64,000 nucleotides of DNA from Gammaproteobacteria bacterium (GCA_965238175.1 CBDEGZ010000003.1:672001-736000), one strand, 5' to 3'. Numbered from the stretch's first letter, positions 1 to 64,000 are shown. Notes: generated from the sequence alone by a model not told the origin. A program made the numbers and translations.

Positions 1-162
1 TATGTTTTATAACTTTGTCATTAGTATGAATCATGAGAGTTACCTCTTTGTGTTTTGATGTTTACGTTGCAGTTACATCAAAGCGGGTAACTCTCACTAA
101 ATCAAGCGTCGCTACGCTCCGCTTGATTTAGTGATGTGTCAGATTGGGTCTAAACTTCTACA
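1..162 (-). mobile_element. IS481-family element, left end (truncated by window edge); transposase ATG at 34
   Basis: Reverse complement matches the left ends at 3706 and 6004 (TGTAGAAGTTTAGACCCAATCTGACA...ATGATTCATACT). Confidence 0.95.
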
Positions 163-177
163 TTTTTATATAATCAT

Positions 178-2148
178 TCAAAAAAGCTCAATTTCAGACT
201 CAAATTCATCCGCAACTTCCACCTCATTGACTTCCGTTTTCGTATATTGACTGGCAAGCATACGCAACATACTCGCAGTTTGAGATAAGTCACCACTATC
301 GGACATTGTTTGACTCGCAGATTGTGATAGCTCTGCAGTCGCCATATTAATTTGGTTGATATTATCGTTAACTTGATTGGCTACAACACTTTGTGCGGCT
401 GCGGAATCTGCCATATTGTTATTCAAGCTCGCAATAGAAGTTATGGAATTCGCCATCTCCGTTAATGACTTATCAGCTTGTTTTGCACGTTCCATACCCT
501 TAGCTGCCTGCTCTCGACCACGATCCATAATATCAACAGCTTGATTAGTACCCTTTTGCAATTCTTCGATCGTGCTCTTGATTTCCCTTGTTGATTCAGT
601 TGTCCTAAGTGAAAGTGATCGAACCTCATCTGCAACAACAGCGAAACCTCGGCCAGCTTCTCCTGCTCTGGCAGCTTCGATTGCGGCATTCAGCGCGAGC
701 AAGTTAGTTTGATCTGCAATATCATTAATCATCGTAACAATAGAATCGATATTACGGCTATGCTCGTCTAGTAAGCGGACAGAGTCGTTTGCCTGATCAG
801 CATTAACAGCCATTTTTTCCATGGATTTGATCACTTCATTGAAAACATCACTTCCAACAGCTGCCGTTTGCACGGCTTCGTTTGCACCATCAGACGCAGT
901 TTGTGCATTTGCAGCAACACCCTCAATTGATATCGACATTGATCCGATTGCCGTTGCAATATGACTAATTTCATCTACTTGAGTCTGTATTGCTTTGGTC
1001 GTTTGATCTTTTGCATTTTGTGCTTTTACAGAAGATTCAATAATCTGATTAGAAGAGGTATTGATGGTCGCTAAAGTTTCTTCCAGTTTATCGACAATCT
1101 GATTAAACCAATGAGCAATATCATACATCTCATCTTTGACGATGATATCCAGCCGCTGAGTAAGCACACCATCACCTGTCGCGATTTCTCTCAACATAGA
1201 GATTATTTTACCTGTTGAATGGTTGACACTTTTTATCAAACTTATGGTAAATAGAATTATTATGAATGAAATGAGAGCTAGCACTCCATAAAACAATATA
1301 TGTGTATATGTCGTCGTCTCTTTATGGCCCTCCAATAACGCTATTTTTAGCTGGTTAGTTTGTGCGACGAGTTGGCTGAGTTTTGGTGCAATCTGGAGAA
1401 CGTCTTTTCGGAAAATAGTTGTTTTCTTTTCAATTTCTTTTGTGTTTTCTGTCAGCGCGTTGAATTTTCGAGCATAGCTATTTATCGCCTGACTTATTAT
1501 CGTTATAGAAATAGATTGTTGATGATCTGAACTACTCAATTGTTCTAGAAAATGCTTGTGTTCAGCATGTAATTTTTCGATATATTTATCTTGGTGACGT
1601 GCAATGAAATCTTTTTCATAACGACGCATCATCAACATTGAATTGCTTAAAGCAACGTTGCCATTATCAGAAAGTATCTTTTCAATTTCATGCACCGCAG
1701 CACGAAGCTCACCGAGTAATCCACTATTATGATCTAGACCATTGATAATTTTAAGTTGTGCAACTTCGTTAAACTTTTTGTTATATATTTTCACGAGTTC
1801 GTGAACATCAAGAACTAAAGCGCTATAACCTGGATCATCAAGCGATAATGACTCTAAATGTTTGAAATCTGCTTCTAATGAAGAAATAACTTCATCATGC
1901 ATTTTTAGATATTTAATATCATTTCTAAGCAAAAAATCTTTTTCTCGACGCCGAGCTTCTAATACTTCGATGTTGATCAAATGCACAGACTCATTGATTA
2001 GATCAAAATGATCATCAACTTTTTCAATCTTACCAGTAAGATAGTTAGTGTAGTGAAATGTTGCTGCTATGAATCCTATCCCTATAATGAACAGACTAAG
2101 TATCAGAATAAGCTTTTTCCTTATTGTGATATTTTTCACAAAATACAT
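178..2148 (-). CDS. Methyl-accepting chemotaxis protein
   Basis: Two TM segments, periplasmic sensor, HAMP and the signalling motif [31 protein letters not shown]. Confidence 0.95.
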
Positions 2149-2214
2149 TGTTCTATTTCTCTAATGATCATACCGATACTAATCGACAGAATTGCAATTT
2201 TCTTTAAAGTTGGA

Positions 2215-2385
2215 CTAACCTCAGAACCGCTAAGGGCCTGTTGTTCATTTCGTGAGATATTGATACTGGCTTTCTTAGGCTGGAAGGTATAGGCAATCAA
2301 TTCGGCTAACAAACTCATCAGGCTCCGATGGCGAGTATGCTCTATTTGAGAGATGTTTTTAGGTTGGTCAAACAGTCTCCATTGA
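2215..2385 (-). pseudogene. IS982-family transposase C-terminal relic
   Basis: Minus strand reads ETV/(frameshift)/DQPKNISQIEHTRHRS..LIAYTFQPKKAS, resembling the IS982 C-terminus (ETVFDQLKNISQIEHSRHRS...LIAY..QPKKP). Confidence 0.7.
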
Positions 2386-2568
2386 TCTGGTTAATGCCCA
2401 ACTATCTTGCATTACTTGTATAGGTTGCTTTTTATTTAATATTGACTCGAATTCAACAAATCCATACCTTGCAGCAAAATAAATTCCTGGAATGATAAGT
2501 GCAATACACCTAAGAACCACAACTACACTATAAAGAATCGATAAGGTCAGCAACTGACCAACCTTCAA
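2368..2568 (-). pseudogene. Fragment of a membrane protein (YciC-like)
   Basis: Hydrophobic IIPGIY...SWALT pattern; cut on both sides by IS relics. Confidence 0.4.
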
Positions 2569-2639
2569 AAATAGCTAATAGAATCAGTGGTTAATATATA
2601 AAAAGTGAACTTTCATAGTGTTGGTCGAACTGATCAATC

Positions 2640-3376
2640 AGCAAACATCACAAGTCGGTGAACACCATGAAAGCGCAAGTTAGAAAAGACAAATTGAACC
2701 GCCACATTGATGAGAAAAGCGAACGTGTTTGCCATCACACCTCGGAAAAGACATGACTACCCAAATACAGGCAAATCCCATATCAACGCAGAAAATATTC
2801 TTGAACGTCAGTTTTATCCGAAAACAATCAATACGCATTGGGTCGGTGACATCACCTATATTCGCACCCATCAAGACTGGAGTTATCTGGCCTGCCTACC
2901 TGATTTAACCTCAAAAGAAATTGTTGGCTGGGCGATGTCAAAACACCCCAATGCAGCATTAGCAAAGGGCGCATTGCGTCATACGATTCGAAGGCAACAA
3001 CCTGACACGAACCAATTACTTTTTCATTCGGAGCAGGGAGTACAGTATTCTGTTAACTAGTTTGTTGATTATCTCAACAAACTAGATATCACTCAGAGCA
3101 TGAATCGAAGAAGGAATTGTTGGGAGCAGCCTGCCCCACGAAGTGCTTTGGGCATAACAGTATCATGGAACGATTCTTCAGGAGTTTAAAAACAGAACGA
3201 TTGAATCAGTTAAGTTTTATCCAATCATATGGCTGCTGTTAGCACTGTCGAGAGTTCTCTCTATTTTATAACTACAAACGCTTACATTCTTCACTGGGCT
3301 ATATCACACCAGTACAGAAAATAGCAGAGTTGAAAAAAGTGGCTTAAATTTACTTCAAGATTACTTGATCATTACA
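2640..3376 (+). pseudogene. IS3-family transposase OrfB relic with right end
   Basis: WVGDITYI, IVGWAMS, FHSEQGVQY, NCW..NSIMERFFRSLKTE, with stops and frameshifts; ends ...TTGATCATTACA at 3376. Confidence 0.85.
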
Positions 3377-3705
3377 CCCAGATAGTGACCCGTCTTTTTC
3401 GTGGATTCTATAAGATGACTTTAGACGCTAATGGACAAGGAAGCAATAAAAAAGCCCACTAGAATGCGGGCTTATGGATGTTACTGAACTACAATTTGGT
3501 GCGACACCAAGAACCACGTAGAGCAATTAACTTATTGATAATTAATGGTTATGTTAATTATGTTTTTACGAGTTACCCGAATAGTTACCCGTTTTCATCA
3601 ATGTCACCCACACAAAAAGCATGTTTTTTGTTCACCATTTTTAACACATGACCTTTAAGGAAGCTGTTTACTTAAAGAAGGGGATTTATTTGATCTCTAC
3701 TAATT

Positions 3706-4931
3706 TGTAGAAGTTTAGACCCAATCTGACACATCACTAAATCAAGCGGAGCGTAGCGACGCTTGATTTAGTGAGAGTTACCCGCTTTGATGTAACTGCA
3801 ACGTAAACATCAAAACACAAAGAGGTAACTCTCATGATTCATACTAATGACAAAGTTATAAAACATAAAGTTGGTCTACTCAATCTCGCTGAAGAACTCG
3901 GCAATGTCTCAAAAGCCTGCAAGATGATGGGTTTGTCCAGAGATACATTTTATCGCTACAAAGAAGCGGCTGATGAAGGCGGTGTAGAAGCCTTGTTTGA
4001 TCGTAATCGGCGTACCCCAAATCTTAAAAACAGAATCGACCCGGCTATTGAAACCGTTGTGCTCGAGTATGCACTGGAAGAGCCCGCACATGGTCAAACG
4101 CGCACCAGTAACGAGCTGCGCAAACGGGGAACATTTGTCTCACCCAGTGGCGTTCGTTGTATCTGGCTTCGTCATGGTCTTGCTTGCTTTAAAGATCGCC
4201 TGAAGGCATTGTCTGATAAGGTAGCTGGTGAAGGCTTGATCCTCACTGAGTCTCAAGTCGCGGCGATGGAACGCAAGAAAGACGACGATGAGGCTTGTGG
4301 CGAGATAGAGACGGCACACCCTGGTTATCTTGGCTCGCAAGATACTTACTATGTCGGTACTTTCAAAGGCATTGGTCGGGTTTATCAACAAACGTTTGTT
4401 GATACTTACAGCAAGGTCGCTCACGCGAAACTGTACCCGACTAAAACACCGATTACGGCAGCTGACATGCTCAATGACCGCGTCCTCCCATTCTACGAAG
4501 AACAACGTTTGCCTATGTTGCGCATTTTGACAGATAGAGGGACGGAGTATTGTGGGCGAGCTGACCAGCATGATTATCAGCTTTATATGGCGTTGAACAA
4601 TATCGAACACACCAAAACCAAGGTCAAATCACCTCAGACGAATGGTATTTGTGAGCGATTCCATAAGACGATCCTCAATGAGTTTTATCAAGTCGCTTTG
4701 CGTAAGAAAATTTACCAATCGATTGATGAACTGCAACTCGACCTTGACGAATGGTTGCTCAAATACAATACTCAACGAACTCACCAAGGCAAAATGTGCT
4801 GCGGGAGGACGCCGATGGAAACACTCATCGACGGACAAGCTATCTGGAAGGAAAAGTTTGTGAATTAAACTTAACCTGACAGTCGGTTACTGATAATTGG
4901 GTAACTGTCAGATCAAATCTGAATTTCTACA
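3706..4931 (+). mobile_element. IS481-family element, 1226 bp, 7-bp direct repeat ACTAATT
   Basis: TGT...ACA ends with imperfect IRs; ACTAATT at 3699-3705 and 4932-4938. Confidence 0.95.
3834..4868 (+). CDS. IS481-family transposase
   Basis: N-terminal HTH; DDE core (SQDT, LTDRGTEY, NGICERFH). Confidence 0.95.
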   Translation: MIHTNDKVIKHKVGLLNLAEELGNVSKACKMMGLSRDTFYRYKEAADEGGVEALFDRNRRTPNLKNRIDPAIETVVLEYALEEPAHGQTRTSNELRKRGTFVSPSGVRCIWLRHGLACFKDRLKALSDKVAGEGLILTESQVAAMERKKDDDEACGEIETAHPGYLGSQDTYYVGTFKGIGRVYQQTFVDTYSKVAHAKLYPTKTPITAADMLNDRVLPFYEEQRLPMLRILTDRGTEYCGRADQHDYQLYMALNNIEHTKTKVKSPQTNGICERFHKTILNEFYQVALRKKIYQSIDELQLDLDEWLLKYNTQRTHQGKMCCGRTPMETLIDGQAIWKEKFVN

Positions 4932-4943
4932 ACTAATTTCTTA

Positions 4944-5498
4944 TTAAGTTCCTGCAAAACTTTCGGCAGTTGAATTAATTTCATGATGCGTCCTAAGAAC
5001 ATGTATGAGATCGAAATACATAATTCTCGTCTCCTCTTTTTTTCCCTTTTTTTCCATGTTTAAGAATCTAAACCCATTCTTTTCATAAAATTTTATGACA
5101 TTCTCTTCGTTATAAGCATCAACAACTAGAAACCTACAACCGGTCTTGTTACCAAAAGTAAACCAGCCTTTTAAATAATCGAGAATTTGAGTCCCTGAAC
5201 CTTTTCCATGTAAATCTTTATTAACTCCGAGCCTACCGATTTTAACCGCTGGTGAAGATGAATATCTTTTTCTTTTAGGAATTTTCTTTTTGACGCGTTC
5301 TCGTGCCGAACGGCCTGAGCAATCGCTCACTCGGATGGCATCATTAGAAAGGCTGAAAAAACCAAGAATTGTATCGTCATTCTTAGCGATATATGTGGCA
5401 GAAATTAGCTCACGGCTACCAAGTACCGAGTCTGTATGATAGAACTCGTCAAGATCAGAATCTCCACAAGTAAAGTCCGGTCGTTGCTCTTCTGGCAA
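4944..5498 (-). CDS. GNAT acetyltransferase, AtaT/TacT-like toxin
   Basis: FTCG..DLDEF, PAVKIGRLGV...HGKGSG, LVVDA, FYEKNGF motifs. Confidence 0.85.
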   Translation of the reverse strand: MPEEQRPDFTCGDSDLDEFYHTDSVLGSRELISATYIAKNDDTILGFFSLSNDAIRVSDCSGRSARERVKKKIPKRKRYSSSPAVKIGRLGVNKDLHGKGSGTQILDYLKGWFTFGNKTGCRFLVVDAYNEENVIKFYEKNGFRFLNMEKKGKKEETRIMYFDLIHVLRTHHEINSTAESFAGT

Positions 5499-5511
5499 CA
5501 GCCGGACTAAA

Positions 5512-5667
5512 TCAAGCTTTCCTGACTTCGAATTTGTTGAAGTTATTTTTTATCCTCTCGTACTCTTCACGAGACACTTTGTTGGATTCATCAGCTTTCA
5601 TGGCTTCACTGAATCTTTTTGCATCTTCGCCTGTAAGCACGGGGATCTCTTTTACTGCTCGTGCCAT
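5512..5667 (-). CDS. 51-aa putative antitoxin (MARAVKEIPVLTGEDAKRF...), absent from ORF track
   Basis: Hand-translated; SD GGAGAGAGG upstream; stop lies 13 nt before the GNAT start. Confidence 0.75.
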   Translation of the reverse strand: MARAVKEIPVLTGEDAKRFSEAMKADESNKVSREEYERIKNNFNKFEVRKA

Positions 5668-6003
5668 AGCTTTTTACCTCTCTCCAATGGTTATCGACAT
5701 GTCTTTGAGCGGCAAAACTTACAAAAAGTTTAATTATTATTTACTGACGCCCTAGTCAATAACTAGACGCATTGTATACAGGTAATGCTCAAAAGTTAAA
5801 TAACCTTGGCAAATACACCGTTTAGCCACTGTTAACAATCAACAAAAATAAGGCAATAAACATACCTATTGGTCGCAGTTTGAAGGTTTCTCATTGAACC
5901 CAACCTGAATTTCCTACTTTAAAAAAACCGTAAAAGGCCTATCCGTTATGTATATTTCAATACGCTGGAGGTAGTGAACCCTACAGTGAAAATTGCCTTT
6001 AAT

Positions 6004-7229
6004 TGTAGAAGTTTAGACCCAATCTGACACATCACTAAATCAAGCGGAGCGTAGCGACGCTTGATTTAGTGAGAGTTACCCGCTTTGATGTAACTGCAAC
6101 GTAAACATCAAAACACAAAGAGGTAACTCTCATGATTCATACTAATGACAAAGTTATAAAACATAAAGTTGGTCTACTCAATCTCGCTGAAGAACTCGGC
6201 AATGTCTCAAAAGCCTGCAAGATGATGGGTTTGTCCAGAGATACATTTTATCGCTACAAAGAAGCGGCTGATGAAGGCGGTGTAGAAGCCTTGTTTGATC
6301 GTAATCGGCGTACCCCAAATCTTAAAAACAGAATCGACCCGGCTATTGAAACCGTTGTGCTCGAGTATGCACTGGAAGAGCCCGCACATGGTCAAACGCG
6401 CACCAGTAACGAGCTGCGCAAACGGGGAACATTTGTCTCACCCAGTGGCGTTCGTTGTATCTGGCTTCGTCATGGTCTTGCTTGCTTTAAAGATCGCCTG
6501 AAGGCATTGTCTGATAAGGTAGCTGGTGAAGGCTTGATCCTCACTGAGTCTCAAGTCGCGGCGATGGAACGCAAAAAAGACGACGATGAGGCTTGTGGCG
6601 AGATAGAGACGGCACACCCTGGTTATCTTGGCTCGCAAGATACTTACTATGTCGGTACTTTCAAAGGCATTGGTCGGGTTTATCAACAAACGTTTGTTGA
6701 TACTTACAGCAAGGTCGCTCACGCGAAACTGTACCCGACTAAAACACCGATTACGGCAGCTGACATGCTCAATGACCGCGTCCTCCCATTCTACGAAGAA
6801 CAACGTTTGCCTATGTTGCGCATTTTGACAGATAGAGGGACGGAGTATTGTGGGCGAGCTGACCAGCATGATTATCAGCTTTATATGGCGTTGAACAATA
6901 TCGAACACACCAAAACCAAGGTCAAATCACCTCAGACGAATGGTATTTGTGAGCGATTCCATAAGACGATCCTCAATGAGTTTTATCAAGTCGCTTTGCG
7001 TAAGAAAATTTACCAATCGATTGATGAACTGCAACTCGACCTTGACGAATGGTTGCTCAAATACAATACTCAACGAACTCACCAAGGCAAAATGTGCTGC
7101 GGGAGGACGCCGATGGAAACACTCATCGACGGACAAGCTATCTGGAAGGAAAAGTTTGTGAATTAAACTTAACCTGACAGTCGGTTACTGATAATTGGGT
7201 AACTGTCAGATCAAATCTGAATTTCTACA
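6004..7229 (+). mobile_element. IS481-family element, second full copy
   Basis: Same 1226-bp sequence; one synonymous difference seen (AAG/AAA); no flanking direct repeat. Confidence 0.95.
6132..7166 (+). CDS. IS481-family transposase
   Basis: Protein identical to 3834..4868. Confidence 0.95.
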   Translation: MIHTNDKVIKHKVGLLNLAEELGNVSKACKMMGLSRDTFYRYKEAADEGGVEALFDRNRRTPNLKNRIDPAIETVVLEYALEEPAHGQTRTSNELRKRGTFVSPSGVRCIWLRHGLACFKDRLKALSDKVAGEGLILTESQVAAMERKKDDDEACGEIETAHPGYLGSQDTYYVGTFKGIGRVYQQTFVDTYSKVAHAKLYPTKTPITAADMLNDRVLPFYEEQRLPMLRILTDRGTEYCGRADQHDYQLYMALNNIEHTKTKVKSPQTNGICERFHKTILNEFYQVALRKKIYQSIDELQLDLDEWLLKYNTQRTHQGKMCCGRTPMETLIDGQAIWKEKFVN

Positions 7230-7245
7230 TTTCAACTCATAAATC

Positions 7246-7277
7246 AGGCGCACCTCGTAAAGGTTGCGCCTTTTTTA
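7246..7277 (+). terminator. Intrinsic terminator of a gene no longer adjacent
   Basis: AGGCGCACC...GGTTGCGCC followed by TTTTTT. Confidence 0.6.
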
Positions 7278-7299
7278 TGCGTGTCTGTTTAAAGTGACA

Positions 7300-7495
7300 T
7301 ATAACCGTGATACTTGGAAATGCTTCTTTGCAGGAGCGACTATGCGCATCGTCGTGTCTAGCTAGCCCTGAATAAAAAGAATACATCGCTCTGGACAACA
7401 GCTCCTGCGTTGTTCTACCTACGTGCATCCTGCACTCGTACCAACGCCATCCCTGAAGTTGTCTAAAACGCGCATTTCCAAGTATCACGGGGATA
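7300..7495. repeat. ERIC-like MITE
   Basis: 19-bp perfect IR CCGTGATACTTGGAAATGC (7305-7323 / 7472-7490), TA flanks, internal ACAGCTCCTGCGTTGTTCTACCTAC motif. Confidence 0.8.
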
Positions 7496-7564
7496 GAATT
7501 AACCAGATGCTCCTTAAGATAGAAATGTTATGATGTATGTAACGTAACTTTCTTCTTTAAACAA

Positions 7565-8089
7565 ATGCTTAAGAAAAATAATTTCTTTTTGATCGGCCCA
7601 ATGGGATCTGGTAAAACCACGATTGGTCGACAATTGGCACGTCGTATGAAGAAAACTTTTCACGATAGTGATCATGAAATTGAAGAGCATACGGGGGCAA
7701 GTATCTCACTGATCTTCGATATCGAAGGTGAAGAGGGATTTCGCATGCGTGAAAAAGCGATCATTGATGAATTAACCCAACAAGAAAATATAGTGCTTTC
7801 CACAGGTGGAGGCGTTATCTTAAACGTTGAAAATCGAAAGCTTCTCAAAAGTCGTGGAACTGTCATTTATTTACATGCATCCTTAAAAAAATTGTTCTAT
7901 CGCACTAGCAGAGACAAAAAGCGCCCCTTATTACAAACAGAAGATCCACGTGAGAAATTGCGACAAATAGTTGAAGAACGCGATCCACTTTATCGACAAA
8001 CAGCTGACTTGATTGTCGGAACAGAGGGCCGCACAGTACATCAGGTCGTTAGTTACATATTTCGAGAGGTTAGGACAAGCCAAAAATAG
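7565..8089 (+). CDS. aroK: Shikimate kinase
   Basis: GPMGSGKTT P-loop, GEEGFR, STGGG, RPLL. Confidence 0.97.
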   Translation: MLKKNNFFLIGPMGSGKTTIGRQLARRMKKTFHDSDHEIEEHTGASISLIFDIEGEEGFRMREKAIIDELTQQENIVLSTGGGVILNVENRKLLKSRGTVIYLHASLKKLFYRTSRDKKRPLLQTEDPREKLRQIVEERDPLYRQTADLIVGTEGRTVHQVVSYIFREVRTSQK

Positions 8090-8166
8090 GCGAGTCCGAA
8101 AGTAAAGAAAACAATGAAAAAATCCCAACAAAAAACAGACAATAAAAAAAACTCAGAAAAGAAACC

Positions 8167-9246
8167 ATGAAAGCCTTAACTGTCGAATTGGGAGAACGTT
8201 CCTACCCTATCTATATTGGACAAGATCTACTAGGTCGATCAGAACTATATAACCAGCATATTCGTGGGCAACAGATACTGATTGTCACCAATACCACGGT
8301 GGCTCCGTTGTATCTCGGCATCCTCGAAAAAGCGTTAGAATTATATTCTGTTGAATCGGTCATTTTGCCTGACGGTGAGGAATATAAAACTTTACAGACT
8401 CTGGATTTGATCATGACGGCATTACTGGAGAAAAGGTTAGATCGTAGTGTCACTTTGATTGCATTAGGGGGGGGGGTAATCGGTGATATGGCCGGTTTCG
8501 CTGCGGCATGTTACCAGCGTGGTGTTGATTTTATTCAAGTACCGACGACATTATTATCTCAAGTAGATTCATCCGTTGGAGGCAAAACAGCTGTTAATCA
8601 TCCTCTTGGCAAAAATATGATCGGTGCTTTTTACCAACCTCGTTGTGTGATCGCTGACATTGACACACTTAACACGCTCGATGATCAGCAATTGAGTGCA
8701 GGTCTGGCAGAGGTGATCAAATATGGCATGCTTGGAAATCAAACATTTTTTGAATGGCAAGAAAAGCACATGTCAGAACTTATTGATCGTAATTCGGAAA
8801 AGTTGATCTATGCCGTTGAGCAGTCCTGTCAAGACAAAGCGGATATTGTTGCAAAAGACGAACGTGAGTCAGGTGTCCGTGCATTACTCAATCTCGGACA
8901 TACATTTGGACATGCGATAGAAGCCGGCATGGGTTATGGAAAATGGCTACATGGTGAGGCTGTAGCAGCGGGAATGGTGATGGCAATGGACTTATCACAA
9001 CGTTCAGGGTGGGTTACTGAGCAGGATACACAACGGCTGATCAGTTTACTTGAAGCCGCTAATCTACCCACCAAAGCACCACAAGAACTCTCTGCGGAAA
9101 AAATGTTAGAACTAATGGCAGTAGATAAAAAAGCCTCGCAAGGAATGATCAGACTAGTCTTGGTAAAAGCAATTGGTGAGACTATTGTGGCTGCAGAGTA
9201 CGATCAAAAGTTGTTAATGAAAACTCTAAGCAGTTGTTGCGATTGA
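8167..9246 (+). CDS. aroB: 3-dehydroquinate synthase
   Basis: [33 protein letters not shown]. Confidence 0.97.
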
Positions 9247-9265
9247 TAATGACCAACCAACGTCT

Positions 9266-10405
9266 GTGAACAAAATTCCTCTCGCGCCCTATGCTGCAAC
9301 GGATCAAAATTCCCGAGGTCGCATATATTCTGAAACAGATCCAGAATATCGCTCCTGCTACCAACGTGATCGTGACCGGATTGTCCACGCCTCAGCCTTT
9401 CGGAGACTGGAATATAAAACCCAAGTTTTCGTAAATCATGAGGGCGATATGTTCCGAACGCGACTGACACATTCGCTGGAAGTTGCCCAAATTGCTCGGA
9501 CAATTACCCGCGCATTAAACTTGAATGAAGACTTGGCTGAAGCAATTAGCCTGGCACATGATCTTGGTCATACTCCTTTTGGTCATGCCGGCCAGGACAC
9601 TTTGAATGCATGTATGAAAGGATACGGTGGTTTTGAGCATAATCTCCAGTCATTACGAATTGTGGATCAACTAGAAGAAAAATATGCTGGTTTTGATGGT
9701 TTAAACCTGACCCATGAAACTCGAGAAGGGATTCTTAAACACTGTAAGAAAAATAAGGCCAAAGAGTTAGGTGAGATAGGGCAGCGCTTCCTGAAAAAAG
9801 AGCAACCATCGTTAGAGGCACAACTGGTGAACATTGCCGATACGATTGCTTATAACAATCATGATGTAGACGATGGGTTACGTTCCGGGTTGATCACAGA
9901 AGAGCAACTTTGTGACACTGTTTTGTTTAAAGAGCACTATTTATATGTAAAAGAAACCTGGCCCGATCTTGATCAAAAACGCCAACGATATGAAACTATT
10001 CGAAGAATGATAAATGAGCTTACGATTGATTTAGTCACCACCAGTAAAGCCGCGATCACAAAAGCCGATCCACAAAATATAGATGATGTTCGTCAATGCG
10101 GAGAGGCTTTAATCCTGTTTAGTGAAAAAATGCGTAGGAAAAATCTAGAAATAAAACGTTTTTTGCGCGATCATCTCTACCATCATTACAAAGTCCATCG
10201 TATGACAGTTAGAGCAGATAACATCATCCGAGGATTATTTGGGGCATTTATTAATGATCCATTTTTATTACCCCACGATGTCAAACAACGCAGGCAAATT
10301 CGTGATGAAGATAAAATGCAATTAGCACGCCGGGTAGCAGATTATATTGCCGGTATGACGGATCGATATGCGATCGAAGAATTTGATCGAATTGTTGGTG
10401 GGTGA
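9266..10405 (+). CDS. dgt: dGTP triphosphohydrolase (HD domain)
   Basis: [38 protein letters not shown]. Confidence 0.93.
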
Positions 10406-10407
10406 AT

Positions 10408-10452
10408 ATACCCGTGCTACTTGAAACTGCAGGTTTCAAGTAGCACGGGTAT
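10408..10452. repeat. Minimal ERIC-like palindrome (terminal IRs only)
   Basis: 20-bp perfect stem ATACCCGTGCTACTTGAAAC with a 5-nt loop. Confidence 0.85.
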
Positions 10453-10512
10453 TAGAGAAGGTGAATAAATAAAGAATGATGCTAATATCATATTCAGGTA
10501 TCAGTAGAGGGG

Positions 10513-12549
10513 ATGCACATGGACGAACAAAATAACGATTTTTTTGCCCAACTAGGTTTAGATAGCGATCCCTTTCCTGCCGAGATAGATAGTTCTTTCT
10601 ATTTCGAAAATCCCGATCTGCTACAACGTCTGGATATGATCCAGCATTTGATCGGTTTCTCTAATCAGATGATATTTATCACTGGCCAACAAGGGGTTGG
10701 AAAAACCTCAATGCTGCATCGTTTGGAATATTATGCCCCAGAAAATTGGCGTATCTGTCGGATCCAGGCAAATCCGATGCTAAACACACCAACCCTGTTA
10801 CGTCTGCTAACTGATGGATTTGAGCTTGAAATTTCCGCGGATGCTGGTGATATGTTTCAGGTTTATACAGAGGCTCTACAAGCATACGTCCAAACACTTG
10901 AACGCGCTATGTTGAACCCCGTGGTTTTGATCGATAATGCCCACGAACTACCGGTCGATGCGTTCACTATGTTATTTGGTTTTATGCAGCAGGAAGGTAG
11001 TCATTCGGGTATGAAAATGGCATTGTTCTGTGAACCACAGATCAACGTCATGCTTGAGTCTCCGCAACTTAAATCTTTATCGCAGAATTTGACCCATCAA
11101 TTGGAAATTCCTTCGTTTGATGAAAAGCAAACGAGAGGCTACCTTGAACAAAGACTAATGCATGCTGGCCTTAGCAAAGATTTTCCCTTCCTTTCAGAAG
11201 TTGTACATAAAATCCACCGAGAATCGGGTGGGATCGCTGGCAAGATACATATACTTGCACAACAGGCTTTACTTGATGGAAGTACCCAAAATGAACCGCC
11301 ACCATTACCAGTGGTTGATGAGATAATGGATCTTGAAGATGATGCTACGCCTTCTGCAATGTCTGCCTCGAAGAGAGCAATAGAAAAAGTAGTGCCTATC
11401 GGTCGTAAGTTCCAGAGTTGGCAAATTGGGGTAGTGGCTGTCGTGTTTGTTCTACTCGCTGCTGTACTTTGGTTAACAAGTCAATTTGGTGATACAACCG
11501 AATCGATGATCGCTGAAGAGTTTCCCCGCGATTTAAAACCTGAGCAAGAAGATAACAATATAGAAGAGCCGGAAGCGCTTAATCCCAGTTTGTTCGTGGA
11601 AACTTCTTCTTCCGAGGAAGTTACTACGATTGAGCCAGAAACGGGTACAGAAAAAGGGCAGGATCTAGGTGCTAAAGAAACTGATTTTGTGAGAGGAGAA
11701 ACTTCGCTAGAAGAGCTAACCCAAAGAGAAGTAGTCGAAGAGATTGAAGTGATTGTTTCACCAGACGTTCGAAAAGAGGAAGCTTCAAAAGCTGAGAAAA
11801 ATAAGACCCATGCCCATGAGCCTGGTTTGAAAGAAGAAATAGTTGAACCGTATCGTCAGTTTGTAGAAGTTCTAGAAGTACCGGATAAAAAACCAGAGCA
11901 ACCAAGCGAAACAGCTCATCAGCAAAGTGAAATTACAGTTCAAATCGATGAAAATGGAAAACCTCAAGTTGTCGGTATTGAATTATCGGCAGCAGAATCG
12001 CTCAAAATAGTAGAAAAATTAATAGAAAATCAAGTGAGAAAACCAACAACCCGTTTGCCGGATGTAACGACAGAAACAGCTATTATTAATCAAAAAGAAA
12101 CACCAAAAGAACAGGCTTTAACTGCGGTAATTCAACCAGAACCTGCTATACAGGAACAAGCCATTACGAAAATACCTAAAAAAGATGTTGTAGCTACTTC
12201 AACAGCAATTGTTGAACAACAAGTTGAGCCATTAAGTACTCCATTTATTGGGATTAAAGATGGTGCCTGGTTGCGAGCACAAGATGATAATCTATTCGTG
12301 TTACAACTTTTGGGAACATATGATCAACTGGCAATGCGTAAGATTATTAATGAAAATCAGCTGGGTAATGTTGCGTGGTTTACAACGTTGCTTAATGATG
12401 AGCCGTGGTATGTCGTTGTAAAAGGACCGTTTATAGATAGTTCTTCAGCCACTGCTTCGGCGGTCTCACTGCCCGCTGAAATTCGTCGCCGCAAACCCTG
12501 GCCAAGAACAATAGCTAGTGTCAAAAAAGCGATGGATTTAATACAATGA
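10513..12549 (+). CDS. ExeA-like AAA domain + TM + SPOR-domain protein (DamX-like)
   Basis: GQQGVGKT Walker A, central TM helix, acidic linker, C-terminal SPOR (LQLLG...WYVVVKGPF...PWPR); position after aroB. Confidence 0.85.
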   Translation: MHMDEQNNDFFAQLGLDSDPFPAEIDSSFYFENPDLLQRLDMIQHLIGFSNQMIFITGQQGVGKTSMLHRLEYYAPENWRICRIQANPMLNTPTLLRLLTDGFELEISADAGDMFQVYTEALQAYVQTLERAMLNPVVLIDNAHELPVDAFTMLFGFMQQEGSHSGMKMALFCEPQINVMLESPQLKSLSQNLTHQLEIPSFDEKQTRGYLEQRLMHAGLSKDFPFLSEVVHKIHRESGGIAGKIHILAQQALLDGSTQNEPPPLPVVDEIMDLEDDATPSAMSASKRAIEKVVPIGRKFQSWQIGVVAVVFVLLAAVLWLTSQFGDTTESMIAEEFPRDLKPEQEDNNIEEPEALNPSLFVETSSSEEVTTIEPETGTEKGQDLGAKETDFVRGETSLEELTQREVVEEIEVIVSPDVRKEEASKAEKNKTHAHEPGLKEEIVEPYRQFVEVLEVPDKKPEQPSETAHQQSEITVQIDENGKPQVVGIELSAAESLKIVEKLIENQVRKPTTRLPDVTTETAIINQKETPKEQALTAVIQPEPAIQEQAITKIPKKDVVATSTAIVEQQVEPLSTPFIGIKDGAWLRAQDDNLFVLQLLGTYDQLAMRKIINENQLGNVAWFTTLLNDEPWYVVVKGPFIDSSSATASAVSLPAEIRRRKPWPRTIASVKKAMDLIQ

Positions 12550-12873
12550 GATCTTTGCACGAAAGCTATTTTCATCCCATGCGATGTTAAAACATTGCTT
12601 AACCGGTCATTTATCATGCATAAACTCCCTCTTTGCGCATGTTTTTGCCTTGCCTGGAAACGAAATATTCTTCCGTGCAAAGGTCTGACAATAAATTAAC
12701 CACTCGTTAAACCTGACTACTCTATCCTCTTAAGAGAAACTCAGAAAACTCACCATTATTGAGCTTTTGGGTAATGCGTGTTCGTTCCTGAATCGTGACA
12801 TTTTGACAACTCGACGCTATACTCTCCGGCCTTTTGCTTTCAATTGGACGAAAAAAGAAAGTTTCATGACATC

Positions 12874-13138
12874 TATACCCAAGTTCCTTGAGAATGCCTG
12901 TTTCAGCGAGGCAATACGGTTTTGCAACAAGGCAACGTACGCAGGCAATGGTGGTTCCATTTCCAAGGACGTTAACGCGGTTGCAGAGCCGCATTGCCTC
13001 GCCTTTTGGGTGGTCATGAAGCCCTCCCTCGCGGCGTTCTGTTTTTTGATAATGGAACCACCGTTATCTGCAAAACAGGCCTTGTCAGGAAGCGCATCAT
13101 GACCACTGAAACAAGCACTCTCAAGGAACTTGGGTATA
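12874..13138. mobile_element. ERIC-like MITE inserted at TA in the 5' end of gltB
   Basis: TATACCCAAGTTCCTTGAGA...TCTCAAGGAACTTGGGTATA terminal IR (20 bp perfect, about 35 bp imperfect) with duplicated TA. Confidence 0.9.
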
Positions 13139-16100
13139 GAACTCAAGCTCCTACTTCCGGCCTTTATCGCCCAGAATTCGAAAAAGACAATTGTGGTTTT
13201 GGTTTGATCGCTCATATGGATGGTAAGCCAAGTGTAAATCTTGTAAATACGGCAATTATTTCACTTTGTCGTTTGACGCATCGCGGTGCAGTTTCAGCCG
13301 ATGGAAAGACTGGTGATGGCTGTGGTTTATTAATGAAAAAACCACACGCATTTTTACAAGTTGTCGCCCAAGAAAATTTGTTTGATCTCGCTGAAGTTTA
13401 TGCGGTAGGCATGGTTTTTCTTAGCCATGATAAGGATCTCGCCAACACCACACGTCAAACACTCGAAAAAGAAATATCACAAGAAGGGTTGGAAGTCCTC
13501 GGCTGGCGAGAAGTGCCAGTTAATCCAGATGCTTGTGGTGAAGATGCGGCCTTATCACGACCACAAATTGAACAAATATTCGTCAATGCGCCCAAAGGCC
13601 TGTCAGAAGAAGATTTCAATCGTCATCTGTTCGTTGCTCGTCGTCGTACAGAAAAGGCATTAGAAGAAAATGATCCAGTCTTTTATATTCCGAGTCTATC
13701 TTCACATGTAATCTCTTATAAAGGTCTGGTGATGCCTGCCCATTTAGGTGAGTTTTATCTGGATCTAACGCATGAAAAAATGGCTTCATCGTTGTGTGTT
13801 TTCCATCAGCGATTTTCGACGAATACCTGGCCACAGTGGCGACTGGCTCAACCTTTTCGCTACCTCGCGCATAATGGTGAGATCAACACCATTCGAGGTA
13901 ATCGTAACTGGGCGTTGGCGCGTGGTGGAAATATTCAGTCAGTATTGATCCCTGATATGGAGGATATTTGTCCGTTTGTATCTCAATCTGGTTCGGACTC
14001 ATCTTCACTGGATAATATGCTAGAAGTGTTGATCGCAGGCGGCAAAGATATTTTCGAAGCGATGCGTATGTTGGTTCCACCTGCCTGGCAAAATATGGAA
14101 TTTATGGATCCGGATCTGCGAGCACTGTATCAATATAATGCGATGCGCATGGAGCCTTGGGATGGCCCTGCAGGAATTGTATTAACAGACGGTCGTTACG
14201 CGGCTTGCTTGCTCGACAGGAATGGCTTGCGTCCTTCTCGTTATGTGATCACAAAAGATCGACATATCACATTAGCCTCAGAGATTGGCGTTTATGAATA
14301 TGATCCTGCCGATGTGGTTGAAAAAGGTCGTCTTGGCCCCGGTCAAATGTTAGCGGTCGATACGCATACTGGCAAAATGATCCTGCCGCAAGAAGTCGAT
14401 GAGATGTTGAAATCCAGGCATCCGTATAAATCCTGGATCAATCAAAATACACAAGTTTTAGAAGCCCCGTTCAACTATGAACTTTTAACTGAGCATCCGT
14501 TGGAAAAAGATCAACTTGAAGCTTATTTAAAACTTTTCCAGGTGACCTACGAAGAGCGTGATCAAATTTTGCGCGTCCTTGCAGAAGCCGGTCAAGAAGC
14601 CATAGGCTCAATGGGCGATGATACGCCGATGCCGGTTTTGTCTGTACATACACGATCAGTTTTTGATAATTTCCGTCAGCAATTTGCCCAGGTGACCAAC
14701 CCTCCGATTGATCCGCTACGCGAAAATATCGTTATGTCACTGAATACCTATCTTGGTGCGGAGAAAAATCTGTTCGACGAAGGGCCACAACATACTGAGC
14801 GACTATTATTGAATTCGCCAATTATCGGCAGTGGGAAATTTCATAGTCTGTTAGAAGATAATCCGATGTTCGAGCATGAAAAACTCGATCTAAATTATCC
14901 GATAGATAGAGATCTAAAGTCCGCAGTAGAAAACCTTTGCGAGCAAGCGGTTAAGGCTGTCGAGAATGGTAAAACTTTATTAGTTTTATCGGATAGAAAT
15001 ATTTCCAATGATAAGTTGCCAGTTCATGCAGCGCTTGCCACTGGCGCGATCCATCACCGATTGATTGTGGAAGGTTCACGTTGTAAAGCAAACATTATTG
15101 TTGAAACAGCCACTGTACGCGATCCGCATCACTTTGCAGTATTGATCGGTTATGGTGCAAGTGCGGTTTATCCATTCCTTGCTTATCAAACGATAAACGA
15201 TATGGTTCGTAGAGGTGAGATCAAAAATCCTGATACCAATCGTTTGGCTAAATCTTATCGAAAAGGCATACAGAAAGGGCTACTGAAGATCCTCTCGAAA
15301 ATGGGGATTTCGACGATGACTAGTTATCGAGGTGCTCAGTTATTCGAGATCGTAGGTTTGAATGAGGATGTCGTTGATCTGTGTTTCTGCGGTACTGTCA
15401 GCCGAATTCAAGGCATGAGTTTCAGCGATATAGAAACAGATCTTAAGTCGCTTGCAAAAGAGGCCTGGAATAAACGTAAACCGATCCGCCAAGGTGGTTT
15501 ATTGAAATATATCCACGGTGGTGAATACCATGCCTACAATCCGGATGTTATACAGAAATTACATGCCGCAGTAGAAAGTGGTGATTTTGCAGACTATAAA
15601 GAATATGCCGATGAAGTGAATAATCGTCCGGCGACCGCTTTTCGCGATTTAATGAAACTGCGTGATGATGTTGAGTCTATTGAAATTGATCAAGTTGAAC
15701 CAATTGAAGAAATTTTAAGCCGTTTTGATTCAGCCGGCATGTCGCTAGGCGCACTTTCTCCTGAAGCGCACGAATCATTAGCAGTTGCGATGAATCGACT
15801 CGGTGGTCGATCAAATTCTGGTGAGGGTGGCGAAGATCCAATTCGCTATGGAACAGATAAAGTCTCCAAGATTAAACAAGTAGCTTCCGGTCGCTTTGGA
15901 GTAACGCCACATTATTTAGTTAATGCAGAAGTCTTGCAAATCAAAGTTGCACAAGGTGCTAAACCGGGTGAAGGTGGTCAATTACCGGGTGATAAAGTCA
16001 ATCCTATGATTGCGTCATTGCGCTTCTCCAAACCGGGCGTCGCATTAATTTCGCCACCACCACATCACGATATTTATTCGATTGAAGATTTGGCCCAACT

Positions 16101-17601
16101 AATTTTTGATCTAAAACAAGTTAATCCGCAGGCATTAGTTTCAGTAAAGTTGGTTGCCGAAGCAGGCGTTGGGACAATCGCTGTTGGTGTTGCAAAAGCC
16201 TATGCAGATTTGATCACGATTTCTGGATATGACGGTGGAACCGGTGCAAGCCCACTGACCTCTGTGAAATATGCCGGTGGGCCTTGGGAATTGGGCTTGA
16301 CCGAAACTCATCAGTCATTACGTGCGAATAATTTACGTAATAAAGTTCGTTTGCAAACTGACGGCGGTTTAAAAACCGGGCTAGACGTGATCAAAGGCGC
16401 GATCCTCGGTGCAGAATCGTTTGGCTTCGGCACAGGTCCAATGGTTGGGTTGGGTTGTAAGTATCTACGGATCTGTCATTTGAACAATTGTGCGACAGGC
16501 ATTGCCACACAAGATAAAGATCTGCGTACCTTACACTTCAAACCAAACGGCGTACAAAAAGTGATGAATTATTTCAAGTTTATTGCTCAGGATGTTCGTG
16601 AGTTAATGGCGCGATTAGGCGTAGCAAAAATGACCGATTTGATCGGGCGAACTGATCTATTGGAATTAATTGATGGAGCAACATCGCGACAAGGTAAACT
16701 TGATTTATCACCAATACTTTCTGATCATGGCATTGATACTGATAAGCCACGGTATTGTGATGAAGAAAAAAATGAACCCTACGATAAAGGTGAATTAGCC
16801 GAACAAATGTTGGATCAAATTCGCGATGCTGTGGTTAATAAAACCGGTGGCGAATTCAACTTCGATATACATAACTATAATCGCTCTATCGGTGCACGTT
16901 TGTCCGGTGAAATTGCCCGACATCATGGCAACCAAGGAATGACGGATAAACCAATCAAGATCAACTTGAAAGGTTCAGCCGGACAAAGTTTTGGTGTCTG
17001 GAATGCGGGTGGGTTGGAAATGAAACTCGATGGCGATGCGAATGATTATGTAGGTAAAGGCATGGCGGGCGGAAAACTCGTGATTGCGCCTCCTGCGGTA
17101 AGCACTTTTGAATCCCACAAAACCGTGATCATGGGCAATACTTGTCTTTACGGTGCGACGGGCGGAAAACTATTTGCAGCCGGTCAAGCAGGTGAACGTT
17201 TTGCTGTTCGTAATTCTGGAGTCACTACAGTTGTTGAAGGGATTGGTGACCATGGTTGTGAATACATGACGGGTGGCGTGGTCGTTGTGTTAGGTAAAAC
17301 CGGTGTTAATTTCGGTGCTGGCATGACTGGCGGGCTTTCCTTTGTTCTTGATATGGACAGGATTTTTTATGATCAATTTAATCACGAATTGATCGACACC
17401 CACCGACTCTTACCAGAAGATATGGAAGAATATCGCAGCTACCTTAAAGAATTGATCAGAGAGCATGTTGAAGAAACTGGTAGTGTTTTTGGTCAAGAAA
17501 TTTTGGAAAACTTTTCTGACTATGTCGGCAAATTTTGGCTGGTTATTCCGAAAGCTGCAGATTTGAATGAGCTACTTGGCAGTTTGCTCGACGCAGCCTA
17601 A
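13099..17601 (+). CDS. gltB: Glutamate synthase large subunit (gammaproteobacterial type); likely present start ATG 13099, ancestral start 12866
   Basis: DNCGFG N-terminal Cys, [28 protein letters not shown], CxxxxxCxxxxC. Confidence 0.97.
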
Positions 17602-17607
17602 GCATAA

Positions 17608-19035
<1,428 letters not shown>

Positions 19036-19053
19036 AAATGTGGAATTTCGGCT

Positions 19054-20109
19054 ATGTCTTCATGCTTAAAAAATGATCGTTTCCTGAGAGCTTTATTAAA
19101 GCAACCTGTCGATATGACGCCCGTCTGGATGATGCGGCAAGCAGGCCGTTATCTGCCGGAGTATCGCGCCACTCGCAAAAAAGCAGGTGACTTTCTCACA
19201 CTGTGCAAAACGCCTGAATATGCTTGTGAAGTCACGCTTCAGCCATTGGAACGCTACGAGCTTGATGCGGCAATTTTGTTTTCTGACATTCTTACTATTC
19301 CAGATGCGATGGGACTGGGTTTATCTGTCAACGAAGGGGTCGGACCCCAATTTGAACGAACCGTAACAACAGAAAAAGATATTAATAACTTGATCGTCCC
19401 TGATCCTGAAGATGATCTGGGTTACGTAATGGATGCCGTTAGGCTGATCAAATCTGAATTGGATGGTCGAGTTCCACTGATTGGTTTTTCTGGTAGCCCG
19501 TGGACCTTAGCGACCTATATGATCAAAGGTGGATCATCGAAAGATCACAGTGAGATCAAAACGATGATGTATCAACAGCCAGAATTACTACACAAACTTC
19601 TGTCGACGATTACAGAATCTGTCATTAGTTATCTCAATGCACAAATCGCTGCTGGCGTTGAAACTGTAATGGTTTTTGATACTTGGGGTGGCGTGTTAAC
19701 CACCAATGATTACGAAGCGTTTTCATTACAATACATGCGAAAAATTGTTCAGAGTTTGGATACGGGAACCGGTGAAGACAGAATTCCTGCGATTGTGTTT
19801 ACCAAAGGCGGTGGTGGTTGGTTAGAACAAATTGCCGATACCGGCTGTGATGCTTTAGGACTCGATTGGACCATAGAAATCGGTGACGCACGAGCAAGAA
19901 TTGGTGACAGAGTTGCACTCCAAGGCAATATGGATCCAGCCATGTTACGAGCACCAGATGAGCGAATCAGACAAGAAGTGAAACACATTATTGAAAGTTA
20001 TGGCGAAGGAAGCGGACACGTTTTCAACCTTGGTCATGGAATCACACCGGATATTGATCCTGAAAAGGTTGGCGTTTTTATCGATGCTGTTCATGAATTC
20101 AGCAAATAA
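19054..20109 (+). CDS. hemE: Uroporphyrinogen decarboxylase
   Basis: [26 protein letters not shown]. Confidence 0.97.
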
Positions 20110-20243
20110 TTATCTTTTTGTCCGATTTTGGCGTTGGATCAATTTCTGCGATCCTCATGTATGGTTTATACACTGCGGTTCTCGAAATTAATCCGCCTTA
20201 AACTCGAACAAAAATCTGAATTATTAGAGATAATTAATTTCAT

Positions 20244-21152
20244 ATGAGATCAAAAATAATTCTTGCAATAAAAGGTATGTGCATGGGAACTGCAGATGTG
20301 ATCCCCGGAGTCAGTGGCGGCACGATGGCTTTCATCCTCGGGATTTACGAACAGCTTCTTGCTGCAATAAAATCATTTGACCTCGAATGCTTAAAACGAT
20401 TATTCACCGGCGATCTAAAAGGTGCAATCACACGACCGCATTTCGGATTTATTATCCCACTGTTCATTGGGATTATCGCGGCACTGATGTTCTTCACGCG
20501 AGTCATTCCCTTACCGAAATTAATCATCAGCCAACCAGAATTGATCTACGGATTATTCTTTGGGCTTATTCTCGGATCAATTATTGTCCTGCTCAAACAT
20601 ATCGGTGAGATTAAACTAAAAGATCTGATTACGATCGGCGGGGGGATTGCTATTGGACTTTTGGTCGTAACCATGACACCAAAAGATACGCCGGATGCGA
20701 GTTGGTTTATTTTCTTCTGCGGCGCGATAGCAATCACCGCCATGATTCTGCCAGGAATTTCAGGATCATTTATTCTTTTGATCCTCGGAAAATACGCTCA
20801 CATACTTGATGGTATCAGCCATTTTAATCTAAGTATCTTGATCCCCTTCGCCCTCGGTGCTGCGAGTGGATTAATTTTCTTCAGCCGTTTTCTTTCATGG
20901 TTGTTAGCCCATTTCCATAAAGCGACTTTATTAATCATAAATGGAATATTGATTGGATCACTTTGGGTGATCTGGCCATTTCAAAATCGAGAATATGTAG
21001 AAGTAAGAGAAAAGAAACGCTTGATTGATTCAACGCCGATCTTGCCTGAATCATTCGATTCGATGGTAATCAATTCACTAATATTAATGTTGGTGGGTTT
21101 TTCGTTGGTGTTGTTTATTGGATATCTGGGAACGCGTAAAAAAGCAGCTTAG
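20244..21152 (+). CDS. DUF368 membrane protein (undecaprenyl-phosphate translocase family)
   Basis: Repeated ADVIPGVSGGT / AMILPGISGS motifs. Confidence 0.9.
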   Translation: MRSKIILAIKGMCMGTADVIPGVSGGTMAFILGIYEQLLAAIKSFDLECLKRLFTGDLKGAITRPHFGFIIPLFIGIIAALMFFTRVIPLPKLIISQPELIYGLFFGLILGSIIVLLKHIGEIKLKDLITIGGGIAIGLLVVTMTPKDTPDASWFIFFCGAIAITAMILPGISGSFILLILGKYAHILDGISHFNLSILIPFALGAASGLIFFSRFLSWLLAHFHKATLLIINGILIGSLWVIWPFQNREYVEVREKKRLIDSTPILPESFDSMVINSLILMLVGFSLVLFIGYLGTRKKAA

Positions 21153-21229
21153 ATTCAATGTGAAATAAGAAAGAACAACTTATTAAATAAATCTGGTTAG
21201 TAATCTGATAGTTCTGTGGTCTCGGCTTT

Positions 21230-21309
21230 GAGATCCTTCGCAAAGCTCAGGATGACGAATTTTCTTCAACTAAAACGTCATTCTGACGACGCGAGGAGGA
21301 AGAATCTCA
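21230..21309. repeat. REP-like paired palindrome (GTCATTC family)
   Basis: GAGATCCTTCG..CTCAGGATGAC ... GTCATTCTGA..CGAGGAGGAAGAATCTC between convergent genes. Confidence 0.7.
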
Positions 21310-21369
21310 TGAACGAAGTAATTAAGGTGCTCGTTATAGAAGTAAACTCTAGCAACGAGTCCAAGCTAA

Positions 21370-21636
21370 TTAAGTCTGTCCCATTTCCTGGATCAAATAA
21401 TCTTCCATTAACTGCTTTATTTTTGTTTGATATTTAACATCTTCCAATTGGCATTTACCCCGGAACGTATTTAGAAGATTTTCAGGAATTTTTATACTGA
21501 TCAATTTTGAAGGGGATTTGGGTTTTTGACGATGAAGATTAGAAAAATCTTCCAGAAAGTTGAGAATGTCATCTGCACCAAGATCGGCACAACGTTGTAA
21601 ATAAGTAGCATTAAATTTTTGTACAGTCTTCATCAA
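21370..21636 (-). CDS. Small protein with C-terminal BrnA/CopG-like RHH
   Basis: SKLISIKIPENLL...YQTKIKQLM; ATGA-coupled to the upstream gene. Confidence 0.65.
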   Translation of the reverse strand: MMKTVQKFNATYLQRCADLGADDILNFLEDFSNLHRQKPKSPSKLISIKIPENLLNTFRGKCQLEDVKYQTKIKQLMEDYLIQEMGQT

Positions 21637-22103
21637 AGTCCCTCTTTCAATTGTAATAACGCTTTAACATCTTCCAGGTCTTGCGGTCGACCACTTTCCT
21701 TTTTCATCTCGATCAAATCATTTAGCGAAAGTAATTTGATCGCACCATTACCGGTTTTAATACTCTTAGTTCGCTTCCCAGCCAGATCATAATTAATAAT
21801 AATATCGATCTGACGATCAGGTCGATTCTTATCGACAAACTGCCACGCGATTAAATTTCGATTATTAATATACTCATCCCGAAACTGAAAAATATTTTCA
21901 GCAGTTACCGGAAGATGAGACTCTAACCCAAGGCTCTTCAACGCTTCTTCAAGCTTTTTTAAATTCGCCAGCGACCACTTCGTCACAAAATCGATATCAA
22001 ACGTACCACGAACCGCACCATGCAAAGCAACGGCATAACCACCAACAATCGCGTATGGAATACGTTTAGCGGCCAACAAGTCACAAACTTCATTAATTAG
22101 CAT
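21633..22103 (-). CDS. Nucleotidyltransferase (DUF6036-like)
   Basis: IVGGYAV..HG..RGTFDID and LIEMK..SGRPQDLED. Confidence 0.85.
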   Translation of the reverse strand: MLINEVCDLLAAKRIPYAIVGGYAVALHGAVRGTFDIDFVTKWSLANLKKLEEALKSLGLESHLPVTAENIFQFRDEYINNRNLIAWQFVDKNRPDRQIDIIINYDLAGKRTKSIKTGNGAIKLLSLNDLIEMKKESGRPQDLEDVKALLQLKEGL

Positions 22104-22105
22104 AA

Positions 22106-22123
22106 GTATATACTAGTATATAC
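22106..22123. promoter_or_regulatory. Perfect 18-bp palindrome, probable operator
   Basis: GTATATACTAGTATATAC, 2 nt upstream of the ATG at 22103, containing TATACT. Confidence 0.55.
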
Positions 22124-22271
22124 CATAATATTAAAAGTGCCTTGCTGTAAGGAATAATAGTTCAATAAAAATTTGTTAACTAAAGACAACTAATCAACAG
22201 TAGAATTCAATTATACCGGGCTTAATAGTAGTATTTTGTCCTTTTAATTGATTAAGTATCAAAAGGACATA

Positions 22272-22685
22272 ATGAATATAAAACAAGTTCTCTTTGTTGC
22301 GGCCATATTAATGTCTGGTTGTGCTTCAAACCACAATTTAAATGAAGATGGTGTAAACCGATTTGGCGGTGGAGGTTTCCGTGATAGTGAGATTCTTATT
22401 GGTTTTCATAAACTTATGGTCAGAACAAATTCTGGTTTATCGGAGAATTTGTCAACTGCTCGGGAAGCTTGGAAAAAAAGAGCGACTGAACTATGTGATG
22501 GTTCTGGTTATAAAGATATTAAAATCCATGAGAATTCCTATAACGCTAGTTCTGGTGGTGAATTTGAACCACCATGGCCATTAATTCGTACTAAAAGAAC
22601 TGGTTATATTTTATGTACACCCTCAACTACGACTCTTGAGGATGTAGAAGAATATTTAGCAAATCGAGGGCGTAAAATAAATTGA
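22272..22685 (+). CDS. Hypothetical lipoprotein
   Basis: Lipobox MSGC; SD AAGGA before ATG 22272. Confidence 0.7.
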   Translation: MNIKQVLFVAAILMSGCASNHNLNEDGVNRFGGGGFRDSEILIGFHKLMVRTNSGLSENLSTAREAWKKRATELCDGSGYKDIKIHENSYNASSGGEFEPPWPLIRTKRTGYILCTPSTTTLEDVEEYLANRGRKIN

Positions 22686-23168
22686 AATATAATATATTAT
22701 TGATTACTTCGATATTATTGATAAGCAGTTGTGTATCGTATCAACCGATACCAGAAGGTTACACAGGTCCTACTACGACTATTTATGATAGTTCGGAAAC
22801 AAATATCTCCAACAAAGGTCTTTTTCTTCCAGTTAACTACTGTCAATGGCAGGAATATATCCACTAGTTCTGGTGAAACTTATGAAGCTAATTATGGGAG
22901 AGGTTTTGCTATGAATCCCGTTACTGCAGTTAGACAAGTTCCTGCGGAAAGTTCAAAGTTAAAGATAGAAGGAATTACATACTTTGCTGCACCAATTTTA
23001 AATCTACTAAGTGAGAGTTTTAGTGCTGAAGGCGAGGTCGAGCTGGATGTTTCAGAGGGGCATAGTTACTACGTAAAAGGGGAGCTTTCAAAAGAATATT
23101 CAGCCATCTGGATTGAAGACAATAATGGTAAGATTGTAACTAAGAAGATAGAGAAACGTACCCCATAA
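22682..23168 (+). pseudogene. Lipoprotein split by a frameshift near 22790-22820
   Basis: Lipobox ISSC is in ORF 22682..22867; the body continues in the frame of 22731..23168. Confidence 0.65.
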
Positions 23169-23320
23169 TTTTTTGTACTGGGGTATATAGTCAAAGGTAC
23201 GGAATGATTGTTAGAAGAAGTTCCATATAACAATGAGTATCACACCAGCAGAATTAGGCTGACGACTATATATAAACTCAAGACTTATCATATTCTGGAT
23301 CAACATAAATTTTAGTAATA

Positions 23321-23400
23321 TAGGTCGAGTTAGTGAAGCGTAATCCGACATAAACTAGTGCTTGGTCGATGTTGGATTACGCGATGCTAATCCAACCTAC
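23321..23400. repeat. GTAG-type REP doublet (REPIN-like)
   Basis: TAGGTCGAGTTAG..GCGTAATCCGACA and the inverted TGTTGGATTACGC..CTAATCCAACCTAC. Confidence 0.8.
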
Positions 23401-23410
23401 AAAAGAAATT

Positions 23411-24853
23411 CTAAACAGGCGCAGGCAGTTCAGAACTTCCCATCAAGTATTGATCAACGCCATGAGCGGCTGAACGTCCTTCGGCAATTGCCCAGACGAT
23501 TAGAGATTGACCTCTTTGCATATCGCCTGCGGTAAAAACACCTTTTTCACTGGTCATCCAGTTTTTGTCTGCAACGACATTTCCGCGACCATCAAGATCA
23601 ACATTTAGTTGTTCCAGCATTCCAGGTTTTTCTGGGCCAAGAAAGCCCATTGAGAGGAATGCAAAATCACAGGGTAATGTTTGTTCGCTGCCAGCGACTT
23701 CTTCAAAACTCATACGTCCGTCTTTATTGATCATTGCGACGCTGACCAATTCGAGTCCGCTGACATTACCATTTCCGTCATCGATAAAACGTTTGCTTGA
23801 AACAGAGTAGACACGTTTGACGCCTTCTTCATGTGCTGAAGCTGTGCGGTAAATGAGTGGCCATTGTGGCCACGGATTTGTTTCTGCACGAGCTTCTGGT
23901 GGTTTGGGCATAATCTCAAGTTGATGAACAGATTTTGCACCTTGTCGGTTGGCTGAGCCTAAACAATCAGCACCGGTGTCACCACCGCCGATAATGACAA
24001 CGTGTTTGTCTTTTACATCGATAAAGTTATCTGGTTTTGGATCACCTTCGCAGACTTTATTCTGCATCGGTAAATATTCCATCGCCTGATAAATTCCTTT
24101 GAGTTCACGACCTGCAACGGGTAGATCGCGGGCGTGACATGCGCCGCCGGTGAGTAGTAATGCGTCGTAGTCTGATCGTAATTGTTCAACTGAAATATTG
24201 TCTCCAACATGTGCATTGGTTTTGAAGGCCACACCTTCAGCTTCCATTTGATCCATACGTCGATCAAGACGACTTTTTTCCATTTTGAATTCTGGTATTC
24301 CATATCGCATTAGACCACCAATCCGATCTGCTCTTTCAAAGACTGTGACGTCATGACCTGCGCGAGCAAGTTGTTGCGCTGCAGCTAATCCTGCTGGGCC
24401 TGATCCAACTATTGCGATGGTTTTGCCTGTTTTGTTTTCTGCAATTTCAGGTTTGATCCAACCTTCTTCAAAACCTTTGTCGATGATCGCTAGTTCTACA
24501 GATTTGATCGTGACAGGATCGTCATTGATGCCTAATACACAAGAGCCTTCACATGGAGCAGGACAAAGTGTGCCGGTGAATTCGGGGAAGTTATTGGTGG
24601 CGTGCAAACGATCGAGGGCATCTTCCCATTGATTGCGATAAACCAGATCATTCCAGTCAGGGATGAGATTACCTAATGGGCAACCTTCATGACAAAATGG
24701 AATGCCACAGTCCATACAACGTGCTGCTTGCTTCTTCAACGGCTCTTCAGGCACGGGCTGCATGACTTGTTTGTAATCTTTTAGTCGTTCGTCGACAGGC
24801 CGGTAAGGTTGCGCTAGACGATCAAATTCCATAAATCCAGTTACTTTACCCAT
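23411..24853 (-). CDS. gltD: Glutamate synthase small subunit, second type
   Basis: [40 protein letters not shown]. Confidence 0.95.
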
Positions 24854-27800
24854 GAGCAGCCTCCATGACTGCAGCGTCTACCGACGTGCCTTCTTTTTCT
24901 GCCTTTTCGATCGCTGCGAGTACGCGCTTGTAATCCCTTGGCATGACTTTGATAAATTTATACTGATAGCTGGTCCAGTCATTCAGAATGCGTTTTGCCA
25001 GCGTGCTATGTGTGTATTCCGCGTGGTTATGAAGTAACGATTTGATCGTTTCTACATCGCTATCATCTTCGACTCTTTCAAGGTCAACCATGCCAAGATT
25101 ACAATTATCGCGGAACTGATTTTTATCCATAAGGACATAAGCAATACCGCCGGACATGCCTGCAGCAAAATTTCTGCCGGTTGGGCCAAGAACCACAACG
25201 CGGCCGCCGGTCATGTATTCACAACCGTGATCGCCAATCCCTTCAACAACGGTACTGACGCCACTGTTTCTAACCGCAAAGCGTTCACCGGCCAGACCAC
25301 GAATATAAGCCTCACCTGTGGTGCCACCGTAAAGTAATACATTACCGACGATGACATTATCTTCAGGAGCAAAACTGCTATTTCGTGGTGGATAAACAAT
25401 AATTTTTCCGCCAGATAAACCTTTTCCGAGGTAATCGTTAGCATCACCTTCAAGCGTTAGCGTAACGCCTTTAGGAACAAATGCTCCAAAACTCATTCCT
25501 GCCGAACCATTGAAATGGATGTTGATCGTGTCTTCAGGAAGTCCTTCTGATCCGTAACGCTTGCTGATGTTGTAACCCAAAATGGTTCCTACAGAACGAT
25601 TCGTGCTCAACACGGGGACGATAATATCGACGGGCTTTTTGTCTTCAATTGCTTCCTTACATAAAGGTAGCAGGGTTTTCATATCTAGTGATTTATCAAG
25701 ACCGTGATCTTGTTCGTTGACTTGATAAATGCCAACACCGGGAGCAGCGTCTTCTTTATGTAGAATGGCTGAAAAATCCAGACCATGTGCTTTCCAATGA
25801 TCAATCGCAGGTCGGGTTTCTAATTGATCAACTTGGCCGACCATTTCATTAATGGTTCTAAAACCAAGCTTTGCCATATATTCGCGGACTTCTTCAGCAA
25901 TATATTTGAAAAAGTTTTCAACGAATTCTGGTTTGCCAGCGAATTTTTTACGTAACTCAGGATTTTGTGTCGCAATCCCAACTGGGCAGGTATTCAGATG
26001 ACAGGCACGCATCATAATGCAACCCATCACCACTAGAGGTGCTGTGGAGAATCCATATTCTTCCGCACCCAGAAGAGTGGCGATAACGACATCTCGACCA
26101 GTTTTAAGCTGACCATCGGTTTGTACAACGATCCGGTCGCGTAATTTATTTTTGACTAATACTTGTTGGGTTTCGGCTACGCCTAATTCCCACGGCAGCC
26201 CCGCATGTTTTAATGAACTCATTGGAGATGCGCCGGTGCCGCCGTCATAACCTGAGACTAAAACGACATCGGAATGTGCTTTTGCAACACCTGCAGCAAC
26301 GGTTCCTACGCCGACTTCTGCAACCAGCTTTACATGAACTCTGGCTTTTGGATTGGCATTTTTTAGATCGTGGATTAATTGGGCTAAATCTTCGATCGAA
26401 TAAATATCATGATGCGGCGGCGGCGATATTAAACCTACGCCGGGAGTAGAATGACGAACTTTAGCTATCCACGGATAGACTTTTGGCCCTGGTAATTGAC
26501 CACCTTCACCCGGTTTTGCTCCTTGCGCCATTTTGATTTGAATATCGTCGGCATTGGCCAGATATTCTCCGGTGACACCAAAGCGGCCTGAAGCAACTTG
26601 TTTGATTGAGCTACGGCGTAAGTCACCGTTTTCGTCTGGTGTAAACCGATCAGGATTTTCCCCGCCTTCGCCAGTATTGGATTTTCCACCAAGTCGATTC
26701 ATGGCGATGGCCAGCGTTTCGTGTGCTTCACCGCTGATAGAACCATATGACATCGCGCCGGTTGAAAAGCGTTTCATGATGTTTTCTATCGGTTCGACTT
26801 CTTCTAAAGGAATCGATTGTCGTTCAGTCTTGAATTCAAATAAGCCACGTAATGTTGCCAGCTTTTCGCTTTGATCATTGACCAGATCGGTATATTCCTT
26901 AAAGATCTTATATTGACCACTGCGAGTCGCGTGCTGCAATTTGAAAACAGTTTCTGGATTGAATAAATGATATTCGCCATCGCGTCGCCATTTGTACTCG
27001 CCACCCCATTCCAGAGCAGGTTTTTTCGATGGTCGTTCAGGAAATGCGTGTTGATGACGTAAGCTCATTTCCTCTGCGATCTCTTCAAGACCAATGCCGC
27101 CGATGCGTGACGCTGTCCAGGTGAAATATTGATCAACAAATTCTTTATTCAAACCAATCGCTTCAAATACTTGTGCGCCACGGTAAGATTGAACCGTAGA
27201 AATTCCCATTTTCGCCATGGTTTTGATCAAGCCTTTGTTTATGGCTTTGATATAGTTTTTGACTGCTTTTTCGTGGCCAATATTTTCTATATAACCTTTT
27301 CCGATCATGTCACCCAACGACTCAAAAGCGAGATACGGGTTGACTGCGCCGATGCCATAGCCGATCAAAACCGCGAAATGATGAACTTCTCTTGGTTCAC
27401 CCGATTCGAGAATTAAACCAATGCGGGTTCGGGTTCCTGATCTGATCAGATGATGATGTACGCCAGCTGTAGCCAATAATGGTGGAATTGCAGTCATGCT
27501 CTGATCAATTCCTCGATCAGAAAGAATGATATTTGTGTAGCCTTCTTCGATTGCAATATCGATTTGGGCGTAAACATCTTTCAGCGCTTTGTCTAAGCCT
27601 TTTCCGCCTTCTTTAACAGAGTACAAAATGGCCACGGATTTGGTTTTAAAGCCCGGCAGATTAACATCGCGAATTTTTGCCAGTTCTTCATTGGACAAAA
27701 TCGGCGAGTGAATTTTGATTTGACGACAACTTTCTGGAGCGGGTTCAAGTAAATTACCTTCTGGCCCAACCGTTGTTGCGATCTGAGTCACTAATTCTTC

Positions 27801-29411
27801 ACGAATTCCATCCAGTGGTGGGTTGGTGACTTGCGCAAAAAGCTGTTTGAAATAATCGTATAAAAGTCGAGAACGATCAGAAAGTACTGCCAGTGCAGTA
27901 TCTGTTCCCATTGATCCGGTAGGTTCGAGCCCATTGTTGGCCATCGGTGCCATCAAGGTTTTTAGATCTTCATGCGTATAACCGAACGCTTGCTGGCGTT
28001 GTAATAGTGTGTCGGTGTCTGAACCGTGGATCTGTTTTGGATCAGGCAATTGATCGACTGGAATAAGATGTTCTTGTAGCCACTCAGCATAAGGATGTGC
28101 GGTAGAGAATTCTTTTTTCAACTCTTCGTCATCGATAATCCGCTTTTGTTTGGTATCGACCATAAAGATCCGACCCGGATGCAGACGATCTTTATACAAA
28201 ACATTTTCTGGTGGAATATCGAGCACGCCGACTTCGGATGCCATTACAACCATGCCATCTTTAGTGACGTAATAACGTGAAGGGCGTAAACCGTTTCTAT
28301 CCAGTACGGCACCTATCACGTCGCCATCCATAAATGCGACGGAGGCCGGGCCATCCCAAGGTTCCATCAGACAGGCGTGATATTCATAAAATGCTTTTCG
28401 CTCAGCATCCATAGAATCGTTACCACTCCATGCTTCTGGGATCATCATCAAAACAGAATGCGGTAATGAGCGCCCCGTCATATGTAAAAATTCCATGACA
28501 TTATCGAATGTTGCCGAATCACTGCCGCCTTCAATTACGATCGGGAATAGCTTTTTAAGGTCATCTCCGAATAGTTCGGATTCACATAAAGCTTCGCGTG
28601 CGCGCATCCAGTTGGCATTACCACGGGCGGTGTTTATCTCACCATTATGTGCAATATACCTGAACGGGTGAGCCAGTTTCCAGGCTGGGAATGTATTGGT
28701 TGAAAAGCGTTGATGAACTAAAGCCATTGCCGATTCAAAATCTGGATCGCTTAGATCTGGGAACATTGGTTCGAGTTGAGGGCCCGTCAACATACCTTTA
28801 TATATAAAAGTTCTATATGACAAAGATGGGATATAGAATCGATCATTTTCTGAAAGATCAGAACTCCAGATTGTATGTTCAGCAAGTTTGCGGATCACAT
28901 ACAGTTTTCGTTCAAATGAGGCTTCATCTTTAACATCTTTGCCGCGGCCGATAAAAATTTGTCTAAAGGTAGGCTCACCCGAAATCGCAGTAGGGCCGAG
29001 TAGTCTGTCATCGGTAGGAACGTCGCGCCAGCCGAGTAATTCTTGTCCTTCCTGGAGGATAAGCTCTTCGAGAATAGATTGGCATTTTTTTGATTGATCA
29101 GGATCGTTGGGGAGGAAGATTAAACCAGCACCGTAATGACTATATTCAGGAAGATCAATATTTAATTCTTTACAGACACGTTGGAAAAATTTGTCAGGGG
29201 TTTGCGTGAGAATGCCAACACCATCACCGGTGTTTTCTTCACAACCGCAGGCGCCGCGGTGGATCAAATTTTGTAGGATAGTTAAAGCGTTATCGATAAT
29301 CTTGCGCGATTTTCGACCTTTAATATCCACAACAAAACCTACCCCGCATGCATCATGTTCGAATTGCGGGTCATAGAGAGCACTCGCTGGAGGATAACTT
29401 TTTTGCATCAT
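24846..29411 (-). CDS. gltB: Glutamate synthase large subunit, second type
   Basis: [37 protein letters not shown]. Confidence 0.96.
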
Positions 29412-29575
29412 TCTACCGCCAGATCAAATTATTTCTTCTTATTTTTTGTATTCTCAGTTACGACTGAGGCCTGATGCGAAAGAGCTGGAACACAATAATA
29501 TTGATCGTTTATTAATAGTGTATCTCGTCCAATTTCTGCATTCAGGCTATTCCATCAAATGTAGGACGGCCGTGT

Positions 29576-29604
29576 ATTATAAGATCTTGGTCTCTTTTTG
29601 TCAC
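29576..29604 (-). promoter_or_regulatory. Sigma70 promoter of the second gltBD
   Basis: GTGACA-17 bp-TATAAT on the minus strand. Confidence 0.6.
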
Positions 29605-29727
29605 TGTGTGACGTTTTGATACACTCGAGAACATGGTCTCTCAGTGTCTAATATAAGGAATTGGGAGCTAATAGTCAGGATCAAGTTTTAATCTCCCTAA
29701 TCCTGTTCTAAATATAAATTGGAGTAA

Positions 29728-31107
29728 TTACAACTTCCACACTTTAAACTTACGTCCTTTAATTTTACCTTCGGATAAAATCTTCAACGCTTGTTTAACA
29801 ACGAGGTGTTCTACAGCTACGTAAGCTTGTGTATCGAAAATATCAATTTTCCCAATGTGTTTACCAGGTAGATTGGTATTCTTTGTCAGGGCACCTAAAA
29901 CATCTCCAGGGTGGATTTTATTTTTACGACCACCATTGATGCCAAGTGTGACCATTGGTGGATATAGTTTGAAATTCTTCTGCCGGTTTAATGATGAAGT
30001 CTTTTCAATACTGACGGGGTTGTCTTGATATTGCTCTATTGCATTCACTCTAATTTTTTCGGAGGTCGTAAATAGGCTAATCGCTAGCCCATTTTTTTCT
30101 GCACGACCTGTGCGTCCAATACGGTGAATATGAATTTCTGGATCCAGTGATAATTCGAAATTGATCACGGCATTCAAATCTTTAATATCCAGCCCGCGAG
30201 AGGCAACATCGGTCGCGATAAGCAAGGAGCTACTTTTATTAGAAAACTGTAGCAGTACTTGATCTCGTTCTCGTTGTTCAAGATCACCATGTAATGCCAG
30301 TGCGTGGAAGCCATCGTGTTTTAAATCATTGGCAAGTTCCTGACATTTTTGTTTTGTATTACAAAACACAACACTGGATTCTGGCTTGTAGTGATGAAGT
30401 ATGGAAACTAACGTTTCGCTTCTATTGCCTTTTTGTACTTCGTAAAAAACTTGTTCAATTTTGTTGTTGTCATGTAGGCTTTCAACTTGAATATCGACAG
30501 GTTTTTTCTGGAGGTTTTTACTTATGCGGTTTATTTCTTCGGAGTATGTGGCGGAAAATAACAGTGTTTGTCTTTGCGCTGGTGTATGGGTGATTATTTT
30601 CAGAATATCGTCATGAAAACCCATGTCTAACATGCGATCAGCTTCATCCAAAACAAGCGTTGTTAAATGATCAAGAATTAATGATTCCTCTTCTAAATGT
30701 TTTAAGATCCGGCCGGGAGTACCGACGACGATATGTGGGTTGTGTTTCAATGAGATGCGTTGTGCTGCGATTGGTTTGCCGCCACATAAAGTGAGAATTT
30801 TGGTGTTAGCGATGGGACGTGCGAGGCGCCGAATTTCATTGCAGACTTGATCTGCAAGTTCACGTGTAGGGCAAAGTACCAATGATTGCGTCTGGTGATT
30901 TTGACTATCCAGTTTTTTGAGTAAGCCAACTCCAAAGGCCGCCGTTTTACCGCTGCCGGTTTTTGCTTGTGCCTTGACGTCTTTGCCACCCAAAATATCG
31001 GGTAGGCTTTGTGCCTGTATTGGGGACATCTCCTGATAGCCAAGTGCTTGTAGATTGGCCAAGAATTCTGGTGTTAACGATAATGATGAGAACGCAGTCA
31101 TAGTCAC
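29728..31107 (-). CDS. dbpA: DEAD-box RNA helicase DbpA
   Basis: AKTGSGKT, DEAD, SAT, HRIGRTGR and a C-terminal RNA-binding domain (GGRKNKIHPGDVLGAL). Confidence 0.93.
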   Translation of the reverse strand: MTMTAFSSLSLTPEFLANLQALGYQEMSPIQAQSLPDILGGKDVKAQAKTGSGKTAAFGVGLLKKLDSQNHQTQSLVLCPTRELADQVCNEIRRLARPIANTKILTLCGGKPIAAQRISLKHNPHIVVGTPGRILKHLEEESLILDHLTTLVLDEADRMLDMGFHDDILKIITHTPAQRQTLLFSATYSEEINRISKNLQKKPVDIQVESLHDNNKIEQVFYEVQKGNRSETLVSILHHYKPESSVVFCNTKQKCQELANDLKHDGFHALALHGDLEQRERDQVLLQFSNKSSSLLIATDVASRGLDIKDLNAVINFELSLDPEIHIHRIGRTGRAEKNGLAISLFTTSEKIRVNAIEQYQDNPVSIEKTSSLNRQKNFKLYPPMVTLGINGGRKNKIHPGDVLGALTKNTNLPGKHIGKIDIFDTQAYVAVEHLVVKQALKILSEGKIKGRKFKVWKL

Positions 31108-31284
31108 AGAAAGGAGTGCTCTATTGAGTGTAAGGATGTCCCAAGATGGTAACAGGTTTAGAGGGTTGTATGGCTATTATAGGTTGTTTATATAGCCTGC
31201 TATTTAGATTAGCCTCAACTATACTAGTCATGTTTTATTTTACTGCATAAGTTTTCATTTTAACTCATCACTACAGGCCCCAAG

Positions 31285-32610
31285 TTGGATCTAACTAAAG
31301 ACCCTATACCTCACTTACTTAAAAGAATTGCAGTTCCGGCAAGTGTCGGGATGTTTTTTAGCACCATGTATTACATTGTCGATAATTTTTACGCAGGGAT
31401 GTTATCGTCAACCGCGTTAGCAGGTATTTCACTAGCCGCACCGATTTATTTTATGGGTATGGCTGTTTCAATTGGTGTTGGGCAAGGAACAAATGCGTTA
31501 GTAGGCAATGCTCGAGGCGAAGGGAGAAATGATCTAGCTGAACAAATCGCTGGCCGTGCGATATCCTTCGCCTGGTTATCAGCAATTTTGATTGGGTTTA
31601 TTGTGCTGTTCTTCTCGTCGGATCTATTCGCGATAATGGGTGCACAAGGTGCATATACTGCCGATGCGATTAATTATCTATCAATAATATTACCGGCTTT
31701 AGCTTTCTCTGCTCATGCGATGGCGGCAAATGGCATTTTAAACTCTTTGGGTGACACAACGAGTTTTCGTAACAGCTTAGTGGTGGCTTTCTTTGCGAAT
31801 ATTGCGCTCGATCCTTTACTGATGTTTGGTTTTGGCTGGGGAGTACATGGCCTTGCTGCTGCGACAGCATTAACTCAGCTAGGTAGTGCCATTTACCTTT
31901 CTTTGCAAGTATATCAGAGCCAGCTAGGTCATTGTCTGAGTGTTAAGAATTTACGTCCAGATTGGCAACAATACTTGGAATTACTAAAACAGTCTTTGCC
32001 GGCGAGTACCAATATGTTTCTGATCGCGCTTGGATCAATTATTGTCACCGCTGCTGTTACTAGATTTGGGGAAGATGCTGTCGCTGGGTTAGGTATTGCG
32101 CTAAGAATAGAACAACTGGTCATCTTGCCTACAGTCGGTATTAACATTGCTGTGTTATCTATAGTTAGTGTGAATTTTGGTGCCAAGCAGTTTGATCGAA
32201 TGGAAAAGGTTGCGTTTGATTCGATTAAAATGGGTGTCGGGTTAATGGTGTTAGGTGGCATATTCGTGTTTATTTTTGCTCGTCCGCTTATCGCAATATT
32301 TACTGATGATGCTAACGTGATAGATATCGGTGTTGGCTATTTACGTGTTGAAGCGATAATTTTACCCGCGTATGTATTGTCTTTTGTTTCTGGCGCAGTG
32401 TTACAAGGAATGAAGCAGGCTGTGATCCCTATGTATTTTAATTTTATTCGACAGTTAGTTTTGCCGTCTTTATTTATAGTGATTTCTCTGACTATTTTAA
32501 AGACAGGTATCTTTGGTATTTGGTGGTCTATTGCAACGGCGAGCTGGTTAACTGTGCTTTTACAATTTACTCATATGCGAGGTCGTGTAAAAGAGCGAGC
32601 CAGCCTTTAG
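31285..32610 (+). CDS. MATE efflux transporter
   Basis: About 12 TMs; NIALDPLL, NFGA motifs. Confidence 0.92.
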   Translation: MDLTKDPIPHLLKRIAVPASVGMFFSTMYYIVDNFYAGMLSSTALAGISLAAPIYFMGMAVSIGVGQGTNALVGNARGEGRNDLAEQIAGRAISFAWLSAILIGFIVLFFSSDLFAIMGAQGAYTADAINYLSIILPALAFSAHAMAANGILNSLGDTTSFRNSLVVAFFANIALDPLLMFGFGWGVHGLAAATALTQLGSAIYLSLQVYQSQLGHCLSVKNLRPDWQQYLELLKQSLPASTNMFLIALGSIIVTAAVTRFGEDAVAGLGIALRIEQLVILPTVGINIAVLSIVSVNFGAKQFDRMEKVAFDSIKMGVGLMVLGGIFVFIFARPLIAIFTDDANVIDIGVGYLRVEAIILPAYVLSFVSGAVLQGMKQAVIPMYFNFIRQLVLPSLFIVISLTILKTGIFGIWWSIATASWLTVLLQFTHMRGRVKERASL

Positions 32611-32911
32611 AAATAGACCGTATGGTAAGAATATAGAGAAATTAAAGGGGAGCACGAGCTAATTGTTTCTGTTTCAGATCTAAGGTGAGAGACTGTTGAA
32701 ATATTGATTCGATAAATAAAGTACTTTACAAAGGCGGCTTCCAAATCTATAAAAGCGACATAAACCTTTTTACAGCTTATAGACCAGACGGAATGAGGGT
32801 GAATTTTTGGTGGTACGTAATCTAGAAGCTTAATCGGTGTTAATATCACTAAAGTGAGGCACGTTGTTGAACCTAATAATATATAGAAGAATTTCAAGAG
32901 ATATTTCCTTA

Positions 32912-33397
32912 ATGAAGAACAACATAATTAATCGATTCATAGTTTTGTTGGCATTGATCCATCCCTATTCTGTACTGGCAGAAGAAAGCTGGTTCAACTA
33001 TGACCACCTTTATCTTCAGGCGGGATCCTATGTCCATTTTAGTCAAAATGACGATCATTCTGGAAGCAGATTTTTGATCAGCCTAGAAGCCGTAAAATCT
33101 AATGATTGGTTATACGGAGTATCACTCTTTGACAATTCCTTTGGTCAATTTTCACAGTATTTATATACAGGAAAAAGCTGGGATTATCATGATACTTGGG
33201 AAGGTTTTCACACTAAGTTAACCGTTGGATTAATTCACGGATATAAGGATGAGTACCGCGACAAAATTCCTTTAAATAATAGTGGAATAGCGCCTGCTAT
33301 TATTCCAGGGGTCGGATATAAAAAAGGACGTTTTGGCGGAGACATGATTTTTTTAGGATTTAATGCGCTGTTGTTTACAGTAGGGATGGATTTCTAA
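32912..33397 (+). CDS. Exported small beta-barrel protein (PagP-like fold, uncharacterised)
   Basis: Signal peptide, FDNSFGQFSQYLY, GLIHGYK, C-terminal Phe. Confidence 0.6.
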   Translation: MKNNIINRFIVLLALIHPYSVLAEESWFNYDHLYLQAGSYVHFSQNDDHSGSRFLISLEAVKSNDWLYGVSLFDNSFGQFSQYLYTGKSWDYHDTWEGFHTKLTVGLIHGYKDEYRDKIPLNNSGIAPAIIPGVGYKKGRFGGDMIFLGFNALLFTVGMDF

Positions 33398-33539
33398 CTG
33401 AATTGCATTCAGTTTTTGAGGATTTATATTAAAAGCAAGGATATTAGTCGACATTATTTGTCTACCTTAACCTGAACTCGATGTATGGACTCGTTTGGTT
33501 TGGTTACTCCACGCTACTTTAGTAGGGTGGGGAAGTCCA

Positions 33540-33700
33540 TACATCGGGTTAATTACATGGTGGATAACTTTCTCTTCCGCATTAAAATGATCCGAACCAG
33601 CAATGGCCATGAATTTCAAACCAGGCTTCATTGGCATGTTTCAGATCTCGGTATAATCAAACCCGCTACGCCACGATTAAACGGTAAAGTAGAACACTTG
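33540..33700 (+). pseudogene. IS481-family integrase-core fragment (different element)
   Basis: RTSNGHEFQ..HWHV.DLGI..IKPATPRLNGKVE. Confidence 0.75.
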
Positions 33701-34045
33701 GCCAGAATCTAGATGAATCTGGAGCCAATGCTTCATCGATCAAAAATAAGTTATCGCTTTCATCTACCCCAAATTCAAATTTGGTCTCGGCAATAATAAT
33801 GCCTTTTTCAAGAGCATACTCAGCGGCTTCTTTATAAAGCTGTAAGCTAACCTCTTTTACTTGAGATGCTTTGTCAGTTGTTGAGCTTGTTTTAATCCTG
33901 TAGCCAATTTAATATCACACACGGCTCCTGAATTTTGATAATCTTTCCAACCAGATCCGATCAAATAACCACGGACAATTGCTTCGACAGGAAGTGGTTT
34001 GAGTTTCTTAACGACAATTGCACGGCCATTTACTTGATCGAATTC
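33697..34045 (-). pseudogene. purC: SAICAR synthetase fragment with internal deletion
   Basis: [18 protein letters not shown], then GIIIAETKFEFG...LIDEALAPDSSRFWP in another frame. Confidence 0.85.
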
Positions 34046-34102
34046 TTTTTTTCGCACAAAAGGTGACAGGTTGCGGAGTCAGATTGCATGTCCTTGTTAT
34101 GG
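34040..34102 (-). repeat. Truncated attC site
   Basis: CCATAACAAGG..CAATCTGACT..CAACCTGTCACCTTTTGTGCG resembles the left half of a long attC; fused to the purC relic. Confidence 0.55.
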
Positions 34103-34417
34103 CTATTTTTGGTAACCACTGATAGTTACCCCCGTTTCATCTTCAATAAGCGGTAACTGTCCTAAACTACGCAATGAATTCTAAATACCTAGTGTCATCG
34201 TTGTATTTTCTGCCTGTGTGGAGTTCTCGTTTTTCTTTGTATCTAGGGCATCGTATTACGAATATTTCTTTCAAAAAAAGGCCCATGAGCAGTACAATCT
34301 GTTGTGTGGTCACCCTCAGCACCTCCTTTCTACAAGCCATGATGTCTCTTTTTATGTAAGGGACACGTACCTTTTGCACGTCCCAGTGAGCGATAGTGAA
34401 CACATTTTCTTTTTGGA

Positions 34418-34486
34418 ACATAACGCCGCCATAATTTGTCAGCTGGAGCGCAGCATAAGATAGTCAAGTTGATGGCCTTGTTATGT
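34418..34486 (-). repeat. attC site
   Basis: ACATAAC...GTTATGT complementary R boxes with 5-nt spacers and a central GCTGCGCTCCAGC. Confidence 0.8.
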
Positions 34487-34865
34487 GCTGTTGTTTATAA
34501 CGAGTAGTAATTTCACCAGCTTTATCTCTAAACTTAAAAATATTCGAATTTATTTCTACAATTTCATCACACCAATTCAAACCAACAGGTATAAACTCAG
34601 GGATAGAAGATTTCTTTATTGTTACACAATGCAACAAGACTTCTTCTTTTTTTATTACGTAATTAGCTTCTACATTGTAACTTACAGAAGATCCAGGAAC
34701 TGTCCCCCACACTATTAGTGTCTCATCGGGCAAATACTCATAAAACCCCCAAAAGGACTTTCCTCCATCATCAGAAGCACCCCAAATACCAATAAAATCT
34801 TTATTTTGGATGTCAGTACACCCAAATAAAAAGCTTGCCACAATAAATATTATATAAAATTTCAT
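34464..34865 (-). CDS. Cassette-borne lipoprotein (lipocalin-like)
   Basis: Lipobox LFGC, FIGIW motif; lies between two attC sites. Confidence 0.7.
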   Translation of the reverse strand: MKFYIIFIVASFLFGCTDIQNKDFIGIWGASDDGGKSFWGFYEYLPDETLIVWGTVPGSSVSYNVEANYVIKKEEVLLHCVTIKKSSIPEFIPVGLNWCDEIVEINSNIFKFRDKAGEITTRYKQQHITRPST

Positions 34866-34879
34866 TAATTCTCTCTTAC

Positions 34880-34951
34880 ACATGGCGCTGCTCTCCGCGG
34901 CAACTCTGGAGCACAGTGGTGAAGTTGTCCGACAGCAGCGTTTTGTTAAAT
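34880..34951 (-). repeat. Degenerate attC site
   Basis: ATTTAACAAAACGCTGCTGTCGGACAAC...GTTGCCGC..AGCAGCGCCATGT; the R' GTT is mutated to GCC. Confidence 0.7.
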
Positions 34952-35327
34952 GCTTGATATGACAAACTTAAGATCATATCCATTAAAATTATGGTTTGAC
35001 CACTTTTCTACAGCCAGTAAAATTACCTTACCTCCATTTTTTTCAGAAAACGACTCACCTTGGAAAATAGCGCTTTTCATCTCTTCGGATAGGGACTGAT
35101 TTAAGCTAGAGAGGCCTAAAATGTAGTGGCATAGTTAAATTGGCCATCTAATTTAGTCAACCCTAAAAAAACAAACTAACCCATAGAATATGTTAACAAA
35201 GACTCAGCAACAAGATGACCCAATCGACCAGCGATAATATAATGTAAGCTCCTTCTCTAGTCGAAATGCTGACCAAAAGCCGTGCTGGTGGTTTTCAACC
35301 GAGTTTGTTTGGGAATAACTAAATAAT

Positions 35328-35996
35328 ATGAAATACTTAATAATAATTTTTTGTTTTATAGCAAATGATATTTCAGCAGAAGAAAGCATTTGTTTTGGTA
35401 CAACTTCAAATGGAAGATTAGAAAAGGGAGTTCAATTACCTTCGGAAGGAAAAAATTATATTAGCTACAGTTCGCTTGCACGTTTCGCTGGACGAACCTA
35501 TGTACACTCTTCAGTAAGGTCGATAATAGTCAATGCATATAAAACACTAGAGAAAGAACAATCAGATAAAGTATACAAATATGCTGAAACAGGCACGAAA
35601 AATGGTGGGCAATTTAAACCGCATAAAACACATCAAAATGGACTCTCAGTTGATTTTATGACGCCAGTTACAAACATGAAAGGTAAGTCTGTTCATTTAC
35701 CAACAAATCCATTGAATAAATTGGGTTACAACATAGAGTTTGATTCTAAAGGACAGTATAAAAAACTACTGATTGATTACGATGCACTGGCAGCACATCT
35801 TGTTGCACTTCACAAAGAAGCAACATCTCAAGGGTATGATATTTGGCGTGTTATATTTGATCCAAAACTTCAACAATATTTATTTAAGACCATATATGCT
35901 GATTATCTTAAAAAGAATATAAGCTTTTCAAAAAAGAGATCTTGGGTAAGGCATGATGAACACTATCATGTTGATTTTGCAATACCGTGTCGATAG
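35328..35996 (+). CDS. Penicillin-insensitive murein endopeptidase (MepA-like)
   Basis: Signal peptide; GGQF.PHKTHQNGLSVDF and HDEHYHV zinc motifs. Confidence 0.8.
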   Translation: MKYLIIIFCFIANDISAEESICFGTTSNGRLEKGVQLPSEGKNYISYSSLARFAGRTYVHSSVRSIIVNAYKTLEKEQSDKVYKYAETGTKNGGQFKPHKTHQNGLSVDFMTPVTNMKGKSVHLPTNPLNKLGYNIEFDSKGQYKKLLIDYDALAAHLVALHKEATSQGYDIWRVIFDPKLQQYLFKTIYADYLKKNISFSKKRSWVRHDEHYHVDFAIPCR

Positions 35997-36214
35997 AAGT
36001 TCATTAAAAAATCGGGGAGCTTTTGCTCCCCTTTTTCTTGCTCCTGATTAAGATTGTTATCTTCCAAATCATCCAACCATTCATTGATGGCAGAATTTAC
36101 CGAAAGCCTCGACCGAACACGTTGTCCGGTTTTTGACTTTGTGTGAGCACCGCCTTTACGTAGTAGAGGTGATTGGGCTACAGGATTCCTGATAGTTATA
36201 TTTCGTCTTGGCAT
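35966..36214 (-). CDS. Small basic protein, candidate ArfA/BrfA-like ribosome rescue factor
   Basis: SD AAGGAG; NPVAQSPLLRKGGAHTKSK; ORF reads through an intrinsic terminator. Function is inferred. Confidence 0.65.
   Translation of the reverse strand: MPRRNITIRNPVAQSPLLRKGGAHTKSKTGQRVRSRLSVNSAINEWLDDLEDNNLNQEQEKGEQKLPDFLMNFYRHGIAKST
36006..36036. terminator. Bidirectional intrinsic terminator inside the 82-aa ORF
   Basis: A6-TC-GGGGAGC-TTTT-GCTCCCC-T5. Confidence 0.85.
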
Positions 36215-36236
36215 AGTGTTGTCTCCTTATAGTCAG

Positions 36237-36378
36237 TACTCTAACCCGCAGGGCGCTACCGTAGTGCACCGAAACGACGTTGCAGTGCTTGAGAATAGAA
36301 CGCTATTCCCCGCGCACTGCGCCTTGATGCGAAACACCACGATAACGCTGAATACGTCAATATCAACTGGTTAGAGTA
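36237..36378. repeat. TA-flanked MITE supplying the stop codon of the 317-aa gene
   Basis: TACTCTAACC...GGTTAGAGTA terminal IR; internal GCAGTGC..GAATAGAACGCTATTC..GCACTGC hairpin. Confidence 0.75.
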
Positions 36379-37324
36379 CAAGTTTGTACCATGCAACTTG
36401 TTTCAAGCTGCGCTTTTTTCGAATGAAGAAACGATCTTCTTTAATAAAGTCTGGATCTTTATCCGTCATTTGAAAACAGAATTTTCTAGGCAGATCTGAA
36501 TAGATTGAACGCGGTGGTGCTCCACCATCAATCTGCTTTATTTTCTGTCCAGTTTCATGGGTATGATAATAAATATTTTTGATCCCAAGTTCAGTATAGA
36601 TGAAGTCTATTGCCGCTGTCAGCATAGCTTCTGACCATAGATCGTAAAATGGTTTCAGTACTTTTTCAGCATAGGTAATAAAGTCTTCAGGCTTGCATCT
36701 ACACCAATCAAGGTACCAAGGAGCCAGACCTTTCTTTATACCATGTAAACAATATTTTACTCTACGCACCCAATCACTTTGTATTTCTTCGATTAATGCT
36801 TCACCACTGTCCAGATCAAAATCGATGCGTGCCCAGGCGAGTGTATCGCGGTATAGATCACGTTTTTCTCTATTCATTACTGGATGTTCACAATAGTTAA
36901 AAACGTAGTCGTCTTCCGGCCTAACCAACTTGTGATATGAGCGGTTATGCTTTTCCGAAAAATTCAGTTGAAGAACCAAGTTACAGCCTTTGCGTGTGGT
37001 TTGATAATTCCAACGATTGCTATCACCAAATTTATCAACCGTTAATACAAAAACTTGGCTGTTTTCCTTCCAGGCATGCTCAAATAATTCCGATTTTAGT
37101 TTGCCGTTGCCTAGAGAAGCCAGCAATCTTTTTATATCTTGCTGATTCAATAGGTGTTGATATTGTGATCGTTTGATCGCACTGACACTTTCTTTTTCTT
37201 TAGTTGCGTAAGCAAGCAGGAAAAAAGCGTACTGCCCTTTGAAGTAGTGAAATAATGTTCGTTCTTCTGGGAAGCAGGCAATAACTTCATCTAAGATCTC
37301 TTTCTTCATAATCGTAAGTCTCAT
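36371..37324 (-). CDS. Uncharacterised 317-aa protein downstream of rtcB
   Basis: Long ORF with LVLQLNF, LAWARID, LIEEIQSDW, YSDLPRKFCF. Confidence 0.85.
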   Translation of the reverse strand: MRLTIMKKEILDEVIACFPEERTLFHYFKGQYAFFLLAYATKEKESVSAIKRSQYQHLLNQQDIKRLLASLGNGKLKSELFEHAWKENSQVFVLTVDKFGDSNRWNYQTTRKGCNLVLQLNFSEKHNRSYHKLVRPEDDYVFNYCEHPVMNREKRDLYRDTLAWARIDFDLDSGEALIEEIQSDWVRRVKYCLHGIKKGLAPWYLDWCRCKPEDFITYAEKVLKPFYDLWSEAMLTAAIDFIYTELGIKNIYYHTHETGQKIKQIDGGAPPRSIYSDLPRKFCFQMTDKDPDFIKEDRFFIRKKRSLKQVAWYKLVL

Positions 37325-37407
37325 TCAATTCTTGTAAAATAAATTTGTAGTTTTGTATTGTTAAGTCTTTATGAATAATCATATTTTTCTCCTATTTAAA
37401 AAAATAA

Positions 37408-38600
37408 TTAACCTTTAACGCATACGATTTGTTTTAACGTATGCACTATTTCTACTAGATCATTTTGATGTTCCATTACCTTGTCGATGTCTTTATAGGC
37501 CGCGGGAATTTCATCTATAATTCCTTTGTCTTTACGACATTCAACACCTTCTGTTTGTGTGATCACATCTTCTTCCACAAATTGACGTTTAGCTGCGCTA
37601 CGACTCATTTTTCGTCCAGCGCCATGCGAGCAAGAGTGGAATGATTGTGCATTTCCTTTTCCCCGAACAATAAACGATTTGGCTCCCATACTGCCGGAGA
37701 TAATCCCTAGTTCATCCAACCTAGCTTGGATAGCGCCTTTGCGTGTTAGAAAAACGCGCTCACCGAAATGGACTTCTTGAGAGACATAGTTGTGATGACA
37801 GTTGATCGCTTGTTTCGTAATACCAAACTTGGGTAATTTTTTACGTAATGTTTTGACGATCAAGTGCATCATTTCACGTCGGTTGGCCATTGCGTAATCC
37901 TGCGCCCATTCAACGGCTTGTACATAGTCATCAAAGTACTTTGAACCTTCCGTGAAATAGGCAAGGTCTTTATCTGGTAGATTTATATGATGTTGGCTCA
38001 TGTCTTTTTTTGCGAGAGCAATAAAATACTGGCCAATAACATTTCCTACACCGCGACTACCGGAATGCAACATGATCCAAACATCATCTTTTTCATCCAG
38101 ACACAGCTCGATAAAATGATTACCACCACCCAAAGTACCAATCTGTCGTATCCATGTTTGGTATGGTCTTTTCTGCATGGAATAGATTTTTTTATGCTTA
38201 CCGATAATTTGATCGAGCCCACCGCTCAGCGCACGAATAGTTGACTGACGCGCTCGATCAACTTTATGCATATTAAATCCTACCGGGATAGCTTCTTCGA
38301 TTGCCAGGCGAACCGCACGTAAATTATCCGGTAGATCTTTTGCCTTGATCGACAAACGTAAAGCATTCATGCCACAGCCGATATCCACACCGACAGCTGC
38401 AGGAATGATCGCTCCCTTAGTCGGAATGACCGAACCTACGGTTGCGCCTTTCCCCAAATGGACATCTGGCATTGCCGCAATATGACTATGGATAAAGGGC
38501 AATTGCGAAAGATTATAAAGCTGTTGCATTGTAGACGGCTCTACCTCGTCGGTGTAGATCTTGACGGGCACTTTACCTTTACTAATTGTTTTTTGAATAT
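37408..38600 (-). pseudogene. rtcB: RNA ligase RtcB, cut off from its start codon (39712) by IS30; internal GTG at 38571
   Basis: MPDVH, GVDIGCG, GTLGGGNHF, HSGSRG, HHNY, SHGAGR, DEIPAAYK, terminal VKG. Confidence 0.93.
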
Positions 38601-39705
38601 GGCGGTTTCAAGTTCCAAGTGCGCCATTAACGGCTTTCAAAAAGACCTCTTCCGGTGTTCGATAGTTGAGTGATTTACGAGGTCGTTGATTAATTAATGT
38701 AACGGCTTTTTTAATCTGCCTTTTTGTTACTTTACGGAAGTCCGTGCCTTTTGGAAAGTAACGTCGTAACAAGCCGTTGGTTTGCTCATTTGTACCACGC
38801 TCCCAAGGGGAGTATGGATGCGTAAAATAAACGGACATTTGTTTACTTTGTGCTATTTCATGATGCCGTACATTTTCACTACCATTGTCCAAAGTCAGTG
38901 TCTTACACAACGTCTCTGGAATGGATTTAAAACATTTCTTAGTGGCCATGGTAAACGTATCTGCACAGCCATCCATTAATTTCTCAGCAAGCAAAAAACG
39001 ACTCTTACGTTCGACATGCGTCGCTAATCCACCCCCGCCTTTGCATCCTTCAACCGTATCACCTTCCCAATCGCCCAGTCGGTTACGTCTGTCGACAACA
39101 GTAGGACGTTCTTCAATACAAACGCGGCCAGGGATATGGCTTCGCTTACCTGCTGGGCGCTGTCGTTTACGTTTGTTATGTTGAGAGCTCAAGCAAGTAT
39201 ATAACTCACCTCCATCAAACGCATCTCGATAGATCCACTGATAAATACATTCTGTACTGACGTACCTTTTAGTCGTTGTTCGTTTCAAATAACCGCTGAT
39301 GGCATCGGGCGACCAATGTTGATGCAATGTTGATGTAAGTGTTTCTGAACAAATTCGTAAAGAGATGCATTATCACGTTTTCGATAATGGCGAGCCTGTG
39401 TCTTACGAAGACAGGCTTGTCTATCAGCAAATTCGTTACAGTAAGATAAGTTTCGTAGGCGACCATTGCGTGTGACTTCTCGGGCAATGGTACTGTGGTG
39501 ACGATTGAGACGTCGTCCAATGTCTCGATAGCTTAATCCCCAGTGCAATAAATACATTAAGGTGTGACGTTCTTTTGCGCTAAAATGATGATAAGGCATG
39601 GCTTTTTCTCCAATAGAATAAGATCTCGACAATCTCATTCTAGCAAGACGGAAAGTCATGTCTTTTTAATCACGGCTAGTGGCGCGCTTTGGAGTTGAAA
39701 CCGCC
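38601..39705 (-). mobile_element. IS30-family element
   Basis: 26-bp imperfect IRs GGCGGTTTCAA...GCGCCA; flanks CTA/ATA on the minus strand. Confidence 0.92.
38608..39599 (-). pseudogene. IS30 transposase frameshifted by an 11-bp tandem duplication
   Basis: HTH (STIAREVTRN), WSP, GDWEGDT, TLDNGSE, PWERGTNE; CAATGTTGATG x2 at 39314-39335. Confidence 0.9.
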
Positions 39706-40137
39706 TAGGCATAACTGTTTACCTCGCTTTGTCCCTGCAGCAGATAAAATTTCAGTGCAGGCACACGTTTTCGTTCAATAGATTTCGCAATCGCAGAACG
39801 AAGATAGCCCTGTATTGCGTGTAGTTTATTTATTACCTGATCCTTGTTTACCACCTGATCTACATTGATCTGACGAATAGATACAAAAAGGAATTGACCT
39901 TCTTCATTTGACTTGACAGCAACGACTTCCAAGTTCTGCAGCATTGGATCATGAAGTCCTCCAGATAAAACGATAGACAATGTTTTTCTCGCCACAGTAC
40001 ATAGTTGTCGGCTTTTATGGCTACTGTTTTTTTATATCTGACGCTCTAGCTAGATAACGTGGATCAACACCGTCTTCAGGGCCGAATTCATCACATAATT
40101 TTTTGGCTCCTATGAGCCAGTTTTTTGATTGTTTCAT
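39705..40137 (-). pseudogene. RbfA-like paralogue with a 1-nt frameshift in an A7 run (40027-40033)
   Basis: SD GTAGGAG + ATG 40137 (MKQSKNW..EDGVDPR) joins SRQLCTVARKTL..DPML..GYLRSAIAKSIERKRVPALKF, matching the RbfA pattern GFLR..LA..L..R.VPEL.F. Confidence 0.75.
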
Positions 40138-40256
40138 TTAAACTCCTACCGAAAAAATGAACGGCCTTAAAAGCAAACGAAATAGCTTGCAGCCAAAAAT
40201 TTCAGCAAATATAAAAAGTATTAAGTAGGAGCCCGGTCCAGACGACCGGTAAAAAG

Positions 40257-40307
40257 TTACCGGAAGGTAAGAGACACGAGGCTCATGAGTGTTCGATTTA
40301 AAATCAT
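40257..40307 (-). CDS. Leader peptide MILNRTLMSLVSLTFR
   Basis: Perfect AGGAGG 6 nt upstream of ATG; lies between the promoter and the first gene. Confidence 0.65.
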   Translation of the reverse strand: MILNRTLMSLVSLTFR

Positions 40308-40360
40308 TCAGTTCCTCCTGTTGTTTGGCCTGTTAATTGGTAGTTAAAAGATGGAGCGGG

Positions 40361-40389
40361 AATCTACACCTTAATTGTTTTTCTGTCAA
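40361..40389 (-). promoter_or_regulatory. Sigma70 promoter of the rbfA-like/rtcB operon
   Basis: TTGACA-17 bp-TAGATT. Confidence 0.7.
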
Positions 40390-40732
40390 TACTTAATCGG
40401 CGATGGGTATGAAATCAATCTTATTTACTCATCGAAAGTTAAATCTTAAGAGTTCTAGATCAACTTATTTAGATATTGCACATAAAAATCATCCGATAAT
40501 TGATAAACTTATTAATAAGCATTAATTTCGAAAAAATATTGGTTTAAAGTCTTAAGTTTCCGAGTATGTTGTTTATCAAGATCTAAATACTCAGATCTCA
40601 AAAAAGCACACCATCTTAGGCTAGAGAGTTGGGAAACCAGAGTGAATATGAAAGGGATGAATCAAATCAATGCACCATTTCAGAGGTCGAGTCGACCTTT
40701 TTATATTAGAACTAATAGAAAATATGACAATA

Positions 40733-41176
40733 ATGAAGAATTCTGTAATATTATTTTTGCTAACTTTAGTAGCAGCCTGCGCAACAGGTTCCAAGTTTAT
40801 TGCATCTGAAGATCCAACGGATAGTACTGCTTTAGTTTATATTTACAGACCTTCAAACTTTACAAATGCACTAATAAATCCTGAAATCATAATAGATAAA
40901 AACAACTATGTGAAAATAACAAATGGCGGATATGTATTTACATATCTAGAGGAAGGCGAATATCAAGTGGGTGTGGATTTTGGTGATAAAAAAGGTGAGA
41001 AGGAAAAGTCATTTAAATTTGAAAATGGTAAAACTTATTTCATTAAAGTGACGACAGGAAGAAAAGCTTTAGCATATCCTTACACGCTTGTTTATTTTAA
41101 GCTGGATAACATGGATACGGTATTAGGACAAAGCGAAATAATAGAAACAAGACTGCTGAGTGAAATAAAGCATTAG
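40733..41176 (+). CDS. DUF2846-like lipoprotein
   Basis: Lipobox VAAC, ALVYIYRP, NGGY, GKTYFI. Confidence 0.75.
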   Translation: MKNSVILFLLTLVAACATGSKFIASEDPTDSTALVYIYRPSNFTNALINPEIIIDKNNYVKITNGGYVFTYLEEGEYQVGVDFGDKKGEKEKSFKFENGKTYFIKVTTGRKALAYPYTLVYFKLDNMDTVLGQSEIIETRLLSEIKH

Positions 41177-41409
41177 TTAAAAACACAGTAATGAGCAAGA
41201 GGTCAATTGCATTGATCATGTATCATAACAAAAATGAACAACAACTCTTGATTATTCTAGGGGAGTGATTTTCCTTTTATGATTCTGATAGTTATCGTCA
41301 GCTGAATTCTTTTGGACGTTTGAGGAAATGAATCTTGATCGATGAACATGTGCTTAGATCTGAATTCTAACTGCAAAGCTTTACTTAGCACTCCAAGATA
41401 TATCCATTT

Positions 41410-42460
41410 CAGTGTACCTGAATATCCGGTCGCTGATATTGTTAAAGAAGCTCTTGAAGGCTATGCGTCGGGTCGTTTTGATATGCAAGCAGAGGTCTTA
41501 CGTTTTTTAGAATCAAAGCCAGAATTTACGGGGAGTAAAAAAGGTAAGGTGACTCACAGCATGGTTAGTCTAATGCTAAGTTATTCTCTTTATGCTGGTT
41601 ATATAACGCATGAGCCGTGGGGTTTAAATTGGATAAAAGCGAAGCATGATCCTCTGATCTCTGTCGAGACTTATGAAAACATACAAAAACGTAAAGAAGG
41701 TGTCCGACAAGCGCCAGCGCGTAAGGATATAAATCAGGATTTTGTCCTTCGTGGGTTTGTGGAGTGTGGGGATTGTAATCAGGTCTTAACGTCTTGCTGG
41801 TCGAAAGGAAAACGTAAAAAATACCCTTACTATTTTTGTTTCACCAAAGGTTGTGAGAGCTATAAAAAATCGATCCCAAGAGCGAAAATAGAAGAGGGCT
41901 TTTCAGAAATCGTTCGTACGTTACAACCTACAAAAAAACTGTTCGATTTGGCAAAAGCGATGTTCAAATACGCATGGGAACAACGAGCACTACAAGCTGA
42001 GTCTTCGCAGGAAAAGATAGAGCAAGATATAGAATCAAACGGGAAACAAATTGAAGGTTTGTTGGACAGAATCATTGATACGAGCAATACAAGTGTGATC
42101 ACGGCTTACGAAAACAAGATTGAAAAATTGGAGAGCAATCAGCGTGTTTTGTACGAGAAACTACAAAAAAAGGCGACTCAAAGCGGAGCCATGGAAGAAT
42201 TTTTCGAACACGCTATGCAGTTTCTCGCAAACCCTTGGAAACTATGGGAAAAAGGTGACTTTATGATGAAGAAGGTAGTACTGAGATTGGCCTTTTCAGA
42301 GCGAATTGCTTATTGCCGTGAAAATGGGTTTCGAACACCTGAAACTGCTTTACCTTTCAAGGTGTTAGAGGGTTTTTCGGGGGTAACGAAAGGAATGGTG
42401 GGCCGTATAGGATTCGAACCTATGACAAATGGATTAAAAGTCCACTGCTCTACCAGCTGA
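41410..42460 (+). pseudogene. Large serine recombinase, N-terminal catalytic domain missing
   Basis: YAG..HDPLIS, LRGFVECGDC...YYFC zinc ribbon and coiled coil; reads into the tRNA 3' end. Confidence 0.85.
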
Positions 42461-42471
42461 GCTAACGGCCC
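42396..42471 (-). tRNA. tRNA-Lys(TTT)
   Basis: GGGCCGTTAGCTCAGCTGGTAGAGCAGTGGACTTTTAATCCA...GGTTCGAATCC..ACGGCCCACCA, 76 nt. Confidence 0.97.
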
Positions 42472-42615
42472 ATCTTTCGAGCCGAGGATATTACAGTAAT
42501 GTTTGTTTAAATTAAATACCGAAATCACAAGGAATTGAGATTCTTTTCGTTTAGACACTTGATTTTTCTCAATATGCGATTATGTTTGTGCGGCTGATAT
42601 TATTGAGAGTAGAAA

Positions 42616-42948
42616 ATGCCGATTTACGAGTATCAATGTGAAAAGTGTGGACATCAGTTGGAAAAGATCCAAAAGATGAGTGATGATCCACTAAAAACAT
42701 GTCCCGAATGTGATGAGTCCTCACTTCGAAAGTTGGTCTCTGCTGCAGCCTTTAAGTTGAAGGGGACAGGTTGGTATGAGACTGATTTTAAAGATAATTC
42801 TTCGAAAAAAGCTGACGCCAATACGAGTGGGAAGTCATCCGAGAAGGTGGTTGATAAGAAGGAATCTGCTACGAAAGCCGAATCAAAAAAGGAAGTGAAG
42901 AAAGATAAGAAATCGACTTCGAATTCGAAGCCTGTATCTGATAAGTGA
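42616..42948 (+). CDS. FmdB-family zinc-ribbon protein
   Basis: MPIYEYQC..C...CPEC...FKLKGTGWYETDF. Confidence 0.92.
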   Translation: MPIYEYQCEKCGHQLEKIQKMSDDPLKTCPECDESSLRKLVSAAAFKLKGTGWYETDFKDNSSKKADANTSGKSSEKVVDKKESATKAESKKEVKKDKKSTSNSKPVSDK

Positions 42949-43109
42949 TCAGTATTTGATTAGGTATAGCCCTATAAGGGCTTGAACGTAATACCTATAA
43001 TTGCACTGAGGCTCTTGCAGTCTTACCATTCTTTGTCTTTAATTACCCTTAAATTAATCATTATTTTAATTAACGTTTTATTAATTGTTCTATTTATTAC
43101 GAGGCCAAA

Positions 43110-44900
43110 ATGCGAACTCATTATTGCGGACATGTAACTGCGTCCGATCTGGATCAAACTGTTGAACTGTGTGGCTGGGTCCACCATCGTCGTGATCACG
43201 GCGGTGTAATTTTTATTGATCTACGTGATCGCGAAGGTCGAGTTCAGATCGTTATTGATCCAGATACGCCTGAAAGTTTCGCGTCCGCTGAGCAGGTCCG
43301 AAATGAATATGTTCTTAAAATTTCTGGCAAGGTGCGCCGTCGCCCAGAAGGTACGGTAAATTCAGAACTTCCTACGGGTGAAATTGAAGTCCTTTGTCAG
43401 AATATTGAGGTGCTTAATTCGTCGGAGACGCCTCCTATCCATGTGGATGATGATAATGTCAATGAAGATTCTCGGCTTAAATACCGATATATGGATCTGC
43501 GTCGTCCGGAGATGCAATCTAATTTGATCCTGCGTGCAAAAGTCAGCAAAGTAATGCGTGCTTATCTTGATGATAATGACTTCATGGAAATTGAAACGCC
43601 GATGCTGACTCGCGCAACGCCTGAAGGTGCACGAGATTACTTGGTGCCAAGTCGAACACATTCGGGAAAATTCTTTGCGTTGCCACAATCTCCTCAACTG
43701 TTTAAACAATTACTGATGATGTCGGGGATGGATCGTTATTATCAGATTGTGCGTTGCTTTCGCGATGAAGATTTACGTGCCGATCGACAACCAGAATTTA
43801 CTCAACTTGATATAGAAACATCGTTCATGGAAGAAGAGGAAATAATGAACGTAATGGAAAACATGGTGATTGCATTATTTGATCAGAGTATTGATACAAC
43901 ATTACCGCAGCCTATACCGAGAATGGAGTATGCAGAGGCGATAAAACGATTTGGTAGTGATCGTCCTGATTTACGAATTCCATTAGAACTGATCGATATT
44001 GCCGATGTTTTGCAGGATGTCGAATTCAAAGTTTTCTCAGGTCCTGCGAAGGATCCTGACGGCCGTGTTGCGGCGATGCGTGCACCGGGTGCAGCTGAAC
44101 TGTCGCGAAAAGTGATCGATGATTACACGGCTTATGTTGCAATATTTGGTGCTAAAGGGTTGGCCTATATCAAGGTCAATGATTTAGCAGCAGGTCGTGA
44201 TGGGTTACAATCACCAATCCTTAAATTTCTTCCTGATGATGCTTTGGAAGTTATTTTAACGAGAACCGGTGCCGAGTCTGGAGATTTGATCTTCTTTGGT
44301 GCTGATAAAGCGAAGATCGTCAATGAAGCTTTGGGTAACCTTCGTGTTCGTCTTGGTCAGGATCTTGATCTAGTGGAAGATGGCTGGCGACCTGTTTGGG
44401 TGACAGATTTCCCTATGTTTGAAAGAAATGATGATGAAAATCGTTGGGAATCATTACATCACCCATTTACTGCGCCAAAAGTGGGCTCCATTGAAAATCT
44501 AAAAAATGATCCAGGTGTTTGTTTGTCTAAAGCATATGATCTGGTGCTTAATGGAACGGAAGTCGGTGGTGGTTCGGTTCGTATACATACTACTGAAATG
44601 CAGCAAACTGTTTTTGAATTGCTAGGTATTGATGAGCAGGAAGCTGAAGACAAGTTTGGATTCCTGTTAAATGCATTGCAATATGGTTGTCCTCCGCATG
44701 GTGGTATGGCTTTTGGACTGGATCGTTTGGTAATGTTGATGTGTGGCGCACCTTCTATTCGTGATGTGATAGCGTTTCCTAAAACTCAAACAGCCGCATG
44801 TCCACTTACAGCTGCACCGACTGAGGCAGGTGAAAGACAGCTCAAAGAACTGGGTATTCGGTTGAGGAAGCCACCAGCAGAAGTTGCGGAAAAAAGTTGA
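43110..44900 (+). CDS. aspS: Aspartyl-tRNA synthetase
   Basis: [44 protein letters not shown]. Confidence 0.98.
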
Positions 44901-45023
44901 TCTAGGGTTAAATATCAAAGTTTAGGTTAGACAAAAAAACAGATGTCCTTAGGCACCTGCTTTTATGTGTGGCCGATTTATAGTGGATATCTATATAATG
45001 TCTGCTAAAGGAAGGATTTAGCA

Positions 45024-46445
45024 GTGAGCAAAACTCGCATATTATTTGTTGACTTGGATAACACGCTGACCCGGTCAGATCTTCTGCTCGAACCACTGTT
45101 ACGTTTGCTGAAAAAAGATCCTGCCATCATTTTTTTATTGCCATTATGGTTGTTTCATGGGCGTGGTTATTTCAAAAAACAACTGTCAGATCGAGCTGAA
45201 TTTGATGTTAGCGAAATTCAATACGATCAAAAAGTACTGGATTATTTAACAGAACAAAGGGATGCTGGCCGAAAAATTGTTCTTGCAACTGCCTCGAACC
45301 AAGCTTTTGCTGATCAGATTGCAAAGCATCTCGGTTTATTTGATCACGTCATAGCATCTTCTGCTGATCATAATACCAAAGGTAAAAATAAACTCGCAGC
45401 AATGAAGCGTTATGCGGGAGGGCAACTTTTTGATTATATTGGTGATAGCCATGCTGATATTCATATATGGGCGCATATTCAAAGTGCGCTTGTTGTTTCA
45501 CCGCAACCCGGTGTTTTGCAGCGCCTAAATAAAGCCTCTATTCCAGTAGAATTACTTAACGCTGCACCTATAAGTGAAGTTTATTTAAAAGCATTACGTC
45601 CGTGGCAGTGGCTTAAAAACAGCCTTATTTTTGTTCCTCTTGTTTTAGCAAAACAGTTATTTGATCCGGCATCAATAGGCGCATGTATCACGGCATTTAT
45701 CGGTTTTTGCCTGATTGCCTCTGCGGGATACCTTGTCAATGATTTGTTAGATTTGGAGTCGGATCGCCGGCATCCACGAAAAAGATATCGTTCACTTGCT
45801 GCTGGTGTTTTGTCGTTATGGAACGTCGTTATTTTGGTAATGGTGTTACTGTTTGCAGGGCTGAGTTTATCGTGGTTTGTTTCTGGTCAGTTAGCACTAC
45901 TTTTGTTGATTTATTTTCTAATGGTGACAGCCTACTCACTAGAACTAAAACAATATGCTTTGGTTGATGTTATTTTGATTGCGGGATTTTATACCGCAAG
46001 AATTCTCGCTGGAGGCTTTGCCGCCGATGTAGAAATTTCATTCTGGCTTTTAGCGTTTTCAATCTTTATATTTTTAAGTCTTGCCTTATTAAAACGATGT
46101 ACCGAGATCAAAATGACGACACGTGACAAGGATGATCTTTTACCCGGAAGAGGTTACTTTGAAAAAGATGAACAAATCTTGTCGGTCATGGGTATTACCA
46201 GCGGTTATCTTTCCGTCGTGGTGATTGCATTCTATATTAATAGTCTGGAAGTAACGACACTCTATAACTCTCCACAGAGTTTGTGGCTTGTTTGTCCGTT
46301 GGTTTTATACTGGATTAGTAGAATGTGGTTAAAAACTAGTCGAAATGAAATGGACGACGATCCTCTGGTTTTTGCAATGCGCGATAAGGTAAGCTGGGGC
46401 ACGAGTATTTTATTGTTCTCTACCATATTACTAGCAACAGTATAA
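45024..46445 (+). CDS. HAD-like + UbiA-family polyprenyl-phosphate phosphoribosyltransferase
   Basis: VDLDNTL N-terminal domain; RPWQWLKN, NDLLD..SDRRHP, DDPLVFA. Confidence 0.9.
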   Translation: MSKTRILFVDLDNTLTRSDLLLEPLLRLLKKDPAIIFLLPLWLFHGRGYFKKQLSDRAEFDVSEIQYDQKVLDYLTEQRDAGRKIVLATASNQAFADQIAKHLGLFDHVIASSADHNTKGKNKLAAMKRYAGGQLFDYIGDSHADIHIWAHIQSALVVSPQPGVLQRLNKASIPVELLNAAPISEVYLKALRPWQWLKNSLIFVPLVLAKQLFDPASIGACITAFIGFCLIASAGYLVNDLLDLESDRRHPRKRYRSLAAGVLSLWNVVILVMVLLFAGLSLSWFVSGQLALLLLIYFLMVTAYSLELKQYALVDVILIAGFYTARILAGGFAADVEISFWLLAFSIFIFLSLALLKRCTEIKMTTRDKDDLLPGRGYFEKDEQILSVMGITSGYLSVVVIAFYINSLEVTTLYNSPQSLWLVCPLVLYWISRMWLKTSRNEMDDDPLVFAMRDKVSWGTSILLFSTILLATV

Positions 46446-46506
46446 TGTATCGTAGGAAGGACTAAATAACAGGTCAAATAATAGGCCGAACAATAGGAAG
46501 CGTATA

Positions 46507-47817
46507 TTGAAAAATGATCACACATCTTGGGGTTTAACTGGGCAGAAAAGCAGTAAAATTCATCAAATAAAATGGCGAACTGACAAATTACCAGAAGTAA
46601 AAGATGAAAGTTCATTACTGGCCTATGGTAATGGACGCTCCTATGGAGACTCGTGCCTGAATAAAGAAGGCATGACGCTTGATACAAAAGCATTAAATCA
46701 CCTGATCGCATTTGATGAAAAATCACATATTCTTCGTTGTGAAGGTGGTGTTTTATTAGCTGATATTCTCGAAAATTATGTGTCAAGGGGTTGGTTTATT
46801 CCCGTTACGCCAGGAACTAAATTTGTAACGATTGGGGGCGCTGTCGCCAATGATGTGCATGGTAAAAATCATCACCGTCGTGGTTCATTTGGAAATCATT
46901 TAATCAGACTATGCTTACGCAGATCTGACGGAGAAACGATTGTTTGTTCTCGTACTCAGAACCCGGAATTATTTAGTGCAACGATCGGCGGCCTTGGTTT
47001 AACCGGACTCATCTTATGGGTCGATATGTTATTAATGCCTATAGATTCTTCATCAATGGTTGTTGAAACAACAAGATTTGAAAACTTGGCTCAATTTTTC
47101 GAATTGACGAAAGCTTCTGAGTGGAAGTTTGAATACAACGTTGCCTGGATTGATTGTGCTTCTAGTAATGTTATGGGGCGTGGAATTTTTATGCAAGCAA
47201 ACCATTGTGCAATATCAATGAATGATCATAAAAAAAACAAATCCACACGAACTAAAAGTTTGCCATTTAATTTGCCCAGTTTTGTAGTAAATAATGTAAC
47301 AAGTAAGTTGTTTAATAAAATCTACTACAATGCCCATCCTCCTAGTGTTTTGGAACAGGTAATAGACTATAACAAGTTCTTTTATCCACTAGACAAAATT
47401 GTAAACTGGAATCGTCTGTATGGAAAAAAAGGTTTCTTTCAATATCAGTGTGTTGTGCCGTTCGAAGATGGTAAAGAAACTATTCAAACAATACTTAATG
47501 AAATTGAGAAAAGTGGAATTGTTTCACCATTGGCGGTGATCAAAACGTTTGGTGATATTGAATCAAAAGGGATGATGTCGTTTCCTCGAAAGGGGGTAAC
47601 ACTGGCGATGGATTTTCCGAATAAGGCACCATCGGATTTGAGCCTGTTTGATCGTTTTGATGATTTGGTCGCGGAAGCAGGAGGTGCAGTTTATCCAGCA
47701 AAAGATGCACGTATGAAAGCAGAAAATTTCCGTCGATTTTTCCCTAAGGTAGATGAGTTTGTGGAATATATTGATCCGGCATTTTCATCAAGTTTCTGGC
47801 AAAGGGTGATGGGATGA
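46507..47817 (+). CDS. DprE1-like FAD oxidoreductase
   Basis: GNGRSYGD, VTPGTKFVTIGGAVANDVHGKNHH, QYQ, YPAKD. Confidence 0.9.
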   Translation: MKNDHTSWGLTGQKSSKIHQIKWRTDKLPEVKDESSLLAYGNGRSYGDSCLNKEGMTLDTKALNHLIAFDEKSHILRCEGGVLLADILENYVSRGWFIPVTPGTKFVTIGGAVANDVHGKNHHRRGSFGNHLIRLCLRRSDGETIVCSRTQNPELFSATIGGLGLTGLILWVDMLLMPIDSSSMVVETTRFENLAQFFELTKASEWKFEYNVAWIDCASSNVMGRGIFMQANHCAISMNDHKKNKSTRTKSLPFNLPSFVVNNVTSKLFNKIYYNAHPPSVLEQVIDYNKFFYPLDKIVNWNRLYGKKGFFQYQCVVPFEDGKETIQTILNEIEKSGIVSPLAVIKTFGDIESKGMMSFPRKGVTLAMDFPNKAPSDLSLFDRFDDLVAEAGGAVYPAKDARMKAENFRRFFPKVDEFVEYIDPAFSSSFWQRVMG

Positions 47818-48551
47818 AGAAATTTTTGATTATCGGTGCTTCATCGGCTATTGCACAGGCAACAGCAAAACTGTTTTGTACAAATAATTCTGAGTTTTAT
47901 TTGGTAGGGCGAAACCGGCAGAAATTAGATATTGTGAAAGATGATTTACTTGCGCGTGGCGCAAACAAAGTCGATATTGATATCTCTGATCCTGTTCGCC
48001 TTGAAGAAAATGAATTCATTATTTTACGGGCTGAATTGTCGTTAGGTGAAATTGATCTGGCATTAATTGCCCATGGCGATCTTCCCGATCAAAAAGAGTG
48101 CGAAATTACAGCAGAAAAAACCGTAAAATCACTTACCATAAATGGTATTAGTGTTATTTCATTAAGTACGATTATTACGCAGGTTTTTGAGAAACAAAAC
48201 AAAGGGACTTTAGTGGTGCTTTCTTCTGTAGCTGGAGATCGAGGTCGTGCGAGTAATTACATATACGGTGCTGCAAAAAGTAGTGTCAGTACTTTTATGC
48301 AAGGACTGAGTCATAGATTGTACGGAACAAATATAAATGCAATTTTGATCAAGCCAGGTTTTGTTGATACCCCCATGACAGAACAATTTGAAAAAGGTCT
48401 ACTTTGGTCTGATCCAGAAGAAATTGCGGAAGGAATAAAAAAAGCGGTTGAGAAGCGTAAAACTGAAGTCTACCTACCCTGGTTCTGGTGGGGAATAATG
48501 GCTGTGATCAAAAATATTCCGAATATTATCTTTAAACGATTATCTCTCTAG
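47814..48551 (+). CDS. DprE2-like short-chain reductase
   Basis: GASSAIA, SSVAGDRGRASNYIYGAAK, PGFVDTPMT. Confidence 0.88.
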   Translation: MKKFLIIGASSAIAQATAKLFCTNNSEFYLVGRNRQKLDIVKDDLLARGANKVDIDISDPVRLEENEFIILRAELSLGEIDLALIAHGDLPDQKECEITAEKTVKSLTINGISVISLSTIITQVFEKQNKGTLVVLSSVAGDRGRASNYIYGAAKSSVSTFMQGLSHRLYGTNINAILIKPGFVDTPMTEQFEKGLLWSDPEEIAEGIKKAVEKRKTEVYLPWFWWGIMAVIKNIPNIIFKRLSL

Positions 48552-48555
48552 AAAA

Positions 48556-50640
48556 TTAATATCCAATAAGATCCATGGGGTGTGGTTTTGTTAGATCCCA
48601 GGGACTTTCTATTACGAAGGGTTGTGCAAGAAAGTTTAATACATTCTCCGTATTAATTTGATCTTCTAGTAATACTAACGTTGCGATACTTTCTTTTAAA
48701 TTAAGTCTGCGAGCCATTTTTATGGCTTTTTCAATTGAATGAGATGCGGACAGTTTATCACCTGTAGAAAGTTGTGCTGCGGCTAGTGCAACGAGTGCCG
48801 CAATTCTTCCAGAACCTGTTGATGAAGCTAACAATTGTCTTGAGAGATCTAGTGCTTTTTCAGGATTGCGTGATGTTGGTTTGGGGTTTGTGGTAAGTAA
48901 CCAAATCAAGTTTTGTTGTAGCTTGAGATCATTTGGAGAGTAATTGATTAAGCGTTCCAACGTTTCAGAAGCGGTCTGGTATTTTTGATCCGAAAGTTGT
49001 GCGTTATAGAGTAATTTAAGGCCTGTAATCTTTGCTTGAGACGGAATATGACTATTATTTAACCATCGTTCTAGCCATTGCTGAGTGAGGTTGGGTTGTT
49101 TGGTTTTTAGCCCTAAATGTGCCAGTCTGAAGTAAGGGGCTTCATAGTTCTGATCAGCGTTAACGCCACGTACATAGTGTTCTTTAGCCAAATCATACTC
49201 AGCAGATCTTACTTTTTGGTCACCTGCTTCGACATAGGCGTGTGAGATCTTGGTTGCGGTATTTTTACGCATAAATTCAACACTGGCAAAGTCAGTCAAA
49301 GAATTGAATAAGATAAAAGTCAGAGGTAATAGTGCGATAATGAATTTCATCACCTTAGGCAATAAAATCTTATTCCATCGTGTTAAAGCGACAGCAGACA
49401 AGACAAAAATTATTGGTGCGGCAGGTAATCGATAACGAGCTGAATAATGAAATAATACACATGCAATAATTGTTGTTGCTAATATAGCTAGTTCCGGCGT
49501 ATTTCGATGGAAATTTTTGATCAGAATCAAAATACCTAAAAAAGCTAAGCCCATTAACCAAGGTAGTTCAATGGGGCTGAGTTTTGCCCATTGATAAAGA
49601 CCGTGTTCTTGTTCTAGTGAAAGAACGGAAATATTGTCGTAATCCTGGGAGCTTAAAAACCAGTAAAATTTTTTCAGTAGTAATTGCGTACTTTTTAGTG
49701 GTTGATCAAAAATAAAATCGATAGCTTGTTCCTTAAAATAATTATCAATTGTTTTCCAGCTAGCATCTAAACTCTTGGCTTGAATGTATACATTTTTAGC
49801 ATCTTCAAACATGTGCTGTCGATCAGTTCTTATTCCATTGATAGGTGTAATAATACCGGTGGCATTTTTGTTATTTCCTTGTAATAAATTGATGCCCGAA
49901 TTAGCGCTGACGAGAATAAATTCCCCATCGGTTTTATAGTTGTGAAAGGTAACAGGACTGATAATTAAAAGGCCAGACAAGATCCCGACGAAACTATAGA
50001 AAAGTTTTTTTTGTAGTGAAATATTTCCAATAAAAAATAACCACAGAGCATAGCCTATCAATAATAGTTGTGCTGGTGGCCAGGTGAGAACGAGTAAGCC
50101 AATCATCGCTCCGGTAATCATTATTTGAGTTAAAGCTTGGTTTGTTCGATATTGTTCAGGATGATCTGATAATCGTGTCCATAAGAACCAAACTAAGGTG
50201 ATCAAAAATATTTGGATAGAGTCTGCCATGACTCTGGTAAAAGTCATGGTTGGTTCTTCAGCAAAGATAAATAAGCTAGCTGCGATTAATCCTGCACTTT
50301 TTCCAAAGCGTCTTTTTGTGCCTATGGCGAGTAGTAAGATTGATGCTAATCCTAACAAAAGCTGGATCAAATAAACATTAAATAAAGTACCACCTAGCCA
50401 ACGAACAAGCCCTAGTAAATATGGAAAAAGTGGTGCAGACAAGAAAGGTGTTTCTTCGATCCAATTACCTGCTGCTTTAGCGCCAGCCATCACCCAGTAA
50501 ACCCAATCATCTGAAAAGAAAACTTGTGAAAATGGATTATGGTTTAGAAATTCGCAAAGAATAACCGCACGAGTTACAAGCGCGATGGTCATGAGAATAG
50601 TTAAATAGAAAAAAAATGAATGCTTGTTTTTCAAGAACAT
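48556..50640 (-). CDS. GT-C (ArnT/PMT-like) glycosyltransferase with C-terminal TPRs
   Basis: TM1 + SDD..Y, PLFPY, N.GINL..GNN, RYRLP, followed by helical repeats. Confidence 0.8.
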   Translation of the reverse strand: MFLKNKHSFFFYLTILMTIALVTRAVILCEFLNHNPFSQVFFSDDWVYWVMAGAKAAGNWIEETPFLSAPLFPYLLGLVRWLGGTLFNVYLIQLLLGLASILLLAIGTKRRFGKSAGLIAASLFIFAEEPTMTFTRVMADSIQIFLITLVWFLWTRLSDHPEQYRTNQALTQIMITGAMIGLLVLTWPPAQLLLIGYALWLFFIGNISLQKKLFYSFVGILSGLLIISPVTFHNYKTDGEFILVSANSGINLLQGNNKNATGIITPINGIRTDRQHMFEDAKNVYIQAKSLDASWKTIDNYFKEQAIDFIFDQPLKSTQLLLKKFYWFLSSQDYDNISVLSLEQEHGLYQWAKLSPIELPWLMGLAFLGILILIKNFHRNTPELAILATTIIACVLFHYSARYRLPAAPIIFVLSAVALTRWNKILLPKVMKFIIALLPLTFILFNSLTDFASVEFMRKNTATKISHAYVEAGDQKVRSAEYDLAKEHYVRGVNADQNYEAPYFRLAHLGLKTKQPNLTQQWLERWLNNSHIPSQAKITGLKLLYNAQLSDQKYQTASETLERLINYSPNDLKLQQNLIWLLTTNPKPTSRNPEKALDLSRQLLASSTGSGRIAALVALAAAQLSTGDKLSASHSIEKAIKMARRLNLKESIATLVLLEDQINTENVLNFLAQPFVIESPWDLTKPHPMDLIGY

Positions 50641-50643
50641 TTT

Positions 50644-51129
50644 TTATTTCCACTTATTTAAGAATTCTAGAAAACGTTGTTCAGAAAACGTACCCTTTTC
50701 TAATAATGGAGAAAGATCACCTGAAAACAGAATGGAACCTTTTGTGTTAGTAATGTAGACATGCGGATAACCGTCTACTTCCGGCATACTCGACATGAAT
50801 TTTTTATTCTTATTGGCTTCACTAACGTTTACTTTTAGTAAAATAAAGTGATCGTATAAGGTTTGTTTTACATGTGGATGATCATTAATAAACTGATCGA
50901 GAATATGGCACCACTGACACCAGTCACCACCAATTTCGATCAGCACTTTTCTATTCGTTTGTTTGGCATACAACAATGCATTTTCGCCATCAATAAAAGG
51001 ATCTCTTGAAGGACTGTACTCAATACTATATCGAGGAATAGCGAAAGGATTCATCTCTAATGCGAAAGTCGATATATTTGCAGTAAGGAGAATGATGAAA
51101 AAAAATATTTTTTTTGTGCAAAAAACCAT
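50644..51129 (-). CDS. Exported thioredoxin-family protein
   Basis: GGDWCQWC and GYP; signal peptide from ATG 51129. Confidence 0.85.
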   Translation of the reverse strand: MVFCTKKIFFFIILLTANISTFALEMNPFAIPRYSIEYSPSRDPFIDGENALLYAKQTNRKVLIEIGGDWCQWCHILDQFINDHPHVKQTLYDHFILLKVNVSEANKNKKFMSSMPEVDGYPHVYITNTKGSILFSGDLSPLLEKGTFSEQRFLEFLNKWK

Positions 51130-51151
51130 AGCGTTTATTATACGACAATAG

Positions 51152-52937
51152 TCAATGCTGTAAGGATCCATAAAATTTGGAATAGAGTCCATCACCCTGT
51201 ATCAGATCTTTATGGGTTCCTTCTTCGATTATTCTTCCGTCGTCAAAGACATAAGCGCGATCAGCTTGTCGGACAGCAGAAAGACGGTGTGCAATGATTA
51301 GAGTTGTCCTACCTTGCAGGAATTCACTCAAGGCATCGTGCAATTTAGATTCAGTTTCAGCATCTAGCGCTGAAGTTGCCTCATCGAGAATAACCACTTT
51401 TGGATCACCTAAAAGCATTCGAGCAATGGCAAGGCGTTGTCGCTGTCCTCCAGAAAGACGCACCCCCTGTCGGCCAACAACCGTATCTAACAGGTTTGGC
51501 ATCTCTTTAACTGTATCGATTAGTTGAGCTACTTCTAATGCTTTCCAAAGCTGATCATCATCCAACTCTCGACCTAAGGTAAGATTCATTTTCACCGTGT
51601 CATTGAAGAGGGTGGGATGTTGTAAAACCGTTGTGACATGATCACGAACTACATCAAGTCCAATTTCTGAGGTTGGGATCCCATCAAATAATATATCGCC
51701 TGAATGTGGTGTGTAGAGTCCGAGGATGACTTGAACTAATGTCGACTTGCCACCACCAGAAGCACCCACTAAAGCCACTTTATCACCAGGGTTTATGTTT
51801 AAACTAACACCATTTAAGACAGGCTCTTCACCATATGAAAAGGTAACGTCGTGGATTTCTACGCCGACAGTATGTTTCTCTGTAAATGGATTTTGATTAT
51901 GTGAATATTGTGGTTCATCTTTTAGTGAGAGTAGATTATTGATCCGTGCTAAGGCAGCATTGGCGGAGAACCAGGAGTATTGAATACCAAGTATTTCTTG
52001 TACAGGCCCCATCATAAACCATAAGTAACCAAATACAGCTAACATTTGACCTATGCTGAGATCAGAATAAACAACCATAAACATACTGATAGCGCGAAAG
52101 AGATCAAAACCAAAAAGGAAGATCAAAAAGGATGCACGACCGGCAGCATCACTTTTCCATGAAAATGCAGCTGTATGTGTGCGGATGTCGCGGGCACTTT
52201 TGGCAACGCGCGCAAGGTAATGTTTTTCACGATTGTTAGCACGGATCTGCTGAATCCCATCCAGGGTTTCTGTTAATGTTTGTTGGAAAATTTCGAAAGC
52301 AGAATTCTCTTGTCGCTTGAGTTCTTTGACTTTTTTCCCAAGCTTCATAGTGAAATAGATCACCAATGGGTTTAACAATAAAATAAATAGTGCCAGTTGC
52401 CAATGCATCCATATCAAGACCGCTGTTATACCCATCAAAGTAAGCGTTGCGACCAGAAACTTAGACAGTGCCGTACCAATAAAATCATCAATAGCATTTA
52501 AATCCGGTAATAAAATGCGACGTGACAGTACCGCTACCTAAGGTCTCATATTCCGACATAGCAATCCGTGATAGACGATCGAGCATTTGTTGCCGAATTC
52601 GATAGACAACGTCCTTAGATACAAGTGAAAAATTGCGTGCCTGCCAGACATTTAATAATACTGAGAACATGCGTAAGCAAACCGTAACAATTGAGATTGT
52701 AATAATGTAAAGGCCAGGCTGATGCAGTGAGTCAGGAAAAAAACCATCTATTAGCGTAGTTAAGGATCCAGGTTTTTCTAATAATACTTGATCGACTAAT
52801 AAAGGCATCAATAGAGGTAGTGGGACACTGGCGAGTGCAGCGACTAGTGCAATTATATTTGCCGCAATAAGCTCACGTTTATGTTCGCGAGCTATGTTTA
52901 AAATGTACGACCAGGAATATTTTTGTGGAGCTGTCAT
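51152..52937 (-). pseudogene. ABC exporter (permease + ATPase) split by a 1-nt frameshift near 52505
   Basis: HFIT/(extra G)/DLNAIDDFIGT rejoins the two ORFs; GASGGGKST, LSGGQRQR, LDEAT. Confidence 0.85.
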
Positions 52938-52940
52938 TGA

Positions 52941-53198
52941 TCAATTATCGTTATTTTTTTTATTTGAGTTTATTTTGATCATTGCCATTATTCCTATCAA
53001 TATCCAAACTATATTGAGCCCGACAGATGGGAGAGCTCCATAATAATAAGCATTTAAACCAATGAAAATCGCAGCGACAATATTGATGAGTTGGAAGAGG
53101 TTTGTTTGTCCTTCGATCTTGCCATTTGAGACAAGATAATAACCTGTGACGACCAGAATCATCCCGATCCAGCCACAGATGTCCAAAGCAAGTTTCAT
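52941..53198 (-). CDS. CBU_0592-like 3-TM protein
   Basis: GWIG...Y..V, FQLIN, LNIVW. Confidence 0.7.
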   Translation of the reverse strand: MKLALDICGWIGMILVVTGYYLVSNGKIEGQTNLFQLINIVAAIFIGLNAYYYGALPSVGLNIVWILIGIMAMIKINSNKKNNDN

Positions 53199-53367
53199 GG
53201 TGTTCTCCCTGAGTGTTTTTTTTGATCGTTACGGATCAAGAAATTATACGTCAGAAAGAGGTAAGAATTATGTTTTTTTACTGCTATTGAGAGGTAGGGA
53301 AGAGAAATTTTACGAAAAGGTTTTCGATGGCATCAACGATTCTACTAATCAGGATCGCTTAATATTT

Positions 53368-55245
53368 TTAAGTTTTAACCATTACTTCCATCGGTTCTGT
53401 ATCTATAGCTTTTTTTTCTTCCGAGAATTTTTCCTGACTTACTGGTAGCCAGATCTGAAACTCAGTACCTTCACCGACAGTGCTTTGCACTTCGATTTTA
53501 CCATGGTGATCCTCAACAATTCCGTAAGAAAGAGAGAGACCAAGACCTGTTCCTTCACCAACAGGTTTGGTTGTAAAGAAGGGATCAAATAAATGTTTCA
53601 TATCTTTTTCTTTTATCCCTTTTCCAGAATCTTTGATGGTAATGCAAACCATATCGTCTACATGTCGGGAAGTAATGTGAATTTTACCAAAGTCTTCTAT
53701 GGCTTGAGCGGCATTTACGAGGGTATTCATAAACACTTGGTTAACTTGGGAAGGCATACATTCTATTGGCGGAAGCTCACCATAGGCTTTGGTAACCTCC
53801 GCTTTAAATTTAATCTCATTGTGAGCAACATTAAGCGTGCTATCTAGTCCCTTATGTAGATCAACGGTCTCCCATTCAGCTCTGTCCATATGAGAAAATG
53901 TTTTTAGATCGATAACAATATTTTTAACACGCTCAAGGCCTTCAGCAGACTCTTCAAGTAGAGAAATGATATCTTCCTCAATAAATTCGATTTCAATATC
54001 TTGCTTATAATCCTTAATTAGTTTCAGAATATTGGAATCACTATCGATAGTGTTTTCGAAATTGGAATACTTGGATATGAGAGTCAGTAATTGTTCAACA
54101 TATTCTTTTAATGAGCCAATGTTTGAATTAATAAACCCTATAGGATTATTAATTTCATGTGCGACACCGGCTGCAAGATTACCAATAGAGGCCATTTTTT
54201 CGGATTGTAAAAGTTGAGCTTGAGCACTTTTTAATTCGCTTATTAATTTTTCTTGCTCGTTTTTTTCTTCTTTTAAAGAAGCTTCAAGTAATTTCTGTTC
54301 TGTGATGTCGATCATGACTCCGTGCATGCACTTATTTTTTTTATCATTTTCGCTAATTGAAAAGAGATCACGGATCCAAATTGTTTCCCCATCACCTTTT
54401 AGCATCCGATATTCTATTTCTTGTTCATTAGTTAGCTCTTCAATATCGGAAAAATAATTTAATGTGGCCTTTTTATCATCTGGATGAAGGTGGTCTAACC
54501 AAAAGGATTCTTGAGTACAACTTTCCTGAGACATACCAAATACTTTTTCAACCTGAGGGCCAATATAGGTTGGGATCATCGAAGGCAATTCCATTTCCCA
54601 AGGGATGACTAGAGAACCTTCAAGCATTAAACGATAGCTTTGTTCTCTTTCTTTTAATTGTTCTTCAAACTCTACTCGCTTGGAAATATCAGTCAAGGAA
54701 CCAATAATCAAAGAGGCCTCACCAGTTTCCTCATCTGTTATTATCTGTAGAGTGTTATGCATCCATAAATAAGAACCATCTTTTTTCTTGAAACGAAGAT
54801 CGTAATGTTGTTTTTTTTCTTCCCATAAAAATGGTAGCCTAGAAAACATTTCCATACGATCATCAGGATGGATATGATCAAACCAGAAATCGGCCTCTTC
54901 TAATACTTCAGAAACTTCATGGCCAAGAATTTTTTTGATGGTTTGGTTAATGTAGGTAATCCTGAAATCACCTGACGCAACACTGGCATAGGTAATAGCA
55001 GGAGTATTGTCGATCAGTTGACGGAGTTCCTCAGTGCTGGTCGTTTGATCATTACCAGATTGACCTTCGATGGAATGCTCTTCAGCAGTTAGAACACCAG
55101 GAAGACTTTTCTCTTTATCTAACTGTGCTGTAACAAGTTCGAGGATCGTAATGGCATCACTTTTGACTTCGAGAGAAACGGGATCCTGACAAAGGTCATT
55201 CAGTAATAAAATCTGAGATTTTATGCGCTCTAAATTATCGGTCAT
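53368..55245 (-). CDS. Cytoplasmic PAS-PAS sensor histidine kinase
   Basis: Two HPDD PAS domains, AHEINNP, NQVFMN, PFFTTK..G.GTGLGL. Confidence 0.93.
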   Translation of the reverse strand: MTDNLERIKSQILLLNDLCQDPVSLEVKSDAITILELVTAQLDKEKSLPGVLTAEEHSIEGQSGNDQTTSTEELRQLIDNTPAITYASVASGDFRITYINQTIKKILGHEVSEVLEEADFWFDHIHPDDRMEMFSRLPFLWEEKKQHYDLRFKKKDGSYLWMHNTLQIITDEETGEASLIIGSLTDISKRVEFEEQLKEREQSYRLMLEGSLVIPWEMELPSMIPTYIGPQVEKVFGMSQESCTQESFWLDHLHPDDKKATLNYFSDIEELTNEQEIEYRMLKGDGETIWIRDLFSISENDKKNKCMHGVMIDITEQKLLEASLKEEKNEQEKLISELKSAQAQLLQSEKMASIGNLAAGVAHEINNPIGFINSNIGSLKEYVEQLLTLISKYSNFENTIDSDSNILKLIKDYKQDIEIEFIEEDIISLLEESAEGLERVKNIVIDLKTFSHMDRAEWETVDLHKGLDSTLNVAHNEIKFKAEVTKAYGELPPIECMPSQVNQVFMNTLVNAAQAIEDFGKIHITSRHVDDMVCITIKDSGKGIKEKDMKHLFDPFFTTKPVGEGTGLGLSLSYGIVEDHHGKIEVQSTVGEGTEFQIWLPVSQEKFSEEKKAIDTEPMEVMVKT

Positions 55246-55269
55246 TTTTAATCCTCAACTTGTCTCTAG

Positions 55270-56643
55270 TTATTTTTCCTTATTATTTTCAAGTTCTGCT
55301 TTTACATAAAAGATGATGGCTTTCTCTGAACTTTTATCAAACTCGTACATTTTTTCTATGACTTTTTCGGTTAATTCATGACCTTTTCGTATAAGACAGA
55401 CACCTTCTCTATATTCAATGTCCCGAGTTACAAACATGCCAGGTACTAGATCATCAAGAGTTAATTTTAATTCTGAGACGTAGCTTGCCTGCCCAATACT
55501 CTGATTAAGTACATATTCCAACGCTTTAATGCAATTAGGGTCATACCGTTTTTCAGAATTTTTTTCGATAAAAGCTCTTGCTTCATCTTGGTTGAATTGT
55601 TCACCTAGAAATATTCCAGTTTGTAAGTCATCAAAATCACGAGCAACAGCGAGTATTCTTGAGCCAGAAGGAATTTTTATCCCAAACATTTCTTCTGGAA
55701 ATCCTTTGCCATCAAAACGTTCATTTTGCGAACGAATGATTTTTCCAACTTCAGTCAAAGTATCTATGGGAGCAAGTACCGCCTGCCCAATGATTGGATA
55801 GTTGTGGTATTCAATCAGCTCTTCTTCTGTCAATGAGTTGTAGGGTGTTTTTATTAAATGATCACTTAAACCTAGTTTGCCTATTTTGTGTAGTAAGGCG
55901 GCATTATAAATATTGGTTTGTTGATCTTCGTCGAGTTTAACAACCTTGGCCATATGTTTAGCGAGTTCTGCTATACGTACACTGCTACCCGCTGCAAGAC
56001 CTTCTCGTAATTCGATCAGTTTCGCAAAGATAGGAATTGTTTCTTGATGGCTGTGCTCTAGTTGTTTGTGTGCAATTTCTAAAAACTGACTAGCTTGTCT
56101 AATTTCTTCTGTGCGTTCTTCGACTTTTAGCTCAAGCGATTTGTTCAGATTAGCGAGTTCTGCATTTTGTTTTTCGGAGAGTTTTTGCAGACGTTCTTTT
56201 TCACGTTTAATAAATTGTTGTTCAAGACCTTGCTCAACGACCATGCGGAGTTCATGGTCATCCCATGGTTTACTAATGTACCGATATATTCCCCCGTCAT
56301 TTACGGCAGAAATTGTGGAGGTTATATCAGCATAACCTGTCAGTAATACACGGATTATATCTGGCCACTTTTTAGCAACTATAGATAGAAACTCTGCGCC
56401 ATCCATTTCGGGCATACGCATATCTGAGATAATAAAATCCACATGGTTTTTTTCAATAATTTCAATGCCTTGAGCACCACTCTCAGCAAGGATTATATTG
56501 TACCCATTTTTTCTAAGAAGGCGTCGCAAGGAGGAAAGAATACTTTTCTCATCATCCACACACAGTATGGTAGCAACGCGTTTTTCATCATCACTTGGAG
56601 TTTCATTTTCGACTTGTTTCTCTTCGACTATTTCATCCTGCAT
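55270..56643 (-). CDS. Response regulator with degenerate HD-GYP domain
   Basis: REC (VDDE, SDMRMP, KPW); LLHKIGK, QNERFDGKGFP. Confidence 0.9.
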   Translation of the reverse strand: MQDEIVEEKQVENETPSDDEKRVATILCVDDEKSILSSLRRLLRKNGYNIILAESGAQGIEIIEKNHVDFIISDMRMPEMDGAEFLSIVAKKWPDIIRVLLTGYADITSTISAVNDGGIYRYISKPWDDHELRMVVEQGLEQQFIKREKERLQKLSEKQNAELANLNKSLELKVEERTEEIRQASQFLEIAHKQLEHSHQETIPIFAKLIELREGLAAGSSVRIAELAKHMAKVVKLDEDQQTNIYNAALLHKIGKLGLSDHLIKTPYNSLTEEELIEYHNYPIIGQAVLAPIDTLTEVGKIIRSQNERFDGKGFPEEMFGIKIPSGSRILAVARDFDDLQTGIFLGEQFNQDEARAFIEKNSEKRYDPNCIKALEYVLNQSIGQASYVSELKLTLDDLVPGMFVTRDIEYREGVCLIRKGHELTEKVIEKMYEFDKSSEKAIIFYVKAELENNKEK

Positions 56644-56899
56644 TAAGCCTACCTCATAAACGGTAAAGAGTTTTATCTGTACTGATATCGGCTAAATGCA
56701 TAAATACTTAAGAATTGCATATACAATTTTAAGGGTGTGTTAACAAAAATAATTATAAAATGTTGTTGGAAGGTATCAGTTCTCCATCAATGTGGATGCT
56801 AAGCTTTGTTGCCTTTATTCTTTACATATTTCACATTTTCTTGTAGTAACCTATTCACAGATCTGTTTTCAGTTTAATTTTTTTGAAACGTACTTAATT

Positions 56900-57562
56900 A
56901 TGGCTAACAAAACTATTTCGTTTGATGAGAATCTATACATATATTTTCAGCAGCATGCATTTAGAGAAGATGACCTGTTGAGAGAGTTGCGTCAGGAAAC
57001 TGCTAAATTACCGGAAGCGGAAATGCAGATTTCACCAGAACAAGGCGCTTTTATGTCGATACTAGTAAAATTGATTGGTTGTAAAAACATTATTGAAATT
57101 GGAACTTTTACTGGATATAGCAGTTTATGTATGGCGCGATCTTTACCAGAAGATGGCAACTTGATCGCATTAGATATAAGCGATAAATGGACGTCCATAG
57201 CAAAAGGATATTGGGAAAAAGCCAACGTTGATCATCTTATTGATTTACGTTTAGGTTCGGCAGTCGTGTTGTTAAAGGAAATGATTGATGATCAAAAGCG
57301 AGAAACGATAGATTTGATCTTTATTGACGCTGATAAAGAGGCTTATCTAGATTATTTTGAGTTAGGCCTGACATTACTAAGACTTGGTGGTGCAATGTTG
57401 TTTGATAATGTGCTTTGGGGTGGAGCTGTTGCAGATGAATCTGATCAAACACCCAGTACCGTAGCAATCAGAAATTTAAACGATGCCTTGTTGAAAGATC
57501 AACGCATTGAAATGTGTATGACGCCCATCGGCGATGGGCTAACCATTATCCGCAAGAGATAG
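56900..57562 (+). CDS. Class I O-methyltransferase (caffeoyl-CoA/COMT-like)
   Basis: EIGTFTGYS, FIDADK, DNVLWGG, GDGL. Confidence 0.92.
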   Translation: MANKTISFDENLYIYFQQHAFREDDLLRELRQETAKLPEAEMQISPEQGAFMSILVKLIGCKNIIEIGTFTGYSSLCMARSLPEDGNLIALDISDKWTSIAKGYWEKANVDHLIDLRLGSAVVLLKEMIDDQKRETIDLIFIDADKEAYLDYFELGLTLLRLGGAMLFDNVLWGGAVADESDQTPSTVAIRNLNDALLKDQRIEMCMTPIGDGLTIIRKR

Positions 57563-57724
57563 GCAACAAAATTAGAACTCAAATTTATTCCAGATTACTA
57601 ACTAATAACTATGAATTTTGATAATTAAGTTAATTTTTAAATGACCGATATAGCGAGAACAAAAGGAGTTTTGTCAGCAGGTTAAAAGGATTTAACTATT
57701 TTCTCGATAAAATCGGAGATCCTC

Positions 57725-58447
57725 ATGAAATTGGCAAAAAAAGTTTTGGTTGTGGGTTTGTTAGGTGTTCTCAGTGTGCTCAGTTTTCAGTCCCAGGCAG
57801 CGGGGTTAAAGGCCGGTGACTGGATTGTGCGTGGCCGTGTTATCCATGTACATCCTACGGTTGGTAGTGACGAAGTTGAAGTTCCTGCACTTGGTGGCTA
57901 TGTTACAGGTAGCGGAGTGGATGTTAATAACAGTACTGTACCTGAACTAGATATCACTTACATGTTGTCACCAAATTGGGGACTTGAATTAATTCTTGCT
58001 ACATCTCAACATGATGTTAATCCAGAAGGTTCTGCTTTAATAACCGCGCTTGATGCCCTGCCTCCTGCAGGCACCGGCAGTCACGATGCCATTGATGCGT
58101 GGGCATTACCACCGACTCTATTGCTCCAGTACCATTTCGCACCTGAATCTAATATTCGACCTTACATGGGGTTAGGTCTGAACTATACGATTTTTTATAA
58201 AGAAAAAGTTGAAGGTCCACTGGATATTCCCGGAGCTGATGTGAATATGCGCCAATCATTTGGACTGGCTGCGCAATTTGGTATGGACATTGATTTGGGA
58301 GACAGTGGCTGGTTCGCAAACATTGATTTGAAATATATTGATATGGATACCACAGCAGAGTTCCGTGGAACTCCAGTTGGAGATGTTAATGTCCATGTTG
58401 ATATTGATCCGATTATTTTCGGGATTGGAATTGGTTGGCATTTTTAA
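57725..58447 (+). CDS. ompW: OmpW-family outer membrane protein
   Basis: LPPTLLLQYHF, RPYMGLGLNYT, IDP...G..F. Confidence 0.9.
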   Translation: MKLAKKVLVVGLLGVLSVLSFQSQAAGLKAGDWIVRGRVIHVHPTVGSDEVEVPALGGYVTGSGVDVNNSTVPELDITYMLSPNWGLELILATSQHDVNPEGSALITALDALPPAGTGSHDAIDAWALPPTLLLQYHFAPESNIRPYMGLGLNYTIFYKEKVEGPLDIPGADVNMRQSFGLAAQFGMDIDLGDSGWFANIDLKYIDMDTTAEFRGTPVGDVNVHVDIDPIIFGIGIGWHF

Positions 58448-58608
58448 GTAGTTTCTTTCTAGATAGAGGTAGAAACTATTTTTACTTCTATCCTAAAACA
58501 ATTGTTCTACCGTAGTAAAAATAATCTTTAAAAATATTCAGGCTTGCTCTTAGATCAAGATATGCATAGTATTTCTGTGTGTTAACTTTTAATCTAGGGT
58601 AAGTTCCT

Positions 58609-59478
58609 ATGTTCCTTCCACCGGCTAATGATTTCACAGTTCCTTTTGATCAAACATTTAAAATTTCTAATGTGAAGACTTCGCCATTAGAAAGTGTTGA
58701 TTCGGATGATCTGAAGAAAGAGCTTAATAAATTAACCAAATCGATGAATGATCTACAGCAGACTCTGTATGCACATGACAAGTACTCGATGTTACTAATT
58801 TTTCAGGCAATGGATGCGGCTGGAAAGGATGGAACAATCCGCGCAGTGCTAAGCGGAATTAACCCTGCCGGTTGTCAGGTTTTTTCATTTAAGCAACCCA
58901 GTAGTTTAGAGCTTGATCATGACTTTCTCTGGCGCTCGGCAAAGCGTTTACCAGAACGTGGCAGGATAGGTGTTTTTAACCGTAGCTACTACGAAGAAGT
59001 ATTGGTTGTAAAAGTACATCCAGAATATTTAGGTAGTCAAAAATTACCCGACTGTGTAGATCCTAACACTATTTGGAAACAACGCTATGAATCCATCTGT
59101 GATCATGAAAAACACCTTGCTCGAAATGGAACAGTCGTTCTAAAGTTTTGGTTAAATGTTTCAAAAGACGAGCAGAAGGAGCGCTTTCTTTCTCGGCTCA
59201 ATGAGCCAGAAAAAAACTGGAAGTTTTCTTCTACAGATATCAAAGAACGTGGCTATTGGGATCAGTATATGGCAGCCTATGAAGAACTATTGAATAAGAC
59301 ATCGAAACCATGGGCGCCATGGTATGCGATCCCGGCAGATAATAAAAAATGGATGCGTACCCAGATAGCAAGCATTGTAAAAGAGACACTTGAGTTGTTA
59401 GAAATTGATTATCCTGAAGTGAGTGACAAAGAGAAAATAAAATTTGATGAAATGCGAGAACTTTTGTGGAGTGAATAG
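58609..59478 (+). CDS. Polyphosphate kinase 2 family (class III-like)
   Basis: QAMDAAGKDG, HDFLWR, FNRSYYEEVL, WKFS, APWY.IPAD.K. Confidence 0.92.
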   Translation: MFLPPANDFTVPFDQTFKISNVKTSPLESVDSDDLKKELNKLTKSMNDLQQTLYAHDKYSMLLIFQAMDAAGKDGTIRAVLSGINPAGCQVFSFKQPSSLELDHDFLWRSAKRLPERGRIGVFNRSYYEEVLVVKVHPEYLGSQKLPDCVDPNTIWKQRYESICDHEKHLARNGTVVLKFWLNVSKDEQKERFLSRLNEPEKNWKFSSTDIKERGYWDQYMAAYEELLNKTSKPWAPWYAIPADNKKWMRTQIASIVKETLELLEIDYPEVSDKEKIKFDEMRELLWSE

Positions 59479-59506
59479 TTTGCTGAATGAATAGACAGAA
59501 CGAATA

Positions 59507-59534
59507 AAAAGGCGGGAAAAAGGGATTTTCCCGC
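59507..59534. terminator. Hairpin after the PPK2 gene
   Basis: GCGGGAAAA-AGGGA-TTTTCCCGC preceded by an A run. Confidence 0.55.
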
Positions 59535-60325
59535 AATAGAACAACACAACAAGAGGTGAAGCTAAATTCTTTAAAATATGGAAGAATTATAGATTTTCTT
59601 AGATGAATGAAATATGAATCATCTAATGAATGAGTGATATTATTTGAGAAAAAACTCTCAGCTAAAAATATCTTTAAATCCGATAGTTGTTCCGGATTGA
59701 GTGATGTTGTCATAACCTGAAAATTTTGACTTAGACAGCTAAGATAAAGAAGTTTTGAATGGTGTGTTTTGTAGCAACGCCTTTATTGAACAATTTTTGG
59801 ATCTTCAATACTATTTGAGAACGGTCAGACAAGAATGTTCCCATACAAGCGGAATAAGGTAAGACCAAACTTATCTGCCATGGGCGCTATTCCGAACCCT
59901 GTATCTACCGCCATATGGGTAAATTCTTCTGTTTGGTAATCTGTAACTCTATTTGTTCGATATGCTCGTCAAAATTGAGTTTGATATCCATAATATCAAA
60001 TAACAACCAAAGCAATATGTAATAACAATAATTACTTGAGATAGAAATGCTAAAAAAATAATTATTACCTTTGGCCGTACCCTCGTAATCACTAGTTTAA
60101 TTTCGCTAATATTAAGTTTGCCAGCAACTTTAGCGTTTGAAGGGGCTTGCTTGTGCTTTTAGAAGTATTGCATGCAGATGGGACATTGATCGATGAAAAA
60201 TACAACGCAATTTTGAAATTGACTAAATCTGATCAGGAAGAAAAAATTTCTCCAACTGAATCATCACAACAAATCTCAAAACAAGCGCCGCCAACAAAAA
60301 TAACAACGAAAGGGAAATAAAAAAT

Positions 60326-61150
60326 ATGAAAAAAATTATAGTAAAAACTTTAACACTCCTGTTTTTAACTGGGACGTTTATATCTGTTTCTGCTGAAGAA
60401 AGATTACGAATGGCGACAACAACCAGTACAGAGAATACTGGATTACTCGCGGTTTTGAACCCTGCGTTTGAGCAACAAACAGGGATAAAACTTGATGTAA
60501 TTGCGGTTGGTACTGGAAAAGCGATCAAGTTAGCGGAAAACGGAGATGTGGATTTGATCCTGGTTCATGCGCCGATTGCAGAAAAGAAATTCGTTGAAGT
60601 TGGATATGGAATTGATCGAAAAGCCGTGATGCATAATGACTTCGTATTAATTGGTCCAGAAACAGATCCTGCCAATGTAAAACAGGCATGTTTATTGAAA
60701 GAAGCAATGCAGAGTATTTTTAAATCAGAAGCTACATTTATTTCACGTGGAGACGATTCCGGAACACATAAAAAAGAACGCGCCATATGGAAATTAGCCG
60801 AGTTAGAACCTGACGGAAACTGGTATCTCGCAGTAGGACAAGGCATGGGAGCTGTGCTAAAGATTGCAAATGATAAGCAAGCTTATACCTTGACAGATAG
60901 AGGAACCTGGCTCGCTTACCGTGATAAGTTGGAGTTGGAAATTGTAAGTGAAGGCGATCCTGTTTTGTTTAATCCATATCATGTGATTGCAGTGAACCCA
61001 ACACAACACGCGCATGCAAAATATAAACTAGCATCAGAATATATATACTTTATTACTAGCAAAGAAGGTCAGATGTTAATACAAAATTTTAAAGTTAAAG
61101 GCGAGCAACTATTCTATCCTCATGGTTATGCTTTAGAATACCCCTTATAG
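60326..61150 (+). CDS. tupA: Tungstate ABC transporter substrate-binding protein
   Basis: ATTTST..TGLL, GTGKA, VHAP, SRGDDSGTH, GQGMG. Confidence 0.9.
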   Translation: MKKIIVKTLTLLFLTGTFISVSAEERLRMATTTSTENTGLLAVLNPAFEQQTGIKLDVIAVGTGKAIKLAENGDVDLILVHAPIAEKKFVEVGYGIDRKAVMHNDFVLIGPETDPANVKQACLLKEAMQSIFKSEATFISRGDDSGTHKKERAIWKLAELEPDGNWYLAVGQGMGAVLKIANDKQAYTLTDRGTWLAYRDKLELEIVSEGDPVLFNPYHVIAVNPTQHAHAKYKLASEYIYFITSKEGQMLIQNFKVKGEQLFYPHGYALEYPL

Positions 61151-61394
61151 TTCTGGTTTGAATCCAATAGAGCACAAATGAGCATAAGTTAAGGGGGAGC
61201 AGATGAAAAGAACGGTGTGATGTAGATGTTCTATTCAACAAACACATGGATTATGCCAATTTATATTGTCAGTTACAGCTTCATTCTTAAAGCATCCTCA
61301 GAGAATGTGGGCTTCAAGTTGATTCATAAAAGTAGCTACTGTTACAAGCCTGGGTTCTGAAGGATTGAAAAACATAGTTTAATTTAGTGATTAG

Positions 61395-62438
61395 TCACAA
61401 AGCCTTTAACAAATTCTGATCAAGCCGAACGCCCGACATGCGCATACAAAGCCAGGTGGTTTCTGTCCATGTATCGGCGTTTTTGATCTGGCTGGCGCCT
61501 TTGAGGGTTTGTTCGAGTTTGGCCGCAGATTTGATCAGCATTTGCAGGCCGCGAGGTTTGTGTCTTTGTAGTGCATTTCTGATCAGGTTGGTTCGGTTCG
61601 ACCAGACGCGATGTTTTTGCATAACATTTTCGATACGATCACCTGTAGCAATGTCTTTAGCCATTTTATACAGGTTATGCAGTTCGCGGCTGAGTGCCCA
61701 ATGAACAATAATCGGTTCCAGTCCTTCGTTGCGTAACCCATCAAGAATTCTGATCGCACGATCTGATTGTCCTTCTAAAATAGCATCAGTCAATTTGAAA
61801 ACATCGTAACGACTGCTGTCGCCAACGGTCATTACATCATCAAGTTCGAGTTTTATTTTGTCAGTCAATAATAAGATGATCTCGATTTCTTGACTGGCAG
61901 CGAGCATGTTGCCTTCAACATTGTCGGCAATATAAGTCGCGGCATCGCGAGTGATCTGACGACCACGATCGGAAAAACGTTTTATGATCCATTGTGGTAG
62001 TGCCTTTACATCCACAGGCCAGATCTGAACAATCGTGCCGGCGTTTTCGAGAGCTTTGAACCATTTTGCTTTTTGACTTTGAGATTCGATTTTGTTGGTA
62101 GTGATCAATAATAAAGTATTTTGCGGCGGTTTCCCGGAATATTCGACTAAAGCTTTACCACCTTTGATGCCTGGTTTGGATGAGCCAAGTCGTAATTCAA
62201 TCAAACGTTGTGAAGCGAAAAGTGAGAGAGTGTCGGCTTCTTGAAAGAGTGAATTCCAGTCGAAGTTTTTACTGACTTCGAGAATGGTGCGTTCATCAAA
62301 ACCCTGTTGTTTTGCTGTATTTCGGATTGTGTCACTGGCTTCCATCATTTGTAATGGCTCGTCGCCAGTGATCAAATAAATGGGTGATAAATTTCCGCCA
62401 GATAAGTTTGTACCGAGTTGTTCTGGCCGGAGTTTCAT
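61395..62438 (-). CDS. holA: DNA polymerase III delta subunit
   Basis: GDEPL, SLFA, EGNMLAA.QE; leuS-lptE-holA synteny. Confidence 0.95.
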   Translation of the reverse strand: MKLRPEQLGTNLSGGNLSPIYLITGDEPLQMMEASDTIRNTAKQQGFDERTILEVSKNFDWNSLFQEADTLSLFASQRLIELRLGSSKPGIKGGKALVEYSGKPPQNTLLLITTNKIESQSQKAKWFKALENAGTIVQIWPVDVKALPQWIIKRFSDRGRQITRDAATYIADNVEGNMLAASQEIEIILLLTDKIKLELDDVMTVGDSSRYDVFKLTDAILEGQSDRAIRILDGLRNEGLEPIIVHWALSRELHNLYKMAKDIATGDRIENVMQKHRVWSNRTNLIRNALQRHKPRGLQMLIKSAAKLEQTLKGASQIKNADTWTETTWLCMRMSGVRLDQNLLKAL

Positions 62439-62473
62439 CTACCTTGGCGAACCAAACGACTGTTTATACGCAT

Positions 62474-64000
<1,527 letters not shown>

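Follow-up and report, generated by a model that had tools for sequence, protein, structure and literature searches.

Two unrelated rescue factors, ArfA and BrfA, are described as being made from a non-stop mRNA, by which their synthesis senses the capacity for trans-translation (PMC6881298). As described there, the ArfA mRNA is stop-less owing to a hairpin inside the ORF, and brfA, a gene of 71 sense codons, has a rho-independent terminator in its coding region and yields a product of ~62 amino acids that accumulates only without trans-translation (PMC6881298). A further factor, ArfT of Francisella, is reported to recruit RF1 or RF2 (PMC6514570; PMC6299226). In the RtcB2-PrfH system, PrfH releases the peptide from ribosomes that have been cut in the decoding center, and RtcB2 then religates the 16S rRNA (PMC9304027).

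Here we analyze a small ORF in a 64,000-nt stretch of a gammaproteobacterial genome, referred to throughout as the window (Table 1). An original prediction, made for this DNA before our comparisons, held that the ORF runs through an intrinsic terminator and belongs to a distinct family of alternative rescue factors. By comparison with the systems above, the regulation of the gene appears to be brfA/arfA-like and its genomic logic RtcB2-PrfH-like, and the small protein seems to belong to neither the ArfA nor the BrfA family.

The likeness to BrfA (B. subtilis YqkK, an RF2-dependent factor) is one of size, with 71 sense codons in brfA versus 82 here, and of design, with a rho-independent terminator inside both ORFs and a non-stop product of ~62 amino acids for BrfA versus ~69 predicted for the small gene. 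The two differ in that the small gene closes an RtcB operon. ArfA (PF03889), an RF2-dependent factor of Proteobacteria, is likewise small and basic and made from a stop-less mRNA, a property that for the small gene is judged from DNA alone. Membership in the ArfA family was ruled out by the lack of an ArfA Pfam match at E <= 1 and by an hhalign probability of 0.1% against three ArfA sequences from class relatives. The KGKGSY block of those three sequences is absent from the small protein, whose own signature is N-terminal. Relative to both BrfA and ArfA the layout of charge is reversed, the small protein being basic at its N-terminus and acidic at its truncated end. In a profile search of PDB chain sequences with the small protein, a single chance-level row was returned (rabenosyn-5, E 9.1); no solved chain is thus matched, and the BrfA ribosome complexes are presumably among the solved structures. 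Together with the absence of any Pfam or NCBIfam match, these comparisons bear out the predicted distinctness from ArfA. By its description as a short protein with a charged helix, ArfT resembles the small protein.

With the RtcB2-PrfH system the locus shares an RtcB ligase gene that adjoins the gene for a factor proposed to act on stalled ribosomes. In contrast to that system, the window operon holds no PrfH or release-factor domain, and the RF-1-domain genes of the window's genome, G000, lie elsewhere (PF00472 matches at C3:908556, C3:2910889 and C3:3062256; operon at C3:707-712 kb). The window RtcB scores 148 bits against TIGR03073 (release_rtcB, PrfH-linked), below the cut-off of 271.8, and so is not of the RtcB2 subtype; by NCBIfam cut-offs it falls outside both the E. 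coli type and the PrfH-linked type. Its operon partners also differ, being an RbfA paralogue, a GNAT-fold protein and the small stop-less gene. In the literature searched we found no mention of the SPLLRKGG signature and no description of an operon that combines an rbfA-like gene, rtcB and the small ORF; an earlier catalogue of RNA-repair operons, or supplements to other published work (PMC6514570, PMC9304027), may list the neighborhood.

Table 1. Positions of the small gene, its terminator and the neighboring features, counted from the first nucleotide of the window.
Feature	Position	Strand	Remarks
Convergent Peptidase_M74 (MepA-like) gene	35328..35996	+	Outside the module
Small ORF, 82 codons	36214..35966	-	Protein start MPRRNITIRNPVAQSPLLRKGGAH
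Small-ORF portion predicted in mRNA, ~69 codons	36008..36214	-	Signature RNPVAQSPLLRKGGAH, basic stretch, acidic helix end
Nominal small-ORF tail and TGA stop	35966..36005	-	Past the terminator, unconserved; final 31 nt overlap the M74 gene
Intrinsic terminator within the small ORF	36006..36031	-	7-bp GC-rich stem, 4-nt loop, GA, T6
Shine-Dalgarno sequence AAGGAG	36224..36229	-	8 nt 5' of the small-ORF ATG
Spacer, GNAT-like gene to small ORF	36215..36370	.	Holds a ~130-nt repeat
Gene for the 317-aa protein, no Pfam family	36371..37324	-	Residues 89-317 with predicted GNAT acyltransferase fold
rtcB (RNA 3'-phosphate ligase, PF01139)	37408..38571	-	E = 2.8e-130, profile positions 1-426
IS30-like element, approximate boundaries	38601..39705	-	HTH_38 and rve ORFs, terminal inverted repeats; in rtcB codon 3
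rbfA-like gene (PF02033)	39705..40137	-	First operon gene in relatives

Results

The small ORF and its family

All the elements originally predicted for the ORF are present: 82 codons preceded by an AAGGAG Shine-Dalgarno sequence, an open frame through an intrinsic terminator, and an expected mRNA end near codon 69. Its nominal TGA (35966-35968) lies 31 nt inside the convergent mepA-like gene, as had been described, the M74 ORF ending at 35996.

Comparison with relatives indicates that the small ORF is a real gene and that its product belongs to a large protein family, all of small size and as yet unnamed. The closest group (group 1) comprises 18 sequences, namely the window copy and L008-L025 minus L015, a duplicate of L014. 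Within a gap-free block of 38 codons these sequences vary at 37 third, 27 first and 23 second codon positions, and their median dN/dS is 0.16 (calculated on the 64 unsaturated of 153 pairs), with 63 of the 64 usable pairs below 0.3. The N-terminal part of the small ORF is under purifying selection. All 17 group-1 loci surveyed (L025 excepted) retain a Shine-Dalgarno-like site together with a start codon, which is ATG in 16 and GTG in L012.

The family signature, RNPVARSPLLRKGG[APV]H, is N-terminal and is followed by a basic stretch and then by a single long helix that turns acidic. Residues A13, S15, P16, L17, K20, G21, G22, H24 and R32 are invariant across 72 family sequences. As a regular expression, the signature matches 163 of 179 collected family proteins and always begins within the first 33 residues. 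AlphaFold2, run with the family alignment, predicts that the signature at the N-terminus is extended and that residues 28-62 form one helix (mean pLDDT 80).

A word-index search returned 33 metagenome homologues of 67-104 amino acids, none of them named, and a scan of species genomes gave 102 relatives, of which 80 loci were retained. Gammaproteobacterial holders are Methylococcaceae, Thiodiazotropha, Chromatiaceae, Thiomargarita, Albibeggiatoa, Arenicella and ‘Rariloculaceae’; the betaproteobacterial ones include Nitrosomonas, Casimicrobiaceae and others. At larger scale, a profile search of 1.84 billion representatives found 971 small-protein clusters at E <= 0.001, 277 of them at E <= 1e-10, and the best 150 of the 971 are all 46-165 amino acids long with no fused domains. 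The small protein matches no family in Pfam, NCBIfam, PHROGs or PADLOC, and its matches in the ESM Atlas are unnamed clusters only.

A terminator inside the reading frame

A consensus scan places the hairpin GGGGAGC-AAAA-GCTCCCC of the window at 36031..36014, followed by GATTTTTT with the U-run at 36011..36006, and hairpin plus U-run translate in frame as G-E-Q-K-L-P-D-F-L. A transcript that ends in the U-run would thus end near codon 69-70 without a stop codon. The 71-nt terminator stretch has a folding energy of -19.2 kcal/mol (z-score -3.3), which 0 of 200 shuffles reached. The sole Rfam match, to PrrB_RsmZ over the terminator, was sub-threshold (23 versus 44 bits) and was treated as chance. 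Read on the plus strand, the small-ORF hairpin is also terminator-like for the convergent M74 gene.

The expectation that homologues would keep an in-ORF terminator and have variable C-termini held among the closest relatives. A hairpin with a T-rich run is found 45-47 codons past the signature in 17 of the 18 closest sequences, window included. A strict scan puts the terminator inside the ORF, with the transcript ending ahead of the stop, at one aligned position in the window copy and in 14 of the 17 loci closest to it. Each of the other three differs in its own way: the in-ORF terminator of L017, beyond the strict scan, was recognized by eye; L016, one base different from L013, has a TGA three bases past the core GGGGAGC-N4-GCTCCCC stem and one base past the longer stem; and L020 stops earlier and lacks a hairpin. 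These counts rest on the strict scan and direct reading, an RNAfold best-hairpin scan having been noisy and often having chosen other hairpins. As background, 41 of 807 long frames from the 80 loci satisfy the same terminator rule within 210 nt of their end, these 807 being stop-to-stop frames of at least 150 amino acids that include spurious frames and two extended small-ORF frames.

In different genomes the stem GGGGAGC-N4-GCTCCCC is read in three frames, as G-E-x-x-L-P, K-G-S-x-x-S-P and G-G-A-N-A-P-P, which argues that it is preserved as RNA rather than as peptide. Because the frame of the stem varies, the seemingly conserved C-terminal residues, the invariant proline included, reflect the RNA stem. 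Hairpins of different sequence occupy the equivalent in-ORF place in L037-L039, L002, L040, L063 and L043. Among these, the Methyloglobulus loci L037-L039 and L002, a locus from a same-genus genome, have a common stem with a compensatory A-T to G-C difference, and the Arenicella locus L040 has an unrelated in-ORF hairpin of its own.

Beyond the hairpin, the first in-frame stop follows after anything from a few nt to ~258 nt. Among the 33 metagenome homologues, conservation runs as far as the proline specified by the hairpin's 3' arm, past which they are unalignable. In locus pairs with 81-83% identity over 180 nt of gap-free coding sequence, only 9-17 of the next 120 nt align, and past the hairpin L018 and L019 align with frame-breaking gaps. 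Since homology stops at the hairpin, the conserved unit ends at the terminator. In the window's clade this unit closes with a rho-independent terminator and no stop, and its mRNA would be a non-stop mRNA.

Stop-less and stop-terminated relatives

The small ORF follows rtcB in 31 distinct loci, and in 17 of these the hairpin lies in the ORF; the stop falls in the loop or U-run in two (L016 and L028) and comes first in the remaining 12. Elsewhere in the family, ordinary stops are found in other settings. The Casimicrobiaceae-type genes (19 loci) encode ~54 amino acids with a fixed 36 codons from signature to an ordinary stop, and they lie between an amidase gene and a ChaC-like gene with no rtcB nearby. 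Five Chromatiaceae have the small gene directly before rtcB, again with an ordinary stop. The Rariloculaceae-type genes (12 loci) have other, unnamed neighbors, for which no relation to the GNAT-like protein was found. In L008, L021 and L023, the small gene is stand-alone, with no rtcB upstream, and the in-ORF terminator is kept; in L021 and L023, as in the window, a convergent gene overlaps the nominal tail.

In a tree of RtcB built on 32 operon rows, of which 16 are in-ORF, 11 are stop-first and 5 have the small gene upstream, the in-ORF state requires at least three changes, or at least two if only well-supported branches are counted. The tree has the second RtcB of G000, present twice, as outgroup, and it excludes L002, L037 and L047, whose RtcB match is split or cut, and the duplicates L015 and L029. 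Within the window's own RtcB clade, L020 pairs with L034, and both are stop-first.

Normal stopping before the terminator, which had been named as the pattern that would tell against the prediction, is thus not the rule among the closest homologues, where 14 of 17 are in-ORF, but it is seen in many distant members. The non-stop design recurs in RtcB-linked and in stand-alone clades and is not family-wide. The ordinary stops of distant family members suggest that the basic activity of the protein does not require non-stop synthesis.

The operon around the small gene

The comparison of loci identifies the small ORF as the last gene of a conserved operon, a context absent from the original prediction; the order is rbfA-like gene, rtcB, GNAT-fold gene (optional) and small ORF. 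In tblastn searches with the window's neighbors, RtcB was found at 64-87% identity within the 3-kb flanks of 37 of the 80 loci. In ~25-28 loci the gene for the 317-aa protein separates rtcB from the small ORF, and an RbfA-family gene, encoding a 144-aa protein, is upstream of rtcB in 15 loci as well as in the window. The Peptidase_M74 gene was found solely in the window's own locus among the loci compared.

The rbfA-like gene of the operon is a second copy beside a housekeeping rbfA, which scores 103 bits; against PF02033 (cut-off 34.7) the window copy scores 38.0 bits and the L009 copy 43.5 bits. The model of the 317-aa protein has a pLDDT of 83.6 and a pTM of 0.88. In VIA-align all 50 of the 50 entries shown are of GNAT type, mostly named acetyl- or acyltransferases, and match residues ~89-317 with Z of 6.9-8.8, a range in which values under 8 may reflect merely a common arrangement. 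Foldseek gave weak matches only for this protein (E >= 0.04). A control-free complex prediction for RtcB, the GNAT-like protein and the small protein scored 0.00 and is evidence neither way.

Discussion

We propose, with slightly better than even confidence, that the small protein is a trans-translation-gated factor working for an RtcB module of ribosome repair or rescue. If arfA and brfA are a guide, ribosomes that reach the 3' end of the small-ORF mRNA would normally be resolved by tmRNA-SmpB, and the product would be tagged and degraded. An untagged product of ~69 amino acids would accumulate only when trans-translation is saturated or disabled. With the stop-less gene as the last cistron, the same event could expose the whole repair mRNA to trans-translation-coupled decay, and the stability of the repair mRNA may in this way be tied to trans-translation capacity.

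RbfA acts at the 30S subunit, close to the 3' region of 16S rRNA. The small protein would also act on the ribosome, most likely on the 30S subunit or the decoding region, a target suggested by its partners, RtcB and an RbfA-like protein; RbfA proteins are described by Pfam as ribosome-binding factors. It would support the rescue or repair of ribosomes that have been stalled or damaged by RNA cleavage, and may fill the place held by PrfH beside RtcB2, which is the weakest step of the proposal. Recruitment of RF1 or RF2 in the manner of ArfA is possible, but we hold it to be doubtful.

It is tempting to speculate further that the operon is a new PrfH-free ribosome-repair module with the small protein as both sensor and effector, although we consider this rather improbable. 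Nucleases that cut the decoding center, tRNAs or tmRNA would cause trans-translation to fail, and the small protein would escape SsrA tagging. Together with the RbfA paralogue it could then bind damaged or stalled 30S or 70S particles, freeing the particle for religation by RtcB, and its invariant GG-x-H loop may act in peptidyl-tRNA release or present the cut RNA ends.

The idea of an alternative rescue-factor family fared unevenly. The family is distinct, and the host has tmRNA and SmpB without ArfA, as the prediction would have it; the operon context, the acidic end and the ordinary stops of distant members speak against it. The operon of rbfA-like, rtcB and GNAT-like genes points to RNA or ribosome repair rather than to a free-standing back-up factor. 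Such a factor would recruit RF2 or RF1 to any non-stop ribosome, its link to RtcB being incidental co-transfer, and several observations would suit it: the in-ORF terminator as in brfA, the stand-alone copies in L008, L021 and L023, the failure to find ArfA in the host, and a small, charged protein with a single long helix. However, the protein has no detectable similarity to ArfA or to solved chains, it is acidic at the end where ArfA and BrfA enter the mRNA channel, and many members have ordinary stops. An RtcB neighbor in 37 of 80 loci, with an RbfA-like gene in 15, is moreover too regular for an incidental link, and we judge a free-standing factor to be quite unlikely. The in-ORF terminator could, alternatively, be without a regulatory role, if the cassette simply ends at its terminator and a dispensable acidic tail has lost its stop codon; the protein would still be made from read-through transcripts, through ArfB release or by drop-off. 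Homology that stops exactly at the terminator and the patchy, transfer-like distribution of the operon would agree with such a loss, and both designs are evidently tolerated, as the stop falls within or beside the terminator in L016, L028 and L043 and ahead of it in 12 rtcB-linked loci. Yet the ORF runs uninterrupted across the hairpin whichever of the three frames is used, and does so with at least four hairpin sequences unrelated to one another, and the in-ORF state has changed repeatedly on the RtcB tree (at least three times, or at least two with good support). The terminator is in the ORF in 14 of 17 close loci against a background of 41 in 807, and although one base change creates a stop, as between L013 and L016, stops are rare. 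These points leave a terminator without a role unlikely.

Two further explanations take the neighboring genes as their starting point. The 317-aa protein with its predicted GNAT fold, encoded immediately upstream in ~25 loci, raises the question of whether the small protein is an antitoxin, regulator or substrate of this neighbor, in a pair resembling TacT or AtaT. The GNAT-like protein is twice as large as TacT-type toxins. The small gene and rtcB occur without the GNAT-like gene in L009, L012, L022, L024, L025 and L034, neither gene accompanies the small gene in L008, L021, L023 or the betaproteobacterial loci, and PADLOC and Pfam identify no toxin or antitoxin family. A functional pairing of any of these kinds is very improbable, and a toxin-antitoxin pair of the TacAT or AtaRT type was ruled out by the lack of a family match and by the non-obligate pairing. 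The hairpin might also be a translation-coupled attenuator, which a translating ribosome would melt so that RNA polymerase reads into downstream genes. Coverage of the whole hairpin by the ORF would be in keeping with this, but no downstream gene is conserved and the next gene is often convergent (window, L009, L021, L023 and L025); we rejected the attenuator, which we find scarcely credible, on the ground that downstream genes differ among loci.

If the small protein is indeed a trans-translation-gated factor in the service of RtcB, it would represent a third independent family with a non-stop-mRNA sensing device, and the first such device to end an RNA-repair operon, from where it could govern the whole repair response. 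The in-ORF terminator is a well-conserved feature of the window's clade and, by its resemblance to those of arfA and brfA, a seemingly known regulatory device in a new protein family. Our analysis also brings to notice an unannotated family of 971 clusters (at 50% identity), linked with an RbfA paralogue, an uncharacterized GNAT-fold protein and an RtcB clade of unknown substrate. The context of RtcB and RbfA makes the gene more interesting than a plain back-up rescue factor would be.

The genome that holds the window (G000; 3.35 Mb in 3 contigs, 97.7% complete) encodes tmRNA with the tag ANDDNYALAA, SmpB, RF1, RF2 and two RtcB genes, as well as a short RF-1-domain gene that resembles ArfB. 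ArfA (PF03889) had no match anywhere in this genome at E <= 10; with 3 holders found among 300 class genomes, it is too infrequent for co-occurrence to be assessed. Among six same-genus genomes, G004 has a clear small-protein match (E 8.8e-11) and G002 a chance-level one (E 0.06), and the window RtcB is closest to RtcBs of unrelated taxa. This patchy presence within the genus, together with the affinities of RtcB, suggests transfer.

The window copy of the operon is damaged, with the small ORF, its Shine-Dalgarno site and the terminator all intact. The IS30-like insertion has cut off the native start and first 11 codons of rtcB, leaving GTG as the first available start, and the rbfA-like gene is frameshifted near codon 36-40. 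The insertion in rtcB, the frameshift and the repeat in the spacer suggest that the small gene may be silent in this host. Among the sequencing runs searched, none of RNA contains the stretch. In relatives the same spacer measures only ~12-15 nt; the ~130-nt repeat found there in the window has four further copies in the genome, 73-85% identical.

Genomic setting of the rtcB module

The stretch that holds the rtcB module (rbfA-like gene, rtcB, an optional GNAT-like gene and, last, the small ORF) is island-like, with a transposase fragment on one side and, on the other, a serine-recombinase-like ORF. An IS30-like element, whose terminal inverted repeats start with GGCGGTTTCAA, interrupts rtcB. 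Its HTH_38 and rve ORFs apparently reflect a split into two frames. The repeat that sets the small ORF apart from the GNAT-like gene has four further copies in the same genome, 73-85% identical, and may be a MITE-like element. The RbfA-family paralogue is distinct from the housekeeping rbfA of this genome, which lies away from it at C3:2658902 (C3 being one of the genome's contigs).

Features of the module, its surroundings and related loci (window positions unless marked; L numbers, compared loci)
Feature	Location	Strand	Remarks
Transposase fragment	33485-33712		Flanks module region
Repeat	36241-36370		~130 nt; between GNAT-like gene and small ORF
317-aa GNAT-like protein	36371-37324	-	
IS30-like element	38601-39705		Inserted in codon 3 of rtcB
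rve ORF	39327..38608		Of IS30-like element
HTH_38 ORF	39659..39285		Of IS30-like element
RbfA-family paralogue	39705-40137	-	Frameshift near codon 36-40 vs L009
Serine-recombinase-like ORF	41342-42460		Recombinase and Zn_ribbon_recom domains; flanks module region
Intergenic region 5' of rbfA-like gene (operon start)	L009 787-1254; L025 793-1293		~470-500 nt
Second RtcB	C3:425961-427091 (L100, same genome)		417 aa

The 317-aa protein belongs to no Pfam family, and a GNAT fold is predicted for residues 89-317, with an extra domain at the N-terminus. Its IEEIQSDW motif is nearly invariant across 22 homologues.

The small ORF in other contexts

Casimicrobiaceae-type loci carry the same signature in a quite different context, where the small ORF is flanked by an amidase gene (PF01425) and a ChaC-like gene (PF04752). 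Here the members are ~54 aa long and end at a normal stop (L053, L066, L068 and 16 more loci), which coincides with the start of the ChaC-like gene.

The second RtcB of the window's genome is very divergent from the RtcB of the operon, separated in the tree by a branch length of 2.15, and no small-ORF partner lies near it. At about 250-300 of the class-relative locus L102, the gene for ArfA, a known alternative ribosome-rescue factor, ends at an ordinary stop, directly followed by sequence resembling the 5' portion of a tRNA gene.
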